Source: Verrucomicrobiota bacterium (GTDB lineage Bacteria > Verrucomicrobiota > Verrucomicrobiia > Opitutales > Cerasicoccaceae). Taken from it: DNA of 64,000 bases. The stretch lies in NCBI GenBank assembly GCA_039818205.1, contig JBCBUK010000012.1, positions 71,239 to 135,238 on the forward strand, written 5' to 3'. The translations under genes and the position numbers were made by a program. Under the pieces are notes generated by a model. It did no database searches. It worked only from the letters and a program-made list of their open reading frames with translations, and was not told the DNA's origin. Shown piece after piece: positions 1-64,000 of the stretch. Position 1 is the first letter of the stretch. Each line of letters opens with the position of its first letter.

Positions 1-3000
1 AATCGTCCACGGAAGCGGTCCTGGATTCTGGTAAAGTGCACTTGCCGGATCGATGATAATCAGCTGATCGACAAAATTTGAATTAGCACCCGCCAGTTCA
101 CGCGTGAAGGTTCCGCCCCCGTTCGCAATCACAAGATTGTTATTGCTGTCGCGAATGACAAACGAAACGATATCAGCCGTACCGTTCACATCGCTTCCAG
201 AGTTGGACCACGGTGCTGGCAGCTGGTTGACTCCGAGTTCGACCGGGACCTCATACGTAAAGGTAACGGCGTCGCCCTGAGCCAAACCGCTGATCTCATA
301 GAGTTGTCCCGCAGGCGCGAAGAAATTGTCCACGAGCATCCATTCACCTGGATTACCGACTCCTGTCACGATTGGTCCAGGAAGACTTGGGTCAGGATTT
401 CCACGATTGAAGACATTGGTCTCCGGAATGGGCTGGAGAATTTCTAAGCCATCAAGGAATGCCTGAGCTTCGGCATCATCGCTATTCTTGCTAAATGTCC
501 AACGGAAGCTACGTGGACCCGCACCAACCTGGAATGCGACCTGTTGCCAAATCGTGTCGCCGGAAATAACCGCCGATTGTGGAGTGGTGTCGAAATCGAA
601 GGTCGGAAGCGATTGCACAACTCCATCGACCAGAAATGTCAGCGTGTCTTCGCCGGCTTCTCCAGTCGTCTTCCACCAGAACTTGACGATTGAATTCTCG
701 GTTAAATCGTAAGTCAGGTTCAAGGCGGCAGTTTGGCCAGCAGTCATCCCAGCGGGCGACTTTACCGAACTATCGCCTACCGGAGCCGAGCTATCGGGCT
801 CGCCGCTAAAGCTCAAACTATTCGTGTCCGGAATGAAGGCCGGGATTTCTAAATCAACCCGAGCGGTTGCGCCTGTTATTGCTGTAACCTGGTCGTAGGT
901 CCACGTAATCGTCCACGGATAGGGATAATTGCCGGGCACGTAGAGATCGGTATTATCCGCATCGATCACGATCAAAGTCGGAATATAAACCGGATCAAAG
1001 CCAGAAATCACCGCGATACTGGGATCCACGAAAACAACATCATTACCATTTGCGGCAACCAATTGATAGGAGAGCGTGTCTGTAGTGCCGGCATTGATAA
1101 ACCACGGTGCATTAACAGTCGTTGGCCCAAGCACTGTAAACGAGAAGCTCGCAGATTCACCTTGAGCAATGACAGGGCTCTCGAGGGCATTGTCATTGAA
1201 CGCAAATCTGTCTTGAACTTCGCGCCATTCTCCCTGACCGCCTACATTCTGGACCTCTCCGAAATCGAAAGCAGGTGCCACTGGGTTAGGCGATTCGATC
1301 TTAACGGTTCGAAGCAAGAAATTATCTTCCGTTGCGCCCGTTTCCTCGGCAATAGCGCTTTCACGGTTAACGACAATCACTACCAGGTAGTCTTCGCGAC
1401 CCGCCTGAATATTGGTGACCGGAATATCGATTGTAAAATCAACCGAAATCGGAGGCACTGGCGGTGGATCCAACGGAGCGTTGACGCTATTTAGTCCACC
1501 GGTATACGGATTCAAAATCGGAGTTGTCCCCGGTCCGAGCACAAGTGCGTTCTCAGGCAAAGTATCAGTCAGTGGATCAAAACTAAGGTTCTCAAGCAGA
1601 TAGACTTCCAGAACCGCCGCCGGATTTCCGTTTTCAACCGTGGAAGGCGGCACGATACCAATCGTATTATTAGAAAGCGTGAACGAAACATCGGTGAAGC
1701 TGTCTCCATTCTGAATCTTGGTGCCGTTCGCAAACGTCAGATTCGACAGTCTCAAGTCCGGTTGAATAACCGTAATTAGAGTAGTTCCGACGGTTTCATC
1801 TGGTGAAGAAGCCAGCGGGGTGTCAGGCGCTGCGACTCGCGTAGTCAAGAAAAACGAACCACTGTCAGAAAATCCGGTCAGGTTGAACGTTACGGTTTCT
1901 TCGTCACCCGGATCGAATGGAGATGTTGCTAGAGTGATCGGCGCCCCACCCTGAGCTTCCGACAAAATATCCGATTCACGGAAATCGTCACTTGGAGCTT
2001 GAGTCAAATAAAGCTCAACAACCAATTCTCCTTGAACACTGACCGCGCCGGTATTGCTCACGGTAACGCTAACTTCGAAAGGTGCGTTGACGCCAATTGT
2101 GCTGGTATCGAGTTGCGGTGGAGTAATCGTGATCTCACGACCATCGGCCTGCGCAACCTGCGGAGTATCAAAAGTTACCGGCAGCGCGGTGCCGTTTCCA
2201 ATTTGTCCGTTATTATTCGAGCCAATTGTCAAAAATGCTGTATCCCCGCCCGGTGTGACACCTTTGGTAATAGTGAAGGCAGTGGGAGTCGTTGATGACT
2301 CGTTCTCCCAGCCACCATCAACCGCAGAAAATGTGTATCCAGGAGCAATCTGTGCTGGCACAAAAATGATGCGACCTTCAATCGAAGTGTCCGAAGCCGG
2401 CTGGGCGAGCTGGGTGTCGAAATTATTACCCCAACCGAATAGCTCACCATTAGAGTTGATCGCGTAGGAATTTGCCGCGCCAGTCCCAATAGTCACCCAA
2501 TTGGACGCGTTTCCAACGCGGGTAGGAGTCGAGACGGATGCGACTGGAAAACCGTTGACCGATCCGAGACCCAACTGACCGAGGTAGTTCTCTCCATATG
2601 TGAAAACCTGACCGGAGCTATTTAACAAAACAGCGTGTCTTGACCCGGCTTCAACTGCGGTCCAATTACTTGCCGAACCCACTCGAACAGGAAGCAACAG
2701 TGGATAATCCGCAAATGGAATTCCAGAGGTCGTTGGAGGAGCACCCCAAACCCAGAGAGTACCGTCTGAACGAATACCAATGCTAAAGTTAGTCCCAGCT
2801 GCAGCATCCATCCAAGTCGGTGCAGCTGGATTGTCCGGATCTACCAAAATAGGCTCTTCGATAACCGTATCGTCAAATGTTTCTGAGAACGGGTCGAATA
2901 ATTGGCCAATGCCAAGCTGACCAGCACCGTTGTCACCCCATGCCCACAAAGCGCCTGATGAATCAATCGCGAAAGTATGGGCTGGACCAGCCGCAACATC

Positions 3001-3465
3001 CTGGATGCTTAGTCCAAGCGCTCCAGGGAAAACCACCTGGACTGGATTGCTCGTCGACGTTGGGAGGGTCCCGGTGCCGAGCTGACCGGCATTATTCTGC
3101 CCCCATGCATACAGGGTGCCAGTTGAGTCGTTTGCAGATCCGCTATTGCTAATACCGAAAGCAAAATTGGGCCCAGCTGAGGTCAAAATAAAGTTCGCAG
3201 CTAGAGTAACGGGCGTCGGAACGGGTTGTGGCGTATTAGTATTACCCTGACCCAATTGGCCGACATCGTTTTTACCCCAAGATCGCAGCGTACCGGAAGT
3301 GCTACCGTCGGTAATTGCAACCGATGTGGCAAACTCTTCACCGGCTGCCACGATGCTCGCCGCGTGCAGACTGCCCTGAAGGGAAACCAGCGCGGCGATT
3401 ATCGAAACTCCGAAGGCCGCACGATTAAATTTTAAAGCGGGCATTGGAAAATTGAGAGATTTCAT
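1..3465 (-). CDS. Large secreted RCC1-repeat beta-propeller protein with CARDB/Ig-like and repeated beta-sandwich domains (3' end beyond window)
   Basis: Manual translation from ATG at 3465 (RBS-like AAAGGA upstream): MKSLNFPMPALKFNRAAFGVSIIAALVSLQGSLHA signal peptide, then RCC1 motifs WGKNDVGQLG, WGQNNAGQLG, WGDNGAGQLG, YGENYLGQLG, WGNNFDTQLA, GSNNNGQIG. The frame stays open to base 1, which explains its absence from the ORF track. Confidence 0.9.
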   Translation of the reverse strand, partial: MKSLNFPMPALKFNRAAFGVSIIAALVSLQGSLHAASIVAAGEEFATSVAITDGSTSGTLRSWGKNDVGQLGQGNTNTPQPVPTPVTLAANFILTSAGPNFAFGISNSGSANDSTGTLYAWGQNNAGQLGTGTLPTSTSNPVQVVFPGALGLSIQDVAAGPAHTFAIDSSGALWAWGDNGAGQLGIGQLFDPFSETFDDTVIEEPILVDPDNPAAPTWMDAAAGTNFSIGIRSDGTLWVWGAPPTTSGIPFADYPLLLPVRVGSASNWTAVEAGSRHAVLLNSSGQVFTYGENYLGQLGLGSVNGFPVASVSTPTRVGNASNWVTIGTGAANSYAINSNGELFGWGNNFDTQLAQPASDTSIEGRIIFVPAQIAPGYTFSAVDGGWENESSTTPTAFTITKGVTPGGDTAFLTIGSNNNGQIGNGTALPVTFDTPQVAQADGREITITPPQLDTSTIGVNAPFEVSVTVSNTGAVSVQGELVVELYLTQAPSDDFRESDILSEAQGGAPITLATSPFDPGDEETVTFNLTGFSDSGSFFLTTRVAAPDTPLASSPDETVGTTLITVIQPDLRLSNLTFANGTKIQNGDSFTDVSFTLSNNTIGIVPPSTVENGNPAAVLEVYLLENLSFDPLTDTLPENALVLGPGTTPILNPYTGGLNSVNAPLDPPPVPPISVDFTIDIPVTNIQAGREDYLVVIVVNRESAIAEETGATEDNFLLRTVKIESPNPVAPAFDFGEVQNVGGQGEWREVQDRFAFNDNALESPVIAQGESASFSFTVLGPTTVNAPWFINAGTTDTLSYQLVAANGNDVVFVDPSIAVISGFDPVYIPTLIVIDADNTDLYVPGNYPYPWTITWTYDQVTAITGATARVDLEIPAFIPDTNSLSFSGEPDSSAPVGDSSVKSPAGMTAGQTAALNLTYDLTENSIVKFWWKTTGEAGEDTLTFLVDGVVQSLPTFDFDTTPQSAVISGDTIWQQVAFQVGAGPRSFRWTFSKNSDDAEAQAFLDGLEILQPIPETNVFNRGNPDPSLPGPIVTGVGNPGEWMLVDNFFAPAGQLYEISGLAQGDAVTFTYEVPVELGVNQLPAPWSNSGSDVNGTADIVSFVIRDSNNNLVIANGGGTFTRELAGANSNFVDQLIIIDPASALYQNPGPLPWTI

Positions 3466-3607
3466 GACTGTGTCCTTTGGTTGAACGCGCCCTGTTTAGA
3501 CAAGTGACCATTATCAAAATGACTTCGTCTATGGAAGGATAGACTCTTGCGGGCAATTTGGCTCATATCTCATTCACACATGATTTACAGAGCGAGGAAT
3601 CGACAGA

Positions 3608-5701
3608 CTATTCGCTGTCGCTTTCCTCTTTTTCGTCATTGTCACCAGCGAGGGTGCTGACACGCTCCAGCAATTCGAGCTGAGCCTTGTCGTTATCAAA
3701 TTTGGTCTGCAGCGCCATAATGTCTTCGTAGGCCTGAGCTTGATCCGAGGGCAATGTATAGCCTGGAATCTCATTTTCGAGGATTCCCATACGGTATAGG
3801 ACGCGGGGATCGATGATGTCCTTGTAAGTCGTTCCATCAGCACTGAGCGTTTTCGCGGTAATGAAGATAACCAAATTCCGCGTTTGTGTCTGCTTCGTAG
3901 TCGATTGGAAAAGCTCACCAAGCAATGGAATCTCGCTCAGGTAGGGAACACTACTATCAGCATCGGTAGTCAGGGTCTCCATTAAGCCACCAATCGCTAG
4001 CGTAAAACCATCCTTAAGGATCACATTACTTTGTGTCTCAGTGGTTTGGATGATTGGGATCTCAGCGCCACCGGCTCCACCGAAGCTCGTAACACGGTCA
4101 CTCCGTGACAGTTGCGGGCGGACATTCAAGCGAATGAATCCAGCACTGTTTACATTGGGAGTAACCGAGAGAATGGTACCAATGTCTTTATATTCAAAAC
4201 CGCTAACCTCGAAAGACCCAGTCTCGTCATTGAACGTGTAACTAGGAATCGGAAACTGCTCACCAATAACCAATTTAGCTTCTTCACCATCGAGAGTCAC
4301 GAGAGTCGGGTTATTGACCAGCTTGGCATCCGTATTGGTTTCCAAGAAACTCAAGATCACATTGAATGCATCGGCTGAGAACACCGCCGTGTCTGAACGA
4401 GTTACCTCGTCAATCCAGTTTAGGTCACCAAGAACCGAGGTGTTAAATGCGTTGTTGGCAATATTTTGCAAGGTATTCGAGGTGCTCGAATTAAAGCCAC
4501 CAGGAATCTGGAAGTTGTTGCTCGAGCTGTTGGTCGAGTTCGCCTGACGGTCGCGAGTCGTATCGAACTCGATACTGTTATCGGAAGCACGTCCGGACTC
4601 AGAAGTATACTCCCGATTGAACGGTCCAGCGGTCAATTGATACCCCTGTAACGAAGCCCAGTTCACCCCGATGTCGCTACGGTCTTCATCATTGATCTCG
4701 ATGAACTTGGACTCGATCATGACCTGAGGGTTCGGACGGTCGAGACGCTCGATGATCGCCTGGATGTCATTCATCCGTGATGGGCGCTCCGTAATGAGCA
4801 GAGCATTGGTGCGCTGATCAACCTGAACTCGGCCACCAGCCGCGGAATCAATGAGGGGAGCCAAGGATGACTGCAGGCTGTTGGCGACTGCGTAGTTAAT
4901 CAGGAAAACGCGTGTCTCTGTTTGTTCGTTGGTCAACTCCTCGAGACTTTTAATTTTGATGATGTTGCGGTCTTCAATGTAGGTGTAGCCGAGAGGCTCG
5001 AGCACAACTTCAAAAACCTGGCGCCAAGATACATTCCGCAACTTGATGGATGTGCTGCCAACCAAGGTATCTGGAATCACCACATTCAGGTCGTAGAGGT
5101 CCGCGACGTTGCGGATGATCGTACGAACTTCCTCGTCGGGAAAATCAACCGAAATGGTGTCGTCCTGCCCCATAAGAGCTTCCTGACCTCCGCTTTCGCT
5201 GGGGAACTCAACGGTTGCGCTGCCCGCCTCACCTGGGAAATCAATCTCCATCGCAGGAATCTCGACGGTCTTCTCTTCGACCGTTGCGTTACCACTGTCG
5301 TCCACCACCTTTTCTAAGACTGGCTCTGACTCTGTAATCGGCCGAACCGTGAGTCCAGAATCGTCGCCGGTGTAAGCGGTCGTGCCAGCATCGTCTGCGG
5401 GAGTCGAACCTCCTGTGGCAGAATCTGAACTGCTAGCTGCGGAACCGGCACTACTTGATGCCGAGTCTTGATTGGACGGAGGAGTCGTGCCCTCCAAGGT
5501 TGATCCCGCGTATGGCGGATTCGTATTAGGCGACGGGATCGAGGTTCCGATCTCATCCTCGGCGTCCACGTCAGTGGGCTCGACGGATGGGTCTTCAGCC
5601 GCGGTCGTGCCGGAATCGGACTGCGCAATGCTTGCAGGAGTCAGGGCAATGCCGGAGATGACGGCCAGCATTGCGAGGAGCAAGATGTTCAAGAGCTTCA
5701 T
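3608..5701 (-). CDS. pilQ: Secretin (PilQ/GspD family) with long acidic low-complexity N-terminus
   Basis: Signal peptide; STN/N domains (ISVDFPDEEVRTIIR, VDQRTNALLI); secretin core QVMIESKFIE, PTLVTLDGEEA, GTILSVTPNV, VPYLSEIPLLGELF, LVIFIT. Confidence 0.88.
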   Translation of the reverse strand: MKLLNILLLAMLAVISGIALTPASIAQSDSGTTAAEDPSVEPTDVDAEDEIGTSIPSPNTNPPYAGSTLEGTTPPSNQDSASSSAGSAASSSDSATGGSTPADDAGTTAYTGDDSGLTVRPITESEPVLEKVVDDSGNATVEEKTVEIPAMEIDFPGEAGSATVEFPSESGGQEALMGQDDTISVDFPDEEVRTIIRNVADLYDLNVVIPDTLVGSTSIKLRNVSWRQVFEVVLEPLGYTYIEDRNIIKIKSLEELTNEQTETRVFLINYAVANSLQSSLAPLIDSAAGGRVQVDQRTNALLITERPSRMNDIQAIIERLDRPNPQVMIESKFIEINDEDRSDIGVNWASLQGYQLTAGPFNREYTSESGRASDNSIEFDTTRDRQANSTNSSSNNFQIPGGFNSSTSNTLQNIANNAFNTSVLGDLNWIDEVTRSDTAVFSADAFNVILSFLETNTDAKLVNNPTLVTLDGEEAKLVIGEQFPIPSYTFNDETGSFEVSGFEYKDIGTILSVTPNVNSAGFIRLNVRPQLSRSDRVTSFGGAGGAEIPIIQTTETQSNVILKDGFTLAIGGLMETLTTDADSSVPYLSEIPLLGELFQSTTKQTQTRNLVIFITAKTLSADGTTYKDIIDPRVLYRMGILENEIPGYTLPSDQAQAYEDIMALQTKFDNDKAQLELLERVSTLAGDNDEKEESDSE

Positions 5702-5738
5702 GTCTAGTCGGGAGTTAAAGTTCGGCAGTGGCTAAGAA

Positions 5739-6269
5739 TTATTGAGAGTCTCGTGTGATGCCTTTACCAGCACCTTCATCGAATTGTCGAATGACTGTTG
5801 AGTCATTGAGTTTGAGCGTGTAGTTTTTGGAGTTCACGTCCAATACCTGAATCAGGTACGGAGAACCGCGAAAATTGATTTTGACTGTGTCGCCGTCGCG
5901 CAGTTGGCCTTGTGGCAGAATCAGGATACCGGCGCCTTCGCGAAACATAACACCGGTCGGTCGAATTGTCGGCGAAACAGCTTCGAGCACTTCCGCGTCC
6001 GTGTAGGCGACCTCCTTGACAACAACGGGCTTGTTATCGACTACCGCTACCGGCTCGGGCTCAGGTTCTGGAGCAAATTCAAACGGGTATCGCACATCGT
6101 CGATGGCGGTCAAAACCTCTGGATCAGAAACATCGTAATATTTCTCAGCCGCTTTGATCTGCTTGGTCCGTTTGGTGATACTGATCACCCGATCGGCTGC
6201 AGCGCTGTTCGTATAGAAGAACGCGAAAAGGAGAGAAAGTAGCGGTAGTGTGATGAATGGTTTCTTCAT
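5739..6269 (-). CDS. PilP/GspC-like periplasmic protein
   Basis: Signal/anchor MKKPFITLPLLSLL, RYPFEF motif (like PilP RDPF), position between pilO and the secretin; start moved to ATG 6269. Confidence 0.55.
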   Translation of the reverse strand: MKKPFITLPLLSLLFAFFYTNSAAADRVISITKRTKQIKAAEKYYDVSDPEVLTAIDDVRYPFEFAPEPEPEPVAVVDNKPVVVKEVAYTDAEVLEAVSPTIRPTGVMFREGAGILILPQGQLRDGDTVKINFRGSPYLIQVLDVNSKNYTLKLNDSTVIRQFDEGAGKGITRDSQ

Positions 6270-6273
6270 GATC

Positions 6274-6870
6274 TTACTTTTTCTTCTTTTCCTCAGGTTC
6301 CTTCTCGGGCGGTATCCCAAGACCAGAAAATTTTATAGATGCCCTTACCTCATCACTGCCAATAGCTGTCTGGTTGCTCGGCGACATGGTAAGCGATTCG
6401 ATCCGCACAATATATTTGCCGGTCCGCAGCTCATACAAAAATATCAGAACGTTCTTATAGGGACCGCTGACGGAAACACTAAATTGAACCAGCGGATACT
6501 CGTTCATTCCCGCCGCTTTTGCGCCGATGACCTGACCGCGTGACGGATCCATCAAATTGACGCCGGATTTTTCCGCCATCTGAAGTAGATAGCGGTAGTT
6601 ATCCGTCGCTGCTTCAGAATCAATGAGTCGCGAATCGATCCCGGTAACGATCTCCTGCATTTTGGCCAGGTTCTCCTCCAGGTTAACCGAGTTCTCGCGA
6701 TTGGTGTTCATCAAGTCGCTTTCGGTCAAGGTCTGCTCATACTCGGTCTCAAGCGAAGGAAGACGATCACTTCGCAGGAAGGTCAGAACCACCGCAACCA
6801 ACAAGACACCACCGCAAATGAATGCCAGCGGATACTGCTTAACCTTAGCAATGATTACTTCTGAGTTCAT
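6274..6870 (-). CDS. pilO: PilO/GspM-like inner-membrane protein
   Basis: N-terminal TM, coiled coil, C-terminal ferredoxin-like SVSGPYKNVLIFLYEL motif; operon position. Confidence 0.7.
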   Translation of the reverse strand: MNSEVIIAKVKQYPLAFICGGVLLVAVVLTFLRSDRLPSLETEYEQTLTESDLMNTNRENSVNLEENLAKMQEIVTGIDSRLIDSEAATDNYRYLLQMAEKSGVNLMDPSRGQVIGAKAAGMNEYPLVQFSVSVSGPYKNVLIFLYELRTGKYIVRIESLTMSPSNQTAIGSDEVRASIKFSGLGIPPEKEPEEKKKK

Positions 6871-7517
6871 GCTTCAGTTTTGAGGTTAATGACGATGGTG
6901 AACTCAAACAGTCCTTGATTTTCAATCCGAGTCGGTTGAGAGACATCAATATTATCAATGCGGTTGGCGAGAACCTCTAATTCATCGAGAACGACTTTAT
7001 AATTATCCAGTTCGGAAAGGTCGTCTCCGGAACTTCCCTTCAACATTCCACGAATGGTGTAACGCAAACTTGAAACGTATTTTGGCTTACGCTTGCTGCC
7101 GACGTTCGTCTGGGAGGTGGTGATCGCAAAACTCTCTAAAGCAATATTCTCCGGACGAGACTTTGAAATCTCCAGAAGAATATCATCGGGATAAATATAG
7201 TTGTCGTAGAACTTGATCAGGTCGTCGGCCTTTGTGCTCAACTTTGAAAACTCCTTACTGAGTTTAAGCGCTGAGCGATTCCCCGCGGCACCATCTTGGA
7301 CCAACTTGCGCTGCTCATCGATGCTGGTGCTAATCGTCATGGCTTGATACTCTGAGAAGCCAAACCAGCCCACGGCCGAAACGGTAAGTGCCAGGGCAAC
7401 AAAATTGATCAGGAAGTTCGTCCGGACCGCCTTAACATCAGGCAATACGTCAGAATCCCGGAAGTCGGGATGCCAGTTAGGCTGGCTCTGCGCATTTTTG
7501 GATTTTTTATCAGCCAT
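6867..7517 (-). CDS. pilN: PilN-like inner-membrane protein
   Basis: Short cytoplasmic N-terminus, single TM, coiled coil, ILLEISKSRPENIALES (PilN-like L..L....P..V.L) motif; 4-nt overlap with pilO. Confidence 0.65.
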   Translation of the reverse strand: MADKKSKNAQSQPNWHPDFRDSDVLPDVKAVRTNFLINFVALALTVSAVGWFGFSEYQAMTISTSIDEQRKLVQDGAAGNRSALKLSKEFSKLSTKADDLIKFYDNYIYPDDILLEISKSRPENIALESFAITTSQTNVGSKRKPKYVSSLRYTIRGMLKGSSGDDLSELDNYKVVLDELEVLANRIDNIDVSQPTRIENQGLFEFTIVINLKTEA

Positions 7518-7531
7518 GTCCGTGACTCAAA

Positions 7532-8560
7532 TTATTTCTGGTTGCTATAGTTACCCATCAAACTGAAAAGACCGAACCAACGTGGGCCAAGATTACTCAA
7601 GTCCACCCCATCAGCGACTTTGATACCCTGATGCTCGAACCAGGAATCGTAGTCGGGCTTTAAAACGTGAACGCCCAGTGTCTTGGAAAGGGTCGTCGCG
7701 ATCCAGCCGAGGTTATCGGGGGCGAGCCCCAGGAAAATGTTTCCGATGGTTTGACCGGTTTGAACCTCGTAGAAGCCGGTCGATGCTTGGAGCTCTTTGA
7801 GGAGCTTCTTCAGCAAAGTTGGACCCATTTCTGCAAAATCGAAGGTGCTCGAACCAAACAGTTTCTGGGCAGACTCTTCGTCCTTGAGGCCAAGTTCCTT
7901 CTGAACAATCGGATACATACTCCGAAGGCCGTAAGGAACGGGGCGAGCGACATCCAAGGAATTGCCGTTACAAACGAGGACTTGCGCATCGTCATAACCC
8001 ATTTCCAGGATCAGCGTTGGCGCTTTCTCGCCTTTCATCTCCTGATAATTAAGAACACCACCAACCGTTGCAACCGAGCCGATTTCGACTCGACTGGGAA
8101 ACAGCCCATAGGAAACCAGGCGTTCTTGTTCCGTGCGAAGGTCTTCCCGAGGCGCACCACAGAAAACCAATTCCTTACCGGAAGAGCGATCGACTCCGAA
8201 TTCGCCGCCGCCGTTCGCTACTAGTACCGACATCGCGTAAGCGGCGACATCGATTTTAAACTGACTTTTCAGAAATTCTGGAAGGTATGCCGGATCTTTA
8301 GTCTTGGCTGGGTTGTCCAAGGTTGCCCGACGAATCACGCGAGTTGCTGGGTAAATACCGCAAACGGCCTGAGCAAACTGAATTTTTGGATTACCAACTA
8401 GGGCAAGAACTGTAGCTTTTATGCCCTCAACGCCCTCAGAAAGGGGAATTTCCTCAATCCCTTCAATGGTGATTGGCGGCTCTAAACTAGAAACACGGGC
8501 CACCAGAAGAGAAAACTCGGTGAGTTCAACGAAAAGTGCTTTGGAGGTTGCCTTCGACAT
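7532..8560 (-). CDS. pilM: PilM-like actin-fold cytoplasmic protein (degenerate nucleotide motifs)
   Basis: First gene of the M-N-O-P-Q order; LILEMG, ARPVPYG, LLKELQASTGFYE..Q resemble PilM; 342 aa. Confidence 0.7.
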   Translation of the reverse strand: MSKATSKALFVELTEFSLLVARVSSLEPPITIEGIEEIPLSEGVEGIKATVLALVGNPKIQFAQAVCGIYPATRVIRRATLDNPAKTKDPAYLPEFLKSQFKIDVAAYAMSVLVANGGGEFGVDRSSGKELVFCGAPREDLRTEQERLVSYGLFPSRVEIGSVATVGGVLNYQEMKGEKAPTLILEMGYDDAQVLVCNGNSLDVARPVPYGLRSMYPIVQKELGLKDEESAQKLFGSSTFDFAEMGPTLLKKLLKELQASTGFYEVQTGQTIGNIFLGLAPDNLGWIATTLSKTLGVHVLKPDYDSWFEHQGIKVADGVDLSNLGPRWFGLFSLMGNYSNQK

Positions 8561-8902
8561 AATCTAGAATGCGAATTGCACGCTCGGAAGGACGAGCACC
8601 GTGAAACACGTGGGAAGTTTAACTGCGTGAAATCGACGGGTCATAATAGCGAGCAAGCTGAAATATGGCTACCCCCACCCCCTAGCTTTCACAAGTTAAA
8701 AATCGTTCACCAATGCGTTTTTGTCGCGATATATGAAGGGTTTACACTTGTTTCACCAACTGGTGATCCCAGCCTAGTTATTTCGTCCGAGGAATATTCG
8801 GGAGCTCTTCCACTCACGGCCATTTCTTGAAAATTTTTTATCAATTCCACGATTCGAGCGCCCGCCGATTGACAAAACAGCAATTCTCGGAATGCGTACA
8901 CA

Positions 8903-8928
8903 GAAAAAGCCGACGGAAACCGTCGGCT
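8903..8928 (-). terminator. Rho-independent terminator downstream of the small ribosomal protein gene
   Basis: Minus strand AGCCGACGG-TTT-CCGTCGGCT followed by TTTT. Confidence 0.75.
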
Positions 8929-8969
8929 GTGCACTGTGAAATACTTAACGGCGCGAGGCGCCAGGGTAA

Positions 8970-9065
8970 CTACCAGGTACGCTTCTTGTGACGATTCGCA
9001 TGTGAACGCTTACGGCGCTTATGCTTGTTCATCTTCAATCGACGCTTTTTCTTCAGATTGCCCAT
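8970..9065 (-). CDS. Small basic ribosomal protein bS22/mS38 (AURKAIP1/COX24, DUF1713 family), 31 aa
   Basis: Manual translation [31 protein letters not shown]; matches the KKRRxKMxKHKxRKR family signature; has its own terminator. Confidence 0.88.
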
Positions 9066-9178
9066 AAATTTATTTAGGTGATGCTGGCTGGATGAAAGTT
9101 GGAATTAGGAAAAACGCGTGATAGTGAGAGCTAGTTAGGGATTGTAAAGCGCAAATTGCCCCGATCCCTCAGATTCCA

Positions 9179-9991
9179 CTATTTTGGGGCAAATTCCTTC
9201 CAAACTTGCCCAAGCTTCCCGCCAGGCGGCGTCTCAATTGCCTGAAAAACGACCCCCTCAATGGCTTCAATCCGGGAAAGGTGAATCGGCAGCTGCCCAG
9301 TCGGCACTAGACCACGAAGTTTACTGGGCTTTCCAGCGAAACCGTGCCAATCCAGTGGGGGCACCTCATCGTAAAGCCCCTCACCGGGAATCTTTAAACC
9401 GCATTCCATCGCATGAAGCCGGACCTGGTGCCAACGCGGCAAGGTCGTCGTAGCCCGCCACAATGCATAGTCTCCGCACTCGCCAATGCGCTCGAAACAG
9501 GTTTCCGACTTCTTCCCGCTCTTGTGGGACACTAGCATCCTCTGCTCATAGCTATGCCGCGCGACGGGCAGATCACAAAGATACGAATCCTCCTGACCAT
9601 GCGCAACTTGAGCAACAAACTCATACGAAAACTTCAGCTGCTGGGACCCATAGACGTTGCGCCAATGGGCAACCGCCTCACGCGTGCAGCCAACCAAGGA
9701 AACGCCGCTGACCTCAGCCTCCACCAGGTTGATTGAGAGAGCGATCTCCATCCCCAAACGCACCAATTCAGGCTTCCCCTTGGCTATTTGGGCCTTGAGA
9801 CCAGCCACCAGACTCAGCCGGTCCGGGTAAAATGGGTTCGCATCCGACAGAATGCCACCCGGCAAGGCGATCGCGAGCAAGCCCTCTCCGACTGTCGCAG
9901 CCGGCAAACGGACCGGCTCCGGCCCTAAAAGAGGCGGAGGAAACCCGATCTTCAGCTCCGAACTATCGTCCAAGGTAAGAAAATTGCTCAT
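9179..9991 (-). CDS. RluA-family pseudouridine synthase-like protein, catalytic motif degenerate
   Basis: GKKSETCF, PRWHQVRLH (GRxHQIRxH), KIPGEGLYD (PIxGDxLY) and LPIHL motifs; motif II HRLDxxTSG reads NLVEAEVSG. Confidence 0.75.
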   Translation of the reverse strand: MSNFLTLDDSSELKIGFPPPLLGPEPVRLPAATVGEGLLAIALPGGILSDANPFYPDRLSLVAGLKAQIAKGKPELVRLGMEIALSINLVEAEVSGVSLVGCTREAVAHWRNVYGSQQLKFSYEFVAQVAHGQEDSYLCDLPVARHSYEQRMLVSHKSGKKSETCFERIGECGDYALWRATTTLPRWHQVRLHAMECGLKIPGEGLYDEVPPLDWHGFAGKPSKLRGLVPTGQLPIHLSRIEAIEGVVFQAIETPPGGKLGQVWKEFAPK

Positions 9992-10021
9992 AAAATTGGT
10001 CACAGTAACTATTCAGGCATC

Positions 10022-10052
10022 AAAAAACTCCCACCGCGGAAGCAATGGGAGT
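10022..10052 (-). terminator. Rho-independent terminator of rpsT
   Basis: Minus strand ACTCCCATTGC-TTCC-GCGGTGGGAGT followed by TTTTT. Confidence 0.8.
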
Positions 10053-10071
10053 CGTCGCAAATTGCATTCGC

Positions 10072-10332
10072 TTACTTGGCGCCAGCAAAGAGGAACTTAG
10101 AAACGGCGGCCTTGTTACGATTGGCGTTGTTCACGTGGATGATGTTACGCTTTGCAGCCTTATCGAGGGCGGACGCGTACTCTGTTGCCAACTTCTTGGA
10201 GTCATCATTCACCTCTTCCAGAGAGCGGAGCTTCTTGGCCAAGGTGCGCAGACGGCTGCGGACGGCGCGATTGCGGTCGGTCCGGGTTTCGGTCTTACGA
10301 ATATACTTTTGGGCTTGTTTGGTGTTAGCCAT
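10072..10332 (-). CDS. rpsT: 30S ribosomal protein S20
   Basis: MANTKQAQKYIR...NRAVRSRLRT...LDKAAKRNIIHVNNANRNK. Confidence 0.97.
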   Translation of the reverse strand: MANTKQAQKYIRKTETRTDRNRAVRSRLRTLAKKLRSLEEVNDDSKKLATEYASALDKAAKRNIIHVNNANRNKAAVSKFLFAGAK

Positions 10333-10409
10333 GGATTGTGAAAGGATCTAATTTGGAAAAGCCGCTCAAAAAAGGCACTTTAAAGCGGTCTGTCAATGAA
10401 TAAAATGAT

Positions 10410-10797
10410 GGTTTTCAGGAGGGATAAGCCGGATTTTGTCAGAACCAGAAAAATCTGGCCCCTGCTCTCATTCATCTGCGGGTCGAAACCCGATCTCGCC
10501 GAAGCGGGATGCGACTTACCCGGAGCCTTAGCGGGCGGGCTACCCGGCCCCCTACATAGTCTTGCATCGGAATGGGCTTGCCCTGCCACCTTGGTTACCC
10601 TCGGCGCGGTGAGCTCTTACCTCACCTTTTCACCCTTACCTCGACGAATCGAGGCGGTCTATTCTCTGTGGCGCTATCCGTCAAACGGCGCTTAAACGCC
10701 GCCCGCCCCCACTTTCATGGGGAATCCTGCCCTATGATGTCCGGACTTTCCTCAACTGTCTCAAAGAACGGCTGCGAGAGCTTACCTCCCAAAAACC
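10410..10797 (-). ncRNA. rnpB: RNase P RNA (bacterial type A)
   Basis: Minus strand contains GAGGAAAGTCCGG, AGCGCCACAGAGAA, GGTAACCAAGGTGGCAGGGCAAGCCC and the 3' motif ACAAAATCCGGCTTAT; ends GGTTTTTGGGAGG / CCTCCTGAAAACC pair as P1. Confidence 0.95.
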
Positions 10798-10983
10798 AAG
10801 CGGTAAGGATCAATGATAAAGGACAAAAAATCAATCCAATTCGAGCCACCAAGTGACTAAGCCCAGCCAGGAGACAACACCCATTGTGATTGCCAGATAT
10901 GCCAAGTATTTTCGATTCAATCAGAAACAATATAGTTCGCGTAGTAAGAACAGATGGGGCCGTCTTAGCAAACGATCACCACC

Positions 10984-11967
10984 TTACTCCACATCCGCGT
11001 TCGCGAAGCGCGGGCCGAGACCGGCATTGGGGGCGATGGCGGGGACATAGAAACCCCAGCGCTTGCGGAGGTCGTGCACAATGTCGCCGACCCAGAAATG
11101 GGATCGCTTCCTTTTCGGGCTCGAACAGATGGTTTCCAGCTGCGGGAGTAAATAATCGTCGCGGAAGTATTTGGTGGGTTCGTTGTCCGGGAAGAAAGGA
11201 GCCTCGTGGTACTTCGCCTGTAGGTCCGGATCGCGGTCGACCTCCAGAACGTACTCCACTGCCGCCGCATCACTGTCAAAATCCGAGATATTGATGAAAC
11301 TGGCCGGATTGAAGTCCTCAGCGACATCCGGATTGCCCCAGTAAATCGGGATGCAGCGCGCAGCCATGGCCTGATAAAGCTTCTCAGTGGTATAGCCACG
11401 CATTGCGTAGTTCTCCAGAGACAGGCAAAACCGGGCGCCGGATATGAAGGCATGCTTGTCAGCAACCGGCCCGCCCACGTTATTCAACGCTTTGCCACCA
11501 GAATCAACGTGGCGAGCGGCATGCAGCTTCTCAAAAAACGACCGGCGGCGCGCGGTCCGGCGTGCATTTACATTGGACACGACAAAGGCGCAAAAGCGTC
11601 TGCGCTCCCCACGGAGCTCAGCTTCCTCGGCGGCATCGCCGCGGATAAGTGGCTCGGCGCCCTGCCCAACCGTTACATAAAACGGCAAACGCAGGTTTCG
11701 AGGATCTGCCATTTCCCGAAATGTGAACGCATAGTCGCACGCCCGAAAATTGGGCACTCGGTCCTCAATAGCCACATATATCCTTTTGCAGTTAAATGAT
11801 TGATGAACACCACCTTGACCATCCGAATAAAAGACAAAATCTGGCGAATCCGACAACTCAACCGTGAAAAGCTTGCGCAGCTGCTGCATGAGGTAATGAT
11901 TTTCGGGATCAAATGTCTCCCAGAAATCCACAAACGCTACCTTTACCGTTGGACGAACCGTTTCCAT
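10984..11967 (-). CDS. GT10 family alpha-1,3/4-fucosyltransferase
   Basis: FCAFVVSN, VDSGGK..NNVG, FCLSLEN...GYTTEKLYQA...CIPIYWG, FNPASFIN are GT10 signatures; start moved to METVRP at 11967. Confidence 0.9.
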   Translation of the reverse strand: METVRPTVKVAFVDFWETFDPENHYLMQQLRKLFTVELSDSPDFVFYSDGQGGVHQSFNCKRIYVAIEDRVPNFRACDYAFTFREMADPRNLRLPFYVTVGQGAEPLIRGDAAEEAELRGERRRFCAFVVSNVNARRTARRRSFFEKLHAARHVDSGGKALNNVGGPVADKHAFISGARFCLSLENYAMRGYTTEKLYQAMAARCIPIYWGNPDVAEDFNPASFINISDFDSDAAAVEYVLEVDRDPDLQAKYHEAPFFPDNEPTKYFRDDYLLPQLETICSSPKRKRSHFWVGDIVHDLRKRWGFYVPAIAPNAGLGPRFANADVE

Positions 11968-12040
11968 GCAAAACGACGCATGAAAACCGGTTTCGCCAAC
12001 GCCGCCAAGGGGGATTTTTAAGAAATGTAAAATTGCCACG

Positions 12041-12826
12041 ATGAAGGCACTCGACGACCTCAGGAAATCACTCGCGTGGCGCATCTTTCCCTGGGCCCGG
12101 CTCCAACTCGAGCTCGGACCTGGATGCACGGTCGTCCTGCGCAATCGCGGAGACTTTCTCATCCTGCGAGAAATCTTTATCGAGCGCGAGTATGACCGCT
12201 TTCTTGAGGCCATCGGCCCGGTTCGTACATGGCTCGACCTTGGCTGCAACTGCGGCATGTTTAGCCTGCGTCTCGAAGCCATGGCCCAGACCAAGGGTTG
12301 GGGCGGCGAACGAACGGGAATTCTCATTGATGCGAACGCCGAGGCACTCTCGGCTGCACGGGAGGCGATTCGGCTAAGCTTGCCTGAGGCCAAGATGGAG
12401 CTGGTCGAAGCTGCCGTCGGCCCTAAAGGCCAGACGCACATTGACTTCTACGAGGGCAAGACCTCCCACAAGTCGCGGCTTAGCTCACTTGGGTCGCGGG
12501 GAAAACGCGTGCGCCGCGAGGTGGCCGATCTGGAGGCACTAGTAAGTAAAATTGGACCGGCAATCGACTTGATCAAAATCGATATTGAAGGGGCCGAAGC
12601 CCTACTCCTGGAGCATTGGTCGACGTGGCTGGCGGAGACCGCCAAGCACCTCCTTATCGAGTGGCATGAACCCGAACAACCGGGGGGTGAGCTCCTATCG
12701 AAACTCGGCGCACTTGGCTTCTCACTCGTCGATGCTCAATCGAAAACCGGCGCCGGAGAGGCCGCACTTGCGGCTCCGATCGGGACCGCCCTTTTCAGCA
12801 AAAGCGCCGACCGCCCGTACCGATAG
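12041..12826 (+). CDS. FkbM family SAM-dependent methyltransferase
   Basis: EIFIEREY, LDLGCNCG, DLIKIDIEGAE, IEWH. Confidence 0.85.
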   Translation: MKALDDLRKSLAWRIFPWARLQLELGPGCTVVLRNRGDFLILREIFIEREYDRFLEAIGPVRTWLDLGCNCGMFSLRLEAMAQTKGWGGERTGILIDANAEALSAAREAIRLSLPEAKMELVEAAVGPKGQTHIDFYEGKTSHKSRLSSLGSRGKRVRREVADLEALVSKIGPAIDLIKIDIEGAEALLLEHWSTWLAETAKHLLIEWHEPEQPGGELLSKLGALGFSLVDAQSKTGAGEAALAAPIGTALFSKSADRPYR

Positions 12827-12936
12827 TCGGGAAGCGAGCCCTTGGGCAATCCCGGCAGCGGAACTAAATCCGCTAAAAAAAGTCCTTTGATTTGGGCTCA
12901 ATTGCGTTAAGTTAAACGGCTTTCCTTTTTTCAAAA

Positions 12937-13578
12937 ATGAGCAGCGAGACACAAAAACCAATCGACGAAGAAGCATCAACGGCCCCAGCGGTCGAAGAAA
13001 CGCCAACCGATGAAGCGACTGACGCTTCCGGAGCGGCTGTCGTGGATGAATCCGACACGGGCGCATTGCTCGAGCAAATCGAGAAGTTGCAAATCGAGCT
13101 CAACGAGCAAAAAGAGCGCAATCTGCGGTCCGTTGCCGACCTCGACAACTTCCGCCGCCGCGTTGCGCGCGAGAAGGACGACCTGCGCAAGCGTGTTGAG
13201 GCCGATGTGATTGAAGACCTGCTACCTGCCATGGACAATTTCCAGATTGGCCTTGAGCACGCTGCCAAAGCCCAGTCGGGTGCCGACGTGGCAAAGGGGT
13301 TCGAATTTATCGTCACCCAGATCCAGGGCATTCTTGAGCAGCGGGGCCTTACCCAGGTTGCTCCGAAGGTCGGGGATGAATTTAACCACCACCAGCACGA
13401 CGCGGTTGGTCACGAGGTTAGCGATGAAATCCCAGATCACCACATCCTTAAAGTGATGCGAGCCGGCTATCAGTTAAAAGATCGTCTATTGCGCCCGGCC
13501 TCTGTGACTGTCTCTTCAGGCCCGGCTAATAATGCCGATAATGCCGAGTCGACCGACGAGAAGCCTGCTGATTCCTAA
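12937..13578 (+). CDS. grpE: Nucleotide exchange factor GrpE
   Basis: [31 protein letters not shown]. Confidence 0.96.
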
Positions 13579-13598
13579 TCTGCCTGCCCAATTTTACC

Positions 13599-14753
13599 AT
13601 GCCGACTTCCCAAGATTATTACGAGCTGCTAGGGGTTGCACGAGACGCCTCAGCAGACGAAATCAAGAAGGCCTACCGAAAAATGGCCGTCAAGTATCAC
13701 CCGGACAAGAATCCGGGCAATCAGGAGGCTGAAGACAAATTTAAGGAAGTCTCGGAAGCTTATGAAGCCTTGAAGGACCCTGACAAACGGGCCGCCTACG
13801 ACCGCTATGGCCACGCCGCCTTCCAAGGCGCGGGTGCAGGCGCCGGTGGCCGCGGCGCTGGAGGCTTCCACGATCCGTTCGACGTTTTCCGCGAAGTATT
13901 CGGCCAAGGCCAAGGTGGCGGCGGTAGCGGCATCTTCGAGGAGTTTTTCGGTGGCGGTGGCGGCCAGCGCGGTGGACCCACTCGCGGTGACGACCTACGC
14001 TACGACTTGGAAATCTCCCTGGAAGAAGCAGCCGAAGGCGTTGAGAAAGAGATCAGCTATCGACGCCACACCAGCTGCAGCACCTGTAAGGGTTCTGGAG
14101 CAGCGGCGGGTAGCTCACGGGTGACTTGTTCGACTTGTGGCGGCGCAGGCCAGGTCATTTCCTCGCGCGGCTTTTTCCAGGTCCGCCAAGCCTGCCCGAC
14201 TTGCCATGGCCAAGGCACTACCGTGGACAATCCTTGCGAATCGTGCACCGGGACCGGTGTCCAGGTCAAGGAGCACAAAGTCAAAGTGCGCGTTCCGCCT
14301 GGCGTAGATACCGGATCCAAGTTGCGCTCCCGCGAAAACGGCGAAGCCGGCTCGCAGGGTGGCCCCTACGGCGACCTGTATATCGTGTTGCACATCCGCG
14401 AGCACGAGATTTTTGAGCGCCACGAAGACAATCTTTACTGTGTCATTCCCATTAAGTTCACCCTCGCAGCACTTGGCGGAACGATCGAAGTTCCCACGCT
14501 GAAGGGTCGCGCATCGCTAAAAATTCCGCCCGGCACGCAAGGCGGCACCAAATTCCGCCTCCGTGGCAAAGGTTTGCCTTCTCTGCGTGGCAATCACGTC
14601 GGTGACCAAATCGTCCGGGTCGAAATTGAAGTCCCCAAAAAGCTATCCGGTTCGGAACGCGAAGCCTTGGAAAACTTCGCCGAGATCTGCGGGGACGCCG
14701 ACGAGCCCGTCGAAAAATCTTTTTTCGACAAAGCCAAGAAGTGGTTTGAATGA
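13599..14753 (+). CDS. dnaJ: Chaperone DnaJ
   Basis: J domain with HPD, G/F region, four CxxCxGxG repeats. Confidence 0.98.
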
Positions 14754-15259
14754 GCATTACGGACCTCCCCAATAAGTCTTGGCGCAGCCTGGATGAAGCG
14801 GTCAAGCGACGCAAAGAGTTGCGTTCGCGGGGTAAGCGCATCGTCCTAACCAATGGCTGCTTCGACTTGATGCATACCGGTCACGTCTACTTCCTCCGTG
14901 AGGCCGCCAAACTTGGAGACGCGCTTATTGTTGCGCTTAACAGCGACGAAAGCGTCAAAGAACTGAAGGGCCCGACCCGCCCGGTCCAATCCACCATTGA
15001 GCGGGCCTACCTCTTGGGTAATTTGGAGATTGTCGATACGATTATCTCCTTCGAAACCCCGCGCCTGACCGCTGAGATTGAAGCTTTAAAGCCCGACGTC
15101 TACGCGAAGGCAGGCGACTACACCCTGGAGACACTGAACCCTGAGGAGCGCGCCGCACTTGAAAAGAATGGTGCTGTCATTCAGTTCATGCCATTTTTAC
15201 GCGGATATTCGACGACGTCTTTGATTGCCAAGATCAACGCAGCCGCCAACACTTTTTAA
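14750..15259 (+). CDS. rfaE2: D-glycero-beta-D-manno-heptose 1-phosphate adenylyltransferase-like (RfaE domain II / cytidylyltransferase family)
   Basis: [40 protein letters not shown]. Confidence 0.85.
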
Positions 15260-15274
15260 AAGAACCAGCAATTT

Positions 15275-15871
15275 ATGTATCGCGTCGCCATACTTGGATC
15301 AGGTCGCGGCAGCAATGCCGAAGCAATCTTACGCGCTCAGGAAGACGGGCGCCTTGGTCCTGCCCAGGTACTGGGGATCTTTTCTGATCAGCAGCACGCG
15401 CGCATCTTGAAGCTCGGGCCAGAGTTCGAAACTCCAAGTCTCTACCTCGATCCCGGCCCCTTCAAAACGAAGTTTACGCCAGATGCCGAAACGCACTGGG
15501 CCAACGTCATCGAATCCATTTCTCCGGATCTCGTGGTTCTCGCCGGATTTATGCGTGTTTTAAAGGCACCGCTACTCGAAACCTTTGCGGGTCGCATCAT
15601 TAACCTCCACCCGAGCCTCCTGCCGCAGTTCCCTGGCTTGAACGCGATCCAGCAGGCCTATGATGCGGGCATTGAGGAAACTGGTTGCACTGTTCATTGG
15701 GTCAATTCGGAGATCGATGGAGGCAAGATTATCGACCAGGCGCGCGTGCCGATCGTCAAGGGCGAAAGCCTTGAGGAGCTGGAGGAACGCGTCCATTTTG
15801 CCGAACATGCACTCCTGACGAAGGTCGTCCGCAAATTAGCCGAGGAGGCCTACTTTAGCGTGCGCCACTAG
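15275..15871 (+). CDS. purN: Phosphoribosylglycinamide formyltransferase
   Basis: SGRGSN, LAGFMRVL, INLHPSLLPQFPG, GCTVHWV..EIDGG. Confidence 0.95.
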   Translation: MYRVAILGSGRGSNAEAILRAQEDGRLGPAQVLGIFSDQQHARILKLGPEFETPSLYLDPGPFKTKFTPDAETHWANVIESISPDLVVLAGFMRVLKAPLLETFAGRIINLHPSLLPQFPGLNAIQQAYDAGIEETGCTVHWVNSEIDGGKIIDQARVPIVKGESLEELEERVHFAEHALLTKVVRKLAEEAYFSVRH

Positions 15872-15879
15872 CCTTTCCC

Positions 15880-16773
15880 ATGCACGAAGTCTCCTGTCCT
15901 GTCGATTCGGCCTGCGCCGAACAATTAGAAGCGTATTTTTGCGAGTACGTTCGTTCGAACTGGAGCCTGCTCAAAATTCGCGATCAGGATCCCTACACCT
16001 TGCAAGGGTTCTTTGAAGACAAAGCGGATGCCGAGCGCGAATTTGCCGAGCTTAAAGCCCAGTTCCCTGACCTGACCGACGCACCCAATTGGCGGGAATT
16101 CGACGACCAGGAATGGCAGAATGCCTACAAGGCATTCATTGAACCCTGGGCCTACGGCGATCTGCATTGGGTTCCAGTCTGGCGGCGCGACGACTACCCT
16201 TTGCCGGATGGCGAAACCGCCGTCTACCTCGATGCCGGGATGGCTTTTGGAACGGGCAGCCATGAAACGACTCGACTCATGGCCCGACGACTCCTCGACT
16301 TCCGTGAGAAGCGGTCAACCTTTGCCGATCTTAAAGTAATCGATGCCGGATGTGGTTCGGGCATCCTCGCCATCTCGGCTGCTCGCCTTGGCTGCGACGC
16401 CGTCTACGCCTTCGACCGCGACCCTGAAGCCGTAAGGGTCAGTATCGAGAATCGGGCCTTCAACGACTTGGCTGATGAATCCATTGAATTTGCCGATGCC
16501 GGGCTTGAGGACGGCCTTGCTGACCGTGAGGCGGAACTGATTCTGGCCAACATTCAAGCGGATGTCTTGAAGATCCATGCAGAATCTCTGGTCCAAGCGA
16601 CCGCGGCGACGGGCGTTCTGGCACTCAGCGGAATTCTCGCGGAGGAAGTCGACACCGTTCGCGAAGCCTTCGCGCCACTAGCTGCCGAAAAATGGGGCGA
16701 ATATCGCGTCGATTCCCGCGTTGACGGCGAATGGTGCGACCTGGTTTTCTGCCAACAAAACGAGCCACTTTAA
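15880..16773 (+). CDS. prmA: Ribosomal protein L11 methyltransferase
   Basis: GMAFGTGSHETT, DAGCGSGIL, ANI, LSGIL. Confidence 0.92.
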   Translation: MHEVSCPVDSACAEQLEAYFCEYVRSNWSLLKIRDQDPYTLQGFFEDKADAEREFAELKAQFPDLTDAPNWREFDDQEWQNAYKAFIEPWAYGDLHWVPVWRRDDYPLPDGETAVYLDAGMAFGTGSHETTRLMARRLLDFREKRSTFADLKVIDAGCGSGILAISAARLGCDAVYAFDRDPEAVRVSIENRAFNDLADESIEFADAGLEDGLADREAELILANIQADVLKIHAESLVQATAATGVLALSGILAEEVDTVREAFAPLAAEKWGEYRVDSRVDGEWCDLVFCQQNEPL

Positions 16774-16793
16774 GCGACGACCAGAAAAGACCC

Positions 16794-18017
16794 ATGGCGA
16801 TGCCACGCAAATACCACGAACCGATTGATGCCCCAGCTGGAAGCTTTGCTGAGGCCTTTGCTCGTCTGCCCCTGAACCAGCTAACCGAGCAGGCCTACTC
16901 GACCGATGCCGCTCGTGTGGATACCATTCTCAAGCGTGGGCAGGCACGGACACTGGAGGATTTCGCCGCGTTGATCTCACCGGCGGGCACGGAGCGTCTC
17001 GAAGCTCTTGCCGCACACTCCCAGCAGATTACCCAACGAAACTTTGGCAAAGCAATCCGCCTGTTTGCTCCGATGTATTTGTCCAATGAATGCGTGAATG
17101 TTTGCAAATATTGCGGCTTCTCGCGGCACAACGACATCCCCCGCATAACCATTCCCGTTGGTAAGGTCGAGGAGCAGTCTAGGATGCTTAAACGACAGGG
17201 ATTTCGCTCGCTGCTGCTTGTGGCTGGTGAGCATCCGAAGTGGGTTTCTAACGGCTACGTCGAAGATTGCATCCGCAAAACACTTCCCCACATGCCGGCC
17301 ATCAGCATCGAACTCGGCCCGATGGAAGCGGAAGAGTATCGGCCATTGGTTAGTGCCGGAGCCGAAGCGCTGATTGTCTATCAGGAAACGTACCATCAAC
17401 CGACCTACGAGGAGCTCCATACGGCGGGACCGAAAAAGTATTTTGCATGGCGGATGGACACCCCTGAACGCGGCTATGCCGCTGGATTCCGCCGACTGGG
17501 CATCGGGGCGCTCTTGGGACTGCATGATTGGCGTTACGAAGCCTTAGCGGTGGCCGCTCACGCCCAGTTTCTCCTGCGCAAGTGCTGGAAGGCACAAGTC
17601 TCAGTCAGCCTGCCACGCATGCGCCCGGCGGCGGGTGGATGGCAGCCCAATCCGGAATATTCGATGAGCGACCGTGAGCTTGTGCAAACCATTTGCGCAC
17701 TACGGATGCTTTTGCCCCACGTTGGTGTCACGCTTTCAACTCGGGAGCCTCCGGCGTTGCGCAATGGCTTAGTTCCGCTCGGTGTTACCTTGATGAGCGC
17801 CGGAAGTTCCACGGAGCCCGGCGGCTACGATCATTTTGACGAATCCCAATGGACGCCGACTCGGGAGCAACCGGGCGAGCAGTTCAACATCGCCGACGAG
17901 CGTTCCCCTGGCGCCATTGCAGCGATGATCCGTAGTCAGGGATACGAGGCCGTCTGGAAGGACTTCGACCAAGCCTTGGTATCCGACAGTTCAATGGCCA
18001 AGCCCGTCGAAGCCTAA
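16794..18017 (+). CDS. thiH: 2-iminoacetate synthase (radical SAM tyrosine lyase)
   Basis: FAPMYLSNECVNVCKYCGF (CxxxCxxC), YQETY, SLPRMRP, STRE, SAGSSTEPGGY, VWKDFD. Confidence 0.93.
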   Translation: MAMPRKYHEPIDAPAGSFAEAFARLPLNQLTEQAYSTDAARVDTILKRGQARTLEDFAALISPAGTERLEALAAHSQQITQRNFGKAIRLFAPMYLSNECVNVCKYCGFSRHNDIPRITIPVGKVEEQSRMLKRQGFRSLLLVAGEHPKWVSNGYVEDCIRKTLPHMPAISIELGPMEAEEYRPLVSAGAEALIVYQETYHQPTYEELHTAGPKKYFAWRMDTPERGYAAGFRRLGIGALLGLHDWRYEALAVAAHAQFLLRKCWKAQVSVSLPRMRPAAGGWQPNPEYSMSDRELVQTICALRMLLPHVGVTLSTREPPALRNGLVPLGVTLMSAGSSTEPGGYDHFDESQWTPTREQPGEQFNIADERSPGAIAAMIRSQGYEAVWKDFDQALVSDSSMAKPVEA

Positions 18018-18811
18018 GACAAAATCGCGCGATTGAGTTTGCCGGACACGAATCCTTCTTCGTCGATCTCAACTCGCTTAAACCCGACATCACTGAAGTC
18101 GGATTGGATCTGCTCCAAGTGGCTCTTCAGTTCCGTAAGGCGGTCCTGAGGCGCCTCGATCCGGGCAAGCTCGCCAAAGTGGCGAACTCGGTTGATGGGG
18201 AAGCCCATTGAGGTCAGTACGGCCTCCGCCCGCTCGATTTGCTTGAGTTTTTCGAAGGTAATTCGTTCGCCGTAGGGAACTCGCGAGGCTAGGCAAGGGC
18301 TCGCTGGTTTATCCCAGCAGGCTAGCTTGAAGTGCACCGCGATCTCGCGAACATCTGCCTTGTTCAATCCGCATTCTAGTAGCGGCGAGCGCACTTTAAA
18401 CTCGGACGCCGCCTTCATCCCAGGCCGGTAGTCACCGGAATCATCCGCATTGGCGCCATTCAAGATCCACCAATCCGGGTAGCGCTGCTGGATTCCCGCA
18501 ATATCGTCGTAGAGTGTATGCTTACAAAAGTAGCAGCGATTCTCGGGATTGTTGAAATAGTTGGGGTTTTCCAGCTCCCCGGTAATGATTACTTCCAGCG
18601 GAATGTCATGCTCTCGAGCAAAATCTCGGGCAAGCTCCAGGTCCGAAAGTTTGAGCGCGGGCGAAGCTGACGTTACCGCAAGAGCCCGATCCCGGGACAA
18701 GAAATGCCGAGCCAAAAAGGCGACCAAGGAGCTATCAACGCCGCCAGAGAATGCCACCAACGCGCCTGGGCACTCGGAAAACCAATTTTTAAGCGCGTCT
18801 AGGTGTTGCAT
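18014..18811 (-). CDS. larE: NPN cofactor ATP-dependent sulfur transferase LarE ([4Fe-4S]-type Cys pattern)
   Basis: PP-loop AFSGGVDSS, NRCYFCK, DYRPG, WDKPASPCLASRVPYG, SGKLN. Confidence 0.93.
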   Translation of the reverse strand: MQHLDALKNWFSECPGALVAFSGGVDSSLVAFLARHFLSRDRALAVTSASPALKLSDLELARDFAREHDIPLEVIITGELENPNYFNNPENRCYFCKHTLYDDIAGIQQRYPDWWILNGANADDSGDYRPGMKAASEFKVRSPLLECGLNKADVREIAVHFKLACWDKPASPCLASRVPYGERITFEKLKQIERAEAVLTSMGFPINRVRHFGELARIEAPQDRLTELKSHLEQIQSDFSDVGFKRVEIDEEGFVSGKLNRAILS

Positions 18812-18886
18812 GAACGATCATCATAGATTTGTTTTGCGAACTGTCAACCGGGACACCCATTCGATCCGACCCGAACTTTTTTGACT

Positions 18887-20230
18887 ATGCGAACCCTCTA
18901 CTATCAATGCCCCGCTGGTATCAGCGGTGACATGAATCTCGGCGCCATGGTCGCTCTGGGTGTGGACCCAGCTCGACTGGAAAGTGAACTCCAGAAAATA
19001 TCGCTCGATGGCTGGTCTATCGCGTTTAGCAATGACGTACGCGGTGGGATCACCGGTATCCGCTGCGATGTCGTCCTCGACGAATCGGGGGAGCATTCCC
19101 ACGAGCATGCTCATACCCATACCCATGAGCACAAACATGGAGATCATAGCCACAGTCACGAGCACGAACATGGAGATCATGGCCACTCACATTCCCACGA
19201 TCACGGAGACGGGCATTCTCATAGTCACGGACTTGGGCATCATCATCGGACGTTTCGCGACATCTGTGAAATGATTGAAGCCTCCGAATTGGACAACGCC
19301 ATAAAAGCCGACGCAATTGCTGTTTTTGAATCGCTTGCCAAGGCCGAAGGGGCCGTCCACGGAATGCCGCCCGAAGCGGTACATTTCCACGAGGTTGGGG
19401 CCGTTGACTCGATTATCGATATCGTCGGCGCCGCAATTTGCTGGGAGCTACTAGGGATCGACCAGGTGAGCTGCGGCACCCTCGAGCTTGGTGGCGGAAC
19501 GGTGCAGTGTGCACACGGGCGCATGCCGGTGCCCGCTCCTGCGACCGCTAAGCTCGTGCAAGACTTACCCGTATCCATAGGCGCAACTAACAAGGAGGCA
19601 ACCACGCCGACTGGTGCGGCCCTGCTTGTGGGCAAGAGTGCGCAGTTTGGCCTGAGAATCAGTGGCAAGCAGGTCGCCAATGGCGTCGGCATTGGGCAAC
19701 GCCAAGACCCCAATCTTTCCAACGTCGTTTATGCCTCGATCATTGAGTCCGACGAGGCAACCGACACCCAAGACACCGTAACCGAGTTAGCCGCGAACCT
19801 CGACGACATGACCAGTGAGGCAGTCGCGTTCCTGTGCGATCGCTTGCTGGACGCGGGCGCATTGGACGTTTGGCAAAGCGCCGCGACCTTCAAAAAAGGC
19901 CGCGCCGGGTTTATCGTGCACGCACTCGCTGACTCGCAATCAATTGACACCATTGAGGAAGTCTTTTTCGCCCACAGCACGACTTTGGGCATTCGCCAGC
20001 AAGAGTGGCACCGCGCCAAACTCCAGCGAGAGACCATCGAGGTCGAAACCGAATGGGGCCCGGTGCGCATCAAGCAAGCAATGCGCGATGGCGAGGTCGT
20101 CCGGGTTAAGCCGGAGTTCGAAGACTGCAAGCGGATCGCAGAGGAGCAGGGAATTTCACTGATGCACTTTCAGCAATTGCTGGCATCTCAGTTATTTGAA
20201 TATGTCGATGAGGAGGAAGATGATGGCTGA
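18887..20230 (+). CDS. larC: NPN cofactor nickel insertase LarC (single fused ORF, His-rich insert)
   Basis: GISGDMNLGA, AEGAVHG, VHFHEVGAVDSIIDIVG, AHGRMPVPAPAT, TPTGAA, NLDDM, KKGR, TTLGIR, KPEFEDC. Confidence 0.95.
   Translation: MRTLYYQCPAGISGDMNLGAMVALGVDPARLESELQKISLDGWSIAFSNDVRGGITGIRCDVVLDESGEHSHEHAHTHTHEHKHGDHSHSHEHEHGDHGHSHSHDHGDGHSHSHGLGHHHRTFRDICEMIEASELDNAIKADAIAVFESLAKAEGAVHGMPPEAVHFHEVGAVDSIIDIVGAAICWELLGIDQVSCGTLELGGGTVQCAHGRMPVPAPATAKLVQDLPVSIGATNKEATTPTGAALLVGKSAQFGLRISGKQVANGVGIGQRQDPNLSNVVYASIIESDEATDTQDTVTELAANLDDMTSEAVAFLCDRLLDAGALDVWQSAATFKKGRAGFIVHALADSQSIDTIEEVFFAHSTTLGIRQQEWHRAKLQRETIEVETEWGPVRIKQAMRDGEVVRVKPEFEDCKRIAEEQGISLMHFQQLLASQLFEYVDEEEDDG
19094..19246 (+). 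repeat. Histidine-rich low-complexity tract in LarC (24 His in 51 codons, with HGD-containing repeats)
   Basis: HSHEHAHTHTHEHKHGDHSHSHEHEHGDHGHSHSHDHGDGHSHSHGLGHHH; repeated CATGGAGATCAT at DNA level. Confidence 0.95.
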
Positions 20231-20957
20231 TGTACGATCCATTCTTGAACGCTTGCAAAGCGGCGAGCTGAGCGTCGAACAAGCTACCACCGAACTCCAA
20301 GGCTTCGAAGACCTGGGACATAGCCGCGTTGACCATCAGCGCGAGCAACGCAACGGTGCGCCCGAAGTAATCTTTGGTCAGGGCAAAACACCCGAACAGA
20401 TCGTCGATATCGTCGGAAGCTTATCCGCCCGTGGTTCCAATGTGCTGGTTACTCGAGTTCAGGACGATGCGGTTGAGCCTCTGCTCAAGCAGTTTCCAGG
20501 CGCCAAGCACCATGCGATTGCGCGTCTCGTTTCACTTGAGACCTCCCCACCTGACCGCGCAGCGCACACCATTGCGATGGTTTGCGCCGGGACCTCTGAC
20601 TTGCCGGTCGCCGAAGAAGCGCGATTAACCGCTGAGTTCTACGGCAATCCAGTACTGCAAGTTTATGACGCCGGTGTGGCTGGGCTACACCGGCTGCTCG
20701 CAAGCATTGACCAGATTCGACAGTGCCGAGTCGTGGTCGTGGTTGCCGGGATGGAAGGTGCTCTTCCCAGCGTTGTGGGCGGCCTAGTGGATGCCCCGGT
20801 TATCGCGGTGCCCACGAGCGTCGGATATGGCGCGAATTTTGGTGGGCTTTCAGCCCTCCTCGGTATGCTCAACAGCTGTGCAAGTGGCCTGAGTGTCGTG
20901 AACATCGACAACGGTTTCGGCGCAGGCTATTTAGCCAATCGCATTAACCGCCTGTAG
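20220..20957 (+). CDS. larB: NPN cofactor carboxylase/hydrolase LarB
   Basis: PEVIFGQGKT, AGTSDLPVAEEA, GVAGLHRL, AGMEGALPSV, PTSVGYG, MLNSC, VVNIDNGFGA; overlaps the larC stop. Confidence 0.95.
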   Translation: MMADVRSILERLQSGELSVEQATTELQGFEDLGHSRVDHQREQRNGAPEVIFGQGKTPEQIVDIVGSLSARGSNVLVTRVQDDAVEPLLKQFPGAKHHAIARLVSLETSPPDRAAHTIAMVCAGTSDLPVAEEARLTAEFYGNPVLQVYDAGVAGLHRLLASIDQIRQCRVVVVVAGMEGALPSVVGGLVDAPVIAVPTSVGYGANFGGLSALLGMLNSCASGLSVVNIDNGFGAGYLANRINRL

Positions 20958-21393
20958 CTTGGAGACGCTTCTTAAGAAAGCGGTCTTTGTTTTCAATTTT
21001 CCAAAACTCCCAGCCAAGGTGGTGGTAGAAGCCGACCGCGCGTTTGGTTTCGTCGGTGTAGGTAGTCAGCCAAATTTCCTGATGCCCTTCTGAGGCGAGC
21101 CATTGCTCAACCATGCCGATGAGCTTGCCTCCAATACCGCGACCCTCGTATTCCTCCAGGACGGCTATCACCCACATCTCTCCGGTAGAGCGGTTACCAA
21201 TGGCAAAGCCGACAACCTGACCATCGGTCTCGCATAGCCATCCTTTGTGTGTATCGGTCAACATTTCGGAAACGGAGGCTCGCGTGATGCCCATACTCTC
21301 AAGGTCTTCACGACCAGTTGGAGTACTCCATGTGCGAACCCGCACATCGAAAATTTCTGGCATATCAGCCGAAATGATCTTCCTGAACTCCAT
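20944..21393 (-). CDS. GNAT family N-acetyltransferase
   Basis: AVLEEYEGRGIGGKL acetyl-CoA motif, AVGFYHHLGW. Confidence 0.88.
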   Translation of the reverse strand: MEFRKIISADMPEIFDVRVRTWSTPTGREDLESMGITRASVSEMLTDTHKGWLCETDGQVVGFAIGNRSTGEMWVIAVLEEYEGRGIGGKLIGMVEQWLASEGHQEIWLTTYTDETKRAVGFYHHLGWEFWKIENKDRFLKKRLQATGG

Positions 21394-21479
21394 AGAAACT
21401 TCTGCTATTAAATAGGCATCAATAGTCACTTTGTATCAACATCAATACAAAACGAAGGATGTCAGTGTGATCGAAAAAC

Positions 21480-22484
21480 CTACGCTTTTCGGTGATGGCA
21501 GCAGCTTTCGTAGATCTCGCCGCCGTGCTTCATCGCATAGTCATCGAAGTGCTTGGCGTCGAAGTTCGCCGCAAACTCTTCGCGCTCCAATGGCGTCATC
21601 GGCTTGACCGGTGATGCCGCGACAGCGGCTTCCACGTAGGGCACTTTGTCCATTCCGACGACCTGCGTGCAGACCTCGGGATAGCTCAACGAGTAGCTGA
21701 TGATCTCGCTGATGTTCGTCTTGCCATGGAGCTGAGTACGGCGGCTACCGCCAAAACCCTTCATGCCAAGAACAGCGATATCGTTTTCTTTACAAAGTGG
21801 CATCACGCGCTTCTCAAACTCACGAGATTTCAGCGCGCCGACTATCGAAACGGGCATCAAGGTCGCGTCCCAGTCGTAGCCGCCCTTAATCAAATCGACA
21901 TGAATTTGCGGGTCCGTGTGGCCGGTGAAACCCGTGTAGCGAATCTTGCCCTGCTCCTTGGCGAGGTCGAGCGCAGCCAATGCACCATCGGACTCGTAAG
22001 CACGTTCGGCATCGTCGCCGGAGACATGGTGAAGCATCCACAAATCAATATGGTCAGTCTTCATGCGGCGGAGGGAGTCTTCCAACATCTTCATCGCACC
22101 CGTTTTATCGTCGGAGTACTTACCACTATGGTAGATGCAGAATTTCGTCATGAGGAAGTATTTGTCGCGCGCAAATCGATCGAGTGCGACACCCATATAC
22201 TCCTCGGCCTCGCCTCCGTGGTAATCCCAGGCGTTGTCGTAAAAGTTGATACCGAGGTCCATCGCCTTGTCGACAATATCGTTGGCCTCCGTTTGGGAAC
22301 CCGACAGGTAAAGCGTGTGCCCTCCCAAGCCTACCACGGTCAGTAGGTCATCGTGCTTGCCGAACTTGCGTTTGGGTATCGTGGTTTGCGCGGCGGCATC
22401 GGCCAATGCCTGCCCGGTTGATGCGCCCAAAACAGCGGCGGTTCCTAACGAAGACTTGAGGAAATGACGTCGGGACAAGCTCAT
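21480..22484 (-). CDS. Tat-exported aldo-keto reductase family protein
   Basis: Tat signal SRRHFLK...AxA; FYDNAWDY (Asp/Tyr), LMTK (Lys), SLRRMKTDHIDLWMLH (His), GKIRYTGFTGH; C-terminal CCHH. Confidence 0.9.
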   Translation of the reverse strand: MSLSRRHFLKSSLGTAAVLGASTGQALADAAAQTTIPKRKFGKHDDLLTVVGLGGHTLYLSGSQTEANDIVDKAMDLGINFYDNAWDYHGGEAEEYMGVALDRFARDKYFLMTKFCIYHSGKYSDDKTGAMKMLEDSLRRMKTDHIDLWMLHHVSGDDAERAYESDGALAALDLAKEQGKIRYTGFTGHTDPQIHVDLIKGGYDWDATLMPVSIVGALKSREFEKRVMPLCKENDIAVLGMKGFGGSRRTQLHGKTNISEIISYSLSYPEVCTQVVGMDKVPYVEAAVAASPVKPMTPLEREEFAANFDAKHFDDYAMKHGGEIYESCCHHRKA

Positions 22485-22515
22485 GTCACGAAGTAATGTT
22501 AATCCACCGGATTAG

Positions 22516-22932
22516 TCAACATGAAGCCGCAGGTCGCGTCCCCTTCAACGGAAACAGCTTCGAAAAGAAACTACGGTTCCGGGCGACGACCCAATATCCC
22601 GCTTCAATCATCCAGGCAAACGGTGGAATGTGGTAGTACCAGCGGGCCGCCCAAGACCACTTGGGAGTGCGTTCCAAGGCGACGAGCACTGCCTCACCCG
22701 CTCGAAGGACCCGCCCATGTTCATCCAAATAGTGAACCGCGTAAGACAAGGCTGCCTCATCGAGCTCCGGAAATCGCTCCAACATCTCTTGGTAGGGCGC
22801 GAAGTCGACCCGGCTACCCGTTCGCTGCTGAATCCAAGCCGCACACCGGCAACAGAAGCGACAGTCCCCGTCCCATAGCAAAATGGGGCGCTCGGGCGGA
22901 TTTGCGACGATGGTAGGGAAAACCTGCATCAT
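22516..22932 (-). CDS. DCC1-like thiol-disulfide oxidoreductase (DUF393)
   Basis: LWDGDCRFC motif and Y.VVARNR C-terminal motif. Confidence 0.85.
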   Translation of the reverse strand: MMQVFPTIVANPPERPILLWDGDCRFCCRCAAWIQQRTGSRVDFAPYQEMLERFPELDEAALSYAVHYLDEHGRVLRAGEAVLVALERTPKWSWAARWYYHIPPFAWMIEAGYWVVARNRSFFSKLFPLKGTRPAASC

Positions 22933-23058
22933 ATTAAAAGATGCCACAGAGGCTTCAAAAATTCAAATGAACCATTAATCTACTATCCGAAGATAGGTAT
23001 CACAAGTTTGATCATTGCCCAATTTTTGCATTCACTGGAAATACAGTCCGCAACTCCC

Positions 23059-25368
23059 ATGCACCCCTTTCTCCCGAAAATCTGGACTTGGCTCGCCTCG
23101 ATGAGCGCGGCGGCGCTTGCGCTGGCGCCCGCCGAAACCACTGCTGCTCAAGACGATGCATTTCCGCTGGATGAGCATGGCCATCTAAACTGGTCGGATT
23201 TCCGAGTTTTGATGGCGGAGAACTGTTTCGATTGTCACGGCGGATTTTTGAAGGAAGGTGGCGTTGACCTTTTTGCCATGCGGGAGGAATCCTCAATCGT
23301 CGAAAACCCTGAGCTTTGGGAATCGGTGTCCAAAGCGCTGCGGATTCACTACATGCCACCTGCCGATCACCGCAACTTTCCCACGCACCGCCGAGAAGCG
23401 ATGGTGCGCACCGTCGATGCAGAGTTACTCGCTGCCGCCGAACAAGAACAAGCCGACCACGCGTCGTTGCGTCGCCTCAATCGCAATGAATTTGCCAACA
23501 CCCTGCGCGATCTTCTTTTGGTCGACTATGCGGTCGAAGATGAGCTGCCGCCCGACGACTCAGGCTACGGCTTTGACAACAACGCCGACGTCCTTCCGGT
23601 TTCGCCATTGCTCTTGGAGAAGTATTTGAACGTGGCCGCGGACGTTGGTGAGCGCGCGGTGCCGCTGCCCATTGAGCCGCGCCAGGTTGATGTCTATGGC
23701 ATCGAGATGGCTGGTTACAATGGCACCAACCGCAACAACGCTTATGTGGTGTACTCCGATGAGCAGCGAAGCTCGGCCCGCTACGCGTTCAAACATGTTG
23801 GCCAGGGTGACTACGAGGCGCGCATTTTCCTCGCCGGTCAGCAAGCAGGCGATGAACCCTGCCGTGCCCGGGTTGTGATCAACGGCAAATCGATGGGGGA
23901 TTTCGTAGTCGAGGCCGAGGATATTGAAGACCCCTTGGTCGCCACCGTCCGCTTCACGGTCCGCAATGATCGACCCGCCTATTTCCGTATCGACCTGCTG
24001 AACGACTACTACAACAAAGACGCGCCGGAAGGAGAACCCAATGACCGAAACCTCATCGTAGGAGGCATGGAGATTGAGGGCCCGTTTCAAACCGAAGAAA
24101 ACCTATACACGCCATTCCTGAAACGACATTTCGGGCAGATCCCCAATGAGGCACCCGAGGATGTTCTGCGGGATGGAATCTGGCGATTTGCCAGCCGCGC
24201 CTATCGACGCCCAGCCGCGGCCGAGGAGATCAGCTCGCTCTGGGCCGTTTACACCGAAGAGAATAAACGCACGAACAATCCACGGCGCGCCCTACGCGCC
24301 GTTGTCGATTCAGCACTGTCGTCCCCAAATTTCATTTTTCGCTGGGAGCCCAAGCACTCGCGTGATGAGTTCGCACTGGCGAGTTGGCTCTCTTACTTCA
24401 TCTGGGGATCCATGCCCGACGACCAACTCTTTGACTTGGCCAAGGATGGCAACTTGCGGGCAAACCTGGAGAGTGAGATCAAGCGCATGTTATCCGACCC
24501 ACGGGCGAAGGCATTGACCAATCATTTCGCGGCTCAATGGCTACAGTTTCGCGATCTAGATCAGTCTCATCCGGACCGGAAGAAATATCCACAGTTCAGC
24601 TACGGGCTCCGGCACTCGATGAAACAGGAGACCCAGCGTTTCTTTGAAGACTTGATCAAAAAAGACCGCTCCATCATGCGGGTACTCGATGCCGATTACA
24701 CGTTTGCCAATAAACAGCTCGCCGAATTCTACGGCTTGTCCGAAGCTCCCGAAAAGGGCTTTCAGAAAGTATCGCTTGAAGGCACTCATCGGCGTGGTGT
24801 TTGGAGCCAGGGAAGCGTGCTAATCGTCACCTCGCACGTCGATCGCAGCAGTCCAGTTCTGCGCGGAAAATATATCCTCGAGAATCTCATTGGCATGGAG
24901 CCGCCGCCCCCACCGGCGAACATTCCCTCGCTGAGCACCGCAGCGGAGCAACCCACGCCAAAAGACTTCCGAGACAGCTTGGCAATCCACCGCGACAATC
25001 CCGACTGTGCATCCTGCCACAAGATACTGGACCCGCTCGGCCTCGTCTTGGAAAGCTACGACGGTATTGGTGCGTGGCGCAGCTCGGACGACCACCGAAC
25101 CCGCGAAGTCTTATTCGATGGCACCGAGATTGAACTCCCGAGCCAGTTAGCGGAATACCTGGTGAATGAGCGACAAGATGAGTTCCTGGAAACCTTCGCA
25201 GAAAAGCTCGCGATCTACGCCAGCGGACGTGGACTCGACTGGCGGGACCAACCAGCAATCAACCAGATAGTCACCGACACCGAAGAAAATGACTTTCGCT
25301 TTTCAGCAATCATGACGGCTGTCATCGAGCAATTTGGCCCGGGTATGGAGCCGCCGCCAGCCCGCTGA
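23059..25368 (+). CDS. DUF1592-family (PSD/PSCyt) c-type cytochrome protein with an inserted carbohydrate-binding-like domain
   Basis: Signal peptide; CFDCH and MPP; LRRLNRNEFANT, GYGFDN; NDYY...DRNL insert; LSSPNF, LASWLSYFIWGSMPD, FAAQWL, SSPVLRG, HRDNPDCASCH. Confidence 0.9.
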   Translation: MHPFLPKIWTWLASMSAAALALAPAETTAAQDDAFPLDEHGHLNWSDFRVLMAENCFDCHGGFLKEGGVDLFAMREESSIVENPELWESVSKALRIHYMPPADHRNFPTHRREAMVRTVDAELLAAAEQEQADHASLRRLNRNEFANTLRDLLLVDYAVEDELPPDDSGYGFDNNADVLPVSPLLLEKYLNVAADVGERAVPLPIEPRQVDVYGIEMAGYNGTNRNNAYVVYSDEQRSSARYAFKHVGQGDYEARIFLAGQQAGDEPCRARVVINGKSMGDFVVEAEDIEDPLVATVRFTVRNDRPAYFRIDLLNDYYNKDAPEGEPNDRNLIVGGMEIEGPFQTEENLYTPFLKRHFGQIPNEAPEDVLRDGIWRFASRAYRRPAAAEEISSLWAVYTEENKRTNNPRRALRAVVDSALSSPNFIFRWEPKHSRDEFALASWLSYFIWGSMPDDQLFDLAKDGNLRANLESEIKRMLSDPRAKALTNHFAAQWLQFRDLDQSHPDRKKYPQFSYGLRHSMKQETQRFFEDLIKKDRSIMRVLDADYTFANKQLAEFYGLSEAPEKGFQKVSLEGTHRRGVWSQGSVLIVTSHVDRSSPVLRGKYILENLIGMEPPPPPANIPSLSTAAEQPTPKDFRDSLAIHRDNPDCASCHKILDPLGLVLESYDGIGAWRSSDDHRTREVLFDGTEIELPSQLAEYLVNERQDEFLETFAEKLAIYASGRGLDWRDQPAINQIVTDTEENDFRFSAIMTAVIEQFGPGMEPPPAR

Positions 25369-25422
25369 TTTATTCCTTTTATTCCCAGCCCAAAGCGTTA
25401 AACTACCAATCAGGACAAAGCC

Positions 25423-26793
25423 ATGAGCACGGACCAACCATCGACTCCCCTTCCCCGCCGAGCATTCCTCCGTAACCTTGGCGTATCGATTGCCTTGCCC
25501 ATGCTATCCTCGATGCCCAGTCGGCTGTTGGCAGAGGCTACTCCCTTGGTAAAACCGGTTGGAGTAACCCCGGATGGCACCCCACTTCGAATGGCTTTTG
25601 TGTATCATCCCAACGGCGTGATACCGAGCACGTGGTATCCCGAAACGACCGGCAAGCTCGATGTCCTACCGCCGACTCTAGAACCGCTAAAAGAGCTCAC
25701 TAATTCCGTCCGCGTGATCTCGGGACTAAATCATGAGAAAGCGGAAGCCAATGGCGATGGCGCCGGCGACCACGCCCGCGCGAACGCAACCTTCCTCACT
25801 GGTATGCAGGCAAAGAAAACCGGCGGCCAAGACATTCGCATTGGAACTTCCATTGATCAGATCGTCGCCCGCGAGCTAGACGGCATCACGCCCCTGTCCT
25901 CCATGGAGCTTTCGTGCAGTGGCCAACGCACCACGGGATCGTGCGACAGCGGATACAGTTGCGCCTACCAGTATAACCTTTCCTGGCGCAACCCAAACAC
26001 ACCCAACCCGCCCGAAAGCAATCCGCGCGCGGCGTTTGAACGTCTATTTGGAGACAGCGATCCCAACGAGAAGCGCCGCATTCTAGAACGGTGGGCGAGA
26101 CGCCAAAGCGTGCTCGATGGAGTGCGTGACGACGCCCGGACTCTTTACCGACAGGTATCGGCGGAAGACCGCGATAAACTCGCCGCCTACCTCGATGCTG
26201 TTCGCGCCGTTGAACAACGCGTCGAAGCCGTCAGCGCCACGCCAGACCCACCCGAGCATGTTGAAGCACCGCGCGGAATTCCCGGTGCCTACTCGGAGTA
26301 CCTCGACGTCATGTATGAGATGATGGCCATCGCCTTCGAGACGGATATGACCCGCGTTACCACCTTTATGTTGGCACACGATGGCAGCAACCGCACCTTC
26401 CCGGAGATTGATGTCCGCAGCGGCCACCACCAGTTGTCCCACCACAAGAACGAGGCCGATAAAATCGAGCAACTCAAGAAGATTGACCGATTCTACGTCG
26501 ATGCCTACGCCCGCTTCCTAAAGCGCATGCGCGATACCAAAGACGTCTCAGGAAAGAGCCTTTTAGACTCCTCAATCATCGTCTATGGCGGTGGTATTCG
26601 AGATGGAAACAAACACGACCACGGTGACCTGCCCGTCCTCTTGTCCGGCGGCGGCGGCGGAACGATCCAAGGCGGCGACCACTTTGACGCCCAAGGCGTG
26701 CCAATGTGCAACCTCTACGTCGAACTCGCCCAACGTATGGGCGTTAACATCGACTCCTTCGGTGACAGCTCCGGTCGTCTGGGCCAGGCGTAG
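25423..26793 (+). CDS. DUF1552 (HxxSHH) family protein, Tat-like signal
   Basis: RRAFLR, PNGV, SIDQ, CDSGYSCAY, NPRAAFERLFG, HHQLSHH, GNKHDH; follows the DUF1592 gene, the usual arrangement. Confidence 0.92.
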   Translation: MSTDQPSTPLPRRAFLRNLGVSIALPMLSSMPSRLLAEATPLVKPVGVTPDGTPLRMAFVYHPNGVIPSTWYPETTGKLDVLPPTLEPLKELTNSVRVISGLNHEKAEANGDGAGDHARANATFLTGMQAKKTGGQDIRIGTSIDQIVARELDGITPLSSMELSCSGQRTTGSCDSGYSCAYQYNLSWRNPNTPNPPESNPRAAFERLFGDSDPNEKRRILERWARRQSVLDGVRDDARTLYRQVSAEDRDKLAAYLDAVRAVEQRVEAVSATPDPPEHVEAPRGIPGAYSEYLDVMYEMMAIAFETDMTRVTTFMLAHDGSNRTFPEIDVRSGHHQLSHHKNEADKIEQLKKIDRFYVDAYARFLKRMRDTKDVSGKSLLDSSIIVYGGGIRDGNKHDHGDLPVLLSGGGGGTIQGGDHFDAQGVPMCNLYVELAQRMGVNIDSFGDSSGRLGQA

Positions 26794-26812
26794 ACCCAAC
26801 TGTTTGTTTGGA

Positions 26813-27607
26813 CTAGCTCAAGAACGCAGTGAGCGGACTCGTGGCCTGGGCAGTGGTTGACTGTGCGCCGAGGCCAACTTCGTAGGCAGCGCGGCCCGAA
26901 TCGACTGCAACCGCAAAGGCTTGGGCCATCTTAACGGGGTCACTGGCGACCGCGATCGCGGTGTTCACCAGAACCGCATCCGCCCCCATTTCCAAGGCGG
27001 CTGCTGCATGCGAAGGCGCACCAATACCGGCATCAACCACAACGGGTACGCGTGCTTGTTCAATAATGATCTCAATCTGCGCACGGGTTTCGAGCCCACG
27101 GTTGCTACCAATGGGCGCGCCCAACGGCATGACCGTCGCGCAGCCAACATCTTGTAAGCGGGCAGCTAGAACCGGATCGGCATTGATGTAGGGCATGACC
27201 GTCCAGCCTTCTTTGACCAAAATTTCTGCTGCTTTAAGCGTCTCAATCGGATCTGGTAACAAATAGTTGGGATCGGGGTGGATTTCGAGCTTAACCCATT
27301 GAGGCAAACCAGCCGCGGCTGACAGGCGTGCAAGCCGAACCGCTTCTTCCGCATTCATCGCACCCGCAGTATTTGGTAATAGCAGGTAGCGTTCTGGCTC
27401 AAGAAAGTCGAGGATGTCCGCATAGGGGTCTGCTTCGCTAGAAAGGTTCGCCCGCTTAAGCGCAACAGTCACCAAACCGGTTCCACTGGCGCGGATCGCA
27501 TCGCGCATGGACTCGTTCGACGAAAATTTTCCGGTTCCCACGAGCAGGCGGCTCGGAAACTCTTTTCCGGCAATGATGAGCGGTTCTTTGGATAATGGGT
27601 CCGTCAT
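26813..27607 (-). CDS. thiG: Thiazole synthase
   Basis: [51 protein letters not shown]. Confidence 0.97.
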
Positions 27608-27740
27608 GGCAATTTGGCATCTGACCGCAGATCGCGCGGCGGGTCAAGCCCACCTCAATGAATCTTTCGCAAGCACCGCACGAGAAACAAATCTGCCTTT
27701 TCCATTGCGAAGGGAATCATGGCTCACAAACTATACGTTA

Positions 27741-28541
27741 GTGAATTCCCTAAAGTTGACCTATCGTTATTTTGGCGGTGAGGGAAAGCCGCCGCTCATT
27801 TTGATTCATGGCCTCCTTGGCTCGTCCCGCAACTGGACAAGTGCCGGCCGATTGTTGGCTGAGCACTACGAGGTCTTTGCCGTCGACCTGCGAAACCACG
27901 GCGACTCACCCCACGCCGATTCGATGAGTTTTGATGACCTGGCGGCAGACATCGTCGGTTTCATGGACGAGCATGGATTGCACGGGGCTCATTTGTTGGG
28001 TCACAGCCTCGGCGGCAAAACCGCCATGCGGGTGGCTGTTGATAACCCGGCGCGCATCGAAAGCCTGGTGGTCGTCGACATCGCCCCGCGTTTATATCCG
28101 CCATATCACCAACGCGATTTCGATGCGCTCAATGCCCTGCCCTTGCGTGAGCTAACGAGCCGCAAGGATGCCGAAGAACGCCTGACGGAGAGCATTCCCG
28201 ATTGGGCCCAGCGGCAGTTTCTCCTCACCAACCTGGAGCGACAGGACGACGGATCGTTCCAATGGATAATCAACCTGCGGGCGCTTACGGACCAGCGCGA
28301 CGCCATGCGGTCAAATCCACTGGAAGCCGACGAGACCTTCGACGGTGCCACGACTTTTATCCTCGGCGGACGCTCCCGCTTTGTGCTGCCTGAAGACTGG
28401 CCAACCATTACCCAGTACTTTCCAAAGGCTCGCATTGAGGTGATCGACGAATCCGGCCACAATCCGCACATTGAAAAGCGCGATCAATTCCTGGAAACAC
28501 TCGATCGCCACCGCGCCGCCGACTGGGGCGCTAGTGTTTAG
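27741..28541 (+). CDS. Alpha/beta hydrolase (YbfF/ABHD11-like esterase)
   Basis: IHGLLGS..NW, DLRNHGDSPH, GHSLGGK, VVDIAP, FLLTNL, SGHNPH; start approximate (GTG). Confidence 0.9.
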   Translation: MNSLKLTYRYFGGEGKPPLILIHGLLGSSRNWTSAGRLLAEHYEVFAVDLRNHGDSPHADSMSFDDLAADIVGFMDEHGLHGAHLLGHSLGGKTAMRVAVDNPARIESLVVVDIAPRLYPPYHQRDFDALNALPLRELTSRKDAEERLTESIPDWAQRQFLLTNLERQDDGSFQWIINLRALTDQRDAMRSNPLEADETFDGATTFILGGRSRFVLPEDWPTITQYFPKARIEVIDESGHNPHIEKRDQFLETLDRHRAADWGASV

Positions 28542-28548
28542 GAGGGGG

Positions 28549-28971
28549 CTAATCTAGTTCGTCACGGCAACATTCCCTCGTTTTCCAGGATCCCTCGATC
28601 AACTCGATGTAATCAGACTCTTCTGCGATCCACCACTGATCGAAAAAAGCAACGAGTGTATCCATGTCGACCAGTAGATCGTTTGGCTTATCCATATCTG
28701 CAATCGGGAAATAATTGAAATTCTCGCGGATGAACGCTTCTTTGCACTTCATTTTTATCGTTGGCCTCCAGCCTTCTAGACTCCCTTCAAAAGGCACTTC
28801 TTCCGTCATCACAACCGTTGATCCGTTATAGATTTCCAACTCGCTCGCAGCCTCTGGGCAAAGCTCCACAATATGGTCAAGCAACTCCTGCTTAGGGCGA
28901 ATCACGTAGACACGGCGGTCATAGAGGTCCTGCGTGCCTTCGACAAATCTTGATGGCTTGATGAGTGGCAT
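28549..28971 (-). CDS. Hypothetical protein (140 aa, acidic)
   Basis: ORF fills the intergenic space; no family recognised with confidence. Confidence 0.6.
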   Translation of the reverse strand: MPLIKPSRFVEGTQDLYDRRVYVIRPKQELLDHIVELCPEAASELEIYNGSTVVMTEEVPFEGSLEGWRPTIKMKCKEAFIRENFNYFPIADMDKPNDLLVDMDTLVAFFDQWWIAEESDYIELIEGSWKTRECCRDELD

Positions 28972-28992
28972 ATTGGGATCGGAAGAATTGAA

Positions 28993-29367
28993 TTAGACGG
29001 TTTCAGGATCACTTTTCGCGGTTACCAATTTCCACAGACCGTCAGCAATTTTGTAGAAACCATATAATCCCAAACGAGCAACCCAATCAAAAATCCTACC
29101 GGTCAGAATGCGTAGATCCGGGTAGAATTGGTATAGAATATACATCCCTACCGGCAGCAGAAACAACGGCACACCTCGGACAATACTCGCCACTCCTTCC
29201 CCGCGGATACTTCGTTTTTTCTCGGCATTTACCTTCTTAACAAAACGTAGAATCTCCTTATCCGAGACCATTCCCGAATCGCCCAGGAATTGGCGCACCG
29301 ATTTAACGGGTTCGCCCCAAACCAACTTGGCGCGGGCATCGACCAATAGGCGCTCCATCTCATTCAT
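28993..29367 (-). CDS. Hypothetical membrane protein
   Basis: Two C-terminal hydrophobic segments; fills the gap. Confidence 0.65.
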   Translation of the reverse strand: MNEMERLLVDARAKLVWGEPVKSVRQFLGDSGMVSDKEILRFVKKVNAEKKRSIRGEGVASIVRGVPLFLLPVGMYILYQFYPDLRILTGRIFDWVARLGLYGFYKIADGLWKLVTAKSDPETV

Positions 29368-29408
29368 TGATAAATACTACAATTCAATACTTCATAAAAG
29401 AGAAGCGC

Positions 29409-29437
29409 AAAAAAGCCCGCATCACATCAATACGGGC
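29409..29437 (-). terminator. Rho-independent terminator
   Basis: Minus strand GCCCGTAT-TGATGTG-ATGCGGGC followed by TTTTTT. Confidence 0.75.
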
Positions 29438-29458
29438 CAGTGAATGGTTAAAAAGATC

Positions 29459-30151
29459 CTAGCGTCCGTCGCCCTTGTGGCGGCGTTCCTCTTCGCGGCA
29501 GTCGTGCATGACGCGGAGCCAGAGGTCGCGGAGATCAAACAATACCTGCAGCACCTCAGCCTGGAAGGCATGGAGGAGACGGGGATTGTCCGTCCGTAGT
29601 TCTTGGAGCACGGCCATGGTGTGGTTGATCGCGCCGAGGCCATTCTTCAGATGGCAAATCGCCAAATTAAAGTCGCCCATGTCGAGCGCATTAATCCCCA
29701 TGACGGCATTGAACTCGCCGACGTGAAGGCTGTGCGCAAAACGACCACCCATCACGGCATCAACGGACCCCTTGGTCTGGCCAAGGAAATGCTCCCAGCA
29801 CTGGAAAAGGTGCTGATAAAGGCCATGGCTAACGATGTAAACTGGGTGTTTGTGGACCGAGTAAGGATCATCGAAATCAGGTGATTCCGCTTCCTTTTCC
29901 TCCGCCTCGAAATCGTCCTCGGAATCCTCGAAATCAGTGCCACCCCAGTCATCTGATTCCCACTTCATGAGCTGGGCAATCTCGTCCAAGTGACCAGGCT
30001 TGTGCTTGAGTCTATGATAGTGACCCAGGAACTCGCCGATCTCTTTTTCGTTTTGCTTGAGGTAGCGCTGCCAGTCGAACTCGTTCCAAGTCAATTCTTC
30101 ACTGTTGTCCCAATCGCCGTCAGAAGAGTTGTCGAAGTCAAAAGCGCTCAT
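29459..30151 (-). CDS. Hypothetical acidic helical protein
   Basis: Coding-like sequence, WNEFDWQRYL motif, own terminator; start moved to MSAFDF. Confidence 0.75.
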   Translation of the reverse strand: MSAFDFDNSSDGDWDNSEELTWNEFDWQRYLKQNEKEIGEFLGHYHRLKHKPGHLDEIAQLMKWESDDWGGTDFEDSEDDFEAEEKEAESPDFDDPYSVHKHPVYIVSHGLYQHLFQCWEHFLGQTKGSVDAVMGGRFAHSLHVGEFNAVMGINALDMGDFNLAICHLKNGLGAINHTMAVLQELRTDNPRLLHAFQAEVLQVLFDLRDLWLRVMHDCREEERRHKGDGR

Positions 30152-30401
30152 AATTGGTAACCCTTTCGGGATAGGTTCTAATGTGGTTAATCGCCGAAGA
30201 AAATCAACCTCGAATTGCAAAATCGTAGAAAAGATCTTGGCTGCACAGCTAGAAGCAAGAGGTATACCGTATTACGAACAGCAGAATATTTTTTTAATTT
30301 CAGAAGCGTATTGATGGCCGGGAATTTGCAAACGGAGCAAATTGGCGTTGAAATGCTTGGCAGTCACGCTAATCAATGTGATATCGTCTATTGTTTGCGC
30401 C

Positions 30402-30683
30402 ATGACAGATACCATTTACCGCGAAGAAGTGCATTTTTCGGGCCGAGTCCAGGGCGTGGGTTTTCGCTACGCCACTTTGCAAGTCGCCAAGGAATTTGAA
30501 GTGACCGGCGAGGTAAGAAACCTAGCCGATGGCCGGGTATACTTGGCCGCAGAGGGGCGCAAAGACGAAGTGGAGGCGTTTCGGACCGAAGTGGCTGACC
30601 GCCTGTTACCCTTTATTCGAGAAACAGACATCCAAACGACTATGGATGCCCCTAAATATAAGTCGTTCGAGATCACACATTAA
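30402..30683 (+). CDS. acyP: Acylphosphatase
   Basis: SGRVQGVGFR and GEVRNLADGRV. Confidence 0.92.
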   Translation: MTDTIYREEVHFSGRVQGVGFRYATLQVAKEFEVTGEVRNLADGRVYLAAEGRKDEVEAFRTEVADRLLPFIRETDIQTTMDAPKYKSFEITH

Positions 30684-30687
30684 CATT

Positions 30688-31575
30688 ATGAGCGAACCTG
30701 CGATTCGCATAAAGGAGCTCACCAAGGACTTCCGCATTGGCGTCCGCGGCGTAAAATTGCGCGCGGTGGACAACGTGTCTCTGGAAATTGGTGATAATCA
30801 GATTTTTGGCCTCCTCGGCCCCAACGGTTGCGGTAAAAGTACCACCATGAAAATCCTCCTGGGATTGCTGGAGCCGACTCGGGGTGAGTGCGCCATCTAC
30901 GGGACGAACAGCCGTTCGGTCAAATCACGGAACAACGTGGGATTCCTACCCGAGGCACCTTACTTCTATAAATTCCTCTCCGGTAGGGAATTAGTACGCT
31001 TCTATGCCCGGGTCTGCGGTGTCGCCAAAGACGAAATTGGTGACCGGACCGAGTCCGTATTGGAGCTTGTTTCGATGCAGAACGCGGCACATCGGCGGGT
31101 CGGAACCTACTCCAAAGGCATGCTGCAGCGCATTGGAATTGCCCAGGCACTGGTACACGACCCGAAATTGGTAGTCCTTGATGAACCCACTGCCGGGGTC
31201 GACCCGATTGGCTCCCATGCTATTGCAGAGTTGATTATCGCGCTAAAAGAACGCGGAAAAACCATTATGCTCTGTTCCCATTTGCTCGCCCAGGTCGAAG
31301 GCCTTTGCGACCGGGTAGCCATCATGAGCCGCGGGAAGCTCGTGCTCGAAGGGGGCGTGGATGAACTCCTCGAGCGCGAAGACCAACGCAGCTTAATCGT
31401 CCGCGATTTTAACGCCGAAGCCCAGGCGGAGATCGAAGCCGTGTTAGAAAAATACGGATCCAAACTGGAGAAAGTCGAAGCCCCGCGTATCAGCCTGGAC
31501 CGTCTATTCCTAGCACACACGGACAAGGAAGCGATCGGCTCCGGGCAAGACGTTAAAGAAAAGGAGGGCAAATAA
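30688..31575 (+). CDS. ABC transporter ATP-binding protein (PilH-like)
   Basis: GPNGCGKST, YSKGMLQR, LDEPTAGVDP, SH. Confidence 0.93.
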   Translation: MSEPAIRIKELTKDFRIGVRGVKLRAVDNVSLEIGDNQIFGLLGPNGCGKSTTMKILLGLLEPTRGECAIYGTNSRSVKSRNNVGFLPEAPYFYKFLSGRELVRFYARVCGVAKDEIGDRTESVLELVSMQNAAHRRVGTYSKGMLQRIGIAQALVHDPKLVVLDEPTAGVDPIGSHAIAELIIALKERGKTIMLCSHLLAQVEGLCDRVAIMSRGKLVLEGGVDELLEREDQRSLIVRDFNAEAQAEIEAVLEKYGSKLEKVEAPRISLDRLFLAHTDKEAIGSGQDVKEKEGK

Positions 31576-31576
31576 G

Positions 31577-32416
31577 ATGATTGGATCCACTCCTTCACGA
31601 CTCCTGCTGATCGCCCGCAATACCTTCCTTGAGGCGGTGAGGCAGAAATTTTTCAACGTGCTGGTCATCCTTTCAATTGCGCTGATTGGCAGCTCCAATT
31701 TCTTCCGCCAATTCGATTTTGGCAGCTCTGAGTTGAAGTTCATTGCCGACCTCGGCCTCGGCTCCATCTTGCTGTTCGGATCGATCCTCTCGGTTGTGGT
31801 GACCGCCCAGCTCTTCTTCAGCGAGATCGAAAATCGCACAGCCCTCACCATCCTGGCGAAGCCGGTGCAGCGTTGGGAATTCATTGTCGGCAAATTCCTG
31901 GGCATCTTTTTCGTAATCGCGGCCTTCGTTTCCCTGATGTTCTTGCTGCTGGCTGCCATGCTGTATTGGCGGGAAAGCACATTGATGGAAAACCTGGGTG
32001 GTGATTTCACTGGCGGTCGCATCGTCCAATACGGCGGCATCCTGATGATGGCGCTCACCGAATTGCTCAAGTTCGGAATCCTTGTCGCCATCACCCTCTT
32101 CATCGCTAGCTTTTCAAATACCAACCTGTATACGGTGATCATCTCGTTTTTTGTGATGCTGATCTGCCAACTTCAGTACATCGCGAAGGATAGCTGGGGC
32201 GACCTCGAAAATCCAATAGTCCGCGGCATCGTCTGGTTATTGGCCTCGATTTTTCCCAACCTGCAGATGTTCAACATTGGCGAGCAGTTGATCTTTACGC
32301 CCGTAGGCGCCACAGTTGAGATGAGCGTCTACTTCGGAATCGTAGGCTACGGCCTCATCTATATCGTGGCCTTCCTGGGCCTCTCCGCTTACTCGTTTAA
32401 GAACCGGGAGATTTGA
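31577..32416 (+). CDS. ABC-2 type permease (PilI-like)
   Basis: IARNTFLEAVR, EIENRT..TILAKPV.R.EFIVGKFLG, about 6 TM segments. Confidence 0.88.
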   Translation: MIGSTPSRLLLIARNTFLEAVRQKFFNVLVILSIALIGSSNFFRQFDFGSSELKFIADLGLGSILLFGSILSVVVTAQLFFSEIENRTALTILAKPVQRWEFIVGKFLGIFFVIAAFVSLMFLLLAAMLYWRESTLMENLGGDFTGGRIVQYGGILMMALTELLKFGILVAITLFIASFSNTNLYTVIISFFVMLICQLQYIAKDSWGDLENPIVRGIVWLLASIFPNLQMFNIGEQLIFTPVGATVEMSVYFGIVGYGLIYIVAFLGLSAYSFKNREI

Positions 32417-32422
32417 TCCACC

Positions 32423-33295
32423 ATGCCCCTTGATCAAGATAGTTGGTTTTTGCGCATTGGAAAGCGGATCGCGATCGTATTCGCAGTCCTGCTCACAGTC
32501 GGTTTGATCACCTCGCCGCTGCAGAATCATGTTTGGGGCGATGTTCGAACGTTCCAGCCGGAGCTAAATCTTGAGGAAGTCGAAGAAGCCCTCGGACAAG
32601 GCATCGTCATCGGACTCTTCGGAGGATTTCGAACCCTAATGGCTGACATGGTCTACCTAAGGGCAAACCACTACTGGGAACGCCAGGACCGCGCCAATAC
32701 CGAAGCCTTAATCGCGCTGACGACCTCGATTGATCCACGACCAATGTTCTTCTGGCAAAATGGCGCGCGCATGCTTGCCTACGATATCCCAGTTTGGCGA
32801 ATCCGTGAGCGAGGCGAATGGGAAGATGTGCCGCAAGCCTATAGGGATCAGGTATTCAAAGAGCAAGCTGAGCGGGGCTTAGCAATGATGGACCGCGCTG
32901 AGAAATTTTTTCCCGGTGACTATCGTGTGCCTCTAGAAAAAGCCCAAATTTATCTTAACAAGTTGGAAGACCTGGAGAAGGCCGCAGAGTATTACGATAT
33001 CGTCGCCCAATACGACAATGCCCCGTTTTATGCCGCACGGATCCACGCGGAAGTGCTGAAACGCATGGGCCGCTACCAAGAAGCCCTCGACTACCTAAAG
33101 GCACTGTATCCGACACTTCCGCCCACGGAGGTTAACCCGCAGGCTAGCCGAGAGGTCGTCATGGAACGCATCCGCGAGCTTGAAGACCAAATCAACGTTC
33201 CGCCAATCCTGCGATACCCACAGCAGCCCTATGAAAGCAGCGAAGACGCCTTTGGACAAAGCTCCGATTTCTCCAATCCGCTCTACCAGGAATAG
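32423..33295 (+). CDS. Membrane-anchored TPR-like protein (PilG-like)
   Basis: N-terminal TM; GGFR.LMAD, TSIDPR, helical TPR-like repeats; in operon with the ABC pair. Confidence 0.7.
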   Translation: MPLDQDSWFLRIGKRIAIVFAVLLTVGLITSPLQNHVWGDVRTFQPELNLEEVEEALGQGIVIGLFGGFRTLMADMVYLRANHYWERQDRANTEALIALTTSIDPRPMFFWQNGARMLAYDIPVWRIRERGEWEDVPQAYRDQVFKEQAERGLAMMDRAEKFFPGDYRVPLEKAQIYLNKLEDLEKAAEYYDIVAQYDNAPFYAARIHAEVLKRMGRYQEALDYLKALYPTLPPTEVNPQASREVVMERIRELEDQINVPPILRYPQQPYESSEDAFGQSSDFSNPLYQE

Positions 33296-33530
33296 ACGCC
33301 CACGGACAAATAGCCTGAAGGCATAATTTTATTTGTTTAAATACAAATGAGCTGTCCTTATCGATCCTAGGGGGCTCGAGCTACAATCTACGTGTTTCCT
33401 GTAGAGATTCTCTAGGTGATACTGCTCATAATTGTAAGAATTTGGTAAGTCCTTGAGGCCCAAAAGAAAAGGAGCAAATCCCCCTCTTTCCTATTGCAAA
33501 AAAGGATTAGATTTTCATCATCATCAACCC

Positions 33531-34220
33531 ATGGGACCTCCTCCTCAGCTGGGCCGTGTGCGCGGTGTCATCTTCGATATGGATGGCCTATTGTTGGACA
33601 CGGAGCGATTGTTCAAGCGCGCCTACCAACGTTCGGCTGAGCAGCATGGTGTAACCCTCGAAGACTCGGTTTACGACGAGATGATTGGATTACGATCCGA
33701 CGCGAGCCAGAAGGTGTTGCGTGAGCGCCTGGGGCCTGGTGCACCAAGCGCCGCTATTATTGAGGGCGCACGGCACTACTATTACATGCAGATTGAGGAG
33801 GAAGGCATTCCCCTGCGTCCGGGCGTTCCGGAGATGTTTGAATACATCGAACAGCTTGGCCTGCCGAGTGCCGTCGCCACCTCGACGCACTATGACCTGG
33901 CCATCATTAAGCTACGGGTCGTCGGCCTCATCGAACGCATTATCGGCGTCGTTAGCGGCGACCAGGTTGAGCATGGAAAACCTGCCCCGGACATCTACTT
34001 GGCCGCGGCTGAGCTACTGGATATCCCGCCATCCGAATGCCTCGCACTTGAAGACTCACCACCCGGCGTGATTGCTGCGCGCCGTGCGGAATGCATCACC
34101 GTTATGGTGCCAGACCTACAGGCTCCTAACGAGGTTACCCGATCAATGGCCAACTTCATTTACCCCTCATTGCATGAGGTCATCGCCGCGCTCAAGGATG
34201 CGCGGTCGGTAATGTCTTAA
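33531..34220 (+). CDS. HAD-IA family phosphatase
   Basis: IFDMDGLLLDTE, ATS, GKPAPDIY, LEDS..G. Confidence 0.92.
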   Translation: MGPPPQLGRVRGVIFDMDGLLLDTERLFKRAYQRSAEQHGVTLEDSVYDEMIGLRSDASQKVLRERLGPGAPSAAIIEGARHYYYMQIEEEGIPLRPGVPEMFEYIEQLGLPSAVATSTHYDLAIIKLRVVGLIERIIGVVSGDQVEHGKPAPDIYLAAAELLDIPPSECLALEDSPPGVIAARRAECITVMVPDLQAPNEVTRSMANFIYPSLHEVIAALKDARSVMS

Positions 34221-34237
34221 ACTATCCACCCTCAATC

Positions 34238-35323
34238 ATGTTTGGACTTTGGCACCGAGTATCGCTGACCGCGTGGTGCGCGATGGCTCCGCTGATGCTG
34301 ATGGCGGCTGACTGGCGAATCGGTGATCAGCATTATCGCAACGTCACGGTTAAGCAGGTCACCGAAACCGCGGTGATCATCCAACACTCGGGCGGCATCA
34401 GTCAGGTACCCCTGGAGGATCTTCCCCCGGAGGCGCAAAAGCACTTTGGCTATGATCCAGAGGCCGCATCCGCCGCGAAAGCCCGGCTGGAAAAGGAAAA
34501 CCTGCAGGCGCTCGAAAAGCGAAAGCAGCAGCTGGCCAACCAACAGCAAAGCAAAGCACGTCAGTCGGGACCCGGCGTGGAGGCACAGCAAACCGTCGTG
34601 AAATTTCACCCCGAGGTGGATCTGCGGCCCCACATGAGGGAGCTCGGGTTAACCACCAAGAGCCAAGGACGCCGTCCGAGCTGCTCGGTCTTTGCGGTTG
34701 TCGGCGCGCTGGAATACCTTTCCGCTAAAACGGGAAAGCCTATGAGGTATTCCGAGGACTACGCGATCTGGGCAACTCGGGAATACCTTGCCGACCAAAA
34801 TATGGGGCTCAACCAATCATTTTCCGAAGGCGATGCCGGATTTCGCCTGATCGATGTGATCGACGCCCTGGAGGAGTACGGGCTGGTCGACCGCGAATCG
34901 ATGCCCAACACCTTTGGCACTGGCATGGACCGCATTGAGCGACCATCTCAAGAGTTATTGAGCACAGCCAAGCAAGGGCTCGTCAGCATCAACGCACGGC
35001 GCCTGGATGACGCCGATCCCGAGAAAACCATTCTGCGCCTCACCCAGTGCCTCAATTCGGCCTATCCGGTGGTGATCGGCGTACCCTGGCCGCACGAGAA
35101 TACGCTGATCGCCGCACCAATGATCTCGGGGCAGAATCCCGTGAGCAATCATGCAGTCACGCTCGTGGGTTATCGGTCCGACCCCAACGGAGAAAATCAA
35201 CGTTTCCTTTTCAAGAACTCGTGGGGACACGACTGGGGCAGCGGTGGCTACGGCTGGATTACCGCAGACTACCTGCGGAAGCATCCGCCAATGGCCTACT
35301 TTATGAATCCGAAATTCGATTAG
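34238..35323 (+). CDS. Secreted C1 (papain-like) cysteine peptidase with small N-terminal domain
   Basis: QGRRPSCSVFA (Gln/Cys), NHAVTLVGY (His), KNSWG..WG..GYG (Asn). Confidence 0.9.
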   Translation: MFGLWHRVSLTAWCAMAPLMLMAADWRIGDQHYRNVTVKQVTETAVIIQHSGGISQVPLEDLPPEAQKHFGYDPEAASAAKARLEKENLQALEKRKQQLANQQQSKARQSGPGVEAQQTVVKFHPEVDLRPHMRELGLTTKSQGRRPSCSVFAVVGALEYLSAKTGKPMRYSEDYAIWATREYLADQNMGLNQSFSEGDAGFRLIDVIDALEEYGLVDRESMPNTFGTGMDRIERPSQELLSTAKQGLVSINARRLDDADPEKTILRLTQCLNSAYPVVIGVPWPHENTLIAAPMISGQNPVSNHAVTLVGYRSDPNGENQRFLFKNSWGHDWGSGGYGWITADYLRKHPPMAYFMNPKFD

Positions 35324-35336
35324 CGTGAAGTAGCCC

Positions 35337-36128
35337 CTAGCTCTGCTCGGAGTCATCCGCTGGATCGGCCAAGCCTTCTCCGTCAAGCAGACGCTCTGCC
35401 TGGGACTTCCATATCTCGGCATTTTCGAGAGCAACGGCTTGATCCAGCCAGCTCTTTGCCGCATCGCGATTGCCCTGCATCAGCTCAAGTTGGCCGAGTT
35501 CGAACAACGCTTCGCCGCGAACCGCTTCCAATGCGGTCGGGTCCGCAACAAGGGCGGATAAAGTCGATCTACCGGCATCCTGTTGGCCGGCTTTAATTTG
35601 AGCCATGCCCAATCCGAGCTGAGCCCGGCCCAGAACCATTGTGTTTTGCAGTGGCTGAAGCGACTCAAGATAGAGCGGCGCGGCTCCTTCGTAGTCGCCA
35701 TCGGCGTATTTTTTGTCGGCCAGTTGGAGCAAGGCAACACCGCCCAACGGAGAGCTCAAATTATCCGTGCCGAAGCTTTGCAGCTTGGCGTCGTCGCCCA
35801 CCGCAGCGCTAAAATCAGCCTGCATGTTCTCAAAACTACTCGCCTGGACCAACTGCCAGGTGTTCACACCGCCAACGCCCAGAATCAAAATCAACGCACC
35901 GAGGATAACTCCGGTCTTGTTGCGCTGCCAGAAGAGCCACGCCCGATCCTCAATATCGGCCTCGGTAAAGGCGTCATCGATCTCAACTAGATTGCGGTCG
36001 TCACCTTCGGAATCCGCGGCTTTGGGGGTCGATTTCGAGCTTGGGGCAGCTGCCAACTCCTCGTTGGAGAAACGGGGATCTTCGGCCAAACCCTCTTGGG
36101 ACTTCTTCTTCTTCGGCGGGCGATTCAT
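35337..36128 (-). CDS. YfgM-like membrane-anchored TPR protein
   Basis: FWQRNK then a single TM, then TPR helices (ALLQLA...GDYEGA). Confidence 0.7.
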   Translation of the reverse strand: MNRPPKKKKSQEGLAEDPRFSNEELAAAPSSKSTPKAADSEGDDRNLVEIDDAFTEADIEDRAWLFWQRNKTGVILGALILILGVGGVNTWQLVQASSFENMQADFSAAVGDDAKLQSFGTDNLSSPLGGVALLQLADKKYADGDYEGAAPLYLESLQPLQNTMVLGRAQLGLGMAQIKAGQQDAGRSTLSALVADPTALEAVRGEALFELGQLELMQGNRDAAKSWLDQAVALENAEIWKSQAERLLDGEGLADPADDSEQS

Positions 36129-36276
36129 AGGAGGAAAAAGGGGGCAGGTTGCAAACGCGATGGCGGGTAGTCAAGCGAAAGCGCACCCGTTAGCGCTAAT
36201 ACTCGACGGCCGGAGTTCCCCAAAAATACCGCAGCAATTGATTCCGACGGCGCCTAAGACAAAGGCAATTACTCAA

Positions 36277-36723
36277 CTACCGGCGCAGGCTATTCAGCAA
36301 ATTGACGAATTCTGACACCTCGGTGTGGTCAATGATCAATCCGTCGCGGAAGGACATGATGTCGACAACGTGAAACGAAACCTGGCGTCCCGTGGCGGGT
36401 ATATCCATCCACGGCCCGCTGTGTGTCCCCTCGAATCGCTTGTAAGTCCAGACCTTATCGCCGTCTGCCGCCATATCAAGGATCGTGATCTTGATATCCG
36501 GGAAGGCGGCAAAGAGCATTCGATGGATAACTTTGTCCCCTTCCCGATCGTCCACATAGTCATGATCCTCCGTCCGAACACCCGTCGCAACAATCTTGCG
36601 CACATCGGGGTTCACGAAATCGGGTGAGATAAAGCGATCAATCGCCCCGACATCCTGCTCATTCTGAACGACTTGCACAAACTCCCGCATCCGGGCTTTA
36701 TTCGATTCTTGAAGGGTTGCCAT
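36277..36723 (-). CDS. SnoaL-like ester cyclase / NTF2-fold protein
   Basis: AAFPD, A.GDKV, GTHSG.W..IPATGRQV, RDGLI. Confidence 0.88.
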   Translation of the reverse strand: MATLQESNKARMREFVQVVQNEQDVGAIDRFISPDFVNPDVRKIVATGVRTEDHDYVDDREGDKVIHRMLFAAFPDIKITILDMAADGDKVWTYKRFEGTHSGPWMDIPATGRQVSFHVVDIMSFRDGLIIDHTEVSEFVNLLNSLRR

Positions 36724-36869
36724 GACTGCTGGCAACTTCTAACACTCCAGTGAGGATGTCTAGCGAGAACGCTTTTAGGTGCGCATCGTCGAAAAAATCA
36801 CAATAAGATATATCGCAATGGAAAAATATTGCTGGATCGCTTCTAGAACCAATATTCTAGGATCGAGTT

Positions 36870-37730
36870 TTGAGAAACCTAACGCTAGCAATAATCCTAT
36901 GCGCCATTGTCTCCACTTGTGTTGGGAGAGCTATTAGTTCTGCGGAGATTTCGAAATTCACCAGTAAGTATCCGCTAATCCAAAAGGGGGAGGCGGAAGC
37001 GGAGATAGGTGAACAACAACCTAGACTCAAGGAGGCGATTACTGCCTTAGGAAAGCCCATCGAAACCCTAGCCTTAAGCCCTACCTTTGGCTATATGAAA
37101 TATGAGTCAGACAGAGCTGGTTTTTACTACCTATTTATGCTCAATGGTCATGATGTTCGAGATCAAGGAATCGAGAATTATTATATAGTTTCAATCGTTC
37201 TAACAAATTTATCCGATATAGATATCCATGTATATGGCGTTAATTTCGTAGATGTTAATATCGATGATAATGAATATTACTCTTCGATTCTGGTTGGGAA
37301 CTATTTAGAGCTCCAAGATGACGTTCCAATTGCACAAAGATTCAAAGCAGAGGATGAATTGGAGATCCTACTGAGGCAATTGTCAGAATCTGCGACATAC
37401 AATGATTGCATCGAGATCCTTGGCCATCCCTACAAACGTCGGGGCATCTTCATTTACTATGAAAGCGAGATACCCGGTTGGGAATACGTTTTCCGCTTCA
37501 GGCACAAGAGCCCTGAAATTAATAAAAACTTGTTCAGCTTACCCCCTCATAATTCAAGCGGGTCGGACCTTTTGCTCGATTGGGTCTATCATACCAATCG
37601 AGTTGAATGGCACTCACTTACACCTGAGGGGTCTTTTATGAGATTACTCATTAGTAGCGTCGAAGAGGAAATAAGGAAAGAGGCACAAGGCAACGCCAGT
37701 GATTCTCCAACTACGGCTGAGCAAAACTAG
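36870..37730 (+). CDS. Hypothetical secreted protein, AT-rich, with internal duplication
   Basis: Signal-like N-terminus; two LGxP...YES...G..Y.F segments; visibly lower GC than the flanks. Confidence 0.7.
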   Translation: MRNLTLAIILCAIVSTCVGRAISSAEISKFTSKYPLIQKGEAEAEIGEQQPRLKEAITALGKPIETLALSPTFGYMKYESDRAGFYYLFMLNGHDVRDQGIENYYIVSIVLTNLSDIDIHVYGVNFVDVNIDDNEYYSSILVGNYLELQDDVPIAQRFKAEDELEILLRQLSESATYNDCIEILGHPYKRRGIFIYYESEIPGWEYVFRFRHKSPEINKNLFSLPPHNSSGSDLLLDWVYHTNRVEWHSLTPEGSFMRLLISSVEEEIRKEAQGNASDSPTTAEQN

Positions 37731-37747
37731 CTCGTCAAAGCGAACCC

Positions 37748-39178
37748 CTACGAGCGCAGGAAGGAGTCGACTTTGCTGGCGACGATGACACCGTAATTGA
37801 TCGTTCCAAGCCAGCCGCTCATGATGATGCCGACGGAACCAGCGTGGTAGAGGCCAGGGAGCTGCTCCGGGAGTTCCATCGAGACTTTTAGCCCCTCAAA
37901 CTTGGTCCCAAATGAGGTACCGCCGAAGTGGCGTACGTAATTCTTTACGGTACGGGGCGTGGCGGCCTCAAGGTGGTCCACCTTCTCGCGGATGTCGGGG
38001 ATAAACTTCTCCAAGCCGTCGAGGGCCTCTTCGCACAGGCGCGTCTTTGCCGCTTGATAGTCCTCGTCAGAGAGGTTTTGCCAATCCGCCCATTGGGCAT
38101 TGAGCGAGGCCACGATTGCGTACCGGTCTTCCTTGAGGTGGGGCCGAGTTTCCGGGTAGTAAACCGAAAACGTGCGGCTCGAGGTGTTGAAGCTCGTCAA
38201 CTCCTCGCTGGAGAACTCATCGGCCTCGGAGGTAAAAACCAAGTCGCCGATGTTTGGGATGGATTCGCCCCGGCGAATTCCGATGTAAACCTGGCACGAG
38301 CTGGTGTTTACCCGCACCGCTTTGGCCTCCTCAACAAACTCTGGCGTGAAATTTTCTTCTCCGGCCAGCTCGAAAATCGTGTTCTTGATGTTGGAGTTCG
38401 ACATGACCGCACGGCATTTAATCGTCCGGGTCTCGCCGGTGCGGGGCTTGATGGTAACGCCCGTCACTTTGCCGTCTTCGACGTGCACTTTTTCGACCAG
38501 GCAATTTTTGCGCAATTCTACACCATTTTTCTCGAGCTCGGTGGTCATTTGACCAATCAACTGATCGGTGCCTCCCTGGTAGATGTAGACGCCCTTGCTC
38601 ATGAAGTTAGAAAACACGATGCCGTAGGTGATCGCGGGATCATCCCAGGTGGAACCGTTGGCGTAAGAAATGGGCTCCATCAGCAGACGGTGGACGTCGT
38701 TGCGGCCTGGAAAAAACTCTTCGAACATCTCCTTTGCCGTGCGATCGTCACGGTCATAGTAGTTCATTTGGCGCAAGTGCTCAAAAAAGCCCTCAACCTG
38801 CTCACGAGGAACGCCGAACTTTTCAATAAAGATTTTCGTAAAATCTTCGCGGTCGAACGTCGTTTCGATATCGAACTGCGGGTTGATAAAGCGCACGCTT
38901 TTGAGCTGCACGATGCGGTCGGAGATGTCCTTGCTCCAATATTTTCGGCAACTCTTGATCATCCCGATCGGAAATCCGTGAAGGGAGATGTCAAAAATGT
39001 GCCGGCCGGGCCGTTTAAACCAGGTCGCGAGGCCACCCAGTTGGTAATGATGCTCGAGGCAGAGCACCCGGTGCCCCATTTTTGCGAGGGTGTTGGCGCC
39101 GGTGAGCCCACCGAGCCCACTGCCAATCACGACCACGTCATATTCGTCTGCTACTCCTTCCAGCCAGTCTTTCGCCAT
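37748..39178 (-). CDS. Phytoene desaturase-like FAD-dependent oxidoreductase
   Basis: VIGSGLGGL Rossmann motif, EHH..LGG, ATPRT, GLYHAG; start MAKDWL. Confidence 0.85.
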
Positions 39179-39314
39179 ATCAGTAATAAAATAGGAAAAC
39201 GGAGCAACGTAGGCCGACCGAGACGAATTGCAAGGGCGGATGCCAACAGGTTTGTCTTGGCGCGGGCAAGATTGTCTCACTAATGTGCCTGCAACGGACA
39301 ATAATTTTCAATTC

Positions 39315-40625
39315 ATGCCCTCCCCTTACTACAGTGACTTTGATTTTGCCGCCTGGGGAATGGACGGCCCAATCCAACCCAAGGCCGATCCCCACCGCCT
39401 GCCATTCCAGGTCGACCGCGACCGGGTAATTTTTTCTTTCGCGTTCCGCCGGCTTCAGTCCAAGACCCAAGTCTTTCAATCTGGCGAGTACGACTTTTAT
39501 CGCACACGGCTCACCCACTCGCTCGAAGTCGCTCGAATCGCGCGTTCCATTGGCGAATGGCTGCATCGTGGCGAGAATGGTGGGCAGCACATCGACCTGG
39601 ACCTCCTGGAAGCCATTGGCCTGGCCCACGACCTAGGGCACCCGCCCTACGGCCATATCGGCGAGCGAAAGCTTAACGAATTGATGGCAGACTTCGGTGG
39701 GTTTGAAGGAAATGCCCAGACCTTGCGCATTTTGACTGAGACCATCTACGAGCGTCCCGATGGGGCCACGGGCATGATCCCAACCCGCGCCTTCCTCGAT
39801 GGCGTGCTCAAATACAAATCGCTACGCGGTGAACTCATTGCGGCCTATTCCGAAGAGGAGCGGAGCGACGGGAAAAAGCCGAAGAATCACTTTATTTACG
39901 ACGAGCAGGCGCCGATTCGTGACTTTGTTTTCGATAATCTGACGCCACCACGGGACTTGGTGCTGAACAAATTTAAAAGCGTTGAGTGTCAGGTCATGGA
40001 CTGGGCCGACGACACGGCCTATTCGCTGCACGATATCGTCGACGGCGCAAAAGCGGGATTTTTAACCGTGGATTCGATCGAGCGCTGGGCGGAATCGCTG
40101 AGCGGGCCGCGGGCCGCGATGGCCAACCACCCCGCCCTCGCCTACCTGATCGATACGATAAAGCAGAACAAGTTGGAGCCTCGCTTCGCCCGAAAGGTTG
40201 GTGACTACATCCATGCTTGCCGCCTGGAGCCAACGAGCAATTTCTTGAGCGAGCGGACCAAGCGGCACGCTTACACCGTGGAGATCGATTCTGAGATCCA
40301 ACAGGAAAGCGAGTTCTTCAAAAACTTGGCGCTCGATGTTATTTTCCGCTCCACTCGAATTCAGCAAATTGAGTTCAAAGGCGGCATTATCCTGGACAAG
40401 CTCTTCCAGGCGCTCGCGAATCACTACTTGGGCAAGCTGGATCGGAAAAAGACCCTGAAGTTATTGCCAGACCCCGTCCACAGCTGGGTCCAATCCGCCG
40501 AGGGAGATGCCCTCCGCGCGCGCCTATTATGTGACTTTATTGCGAGCCTAACCGATCCCCAGGCCGCACGCCTATATAAGCGCTTGTTCGACCCAGATTT
40601 CGGTTCGATCACTGATTTATCCTAG
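39315..40625 (+). CDS. dgt: dGTP triphosphohydrolase
   Basis: FRRLQSKTQV, RTRLTHSLEV, HDLGHPPYGH.GE, FEGNAQ, ADDTAYSLHD. Confidence 0.95.
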   Translation: MPSPYYSDFDFAAWGMDGPIQPKADPHRLPFQVDRDRVIFSFAFRRLQSKTQVFQSGEYDFYRTRLTHSLEVARIARSIGEWLHRGENGGQHIDLDLLEAIGLAHDLGHPPYGHIGERKLNELMADFGGFEGNAQTLRILTETIYERPDGATGMIPTRAFLDGVLKYKSLRGELIAAYSEEERSDGKKPKNHFIYDEQAPIRDFVFDNLTPPRDLVLNKFKSVECQVMDWADDTAYSLHDIVDGAKAGFLTVDSIERWAESLSGPRAAMANHPALAYLIDTIKQNKLEPRFARKVGDYIHACRLEPTSNFLSERTKRHAYTVEIDSEIQQESEFFKNLALDVIFRSTRIQQIEFKGGIILDKLFQALANHYLGKLDRKKTLKLLPDPVHSWVQSAEGDALRARLLCDFIASLTDPQAARLYKRLFDPDFGSITDLS

Positions 40626-40631
40626 GCGGAA

Positions 40632-41111
40632 CTAGAACTTGTGGTCTTTCTCACCCTCTTTCTCCGGGGTGACGTATTTCATGTCCACCTCTTTGAAGAT
40701 TTCATCGAGCGTCTCATCGACCATCGCCTCAGGAGAGATTCGCTGCAACGATGGGCGGAAAGACTCCGCTTGCGCCACGGTTCCACCGGTGCGATTGCGG
40801 ATATCGATCTTCAAATTGGTCATATACATCGTCATATCCCACATCCAGCGATCTTCGTAGGAAACCACAAAGGTCGCGCCCGGTGGAACATCACCCATGG
40901 GCCCTGCGGACGCCTTGAAACCGCGTTCGCGGAACGACTGGGCAATGATCGAATCGATGCCACGCTTGTCAGCCGGGAGCGTTTCAACGTAATAAAAATC
41001 CTGCGCGCCAAAAGTAGCGGCAGTGGACACGTTTCCAGATTGGTTGGCGCAGCCACTCAACACGAGGAGCGCACCAACCAGGCAAAATAATACAGTAAAG
41101 ACTCGTTTCAT
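40632..41111 (-). CDS. Putative lipoprotein
   Basis: Lipobox LSGC after hydrophobic stretch; YEDRWMWDM motif. Confidence 0.75.
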   Translation of the reverse strand: MKRVFTVLFCLVGALLVLSGCANQSGNVSTAATFGAQDFYYVETLPADKRGIDSIIAQSFRERGFKASAGPMGDVPPGATFVVSYEDRWMWDMTMYMTNLKIDIRNRTGGTVAQAESFRPSLQRISPEAMVDETLDEIFKEVDMKYVTPEKEGEKDHKF

Positions 41112-41228
41112 CACGGAAAGAGTGAAGGAGTCTTGCAGATCAGCACAAGTATTTTTTCTTACAATTCTATTCGTTCGGAGCAAACTGAAGCCAACGGAGT
41201 TGCCTATTGCAAGCCGATGGAACTAAAT

Positions 41229-41813
41229 CTACCAGCCGACGGCATTGCGCTCGCCCTGTTTAGTAATCGTCTTTTCATCCTCCCAAACGGCGAGGCCCGT
41301 ATTGATCTCGGTCAACGACATTTGAAAGATATAGGCAACCTGTTTGGTGCTTCCCGCGCTAGCGCGGTCCTCAATGATTCGCCCCGAAAGCGTAAAGTAA
41401 GGGCGGGCTGCGGGCGGGTAATTGTACTCAGCAGCCAATTCTCGGGCGAGCTCGTCCTCAGCCTGACCGCCAGGTCCAATGACACTGGTGGTCAAAACCT
41501 TGCCGCTTTGGTTTAAGGCCACGCGAATCTTCTTCGTCAACAAGTTGGTATCGACCAGTTGCGTGGTATTATTGACGATCCGACTGACGGCCATGATCGT
41601 CGGCGTGTTGGGATCGCGAGCGAGCACGTTTGAGCTCAGAAGCGAAATGATCATCTGGTCGGCAGCCTGGGCCCAATCCTGGGTGTTGATCTTATCCAGG
41701 CTCACGATCGTTTGCGGGCTATTGCTTTCGACGTAGGTCGCGGGTGTTTTACAGCCCTGAACCAAGAGCAATGAGGCTGCGGAAAGAGCAATGATTTTGA
41801 ATGAGTGACTCAT
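41229..41813 (-). CDS. lpoB: Penicillin-binding protein activator LpoB-like lipoprotein
   Basis: Lipobox VQGC; I.NNT...DT..LT.KI...L..SGK; TGLAVW...KTITK. Confidence 0.82.
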   Translation of the reverse strand: MSHSFKIIALSAASLLLVQGCKTPATYVESNSPQTIVSLDKINTQDWAQAADQMIISLLSSNVLARDPNTPTIMAVSRIVNNTTQLVDTNLLTKKIRVALNQSGKVLTTSVIGPGGQAEDELARELAAEYNYPPAARPYFTLSGRIIEDRASAGSTKQVAYIFQMSLTEINTGLAVWEDEKTITKQGERNAVGW

Positions 41814-41823
41814 GATGATCGGA

Positions 41824-42267
41824 TTAGTTAAATGGGTTGAGGTCAATGTCCCGGGCATCGCCCGCCTTGATCAGCTGCAAACGAAAATCGACAACGCGGG
41901 GATTGGGAGCGACAGCAGACACGAACTGCACACCACCAGAAGGCAACTGCACACCACGCCATACGGGATCGGGGCTGGTCACCGCCATGCCATTTTGTTC
42001 GATCCAGATGAAGCGATAATTAAAGCCACGATAGCGACTACTGATGCTCTGCACTTCGACTTGGACTTTCATCAAGTTGCCGCTGACGATGGATTCGTTC
42101 ACCTGAACGATTTCTATCCAGTCCGCCAATTCGGAGTCGCGGATTTCAACCTGGCTTGGAATTGCACTTGGCGTGGCTCGTTGGTTAGTTGGCTCGACGG
42201 TATTAACCGAGGCGCAACCTGCCATGAGGGCCAACGCGAATAGACCGGAAAAGAGGCTCGTTTTCAT
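41824..42267 (-). CDS. YcfL/DUF1425 family lipoprotein
   Basis: Lipobox MAGC; YRFIW...GM, VAPNPRVVDFRL. Confidence 0.82.
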   Translation of the reverse strand: MKTSLFSGLFALALMAGCASVNTVEPTNQRATPSAIPSQVEIRDSELADWIEIVQVNESIVSGNLMKVQVEVQSISSRYRGFNYRFIWIEQNGMAVTSPDPVWRGVQLPSGGVQFVSAVAPNPRVVDFRLQLIKAGDARDIDLNPFN

Positions 42268-43754
42268 AATTGGGCAGTGTTTGTTGCTTTCGACCTTGGT
42301 GCGTTCACAGGCTGAAGGGGCACCAAGGAGTTTTGTTGAATAATGAGCGGGCTGTATCGGCTATTGCTTTTGACATAGACCAAGTTAACGCCCGCTCCGG
42401 GAAGGTCAATGGTCACCGGCTGAGAGCTCCCCACCGCTTTTAGATTCAGCTGACCACTTACTGGTGTGGGGATACGGCAATACTGAAATTGTTTGGGCAA
42501 CGTCACCCAGGTTCGCAGATCGGCCTGGTTCATCGAGGCCTGGTAGATGGATCCCGCGATAACAACGCCCCAGTAGGCATATTTGTTGTCCTTGGCTGCT
42601 TCCTGCAGACCATACTGAGCAGCCGCCTTGGTCCCGGCAGAAATCAAGGTCTTGATAATGACCAGGGGCAGGCGCTGATCAAACTCAGTCGCAATGACGG
42701 CGTCCATATCGCAAACGAGTGCGGTCTCAGTCGAATAGCCCTCTGATTCAACAATCAGCGCTGGGGCATAGTTGCCGTTGAACCGCAGCTGCGGGAAGGC
42801 GACGCCCACATAGGGCACCTCTCGAGTCACAATAAAGAGTGGAATATTGATGCTGATCTGATCCCGAGAGGGTGCCATGCCGGTTTCAAAAATCACGTAG
42901 GTCATCGATGGCATGGGCTCGCCACGCAAACGGGCTTCAACTAAATCAAGATCGTCTTTCAGGTATTCGTTGAACGGAGCCATGGCGACGACACGTTGAA
43001 AGCTCTTTCGGGAGCGCTCGAGATCGTTAAACTCCAAATTGTTCGTGAGGTGGATCAGCCCATCGAGAAACACGGCAAAGGGATTCACGTAGTCACCGTA
43101 GTTTCGCACCTCGTCCAGGTATCCGTAGTTCGAAGTGATCTGGCTCGAAAACTGGCTGTCATTCCGGGCGCGATCCACGTTGTAGTATCGGTCGCCCTTG
43201 GGATCGCGAGCCGCCAAGCGAGATTCATCCGCCGCCGCTTGATTCGCCGCCGAAATCGCCTCGGCATTTTCTCGGACGGCCTCCTGCTGGCGAACGTAAA
43301 CCCGATTGAGCGCGACCCGGGCATTCTCGATCTGCCCCATTTGCCAGAAGTTGAGCGCGAAATAGGCGTTCATCATGATCCGGTCATAATGATAGCCCTG
43401 ATAAGGCAGGAAACTCTGGTTGGTGAAATTGGCTTTCGTCTCGTTGAGAATACTGACTTCCGGCCCTTCATCGTATTCCTGGATGCGAGCGTTGGCTTGG
43501 GTGAGTGCCAGGTTGCTACCCGCAAACTCATCGAGGTACCGCTTAGCGCTGGCTTCTTCGAGCCGCCAGATCACATAATCCGCGGAACTCGGTTCGTTGT
43601 CGGCCTGGCTTTGTGCAATGTCAGCCGCAACCGCAACATTACCCGCCTCCCAGGAGCTGCGCATGTAGGCGGTCTCTTGCTTGTAGTTCGCGCAGCCCGC
43701 CAACATCCATACAATGCTGACCAGTAGCGCGAAACTGCCAAAACGGGAACTCAT
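42264..43754 (-). CDS. COG3014-family TPR lipoprotein
   Basis: Lipobox LAGC; Y.G..YD, NARV, ETG.AP, ADLRTWVTLP; in the COG3014-ycfL-lpoB order. Confidence 0.85.
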   Translation of the reverse strand: MSSRFGSFALLVSIVWMLAGCANYKQETAYMRSSWEAGNVAVAADIAQSQADNEPSSADYVIWRLEEASAKRYLDEFAGSNLALTQANARIQEYDEGPEVSILNETKANFTNQSFLPYQGYHYDRIMMNAYFALNFWQMGQIENARVALNRVYVRQQEAVRENAEAISAANQAAADESRLAARDPKGDRYYNVDRARNDSQFSSQITSNYGYLDEVRNYGDYVNPFAVFLDGLIHLTNNLEFNDLERSRKSFQRVVAMAPFNEYLKDDLDLVEARLRGEPMPSMTYVIFETGMAPSRDQISINIPLFIVTREVPYVGVAFPQLRFNGNYAPALIVESEGYSTETALVCDMDAVIATEFDQRLPLVIIKTLISAGTKAAAQYGLQEAAKDNKYAYWGVVIAGSIYQASMNQADLRTWVTLPKQFQYCRIPTPVSGQLNLKAVGSSQPVTIDLPGAGVNLVYVKSNSRYSPLIIQQNSLVPLQPVNAPRSKATNTAQL

Positions 43755-43981
43755 TGGTGTAATATCTGACTATGCATCTAACGTCGCACAACACACAAAT
43801 ATTCAACCTTTTCTGGAATATTTTACCAAAGCATTTGAAATTCGATCAGTTGGACCGAAACGCGGATACCCAAACACCCCCGACCGTTTTCATTGTAAGG
43901 ATTCCTGCATTGACGCAGACTAAAAGATGATTTTGGTTGATGGATTCAATTTAGCGCAATTTGGGGGCGCACATTACGAAC

Positions 43982-44386
43982 ATGCTAGTCGACATTCTTA
44001 AATGTAAGATTTTGCGAGCGGAAGTCACCGAAGCAGAGGTGGACTATGAGGGCTCGCTGGCCATTGATTCCGAGTTGATGGAGCGCATTGGCTTACTTCC
44101 CTACGAAAAAATCCTCGTGGGCAACATCACAAATGGCGAACGTCTAGAGACTTACGCAATTGAAGCACCTGCTGGATCGCGTAAATTTGCGCTCAACGGC
44201 GCCGCTGCCCACAAAGGCAAACCGGGTGACTTGATCGTCATTATGTCCTTTGCCAGGATGAGCGTGGAAGAGGCGCGCACACACACTCCCCGCGTAGTTG
44301 TGCTTGCCGATGGCAATAAGACGATCGTCAAGGAACGCGCACCGGGCGCACCAGAAGCCGATTTCGTTGTTGCTGAGGCGAACTAA
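43982..44386 (+). CDS. panD: Aspartate 1-decarboxylase
   Basis: YEGSLAID autocleavage site, [15 protein letters not shown]. Confidence 0.95.
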
Positions 44387-44394
44387 GCTGGCGC

Positions 44395-44430
44395 AAAAAA
44401 CCTGACGCCTCCTCAAGAGAAAGCGCCAGG
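44395..44430 (-). terminator. Rho-independent terminator between convergent panD and VOC genes
   Basis: Minus strand CCTGGCGCTTTCTC..GAGGAGGCGTCAGG followed by TTTTTT. Confidence 0.7.
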
Positions 44431-44460
44431 TGGTTCGTTTTCGGTTATGAGAAAATCAGA

Positions 44461-44910
44461 TTAGACGCCCATGGCGGCTTTCGCACGGTTCATCATCTCT
44501 TCGGGCGAAACGTCTTCAATGTGCTGACGGATGCACCAACGATAGCCAAAGGGGTCCTTCAAGAGGGCCGTGCGTTTACCCCAGAATTGATCTTCGGGCT
44601 CCAAAATCACCGTGCCGCCAGCGTCGACCGCGACCTTGAATGCGGCATCGCAATCCTCGGTATTGATCGCGAGCAGGTTTGGACATAAGGAGCCTTCTGC
44701 AGGTGCAAATGCCTCCCACTGCGGGAACTCAGAGGAAACATACATGTGGGTGTTGCCCAACATGAACTCGCCGTGCATGACGGTTCCATCCGGCGTGGCC
44801 AGGCGGAAGAGCTCGTTGGCTCCCAATGCCTTAACGTAAAAGTCTAGCGCCGCTCCGGCGTCTTTGACGGTTAATGAAACGGTTACAGTAGGTTCAGGAA
44901 TTTCACTCAT
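44461..44910 (-). CDS. VOC/glyoxalase (PhnB-like) protein
   Basis: ALDFYVKALGA, DQFWG.R...KDPFGYRW. Confidence 0.88.
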   Translation of the reverse strand: MSEIPEPTVTVSLTVKDAGAALDFYVKALGANELFRLATPDGTVMHGEFMLGNTHMYVSSEFPQWEAFAPAEGSLCPNLLAINTEDCDAAFKVAVDAGGTVILEPEDQFWGKRTALLKDPFGYRWCIRQHIEDVSPEEMMNRAKAAMGV

Positions 44911-45189
44911 GGCAGCCCACTTAGTCGTAACCGCAATGCGATCCTTGCGGGAAAACACTAACCTGACTCAATATTTCTGGATTCGCCGGGATATCCTATA
45001 ATAGTAACCCGAATCTATAATTTTCAATTTCTGCCTACCAGTGCTCAAATTCTACTCATGGGAAACGATTCTGGCTTTGCTCAAAATGGCTGTTTGTGAT
45101 CGCAATTTCGGCGGGCCAGGGCACCGAGGTCGAGAGCACAATCCAATTACCGCGACACATTGGCGCATAAAATTTTCCGACGTGGACGT

Positions 45190-45219
45190 TTGACACCGAA
45201 TAGGATTCCCCCTTATAGC
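45190..45219 (+). promoter_or_regulatory. Putative sigma70 promoter of the aminotransferase
   Basis: TTGACA, 18 nt spacer, TATAGC; about 45 nt upstream of the start. Confidence 0.45.
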
Positions 45220-45262
45220 CGCAACTGCATTTATAAATCGAACCCGAAAATCAGACATCCAC

Positions 45263-46351
45263 GTGAGCTATAAACTCTTCATTCCCGGACCTGTCCACGT
45301 ATCAGAAAAGACGCTGCAAGCCATGACCCAATGGGTAATGGGCCACCGCAGTAAAGATTTCGTCGCGCTCTATCAATCCGTTCAGCCTCAATTGCAGGAG
45401 CTGTTCTATACGAAGGACCCCGTTTTCATCAGCACATCCAGCGCCTGGGGCGTCATGGAAGGTGCCATCCGCAACGTCACTAAAAAGGGCGTGCTCAATG
45501 TGATGTCCGGTGCCTTCTCCGACAAATGGAATGACGTGGCTAAGCGCTGTGGCTTGCCCTGTGGCGCCCTGCAGTATGATTGGGGAACCCCGATTGACCC
45601 TGCCGACGTTCGCCGGGAGCTTGAAACTGGCAAATACGACGCCATCACCTTCATCCACAATGAGACCTCGACTGGCACCATGAACCCCCTCGCGGAGATC
45701 ATGGCTGTTCTAAAAGACTTCCCGGATGTCATTTCGATCACCGACACCGTTAGCTCCTTTACCGCGGTCCCAATCAAAAAGGATGAGCTGGGAATCGACG
45801 TCATCCTCACCGGCTCTCAAAAAGCCCTCGCCCTACCGCCAGGCCTGTCGCTTATTTCAGTTTCCGAGCGCGCAATGAAGCGGGCAGAAACTGTCGAAGG
45901 TCGCGGTTACTACTTTGACTTCATCGAGTTCCAAAAGAACTACGAAAAGGGCATGACTCCGAGCACACCGATCATCCCTCTGATTTATGCGCTCAAGAGT
46001 AAGCTCGAGGATATCTTTGAGGAAGGTCTCGAGAATCGCTATGCCCGCCACGAGCGCTTGAACAATCTCGTTCGCGATTGGGGCACCAAACATGGCCTGG
46101 AGCTTCTGCCGCCCGCCGAATTCGGCTCGAAGACGCTTTGCTGCTTCAAAAACGAAAAGGGCATCGACCTCGAAGGCCTTCGCAAGGAACTCAAAGCAAA
46201 ATATAGCTGCGACATCGACGGCGGTTATGGCAAAGTCAAAGGCAAGACCTTCCGTATCTCTAATATGGGAGACGAAACCGACGAAACCATGACTGAACTC
46301 CTGGGCTTCCTCGACGAGCTTCTGCCGCAATTCACGCCCAGGCCTGCGTAA
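45263..46351 (+). CDS. Class V PLP aminotransferase (alanine/serine-glyoxylate family)
   Basis: IPGP, HRS..F, HNETSTG, DTVSS, GSQKALALPPG, TP. Confidence 0.9.
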   Translation: MSYKLFIPGPVHVSEKTLQAMTQWVMGHRSKDFVALYQSVQPQLQELFYTKDPVFISTSSAWGVMEGAIRNVTKKGVLNVMSGAFSDKWNDVAKRCGLPCGALQYDWGTPIDPADVRRELETGKYDAITFIHNETSTGTMNPLAEIMAVLKDFPDVISITDTVSSFTAVPIKKDELGIDVILTGSQKALALPPGLSLISVSERAMKRAETVEGRGYYFDFIEFQKNYEKGMTPSTPIIPLIYALKSKLEDIFEEGLENRYARHERLNNLVRDWGTKHGLELLPPAEFGSKTLCCFKNEKGIDLEGLRKELKAKYSCDIDGGYGKVKGKTFRISNMGDETDETMTELLGFLDELLPQFTPRPA

Positions 46352-46463
46352 GCCCAATTTAAGCTGAAAGGTCGGGGAGCTCGGCAACGCGCCTCCCGAC
46401 TACTCATCTTCAAGGGCCTTCCAGCCAATTCAGGTCAGTACAAAGATAGAAACTATACACATC

Positions 46464-46802
46464 ATGAAATACATACTTACATGCTTGCTCCTATCTTTAC
46501 CACTGGCCTTGATGTCGGCTCCCAATATTGGGCAAAAAGCTGGCTTTACGGTCGTTACCTACACCGACGTCTTTAGTGGTTTAGAGAATCAACGCATCTT
46601 CAAGGCCAGCGAGATCCGCGCAATAGAAACCACAACTGATGTTGATGGAGAGTTTACTAGCGTCAGGATTGATATTTTATTCCAAACAATCGTTGCCACT
46701 GCCCAGGGCAGCCAACGGCCATTTACAATCGATATTTATGTCAAAGACGCTGTTGAACGAGACCTCATTGTGAATGGCATCTTTGACCAAATGAACGACT
46801 AA
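46464..46802 (+). CDS. Hypothetical secreted protein
   Basis: Signal peptide MKYILTCLLLSLPLALMSA; fills the gap. Confidence 0.65.
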   Translation: MKYILTCLLLSLPLALMSAPNIGQKAGFTVVTYTDVFSGLENQRIFKASEIRAIETTTDVDGEFTSVRIDILFQTIVATAQGSQRPFTIDIYVKDAVERDLIVNGIFDQMND

Positions 46803-46861
46803 CCTGGAAAACCTTTCTACACTCGACGACCTACCCTACTGACCGCTGCTAACCAATCTAT

Positions 46862-49402
46862 ATGAAGACTTTAGTTATTGCCGAGAAACCATCTGTAGCC
46901 GGAGACCTAGCCAAAGCCTTAGGCAAGGTCCCCAAGAAGGGCGACTTTTATGAGAACGACGAATACGTCATTAGCTCGGCCGTGGGACACCTCGTGGAAC
47001 TGTATATGCCCGAGGACATCAGCAAGGATCTCAAGCGCTGGACGCTGAAGACCCTGCCCATCGTTCCACCAAAGTTTAAGCTCAAGCCAATCGCCAAGAC
47101 CAAGCAAAAGTTTCAAGAGCTCAAGAAACTCATTGCGCGGGATGACGTTGGCCAGGTTATCAATGCTTGTGACGCCGGGCGCGAGGGTGAATTGATTTTC
47201 ACCTACGTTAATGAGCTATCCAAGGGAAAGAAGCCCGTCAAACGGCTTTGGATGTCATCGATGACCAAGCAAGCGATTCAAAAGGCCTTCGCCAGCTTGC
47301 GCGATGACGATGATATGAAGCCCCTGCAGGATGCGGCCCGCTCCCGCAGTGAGGCCGATTGGTTGATCGGGATCAATGGAACTCGTGGGGCCACGGTTGT
47401 TTTTGGTCGCCGTGGCGGCACCGCTGCTACCGTAGGTCGCGTGCAGACACCGACGCTTTCGATGATCTATCGTCGCGAGGTCGAGATTCGCAATTTCAAG
47501 CCGCGCGACTACTGGCGCCTAGTCGCCGACTTCGGAGTAACTGAAGGCGAATACCAAGGCATTTACCAAAAGCCTGACTTTAAGAAAGGCGACGACGAGC
47601 ATGACCGCATCGACCGTCTTTGGGAAAAAGAGAAGGCCGAGCAGGTCCTGCAAGAAGTTCTCAATGGCGGACCAGCGGAAGTTACTGAAGAGAAGAAGCG
47701 GACCCGCCAGTCGAGCCCACGTCTCTACGACTTGACCAGCTTGCAGCGTGAAGCAAACAGCCGTTTCGGATTGGCTGCTGGTCACACGCTCAACATTGCC
47801 CAAGCGCTTTACGAGAAGCACAAGATGATCACCTATCCGCGAACCGACTCGCGGGCCTTACCGGAAGACTATGGTCAGACCGTCAAAAATCTCTTGAGCA
47901 ACCTCGATGAGCCTTACGCCTTGCACGCCGAAAAGGTGTTGAGCAACGGCTGGGTCAAGACAGGCAACAAACGAATTTTCAACGACAAGCAGATCAGCGA
48001 TCACTTTGCGATCATCCCCACCGATGCAAAGCCGAAGAAGCTAACCGAACTTGAACAGAAGGTATTCGATCTGATTGCCCGCCGTACAATCGCAATCTTC
48101 TTTCCACCGGCTGAGTTCGATGTAACGACCCGCATCAGCAAAGTGGGCGAACACGCCTTCAAAACCGAGGGTAAGGTGCTCGCCGTTGGCGGATGGATGG
48201 ATGTCTACGGTAAGGGCGGCACGGGTGAAGAAACCCTGACGCCGTTGACCGATCCCGATTTTGCCCGCAACCCAAAGGACAAGGTTGCCGGAGCCGATCT
48301 CAAGGAAGCGAATCTTGACGAAGATCAAACGAAACCGCCACCCCGCTACTCGGAAGCCACCTTGCTCTCCGCGATGGAAGGTGCTGGAAAATTGATCGAC
48401 GACGAAGAGCTGGCCGACGCCATGAAGGAGAAAGGCCTCGGTACACCGGCGACCCGCGCGCAGACAATTGATCACCTCGCCCACGAACGCTACATTGAGC
48501 GCCAAGGACGCGAGCTCGTCCCGACCCAAAAAGCTGAAAGCTTAATGGAGTTTCTCGCGAAGTTCGACATCGAGCAACTGACTTCCCCCGCCATGACCGG
48601 CGAATGGGAATACAAGCTTCGCCAAGTTGAGGAAGGAAAGATCTCTCGCGATGAATTCATGAAAGACATCGTGGATGCGACACAGTCGATGGTCGACAAG
48701 CTCAACAGCCCACCTCCACCAGAGAAGACATCCGTCATTTCACCGTCGGATGGTCAGCCGCTGCTGGAAGACCACCGCGCATGGTTCTCGCAAGACAAGA
48801 TCGAAATTCGCGGCAAGGAGTACCCGAAATTCTCCGTCAACAAGGTTATCGGTAATCGTAAGCTCAATCTGACTGAAATCGAAGCGCTGATCGAAAAAAA
48901 AGAGGTTGGACCGCTCGATGGTTTCATTTCTCGAAACGGCAAAGCCTTTTCTGCGCTACTCAAGTTGATTGATAAGGAAAACGGCACCCAACGGGTAGAG
49001 CTCGACTTTGGTAACAACGGCGAGGAAGAACTCGACGAGAACGTTGACCTGAGCCAATACCCGGAAATGGGCCCTTCTCCCATCGACAATACGCCGGTCC
49101 GCGAAACACCAAACGCCTACGTCAGTGAAGGCCGCGACCCCGATGGCAAACCCGCTTTCCGCCTCAGCCGTAATATGCTCGGCAAGGCACTGCCACCCGA
49201 GGAGGTCAAGAAGCTCCTCACCGAGAAGAAAACTGGCCTGATCAAAGGATTTAAATCGAACCGGACCGGTCGCCTGTTTGATGCCCATCTTCTGCTAAAA
49301 GATGACGGCAAGATTGGCTTCGAGTTTCCGCCCCGCCCCGCAAAGAAGAAGTCCGCGAAGAAGGCAGCCAAAAAGGCCGCTAAGAAAACCGCTAACTCCT
49401 AA
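46862..49402 (+). CDS. topB: Type IA DNA topoisomerase III with C-terminal repeats and Lys/Ala tail
   Basis: IAEKPSVA, CDAGREGELIF, GRVQTPTL, ITYPRTDS (catalytic Tyr), HFAIIPT, GLGTPATRA, TGEWE, GF.S..G..F.A.L repeats. Confidence 0.93.
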   Translation: MKTLVIAEKPSVAGDLAKALGKVPKKGDFYENDEYVISSAVGHLVELYMPEDISKDLKRWTLKTLPIVPPKFKLKPIAKTKQKFQELKKLIARDDVGQVINACDAGREGELIFTYVNELSKGKKPVKRLWMSSMTKQAIQKAFASLRDDDDMKPLQDAARSRSEADWLIGINGTRGATVVFGRRGGTAATVGRVQTPTLSMIYRREVEIRNFKPRDYWRLVADFGVTEGEYQGIYQKPDFKKGDDEHDRIDRLWEKEKAEQVLQEVLNGGPAEVTEEKKRTRQSSPRLYDLTSLQREANSRFGLAAGHTLNIAQALYEKHKMITYPRTDSRALPEDYGQTVKNLLSNLDEPYALHAEKVLSNGWVKTGNKRIFNDKQISDHFAIIPTDAKPKKLTELEQKVFDLIARRTIAIFFPPAEFDVTTRISKVGEHAFKTEGKVLAVGGWMDVYGKGGTGEETLTPLTDPDFARNPKDKVAGADLKEANLDEDQTKPPPRYSEATLLSAMEGAGKLIDDEELADAMKEKGLGTPATRAQTIDHLAHERYIERQGRELVPTQKAESLMEFLAKFDIEQLTSPAMTGEWEYKLRQVEEGKISRDEFMKDIVDATQSMVDKLNSPPPPEKTSVISPSDGQPLLEDHRAWFSQDKIEIRGKEYPKFSVNKVIGNRKLNLTEIEALIEKKEVGPLDGFISRNGKAFSALLKLIDKENGTQRVELDFGNNGEEELDENVDLSQYPEMGPSPIDNTPVRETPNAYVSEGRDPDGKPAFRLSRNMLGKALPPEEVKKLLTEKKTGLIKGFKSNRTGRLFDAHLLLKDDGKIGFEFPPRPAKKKSAKKAAKKAAKKTANS

Positions 49403-50016
49403 TGAAAATCGAGCTGCCCGACGGGGAAACCCACGCTTACATTTTTGACTGCGACGGGACCTTGGCAGACTCCATGCCGATGCACTATCGGGCGTGGAAA
49501 CAGGCTTTTGAAAAGAACAGTGCGAAGTTTCCCTTCACCTGGGAGTTGTTCTACTCCATGGCGGGCGCGGGGATGTATGACTCCGTTGTCATCCTCAACG
49601 AGCGCTATCAAGACGACCTCGACCCCGATACGGTTGTCCGAGACCAGGATCAGTTTCTTCGGCACGAACTTGATTCCGTCGAACCGATCCACCAGGTCGT
49701 CGAGCTGGCGAAGGAGCTCAAGGAAAAGGGATTTCCCATCGCAGTGGCCTCTGGCGGCGATCGTGCCCATGTTGAGAGCACCCTCACCTACTGCGGTATC
49801 ATTGACTTGTTCGATGCCATTGTGACTAAAAATGACGTCGAGCGCAGCAAGCCTGCTCCCGATGGTTTTTTAAAGGCCGCGGAGTTATTGAGTGTCGCTC
49901 CGGAAAAATGCGTCGTTTTTGAGGACAGCCAATTAGGCATCACGGCAGCAGAAACCTGCGGTATGCGGTGGGTGTTTATTGATCCTGAGATCTATTCTGG
50001 CGGCGCCGGAATTTAG
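49402..50016 (+). CDS. HAD-IA family phosphatase (YqaB-like)
   Basis: FDCDGTLADSM, KPAPD, FEDS; TAATG coupling with topB. Confidence 0.9.
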   Translation: MKIELPDGETHAYIFDCDGTLADSMPMHYRAWKQAFEKNSAKFPFTWELFYSMAGAGMYDSVVILNERYQDDLDPDTVVRDQDQFLRHELDSVEPIHQVVELAKELKEKGFPIAVASGGDRAHVESTLTYCGIIDLFDAIVTKNDVERSKPAPDGFLKAAELLSVAPEKCVVFEDSQLGITAAETCGMRWVFIDPEIYSGGAGI

Positions 50017-50135
50017 CCAAAAATCGGGTATTCCAGCTCGCTAAGTTGGAGTTAATCAACGGTTAGCAATATCTGACCTTGCTCATTTTGTTCGAATGGG
50101 CATACTGGCGAGGAAACTGCTAAGCCAAGTCCTCC

Positions 50136-51395
50136 ATGCCCAAGAACATAGGATTTATCTCCACCCGATTCGCTGGCACCGACGGCGTTTCTCTCGAAAG
50201 CGCCAAATGGGCTGAAGTCCTCTGGGACGACCGCCACATCAGTTATTGGTACAGTGGCCTCAGCGACCGCGAAGAAGGTATCTCCTACGTGGTCCCCGAG
50301 GCTTATTTTGGCCACCCTGAAAACGAGTGGATCAATCAGCGCCTTTGGAAACGCAATCGGCGAGACCCGCTGGTCTCAGCCCGAATTCGCGACCTAGCTG
50401 ATTATCTAAAGACAACGCTGTATGCGTTTGCCCGCCAGTATGAGTTGGATTTCATCATCCCGCAGAATGCGCTGACCATTCCGATGCATGTCCCCCTGGG
50501 GATCGCGGTCACCGAATTCCTTGCGGAAACGGGGATGCCCGCCATCGCCCACCACCATGATTTCTATTGGGAGCGAACACGTTTCTCAGTAGGATGCATC
50601 CAGGATTACCTGGACTTCGCATTCCCGCCAGGCCTTTCAAACATTCGTAACGTTGTTATCAATCGGCCAGCGCAGGAGCAGTTCGCCTTGCGGAAAGGGG
50701 ATTCAGCCCTCCTCATTCCCAATGTGTTCGACTTTGATCAACCGGCGCCTCAGCCAGATGAATACTCGGATGACATCCGGGAACAGATCGGACTCGAGGA
50801 CGACGATATCCTCATCCTTCAGCCGACGCGGATTGTTCCACGGAAAGGCATTGAGCACGCCATCACGGCCGTTGGCATGCTTAAAGATCCCAAGTGCAAG
50901 CTGGTCATCTCCCATGCGGCGGGAGACGAAGGCATGGACTACAAACACATGCTCGAAGAGAAAGCCCGCGAAGAGAATGTTGATCTTCGCTTTTTCGACG
51001 AGCGGATTGGTGAGGTTCGCCAATACGATGACGAGGGCCGCAAAATCTATACCCTTTGGGATCTCTACCCGCACGCCGACTTCGTGACCTTCCCGAGTAT
51101 GTACGAAGGGTTCGGAAATGCGCTTTTGGAAGCCGTGTATTTTCGCAAACCAACGCTCGTCAATCGATACTCGATTTTCATTCAGGATATCGAGCCCAAG
51201 GGATTCCGGTTCGCATTGATGGACGGCATTGTGACGAACCGTGTCGTGAAGGAAATTCGGCGGATTCTCGACGACCCAACCTACCGTGAGGAAATGTGTG
51301 AACACAACTACCGGGTCGCCCGACGCCACTACTCCTACACGGTGCTGCGACGCGCGCTCCGCACCATGATGACCGCATTGACCGGCCTCAACTAA
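50136..51395 (+). CDS. GT4 glycosyltransferase, mannosylglucosylglycerate synthase (MggS)-like
   Basis: DGVSLE..KW, AHHHDFYWER, FPP, VVIN, PNVFDF, LQPTRI..RKGIE, YEGFGNALLE resemble Thermotogales MggS as I recall it. Confidence 0.75.
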   Translation: MPKNIGFISTRFAGTDGVSLESAKWAEVLWDDRHISYWYSGLSDREEGISYVVPEAYFGHPENEWINQRLWKRNRRDPLVSARIRDLADYLKTTLYAFARQYELDFIIPQNALTIPMHVPLGIAVTEFLAETGMPAIAHHHDFYWERTRFSVGCIQDYLDFAFPPGLSNIRNVVINRPAQEQFALRKGDSALLIPNVFDFDQPAPQPDEYSDDIREQIGLEDDDILILQPTRIVPRKGIEHAITAVGMLKDPKCKLVISHAAGDEGMDYKHMLEEKAREENVDLRFFDERIGEVRQYDDEGRKIYTLWDLYPHADFVTFPSMYEGFGNALLEAVYFRKPTLVNRYSIFIQDIEPKGFRFALMDGIVTNRVVKEIRRILDDPTYREEMCEHNYRVARRHYSYTVLRRALRTMMTALTGLN

Positions 51396-51414
51396 CCTCT
51401 CCGCTATCGCTACC

Positions 51415-53163
51415 ATGATTAAATATATCGACCAGGAAATTTTTGGACGAATCAAACGACGCCTGCGCATTCTTTACGGAGACCAGGCCGACCAGTTAAC
51501 CGAGAGGCTCTACTACCTGATTGGCAGATACGGCATCGGCACCCAACCGCCGATCAAACCGGAGAACCCATGGTCCGAGAATGATGTCTTCCTCATCACC
51601 TATGCCGATACAATCAATAAGGAAGGAGAGGCGCCTTTGACCACACTTCGCCGGTTTTCGACCGAGCATCTCAAAGGAGCGATTAACACTATCCATATTT
51701 TGCCATTCTATCCTTGGTCGAGTGACGATGGTTTTTCCGTGATCGATTACCGCGAAGTAAAGGAAGACTACGGCGACTGGAAGCACGTCGAGCAATTGGG
51801 CGACGACTTCAAGCTGATGTTCGACTTGGTGCTTAACCACTGCTCCAGCCAAAGTGCGTGGTTCCGCGACTTCCTGGTCGGCATTGCACCCGGCGTCGAC
51901 TACTTCCATTCGATGGATCCAGCGACCGACCTCTCCGAGGTGGTCCGCCCCCGCACCTCCCCCTTGCTTACGGAAACAACGACTCGCGACGGTGGAGCAT
52001 GGATCTGGACCACTTTCAGCGCCGACCAGGTAGACCTTAACTGGCAAAACCCAGATGTCTTGTTTGAGTTCCTAGACATTTTGATGATCTACATCAGCCA
52101 CGGCGCAACGACCGTGCGCCTTGATGCCGTCGCGTTTCTTTGGAAGGAGTTGGGCACCAATTGCCTCCACTTGCCGGAGACTCACGAGATGGTCAAACTC
52201 CTGCGTGACTTCTGCGAGCTTGTCGCCCCGCACCTGCTCATCATCACCGAAACCAACGTTCCTCATGAAGAGAACGTGAGCTATTTTGGGAAAAATGATG
52301 AGGCGCACATGGTTTACAATTTCAGCTTGCCGCCGCTTTTGTTGCATGGGCTTTTGACTAACAACAGCACCTATCTAACCAAATGGGCTAAGTCCTTGGA
52401 ATATCCGGATCCGGGCGAAGGAACCTTCTTTAATTTCACGGCATCCCATGACGGTGTTGGTGTCCGCCCATTGCAGGGACTATTACCGCAACGCGAATTC
52501 GATAAACTCATCCACACGGTCGAGGATCGCGGTGGCCATGTCTCCAAACGTACGTTGGCGGACGGCACCCAGAGTCCCTACGAGTTGAACATCACCTATT
52601 ACTCCGCCTTGGCTGGTCGACACGATTCGGACGGATTGGGTGGGGCTCGTTTCTTATGTTCGCAAGCCGTCGCACTCGCGCTAAAGGGCGTCCCAGCGGT
52701 CTACTTTCATAGCCTGGTAGCAACACCGAACTACCACGAAGGCGTCGAACAGACCCACCAGCCGCGAACAATCAACCGACGCAAATATGATGAGGGCGAA
52801 CTGATGGAAGCCCTGGGCGATAAGAACCTGGCCCAAGGAAAAGTCTTCCGGCGCTACCTTCAGATGCTGCGTCGGCGTTCGAACTACCAAGCGTTTCATC
52901 CCGATGGTGACCAGAAGATCATCGATGCCGGCCGTAAAGTCTTTGCGATCGAGAGAACGTCTCCACGTGGAAATCAGACGATCTTTTGTGTGTTCAACTT
53001 TAGCGAAGAAGAGCAAACGATCGTTAATCCCAAGGATACGGAAGTGCTCAAAAACGCCAAAAAGTTCTACGATATTCTTTCGGGCAAGACACACAGCGAC
53101 GGTTCCCGAGGAATCAAGCTCGGACCGTACCAAGCCAAGTGGCTCGTTCCGCGCGCTGAGTAA
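51415..53163 (+). CDS. GH13_18 sugar phosphorylase, glucosylglycerate phosphorylase (YcjM-like)
   Basis: HILPFYP.SSDDGF, WTTFSADQVDLN, RLDAVAF, ITETNVPH, NFTASHDGVG, YELNITY. Confidence 0.85.
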   Translation: MIKYIDQEIFGRIKRRLRILYGDQADQLTERLYYLIGRYGIGTQPPIKPENPWSENDVFLITYADTINKEGEAPLTTLRRFSTEHLKGAINTIHILPFYPWSSDDGFSVIDYREVKEDYGDWKHVEQLGDDFKLMFDLVLNHCSSQSAWFRDFLVGIAPGVDYFHSMDPATDLSEVVRPRTSPLLTETTTRDGGAWIWTTFSADQVDLNWQNPDVLFEFLDILMIYISHGATTVRLDAVAFLWKELGTNCLHLPETHEMVKLLRDFCELVAPHLLIITETNVPHEENVSYFGKNDEAHMVYNFSLPPLLLHGLLTNNSTYLTKWAKSLEYPDPGEGTFFNFTASHDGVGVRPLQGLLPQREFDKLIHTVEDRGGHVSKRTLADGTQSPYELNITYYSALAGRHDSDGLGGARFLCSQAVALALKGVPAVYFHSLVATPNYHEGVEQTHQPRTINRRKYDEGELMEALGDKNLAQGKVFRRYLQMLRRRSNYQAFHPDGDQKIIDAGRKVFAIERTSPRGNQTIFCVFNFSEEEQTIVNPKDTEVLKNAKKFYDILSGKTHSDGSRGIKLGPYQAKWLVPRAE

Positions 53164-53173
53164 TTTGCGTTAG

Positions 53174-54781
53174 CTATTGGCCTGGGTTGAGTAGGCCTTG
53201 AATCGTTTCCAAGCTATCGGCATCAGCCGGGAGCTTGTCAGTACGCCATCGGGAAATTCGTGGAAAGCGTACGGCGAGGCCGCTTTTGTGCCGCGTCGAT
53301 TCAGCGATGCCTTCGAAGTGTAGCTCAAATACCAACTGTGGCTCGACTGTTCGCACTGGGCCATGCTTGGCAAGCGTGTGTGCCCTTACCCATTGGTCGA
53401 CTTCGCGAATCTCGGCATCGGTCAATCCACTGTAAGCCTTCGCGAAGGTTACCAACTCCTCGCCTCGCCACACCGCAAAAGTGTAATCTGTAAACAACCC
53501 GGATCGCCGACCGTGCCCCGCCTGAGCCGCCACCATCACCGCATCGACCGAAAATGGATCAACCTTCCACTTCCACCAATCCCCCTTCACCCGGCCAACG
53601 CCATACTCAGCGGCGTTGCGCTTAAGCATCAGCCCCTCGACCCCTCGCGCGCGCGACTGTTCGCGAAACTGAACAAGGTCCTCCCAAGATTGGAACTCCA
53701 CCGCCGGAGCCAACAGGATACCTTGTTGATCCTCTGGAAGAGATTGAATTGCTTTGCCAAGCAAAGTGACTCTCTGATGCAGATCATTCTTCCGAACATC
53801 CTCTCGCTTCCACTCCAGACAATCGTAACCAATGAACGCCACTGGAGAACTCTCGAGAATCTTTGTTGATAATTTTGTACGCCCGATTCGTTTTTGAAGA
53901 ACTGCAAAGCTCAAGGGTTTACCGTCACGCCATGCCATCAGCTCACCATCAAGGACCGTTCCGTTCGGCAATCGTGCAGCGACTGAAACCACTTCCGGAA
54001 AGCGCTCGGTTAGCACCTCCTCTCCGCGGGACCACAGCATCACTTGGCCCTCACGTTTAATTAACTGGGCACGGATACCGTCCCACTTCCACTCCGCACG
54101 CCAATCTCCAAGCTCCCCTAGATCTTCCAGCGAGCCTTCAAGCGGATAAGCGAGGTAGAATGGATAGGGGCGCGCGACATCAGCACTCGCATCGTCATCC
54201 TCCTGCAGAAGTCGCTCAAAGGCGGCGGCTGAGGGTTGCCATTTCCCCATCAGGCGATGCTCCATAATCGGGGGTTCGACGCCCACGACTTGCGCAAGTG
54301 CGCGAACAACCAAAGTCCTACTGACCCCTACTCGGAAACCACCGGTAATGAGTTTATTGTAAACGAATCGCTGGCGACTCGGAAGGCTAGACCAAGCCTC
54401 CTTGACCAGTTGAAATTGCAATGGGCCGTCCCAATCCGCCAGAGCCATAACCTTATCTTCAACGACTTCCCACAACGGTTTCGGCTGATGCTCATCGACA
54501 TCGGGTTCCGGCAGAATCAACGAGATGGTCTCCGCGAGATCGCCCACGTGGTTGTAGCTCTCCTCCACCAGCCATAGCGGATATCCTGAAAGCTGGGAGG
54601 CCCACTCCCGCAGGAGCTTTGTCTTAACAGCAGCCTTCAGGCGGTTCCCGATCAAGAACCACAATGCCCACGCCGCCGAGCGTGGCTCAGCCGTTGAAAA
54701 GTACTCGCTCAACGCTTGGACTTTATCGTTGGTTCGGTTCGAGGCGTCCAATCGGTAGAAGAGTTCGGTAAATGCCTTCAT
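53174..54781 (-). CDS. ATP-dependent DNA ligase
   Basis: EWKWDGIRAQ (KxDG), VLDGE, EGLMLK, WWKWK, KAYSGLTD, AVRFPRI. Confidence 0.95.
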   Translation of the reverse strand: MKAFTELFYRLDASNRTNDKVQALSEYFSTAEPRSAAWALWFLIGNRLKAAVKTKLLREWASQLSGYPLWLVEESYNHVGDLAETISLILPEPDVDEHQPKPLWEVVEDKVMALADWDGPLQFQLVKEAWSSLPSRQRFVYNKLITGGFRVGVSRTLVVRALAQVVGVEPPIMEHRLMGKWQPSAAAFERLLQEDDDASADVARPYPFYLAYPLEGSLEDLGELGDWRAEWKWDGIRAQLIKREGQVMLWSRGEEVLTERFPEVVSVAARLPNGTVLDGELMAWRDGKPLSFAVLQKRIGRTKLSTKILESSPVAFIGYDCLEWKREDVRKNDLHQRVTLLGKAIQSLPEDQQGILLAPAVEFQSWEDLVQFREQSRARGVEGLMLKRNAAEYGVGRVKGDWWKWKVDPFSVDAVMVAAQAGHGRRSGLFTDYTFAVWRGEELVTFAKAYSGLTDAEIREVDQWVRAHTLAKHGPVRTVEPQLVFELHFEGIAESTRHKSGLAVRFPRISRWRTDKLPADADSLETIQGLLNPGQ

Positions 54782-55824
54782 TCACGCCCCTCCTCCTCAG
54801 AGTCTTCCTCAACGTTCTCGCTGCCTGCTTGCTCCCCCACAAAGCGCGTTGGCAGGTCATAGGCATCGAGGCCAAGTTCTTCACGCGCGTAGCGAATAAA
54901 TGGTGCCGTGTGACCATGGGTCACACCAATCTTCGTTGCCCCCGTAGATCGAACGGCGTCGACCAAGCCAGGCCAATCAACATGATCCGAGAGCACGAAG
55001 CCTCGATCCAATGATTGCCAACGGCGCGCGCCACGAATCGCCATCCAACCGCTAGCAAAAGACAGCGACAGCGGAGCAACTTTGCGAAGCCACGGCGTTC
55101 CCTGTGCCGAACCTGGCGCCACGACAAGGCCCTGCCCCTTGATCGATTTCGCATTCTCTTTGGTCAACCGTTCCGCTGCAGGCAAGGAGACGCCTTCTTT
55201 CGCATACAGGGGCAAGAAGTTTGCAACTGCACCGTGCACCGCAATGGGGCCGATGGAGGCATCAACACCCGCAAGCACCCGCTGCGCCTTACCCAAGGAG
55301 TAAGCGAAGACCACCGAAGTCCGGCCCTGGGTCTGATTCTCGCGCCACCAGTGGTTTATCTCCTCGAAGACGAGGCGACTATCCGGCCAACGGTAAACGG
55401 GTAGGCCAAAGGTACATTCCGTAATGAAGTGGTGACAAGGAACGGGCTCAAAGTGTTCGGCGGTGGGATCAGGCATCGTCTTGTAGTCACCCGACACGAC
55501 CCATATCTCACCTTGGTATTCAATTCTCACCTGAGCCGAGCCCAGAATGTGGCCTGCTGGGTGTAAAGAAACTTGTACCCCATTCCAACTAATTTTATCA
55601 CCAAAGGGAACTCCTTGGATGGGTGCCTTGTCTCCAATTCGCAGGCGGAGAACGCCCTCGCCTGAACTTGAACATAGGTATGCACCTGAACCCGAACGAG
55701 CATGATCACTGTGCGCATGAGTAATCACCGCACGACCAACACGGCGCCACGGATCCACGTAAAAATCCCCGACCTCGCAATAGAGGCCGTTGGCGGTGGG
55801 GCGTATGAGGGGTGCTTGGCTCAC
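54778..55824 (-). CDS. Ligase-associated DNA damage response exonuclease (MBL/beta-CASP)
   Basis: DPWR, ITHAHSDH, PAGHILGS, SGDYK, ITECTFGLP, YSLGKAQR, ASGWM, LSDHVDW, THG. Confidence 0.92.
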   Translation of the reverse strand: MSQAPLIRPTANGLYCEVGDFYVDPWRRVGRAVITHAHSDHARSGSGAYLCSSSGEGVLRLRIGDKAPIQGVPFGDKISWNGVQVSLHPAGHILGSAQVRIEYQGEIWVVSGDYKTMPDPTAEHFEPVPCHHFITECTFGLPVYRWPDSRLVFEEINHWWRENQTQGRTSVVFAYSLGKAQRVLAGVDASIGPIAVHGAVANFLPLYAKEGVSLPAAERLTKENAKSIKGQGLVVAPGSAQGTPWLRKVAPLSLSFASGWMAIRGARRWQSLDRGFVLSDHVDWPGLVDAVRSTGATKIGVTHGHTAPFIRYAREELGLDAYDLPTRFVGEQAGSENVEEDSEEEGRE

Positions 55825-55876
55825 GATTTTCGTTGTGCGTTTTGCCGTAGCCTATGCAATGATTTCTTGTTGTCGA

Positions 55877-56503
55877 ATGAGCATTGAATTTACAGAGGCC
55901 TTGCTGCGCTACGGATGGATTCCATTCCTAACCGCTTTCATTGGATGGATAACGAATTGGTTGGCCATCCAAATGCTCTTTCGACCACGCGAACCCTTGT
56001 TTTTCCTCGGATTCAAGCTGCAGGGGCTGATTCCGAGGCGACAACTTGAAATGGCCGACCGCGTTGCGGAGGTGGTTGAGCAGGAGTTTCTCAGCCAGCA
56101 CTTAATACGCGAACAACTGCAGCAACTCGATATCCATGGCTACATCGATGGATTTGTGAGCCGGCTGATTCGCCAACGCCTAGGAAGCAAACTCCGGAAT
56201 ATCCCGATTATTGGCGGGATGATCAATGAATCCAATCTTGCGATGCTCGAGAAACTCGCTCTGGAATCAATCCACGAAGAGATCGAGCCACTGCGAAATC
56301 GATTGGCGGAAGACCTCGAGGCTCGACTCCAGGTAAAAGAGATCGTGAAGGAGCGCATCGTTGGGTTTGAGATGGACCGTCTCGAAGAGCTCGTACGCCG
56401 GATTGCTGCTCGAGAATTTCAACTTATCGAAGTCCTGGGAGGTGTCCTGGGCTTTATTGTAGGCCTAGCCCAAGTGTTGATTCTTTACCTCATCGGCGGT
56501 TGA
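55877..56503 (+). CDS. DUF445 family membrane protein
   Basis: IGWITNWLAIQMLFRP, QGLIPRR, IEVLGGVLGFIVG. Confidence 0.88.
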   Translation: MSIEFTEALLRYGWIPFLTAFIGWITNWLAIQMLFRPREPLFFLGFKLQGLIPRRQLEMADRVAEVVEQEFLSQHLIREQLQQLDIHGYIDGFVSRLIRQRLGSKLRNIPIIGGMINESNLAMLEKLALESIHEEIEPLRNRLAEDLEARLQVKEIVKERIVGFEMDRLEELVRRIAAREFQLIEVLGGVLGFIVGLAQVLILYLIGG

Positions 56504-56584
56504 TCCCTTAAAAATCGCTTCCTCCCAAATGCAATCTCCATGCTTGGCACCGACGGATTCATCGTTTGACTGGTGATAGTCAGA

Positions 56585-58180
56585 ATGAGCAAACCCCGCT
56601 GGACAGTTGCCGATACCATTGACCTCGAAGTATTTCTCGCGGATGATGAAGATCGCGACGGCTTGGATGGCCCAACGCTCCACGAACGTGATCGCGCAAT
56701 CTATCTGAAATCATTTGAGGGCCACGAAGAGGCTCCGAACCGGAGAGATCTGCTTAAAGCGTGGCTCGAGGCTCGGCGCAAGCGACAGTTCCGCTCCGAA
56801 GAAAGCATTGGCGCTAAAACCACAAACGTCTTCATTCTCGGTGCCATCTTCCTTGGCCTCATTGGCATCCTGGCCGCCTCATCAGCCATCACCGCATTTT
56901 TCTTTGGCGGTGAGGTCGACGGCGGCTATGTCATCCCGGCAAATATTCTCCTATTCTATGGCGTATGCATCGCGCTACCATTAGTTCTCACCGCCTACAG
57001 TATCTATTCTTTTGTCGCCATCGCGGTATTCCGGCGACTGCCACAGCTTCCACCCTTTGCCCGTAGGCTTTGGACCAGTATTTTCGCCATCTGGGTGGCC
57101 AAGATCATGGACAAAGTTGCGAGTCGAACCAAGGTCGAAACCCGTCTAAGTGTCTCCTCCGCCATCGGGCGTCTGAGGATGGTTGCCGCCGGGCGAAAAA
57201 GCATTCTCTCCGCCGCAGTATTCTTCTGGGTGCAAGCCTTTGGTATCGGCTATGCCGTCGGATTACCCGTGGCCTTTGCGATCAAGTACTACACGCTCAA
57301 CCGAGCTGTCGGCTGGCAGACCAATGCCCGCGAATCAATCACGCCGGAAAGCATCTACCACTACGCAAGCCTTTCGGCAACGCCCTGGGCTTGGGTGGCC
57401 GGAGAGAGCGATGGCTATCCCTCGATTGAGCAAGTTCGGTCAACCGAATACATCCAAAATCGCCCCCTTAAAGCGAGCGAAACGGATGCCGACGCCTGGT
57501 CGGCCTGGAGTCGCTTCCTCCTGTTTTCAGCAGTGTTTTATGTAACGCTCCCGCGCTTTCTCTTGGGCGGGCTTAGCTGGGTCCAGCTGCGGCGTGCATT
57601 AAAGTTGGAACCCTTTGCTGACCTGCGCCATGAAGCCCTCGCCAATCGGATGACGACTCCCCTGCTCTCCTCCGATCCACCAGCGAACGCGACCAACGAA
57701 TCTGCCGCTTTCAGCGACACGGAGCCAACCCAAGTCACGGAGTCACCATTAGCTACGTCAGAATCCAACAAGTGCATCGTCGTGATTTCGGCCGATCTTT
57801 TTTCCGAATCCCTGGCAGCAGCCGTGACCGAGCAATGCCAGTCAAGCAAGCTTGAGCCAGGTGACGTGTTGGAAATGAGCGAGGACTACGACGACCAGCA
57901 ATCGTTCTTTGAGCAGCTTTCAGATACCTTGAAGCAGCATCAGGCAAACCGCCTGCTCCTGGTCGAGGATGTGATGGCTGCCCCCACGCTGGAGAAATTG
58001 AATCTGATCAAATCAGCTCGCACCGCCATCGGCGCATCAACGGGAATCATCGTTACGCTCGTCGACGAGGACTCATCGGAAACGAGCAAACAGATTTTTG
58101 AAGTGTGGCAGCAAAAACTTCGTTCATTAGGCGATCCCAATTTAGTCACCCGTTCACTGGAGCATTCGTTGACACCATGA
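56585..58180 (+). CDS. DUF2868 domain membrane protein
   Basis: IDLE, several TMs, GWQT, PW.W, YPS.EQV, W..FL...V.Y..LPR, APT.E; ATGA overlap with the GTPase gene. Confidence 0.75.
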   Translation: MSKPRWTVADTIDLEVFLADDEDRDGLDGPTLHERDRAIYLKSFEGHEEAPNRRDLLKAWLEARRKRQFRSEESIGAKTTNVFILGAIFLGLIGILAASSAITAFFFGGEVDGGYVIPANILLFYGVCIALPLVLTAYSIYSFVAIAVFRRLPQLPPFARRLWTSIFAIWVAKIMDKVASRTKVETRLSVSSAIGRLRMVAAGRKSILSAAVFFWVQAFGIGYAVGLPVAFAIKYYTLNRAVGWQTNARESITPESIYHYASLSATPWAWVAGESDGYPSIEQVRSTEYIQNRPLKASETDADAWSAWSRFLLFSAVFYVTLPRFLLGGLSWVQLRRALKLEPFADLRHEALANRMTTPLLSSDPPANATNESAAFSDTEPTQVTESPLATSESNKCIVVISADLFSESLAAAVTEQCQSSKLEPGDVLEMSEDYDDQQSFFEQLSDTLKQHQANRLLLVEDVMAAPTLEKLNLIKSARTAIGASTGIIVTLVDEDSSETSKQIFEVWQQKLRSLGDPNLVTRSLEHSLTP

Positions 58181-59667
58181 CCGACATGCGAGACGACTCA
58201 GCACCAGCGATCCCGACCTTCTGCGTTATTGGACAACCCAATCAAGGCAAGACGACTTTGATGTCGACCTTGATTGAGAACGATTTTCTTGCGGTAAGCC
58301 CTATCCCCGGGACCACGACCAATGCCACCGAATACCCACGCATCATCGATGGCGAACGGGTCATGACATTGTGGGACACTCCTGGGTTTGAAAACACCAA
58401 GAAGGCACATGCCTGGTTCGAAGACCATAGCGAGCTGCCCAACCCCGCCGCTGACTTCATCGAACGGTTCAAAAATGAACGAGAGTTTCGCGCCGAGTGC
58501 GAGGTGTTTAAACCGATTGCGGAAGGCGCGGCCATCATCTACATTGTCGATGCCTCTCAGAAAGTTCGGACAACCGATAAAGAACAAGTCGATATCCTGC
58601 GCCGATGCGGCAACCCTCGCATTGCAGTCATCTTTTCTAAAGATGGCAAAGACCAACACTACGAGGAATGGCGGCGGCTGCTCACCCGGGACTTCAATCA
58701 TCGGCACGCTTTCAATGCCCATACCGCGAAATTCGAAGACAAGATCAACCTGCTAAAGGCCGTCCGCACCATCATTCCAGAGTGGCAGAAAGCCATGGAC
58801 CGGACGATCAACGCCCTCGAGCACAATTGGCGTGCGAAGGAGAATGAGGCCATCGACTGCGTGATGAAGCTGATCAAATCCTTGCTATCGGTAAAAGCCG
58901 AGCTCGCAATCGATCAATACGAAGAACGGGACCGCATCCAGCAACGAGTCGAAGACAACCTGCGCGAAAAGGTTCTGGAGCTAGAGAACAAGTATCGCAA
59001 AACCATCCGCGAAGTCTATGGCCACAGTCAGGACTACTGGATTTTGGACTCACTGGTCGTTGATGATCTTTTTTCCGAGGAGGTTTGGAAAACCCTCGGC
59101 ATGACCCGCTCACAGCTCATGTGGTTCGGTGCATCGGTTGGTGCTGCGAGCGGGCTTACCATTGATGTCCTGACAGGTGGTGCGGCAATGGGTGTGCCGA
59201 CTGCCTTGCTCACGGTCGGCGGCGCTGGCTTTGCCTACCTCAACGCTGACCGATTTGCAGCCATCACCTTGCCCCCATTATTCCGCGGAGGCGGCCGCAT
59301 TGCTGGCATTCCAATTCCGGAAATATCCCCGAAGAAACGCACCCTAGGTGGCGGCGTGGCCACGGCACAAGTCGCCCCGCAATCCAAACTCGTTGGCATC
59401 GTTTTAGACCGTGCCTTGATCTACCTTTCCCAAACGCGCGATTGGGCTCATGGCAATCGAATCGCGGGCCAGGTCAAAGTCGAGGGTGATGAAAGCTCAC
59501 CAATGCTCACCCGCAATTGGCCACAAACTGAACAAAAAGCACTGGGCACGTTCGTCGGTTGTGTCTCGGGAAAAATCACCGATCGCGACCGCATCGAAGA
59601 GTCTGCTGTTAAAATGCGAGAGGTCATTCGAGAGAAACTCAGTGAATCACAAAGCGACCAAGATTAG
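58177..59667 (+). CDS. P-loop GTPase with DUF3482 domain
   Basis: G1 GQPNQGKTT, PGTT, G3 DTPGFE, YIVDAS, DDLFSEEVW..LG, Gly-rich hydrophobic hairpin, WAHG. Confidence 0.82.
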   Translation: MTDMRDDSAPAIPTFCVIGQPNQGKTTLMSTLIENDFLAVSPIPGTTTNATEYPRIIDGERVMTLWDTPGFENTKKAHAWFEDHSELPNPAADFIERFKNEREFRAECEVFKPIAEGAAIIYIVDASQKVRTTDKEQVDILRRCGNPRIAVIFSKDGKDQHYEEWRRLLTRDFNHRHAFNAHTAKFEDKINLLKAVRTIIPEWQKAMDRTINALEHNWRAKENEAIDCVMKLIKSLLSVKAELAIDQYEERDRIQQRVEDNLREKVLELENKYRKTIREVYGHSQDYWILDSLVVDDLFSEEVWKTLGMTRSQLMWFGASVGAASGLTIDVLTGGAAMGVPTALLTVGGAGFAYLNADRFAAITLPPLFRGGGRIAGIPIPEISPKKRTLGGGVATAQVAPQSKLVGIVLDRALIYLSQTRDWAHGNRIAGQVKVEGDESSPMLTRNWPQTEQKALGTFVGCVSGKITDRDRIEESAVKMREVIREKLSESQSDQD

Positions 59668-59798
59668 GCCAACGAGGCCAAGATGAATCCCCGACCTTGC
59701 ACTCGGAGCAGAGAAAGTATTCGCGTCCTCTCACCGCTGACTAATTTTGGAAAATAACCGTTCCAGAAACCGTTAAGTTTCTGTTAAGCTACGGGCAA

Positions 59799-61850
59799 AT
59801 GAACTATCCACGATTATTTTCATCCTCCCGCTTTTGGCTCACCCTGGCGCTTTTTCTCCCGGCCTACTTCGCCGCGGCCCAGCCGTTCACGCTTTCGGGC
59901 GCGCTCGAAATTCAGGGCGCAGCCAGCCCTCGCGCCGCAGACAAAGTTGAGATTTGCCTCTATGAAGCATCGCTCATGACGCCAATCCTACTGGGTAAAA
60001 CCGAGACCGATGGCTCCGGAAACTTCACGATCGAAGTCGGAAAAGATTTTTCCGACAGTATCTTTTTCCTCACGGCAAATCTTCGCCCCCGGGTCACCTA
60101 CATGACGATTCTTGGCTCGGAGCTCCCCGCCCAAGCGACCATCAACGAGCTGACCACCGTTGCGGCTAGTTATTCCATGGCCCAGTTCCTACGCCCCGGC
60201 CAAATCTCAGGTGAAGGCCTCCGGCTCCAAATTGCTGCCATGATGAGCGCTAACATCGCGAATCCACAGACGGGTGATATCTCCGATGTTCTGCTGCAAT
60301 CCCCCAATGCCGACCAGACCAACTCTTTGCGCCTAACCCGTTCCCTCGGGAACCTGGCGAGTCAATGTAGCATCAATGCGTATTCGCTATCATCGTTTCT
60401 TCAGGCAACGCGAAACCTCGACCGCCAACTCCCAGGCGACTTAATTCAAGGCCTCGCCAATCTGGCGCGCAATCCAGCTCAGGATGCCAATCGCATCTAT
60501 CGCCTTTCCCAAATCCGCCAACCATACACACCAGCACTTGCCGAGGAACCGATCAATTGGAGTATTGCGATTAAAATCAATGACACCGGTGGCGTCGGCG
60601 AACGTCAACCATTCGGCGGCCCTGCCAACGTCTCTTGGGATTCCCAAGGCTACGCATTTGTCGCCAACAATGTAATCCAAGGTGGCGGCGATTCGTCCCG
60701 GTTTATCGTCGCACTGCAGCCCGATGGAAAACCATCCACTGGACTTAACGGGACTCCGCCATCGATCATTGATCAAGGTGGTATTCTTGGCGTCGGTTGG
60801 GGCATTAAAGTTGATGCCATGGACCAAGTTTGGATCGGCAACTTTGGCTGGGGACAACGCGTCGACGAGAATTACCCGAGCCGCACCGAATTCACCGGCT
60901 CGGGAAATGGCAGCGTTTCGACGGTATTTGCTGACGGCACTCCAATCTCTCCAAACAACGCCTACTTTGGCCCGTTTCGGGTGCAAGGCATCGAGAATGA
61001 TGATCTCGGCAATATCTGGATTGCGAGCTTCGGGCGCAATCAGCTCGATGGTATCAATGGCGTTTTTGTCTTCAAAAATGGTGATCCAAACGATCAAGCT
61101 TCCTTCCTTGAACCAGACGGTTCTGGTCCGTTCGGCGTAGCTCCAGTTCCCGGTGGAGGCGCTGCTTGGGTAACCCTATCGGGTGGACTCGCAGGCACGG
61201 CGGCAACGCCTAGTCTCGCGCGTTACGAACTCAACGATGCTGGCGAGATTGAGCGGACGTTTCTTCAAAATGTCGGAAACACCTTGAAGGTTGTTGTTGC
61301 CGACCAAATGGGCAACGCCTGGTTCTCCTCTCAAGGTAATGACACCATCTACGCCTACAGCCCAGAAGGTGATCAACTGGGCGCCTTTACTGGTGGCGGC
61401 CTCAAAGGCCCCTGGGGCATGGCTGTCGATGGGGAGGGTAATATCTGGGTTGGTAACTTTGGACCAATCCAAGCTGGCAATGATTTCAACGACACCCGCA
61501 TATCCAAATTCTGTGGTGCGAACCCAGCCGCTTGGCCGCGCGGAAAAACGATAGGCGACCCGCTTACGCCCGAAACCGGCTACACCCTTCCCTCCGCCGG
61601 TGATCCGGTTTTGCTTCCTAACGGCCAGATACTCGAAGGCCCCAACGGAGAGGAAATTTTCACTCCACTACAACGTTGCACCAGCGTGCAAATCGACCGA
61701 GCCGGAAATCTTTGGTATATCAACAATTGGAAGCCTAACTTCAACGAAGATGCCTTTGGTGAACCCTCGAGCGGTAACCAAGCAAACCCTGGCGGCGATG
61801 GCATCGTGATTTGGGTCGGAATTGCCCCACCCCCGGTAACGAGTCGATAG
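59799..61850 (+). CDS. Secreted NHL/Vgb-like beta-propeller protein with N-terminal beta-sandwich
   Basis: Signal peptide; INELTTVA; repeated D..GN.W motifs (DDLGNIW, DQMGNAW, DGEGNIW, DRAGNLW). Confidence 0.8.
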   Translation: MNYPRLFSSSRFWLTLALFLPAYFAAAQPFTLSGALEIQGAASPRAADKVEICLYEASLMTPILLGKTETDGSGNFTIEVGKDFSDSIFFLTANLRPRVTYMTILGSELPAQATINELTTVAASYSMAQFLRPGQISGEGLRLQIAAMMSANIANPQTGDISDVLLQSPNADQTNSLRLTRSLGNLASQCSINAYSLSSFLQATRNLDRQLPGDLIQGLANLARNPAQDANRIYRLSQIRQPYTPALAEEPINWSIAIKINDTGGVGERQPFGGPANVSWDSQGYAFVANNVIQGGGDSSRFIVALQPDGKPSTGLNGTPPSIIDQGGILGVGWGIKVDAMDQVWIGNFGWGQRVDENYPSRTEFTGSGNGSVSTVFADGTPISPNNAYFGPFRVQGIENDDLGNIWIASFGRNQLDGINGVFVFKNGDPNDQASFLEPDGSGPFGVAPVPGGGAAWVTLSGGLAGTAATPSLARYELNDAGEIERTFLQNVGNTLKVVVADQMGNAWFSSQGNDTIYAYSPEGDQLGAFTGGGLKGPWGMAVDGEGNIWVGNFGPIQAGNDFNDTRISKFCGANPAAWPRGKTIGDPLTPETGYTLPSAGDPVLLPNGQILEGPNGEEIFTPLQRCTSVQIDRAGNLWYINNWKPNFNEDAFGEPSSGNQANPGGDGIVIWVGIAPPPVTSR

Positions 61851-61882
61851 CGCATTCGTAAACCACTCTTTAAGAACATAGG

Positions 61883-61908
61883 GCCCGCTCCATCAAGCGG
61901 GCTTTATT
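61883..61908 (+). terminator. Rho-independent terminator
   Basis: GCCCGCT-CCATCA-AGCGGGC followed by TTTATT. Confidence 0.65.
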
Positions 61909-62227
61909 CGTTCCAGCACCCCGCTGCGTGTGGCCGTCTCCACATCGGTAGACAACGACGTTGATTCGAAATCGTGACCACCGACCTAACTCATAGCTTG
62001 GATCGCTTCGACAACGTAGTTTAGCGCGCGCGACTGGTATACTGGAATAACACCCAAAGGAGGGTTAGGCGTTTGCTCATCCACTAAGATACAGGCATGA
62101 GTAGCTCCTGAAAACAGGGCGAGCTCGCAAGCGAGAAGCTGTTCATTGCGCGAAAAAACATCAAGCCCAGCAATCACTTAGCATGTCGACCATGGCTTGT
62201 CTGTAGGTTGATTCTCAACCAGCTGGA

Positions 62228-62809
62228 CTACCAGTCATTCTCTTTCACTTCCGTTACGATTCCGTCGACCGTGACGACCCGAAATTCAACGTAAGTCAGG
62301 ACTAGCCGATCTCCCATCTGCAATTGTGACCTTGGACTCCCAAATTTCTCAATGAGCATGCTGGTTGTGTCCCCGACTGCAGGACGTTGGCCTGGATTGG
62401 TTGGTTTGGGTTTCGGCCGTGGCTCATTCGAAGACGTTTTAACCGACTGGCTTTTCGGCTTACTCGTTGGCGCACTTCCCGGTTCATCAATTTCCGTATA
62501 GCGCTCGTTCGTTCCTTCTGACGAATTAGAACTCGTCTCCTCCTGAACTATTTCGGCGACGTGAGCTGTGGCGAGCGCGGCAGCAGGAACAAACAACAAT
62601 CCCAATAGGAGTGCGCCCGCAATGAATATCGCATAGACAATCAGCCCAGCCTGCGCCCAAGATTTAACCGAAGGATGGGTCTTCGACCCAAAAGCCCAAC
62701 ACATAAGCAGTATAAAACCAACGACTGGAATAGACACCAAGAAGAACGTGATCAGCCACTCGGTCCGTGATACTGGCTCATATTGATATCTGCTGTTTGA
62801 CATATTCAT
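62228..62809 (-). CDS. Hypothetical membrane protein with Pro/Ser-rich linker and small C-terminal domain
   Basis: IPVVGFILL..WAF N-terminal TM module; KFGSP motif near C-terminus. Confidence 0.7.
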   Translation of the reverse strand: MNMSNSRYQYEPVSRTEWLITFFLVSIPVVGFILLMCWAFGSKTHPSVKSWAQAGLIVYAIFIAGALLLGLLFVPAAALATAHVAEIVQEETSSNSSEGTNERYTEIDEPGSAPTSKPKSQSVKTSSNEPRPKPKPTNPGQRPAVGDTTSMLIEKFGSPRSQLQMGDRLVLTYVEFRVVTVDGIVTEVKENDW

Positions 62810-63101
62810 CTAGTTCGAATTCGTGAGACAATAAATTGTTGCCGCCATGTTGAAATGGCTGCTGCAAAAAGCGTGGCAACTCGGATCTGAAAATGACCGT
62901 GATCTAAATTAGGTCAACCAAGTAAATTGTCCGCAGGGATTTGCATGTTGCCCGCCCCAAGTCAGTATACCGACTTCCCAGCGGTTACCAAGCTCGTTGA
63001 TCCAGTGACACCTCTTGGATTGGCGCTGATATGACAAATGGCTGGGATCTATTCTCGGAGGAGACAACGGTAGACTCCAGCAATCAAGGCGCTGCGATTA
63101 C

Positions 63102-63725
63102 TTAGGATACATCTCGCTTGAGCACGAGGTTGATCGAATCGCTCATGGCGCTTTCAAGTTCATCGGCGGGCATGATTTTTTCTAACCGACTCGAACGGTG
63201 CATAAATTCAGATAGCTGAAGAAAAATGATGGTCGCTGTAGCCCTTGGGTATTCAACAGCGAACTCTCCAGTAGTATTGCCTTCTTCGATAATAATTCTG
63301 AGACGGTCTGTTATTGGCTCAAGACCGGTTTGTATGACCATCTCATGAACATCACGATCCTCGCGCGCAATTCCAAATTCTATTGGGGCCAACTTCTTCT
63401 TGAGGCGGCGGCGATCATCCACGGCTTGCAAGAAAAGGTCGACCTTCTTGCCGGGACTAAGGTTCTCGTCGCCCAACCAGGAATCCATTTGCTCGCATAA
63501 TCTATCCATGCTGCGTTTTGCGATTCCGGCAAGCAATGCCTTCTTGCTAGGGAAATGGTGATACAATGCACCAGCAGAGATTCCCAGGCCGTGGACAACA
63601 TCACTGACACTAGAGGCGATAAAGCCTTTTTGAGAAAAAATCTCCTCTGCCATATCCAGAATCCTACCCTTACTGGCCTTGCCTTTCGGCGTTTTACTTC
63701 TGCCATTTTTATCCTCTGCAGTCAT
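63102..63725 (-). CDS. TetR/AcrR family transcriptional regulator
   Basis: ILDMAEEIFSQKGF..SSVSDV...LGIS.GALYHHFPSK. Confidence 0.95.
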   Translation of the reverse strand: MTAEDKNGRSKTPKGKASKGRILDMAEEIFSQKGFIASSVSDVVHGLGISAGALYHHFPSKKALLAGIAKRSMDRLCEQMDSWLGDENLSPGKKVDLFLQAVDDRRRLKKKLAPIEFGIAREDRDVHEMVIQTGLEPITDRLRIIIEEGNTTGEFAVEYPRATATIIFLQLSEFMHRSSRLEKIMPADELESAMSDSINLVLKRDVS

Positions 63726-63773
63726 CTTCTCCTATCTGAGTGAGTTAGTGTCGAAAGTGAAGCAAAATTAAAG

Positions 63774-63787
63774 AACCGAACTCGGTT
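63774..63787. promoter_or_regulatory. Palindromic candidate TetR operator
   Basis: AACCGA-AC-TCGGTT about 50 nt upstream of the tetR start. Confidence 0.5.
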
Positions 63788-64000
63788 TTGTTTTTTATTG
63801 CATTAATGATAACGAAATCTCATACCATGCACCTCTTTGATCGGTCATTGGCAAGGTCCGGCACTACAAATTATCCACGTCGTCGGCCGTGCTATGCACC
63901 CACGGAATCCAAAGCGACGATGTCTGTTGATGGGGCTGGCTGCGGGGCCGGTCTGTATCCTCACGAGGAGGACCCGTGGAAAATCAAAGTAGGAAGACAT

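Follow-up and report, generated by a model that had tools for sequence, protein, structure and literature searches.

Nickel-pincer cofactor genes beside a predicted exported aldo-keto reductase

Why does a bacterium keep the genes for nickel-pincer mononucleotide (NPN) when their classic client, LarA, is missing, and is the aldo-keto reductase (AKR) encoded beside them the enzyme that uses it? LarB, LarE and LarC form the established cytoplasmic pathway to NPN, and in the lar system of Lactiplantibacillus plantarum they accompany LarA. In the window, the 64-kb stretch of DNA analyzed here, larE, larC and larB are all intact. The earlier note mentioned proposals of AKR-fold NPN enzymes, and such an enzyme does exist: NphT, a hydride transferase from Alicyclobacillus cellulosilyticus that depends on NPMN (PDB ID: 9YEB; Semersky et al., Nat Chem 2026, PMC13524815), so that the concept of an NPN-using AKR is already known. 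The layout described earlier, with the AKR gene one GNAT gene away from larB, is recovered with all five open reading frames in place:

18014..18811, minus strand: larE, sulfur insertase (TIGR00268, 287.7 bits, cut-off 150)
18887..20230, plus strand: larC, nickel insertase, fused LarC1-LarC2 (PF01969, E 8e-129; TIGR00299 and NF052512 above cut-off)
20223..20957, plus strand: larB, carboxylase/hydrolase (NF033503, 302 bits, cut-off 175)
20944..21429, minus strand: GNAT acetyltransferase (PF00583)
21480..22484, minus strand: Tat-signal AKR of the NphT type, 334 aa, predicted NPN client (PF00248)

As in the L. plantarum lar system, the three biosynthetic genes score above the NCBIfam cut-offs, which upholds the complete larE/larC/larB set reported earlier; for larC the scores are 190.8 with TIGR00299 (cut-off 90) and 135.1 with LarC2 (cut-off 50). 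The larE product has its PP-loop, SGGVDS, at residues 22-27 and a CXXC-C motif (C93, C96 and C173; motif as defined in PMC9283937), and is therefore probably of the [4Fe-4S] type of Thermotoga, unlike that of L. plantarum. larC starts with ATG and encodes a His-rich insert with 24 His over a span of 66 residues, its stop codon is overlapped by the larB start, and GAGGAGG precedes that start. Since larE points away from larC-larB, and the AKR gene runs toward larB, the genes form a cluster and not one operon. Promoter and terminator counts are near chance (3 vs 2.8 and 4 vs 5.4, respectively), though one 11/12 site lies upstream of larE. The GNAT gene, with a GC content of 52% against 55-58% for its neighbors, has no homolog in any of the other loci compared; it was rejected as part of a conserved module and is hence taken as a local insertion. 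Again unlike the L. plantarum system, the genome gave no match to NicO or HupE/UreJ, the two nickel transporter families searched.

The genome has no LarA

The lack of a larA in 64 kb, remarked on in the earlier note, extends to the whole genome. A LarA profile search (Lar_N, PF09861) returned 0 matches in an assembly that is 99.97% complete and of which all but 908 bases were searched, and the LarA-like proteins of two congeners, used as tblastn queries, found no genome match at E<=1. A larA elsewhere in the genome was thus rejected as an explanation of the cluster, which sets this genome apart from L. plantarum. The ornithine cyclodeaminase family, another known NPN client family, is also absent from the genome.

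The AKR has counterparts of the cofactor-binding residues of NphT

A match to PF00248 (E 3.8e-30) places the protein in the AKR superfamily, and its alignment-based model is a TIM barrel with a pLDDT of 89.5 (37 for a single-sequence fold). The closest fold match is 1YNP_B (Z 30.9, rmsd 2.2 Å over 256 residues) in a library that runs to April 2026 and lacks 9YEB. With single-sequence phmmer the best PDB match is 9YEB itself (E 2.6e-18), a weak similarity of ~70 bits over 200 residues, and in a family-profile search the canonical AKR11C1 ranks first, slightly above 9YEB (E 7.8e-32 vs 5.9e-29). In NphT the nickel ligand is H144, the tether is K200 and the catalytic tetrad is D47/Y52/K75/H106; NPMN is covalently bound (+450 Da) and hydride transfer is NAD(P)-independent (PMC13524815). 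The counterparts of the first two residues are:

21918..21920, minus strand: His189, aligned to the nickel ligand His144 of NphT in the alignment to 9YEB
21759..21761, minus strand: Lys242, in register with the thioamide tether Lys200 of NphT by alignment plus a one-residue extension

The GFTGH segment of the AKR (residues 185-189) pairs with GITGH of 9YEB, so that both proteins carry Thr-Gly-His on the nickel side. The alignment stops at M241, equivalent to I199 of NphT, and since K242, the last residue of LGMK (239-242), comes next, it corresponds to K200. The tetrad, D83, Y88, K114 and H152, is likewise in register with that of NphT. H189, K242, Y88, K114 and H152 are invariant in 120/120 homologs, and position 83 is Asp in 58 and Glu in 62 of them. 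The alignment does not extend to W218, Y219 and G248, which contact the cofactor in the capped NphT cavity that leaves no room for AMP (PMC13524815). Canonical AKRs that rely on NAD(P)H (AKR11C1, 1YNP; L-galactose dehydrogenase, 7SMI) share the fold and the tetrad with our protein; in the alignments they lack a His after strand 5, where the AKR has His189. Near their C-terminal helix these enzymes have an Asn, which we take to be an adenine-binding residue, and this position is Ala in 115/120 of the homologs.

SRRHFLK (residues 4-10), the tetrad and GFTGH are thus all present, as the earlier note had read them. The C-terminal CCHH that it also listed is found at residues 328-331; it is not conserved, with CC in the last 25 residues of only 57/120 homologs and a tail region that is poorly modeled, and we rejected it as a conserved functional motif and regard it as probably incidental. 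The genome encodes nine AKRs, and the three that have both the His and the Lys are the three with a Tat motif, a motif found in 59 of 3426 ORFs by a crude genome baseline; five non-Tat AKRs have neither residue. By the same residues the two further His/Lys Tat-AKRs, encoded elsewhere in the genome, are candidate NPN clients too.

The AKR co-occurs with the lar genes

Among 401 genomes of the phylum, 37 encode the AKR and all 37 have larC, which is found in 240 of the 401 overall; in a sister family (f34; 73 genomes) the AKR is present in 34 and larC in 36, with all 34 overlapping, counts to be read with the proviso that neighboring genes are co-inherited and related genomes are not independent. 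In this family 25/33 close AKR orthologs lie within 3 kb of larC, and Lar_N is found in 0/26 of the genomes tested. The AKR and the lar genes are present together or absent together across its six genera, with 2/73 genomes discordant, and they co-occur in two genomes (G110 and G360) where they are unlinked. Within the genus of the source organism, the five congeners have larC in 5/5, Lar_N in 4/5 and a close AKR in 1/5. Lar genes were nearby in 2/80 metagenome loci (1 among the 9 closest), and a scan of genome contigs returned only distant AKR relatives (2/26 at ~40% identity), none with lar genes. The association with larBCE that the earlier reading implied is therefore borne out by co-occurrence in the phylum and in the sister family and by synteny within 3 kb, with an exception among distant relatives: genome G059 (97% complete) encodes seven Tat-motif AKRs (by pattern match, the Lys motif occurs in all of them and the His motif in six), together with LarA and no larB, larC or larE above cut-off. 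Such a combination suggests that G059 may miss a contig or import the cofactor.

Assignment of the AKR to the NPN type is strongly supported by a His/Lys motif and a tetrad that match those of NphT in position, by the invariance of all of these residues but D83, by the co-occurrence and synteny with lar genes and by the lack of LarA and ornithine cyclodeaminase in the genome; on these sequence grounds it is very probably NPN-dependent. A protein that instead holds NAD(P) tightly, in the manner of glucose-fructose oxidoreductase, next to larBCE that serve another, unrecognized client and have merely hitch-hiked, would fit the His/Lys Tat-AKRs of G059 with undetected larBCE, the two genomes (G480 and G495) that carry larBCE and no close AKR, and the first rank of a canonical AKR in the profile search. 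We consider it quite improbable, as NphT is distinguished from canonical AKRs by the His/Lys pair, the joint presence and absence in six genera holds also where the genes are unlinked, and G059, having LarA without larBCE, may itself be missing a contig or acquire the cofactor by uptake.

A conserved Tat signal suggests export

The AKR resembles NphT in its PF00248 barrel, tetrad, nickel-side motif and Lys tether position, and in adjoining larB, larC and larE without larA; it differs in being only distantly related in sequence, in its variable Cys/His tail and in its N-terminus:

22401..22484, minus strand: twin-arginine signal peptide, residues 1-28, with SRRHFLK (4-10), a hydrophobic stretch and ALA as predicted cleavage site

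The match to PF10518 (TAT_signal; E 2e-4, 21.4 bits) is slightly below the Pfam cut-off of 22.7, and an AxA site is found in only 77/114 homolog signals; among more distant His/Lys relatives about half (43/85) have a Tat motif, an indication that the family works both ways. These points would suit an NPN-dependent AKR whose Tat-like peptide is a relic or serves as an anchor that stays uncleaved, in effect a cytoplasmic NphT and not a free periplasmic enzyme. We hold this to be unlikely, given that the motif is kept in 114/120 close homologs (86 in the strict S/T-RRxFL/IK form), with a hydrophobic stretch in 113/114, that the six homologs without it are apparently start-truncated gene calls, and that the genome has tatC (E 6e-46). 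The Tat signal noticed earlier is thus a conserved one, and its presence on an NphT-type AKR points to a hydride shuttle that would work in the periplasm without NAD(P), in support of the earlier note's reading of an NPN-loaded AKR active outside the cytoplasm. We put the probability that the AKR is both NPN-dependent and exported at roughly 0.65.

In the model for such an exported NPN enzyme, LarB, LarE and LarC would make the cofactor in the cytoplasm, the barrel would hold it by a covalent link to Lys242, His189 acting as nickel ligand, by analogy to NphT, and Tat, as the signal implies, would export the folded holo-AKR. A periplasmic ping-pong reaction may then follow, in which Tyr88, aided by Lys114, His152 and Asp83, takes the proton and hydride passes from a first substrate to the bound cofactor and from there to a carbonyl compound as second substrate, without free NAD(P)H taking part. 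The enzyme would thereby be a nickel counterpart of the periplasmic glucose-fructose oxidoreductase of Zymomonas mobilis, which, according to PMC8121099, is a Tat-exported PF01408 protein with non-dissociating NADP that oxidizes one sugar and reduces another. Going by the same text, the likeness lies in export with a bound hydride carrier and is that of a functional analog only, the two proteins being of different families and the latter using NADP. A variant in which the exported AKR is a one-way dehydrogenase or reductase and an electron carrier in the periplasm regenerates its cofactor, perhaps via the Cys/His tail, with no second organic substrate, would draw on the CC pair in 57/120 tails and on the solvent-exposed nickel of NphT, whose physiological substrate is unknown according to PMC13524815. 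The tail is variable and of low confidence in the model, and no electron-carrier gene is among the neighbor clusters common to several of 17 loci, and we think this variant improbable.

For the two-substrate exported AKR, the substrate would most likely be a sugar or another polar aldehyde/alcohol pair; a sugar-type substrate specifically is a tentative assignment. Neighbor clusters from the 17 loci showed no conserved sugar gene flanking the module: GH52, MFS and XylR-like genes are nearby in 3-4/17 and an alpha-fucosidase in 2, a patchiness that allows no substrate to be named from the neighbors. An EamA transporter gene does travel with the AKR and, if the model is true, would carry its substrate, its product or a cofactor precursor.

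Relation to published NPN enzymes

The NPN-using AKR class itself is published, and what is new here relative to NphT is the conserved Tat signal. The words Tat, signal peptide, periplasm, secret- and export do not occur in the main text of PMC13524815, our literature search found no publication on a periplasmic or Tat-exported NphT-type enzyme, and six taxon names had no match in 7/12 supplementary files of that paper, which lists 427 or 798 sequences. A 2026 review (PMC13673990) lists the cofactors for which insertion ahead of Tat export has been demonstrated, and NPN is not among them. If a holo-NPN enzyme is indeed exported, this would be the first case as far as literature searches reach, and NPN would become a further cofactor that passes through the membrane via Tat. 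Were G059-like genomes truly without larBCE, exported NPN enzymes might even load cofactor from other cells.

According to PMC11796402, ~15% of analyzed genomes have larBCE without larA. That this clade has a Tat-exported, cofactor-loaded NPN enzyme in a four-part module of larBCE, periplasmic AKR and EamA transporter, and that this enzyme is the sole reason many larA-less relatives make NPN, is a proposal for which we see even odds. Some of these larA-less relatives with larBCE have genomes of only 1.3-2 Mb. Even where its genomes are very small, the sister family seems to retain larBCE almost exclusively in company with a single predicted exported AKR, and thereby offers a clean genetic handle on the in vivo role of NphT-type enzymes.

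The lar module and its conservation

The genes that bear on the proposed nickel-pincer cofactor (NPN) client, a 334-residue aldo-keto reductase (AKR), are arranged in the window as follows:

18014-18811, minus strand, larE
18887-20230, plus strand, larC
20223-20957, plus strand, larB
20944-21429, minus strand, GNAT gene
21480-22484, minus strand, AKR

All three lar genes exceed their NCBIfam cut-offs by wide margins, so that the set described as complete in the earlier note is indeed complete, and the AKR, with SRRHFLK at its N-terminus, lies one GNAT gene away from larB, as it had stated. The larC and larB reading frames share 8 nt, larE is divergent from them and the AKR is oriented towards larB. 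LarE contains SGGVDS together with C93, C96 and C173, a CXXC-C arrangement that is linked in PMC9283937 to a [4Fe-4S] cluster. The larE stop is overlapped by 4 nt by thiH (16794-18017; TIGR02351 over cut-off), an adjacency not seen in the other loci, and 9 kb further downstream is an ORF (26813-27607) that by eye resembles thiG. A PVC-type gene pair occupies 23008-26793, the first encoding a DUF1592/1588/1587/1585/1595 protein with cytochrome c-like and CBM60-like domains and the second a DUF1552 (HXXSHH) protein whose N-terminus is twin-arginine-like.

The absence of larA holds throughout the genome (99.97% complete, with 908 bases left out), where the LarA family Lar_N (PF09861) has zero matches, tblastn with the LarA-like proteins of two congeners returns nothing at E≤1, and the ornithine cyclodeaminase family has no match.

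The Tat-signal AKR next to larBCE is a real, conserved module, and the association anticipated by the earlier note is found in both co-occurrence and synteny. Among 401 phylum genomes, each at least 90% complete, 37 are positive for the AKR profile at E≤1e-40 and every one of them contains LarC, versus 240 of 401 overall. In one family (f34, 73 genomes) the AKR is found in 34 genomes and LarC in 36, including all 34 with the AKR, and neither is found in 37; six genera are mixed for presence, the only discordant genomes are G480 and G495, and Lar_N is absent from all 26 f34 genomes tested. Twenty-five of the 33 close orthologues in this family are within 3 kb of larC, one adjoins larB where its contig ends (L135), five are on other contigs than larC and two (in G110 and G360) are unlinked to it. 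In all of these counts kin are not independent and adjacent genes travel together. In 12 of 15 close-clade loci of other genomes, larB and the AKR converge at a distance of no more than 1.5 kb and no GNAT gene is present, so the GNAT gene is a local insertion; in a congener locus (L041) the junction is occupied by a different gene. In G495, which lacks larA and the AKR, apparent Rhs-type and mobile-element fragments (L204:950-6367; judged by eye from ORF starts) lie downstream of larB, the AKR's usual place.

Against the larBCE link stands G059 (97% complete), a genome with a LarA and seven Tat-motif AKRs that match the Lys motif, six of them also the His motif (L194-L200), in which none of larB, larC and larE is found over cut-off. 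It is the sole genome without LarC among the six of 61 relatives with an AKR match at E≤1e-20; candidate readings are that a contig is missing, that the cofactor is taken up or that a different cofactor is used. Moreover, lar genes occur in 2 of 80 metagenome loci (1/9 among the closest), and physical linkage is therefore mostly a trait of the window's AKR clade. In the window's genus, larC is present in all five congeners, Lar_N in four and a close AKR in one, so the lar cluster in relatives also serves LarA.

A longer Tat-motif AKR of about 405 residues with GLTTH is found in G027 (L051:10725-11942), where it adjoins larE, and in G480 (L189), and is possibly a second exported clade tied to lar genes. 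Another family (f43, 31 genomes) has LarC in 17 genomes, with Lar_N and the AKR profile (E≤1e-40) in none, and may thus harbour a further NPN client yet to be discovered.

Comparison with NphT

NPN-dependent AKRs beside larBCE are already published, with 427 instances and 798 motif-bearing sequences (PMC13524815). In NphT, the enzyme described there, Lys200 tethers the cofactor (NPMN), His144 binds nickel and aldoses are disproportionated without NAD(P). NphT (9YEB) is the top PDB match of the AKR by phmmer (E 2.6e-18), and the alignment, once the chain numbering is shifted by three to match that of the paper, places NphT D47/Y52/K75/H106/T142/H144/I199 on D83/Y88/K114/H152/T187/H189/M241. The tetrad seen in the earlier note (here D83/Y88/K114/H152) and the T142/H144 positions are thus common to both proteins; K242 is in register with K200 only by a one-residue extension, because the printed alignment ends at I199. 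In the best 120 of 271 homologues found, Y88, K114, H152, H189 and K242 are invariant, and position 83 is divided between D (58 homologues) and E (62). With a family profile AKR11C1 scores a little above 9YEB, so overall similarity alone is undecisive and the motif decides; the AKR family is broad, with 566 representatives at 50% identity scoring E≤1e-30.

A model built from the homologue alignment (pLDDT 89.5) has the expected AKR fold (1YNP_B, Z 30.9, rmsd 2.2 Å, 256 residues aligned, in a fold library without 9YEB), with H189 and K242 after barrel strands, but its last 30 residues are of low confidence. This tail includes the CCHH at 328-331, whose residues are present as described, but the CC is found in just 57 of the best 120 of 271 homologues.

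The genome's nine AKRs provide an internal control. Three have the His, Lys and Tat motifs (the window's AKR, C14:112929-113942 and C1:83295-84467), one has the His motif but neither the Lys nor the Tat motif, and five lack all three. The C14 and C1 proteins, with GVSGH/AMK and VSFH/AMK, respectively, at the NPN positions, retain, close to the C-terminal helix, an Asn that is absent from the window's AKR and are further candidate NPN or NPAD clients.

Proposed export and mechanism

The twin-arginine signal is conserved: SRRHFLK precedes a hydrophobic stretch, ALA occupies residues 26-28, tatC is found in the genome, and 114 of the best 120 of 271 homologues have the motif, 113 of these with a hydrophobic stretch, 86 in strict form and 77 with an AxA site. 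In fetched loci, many picked by patterns including Lys and some clipped at contig ends, the motif is found in 24 of the 26 close AKR ORFs and in 43 of the 85 distant ones.

The AKR is best described as a probable periplasmic relative of NphT, and this probable location is what is new. Semersky et al. (PMC13524815) is the one relevant NphT publication found, and its main text does not mention export. A search that reached few subscription papers, with the large supplements of PMC13524815 outside its scope, found no publication connecting nickel-pincer enzymes with a twin-arginine/Tat signal or the periplasm, and the cofactors listed in PMC13673990 as inserted before Tat export do not include NPN. 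NPMN would be bound covalently to the AKR in the cytoplasm, the holo-AKR would be exported by Tat, and the exported enzyme would pass hydride ping-pong between two substrates. Glucose-fructose oxidoreductase, a periplasmic enzyme with non-dissociating NADP (PMC8121099), is its nearest working analogue.

Sugar genes are beside the module in few loci only. A 283-residue EamA/DMT transporter adjoins larE in 11 of 17 loci and is found in 28 of 73 f34 genomes, every one AKR-positive; among the 61 relatives searched it is confined to the window's genome and G048. Across f34 and the relatives examined, it is thus limited to genomes with the close AKR clade and, as a lead only, may move substrate, product, nickel or a precursor. 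In the window's genome its gene (C2:76409-77266; L211:10410-11267; orthologue L042:3111-3962) is unlinked to the module.
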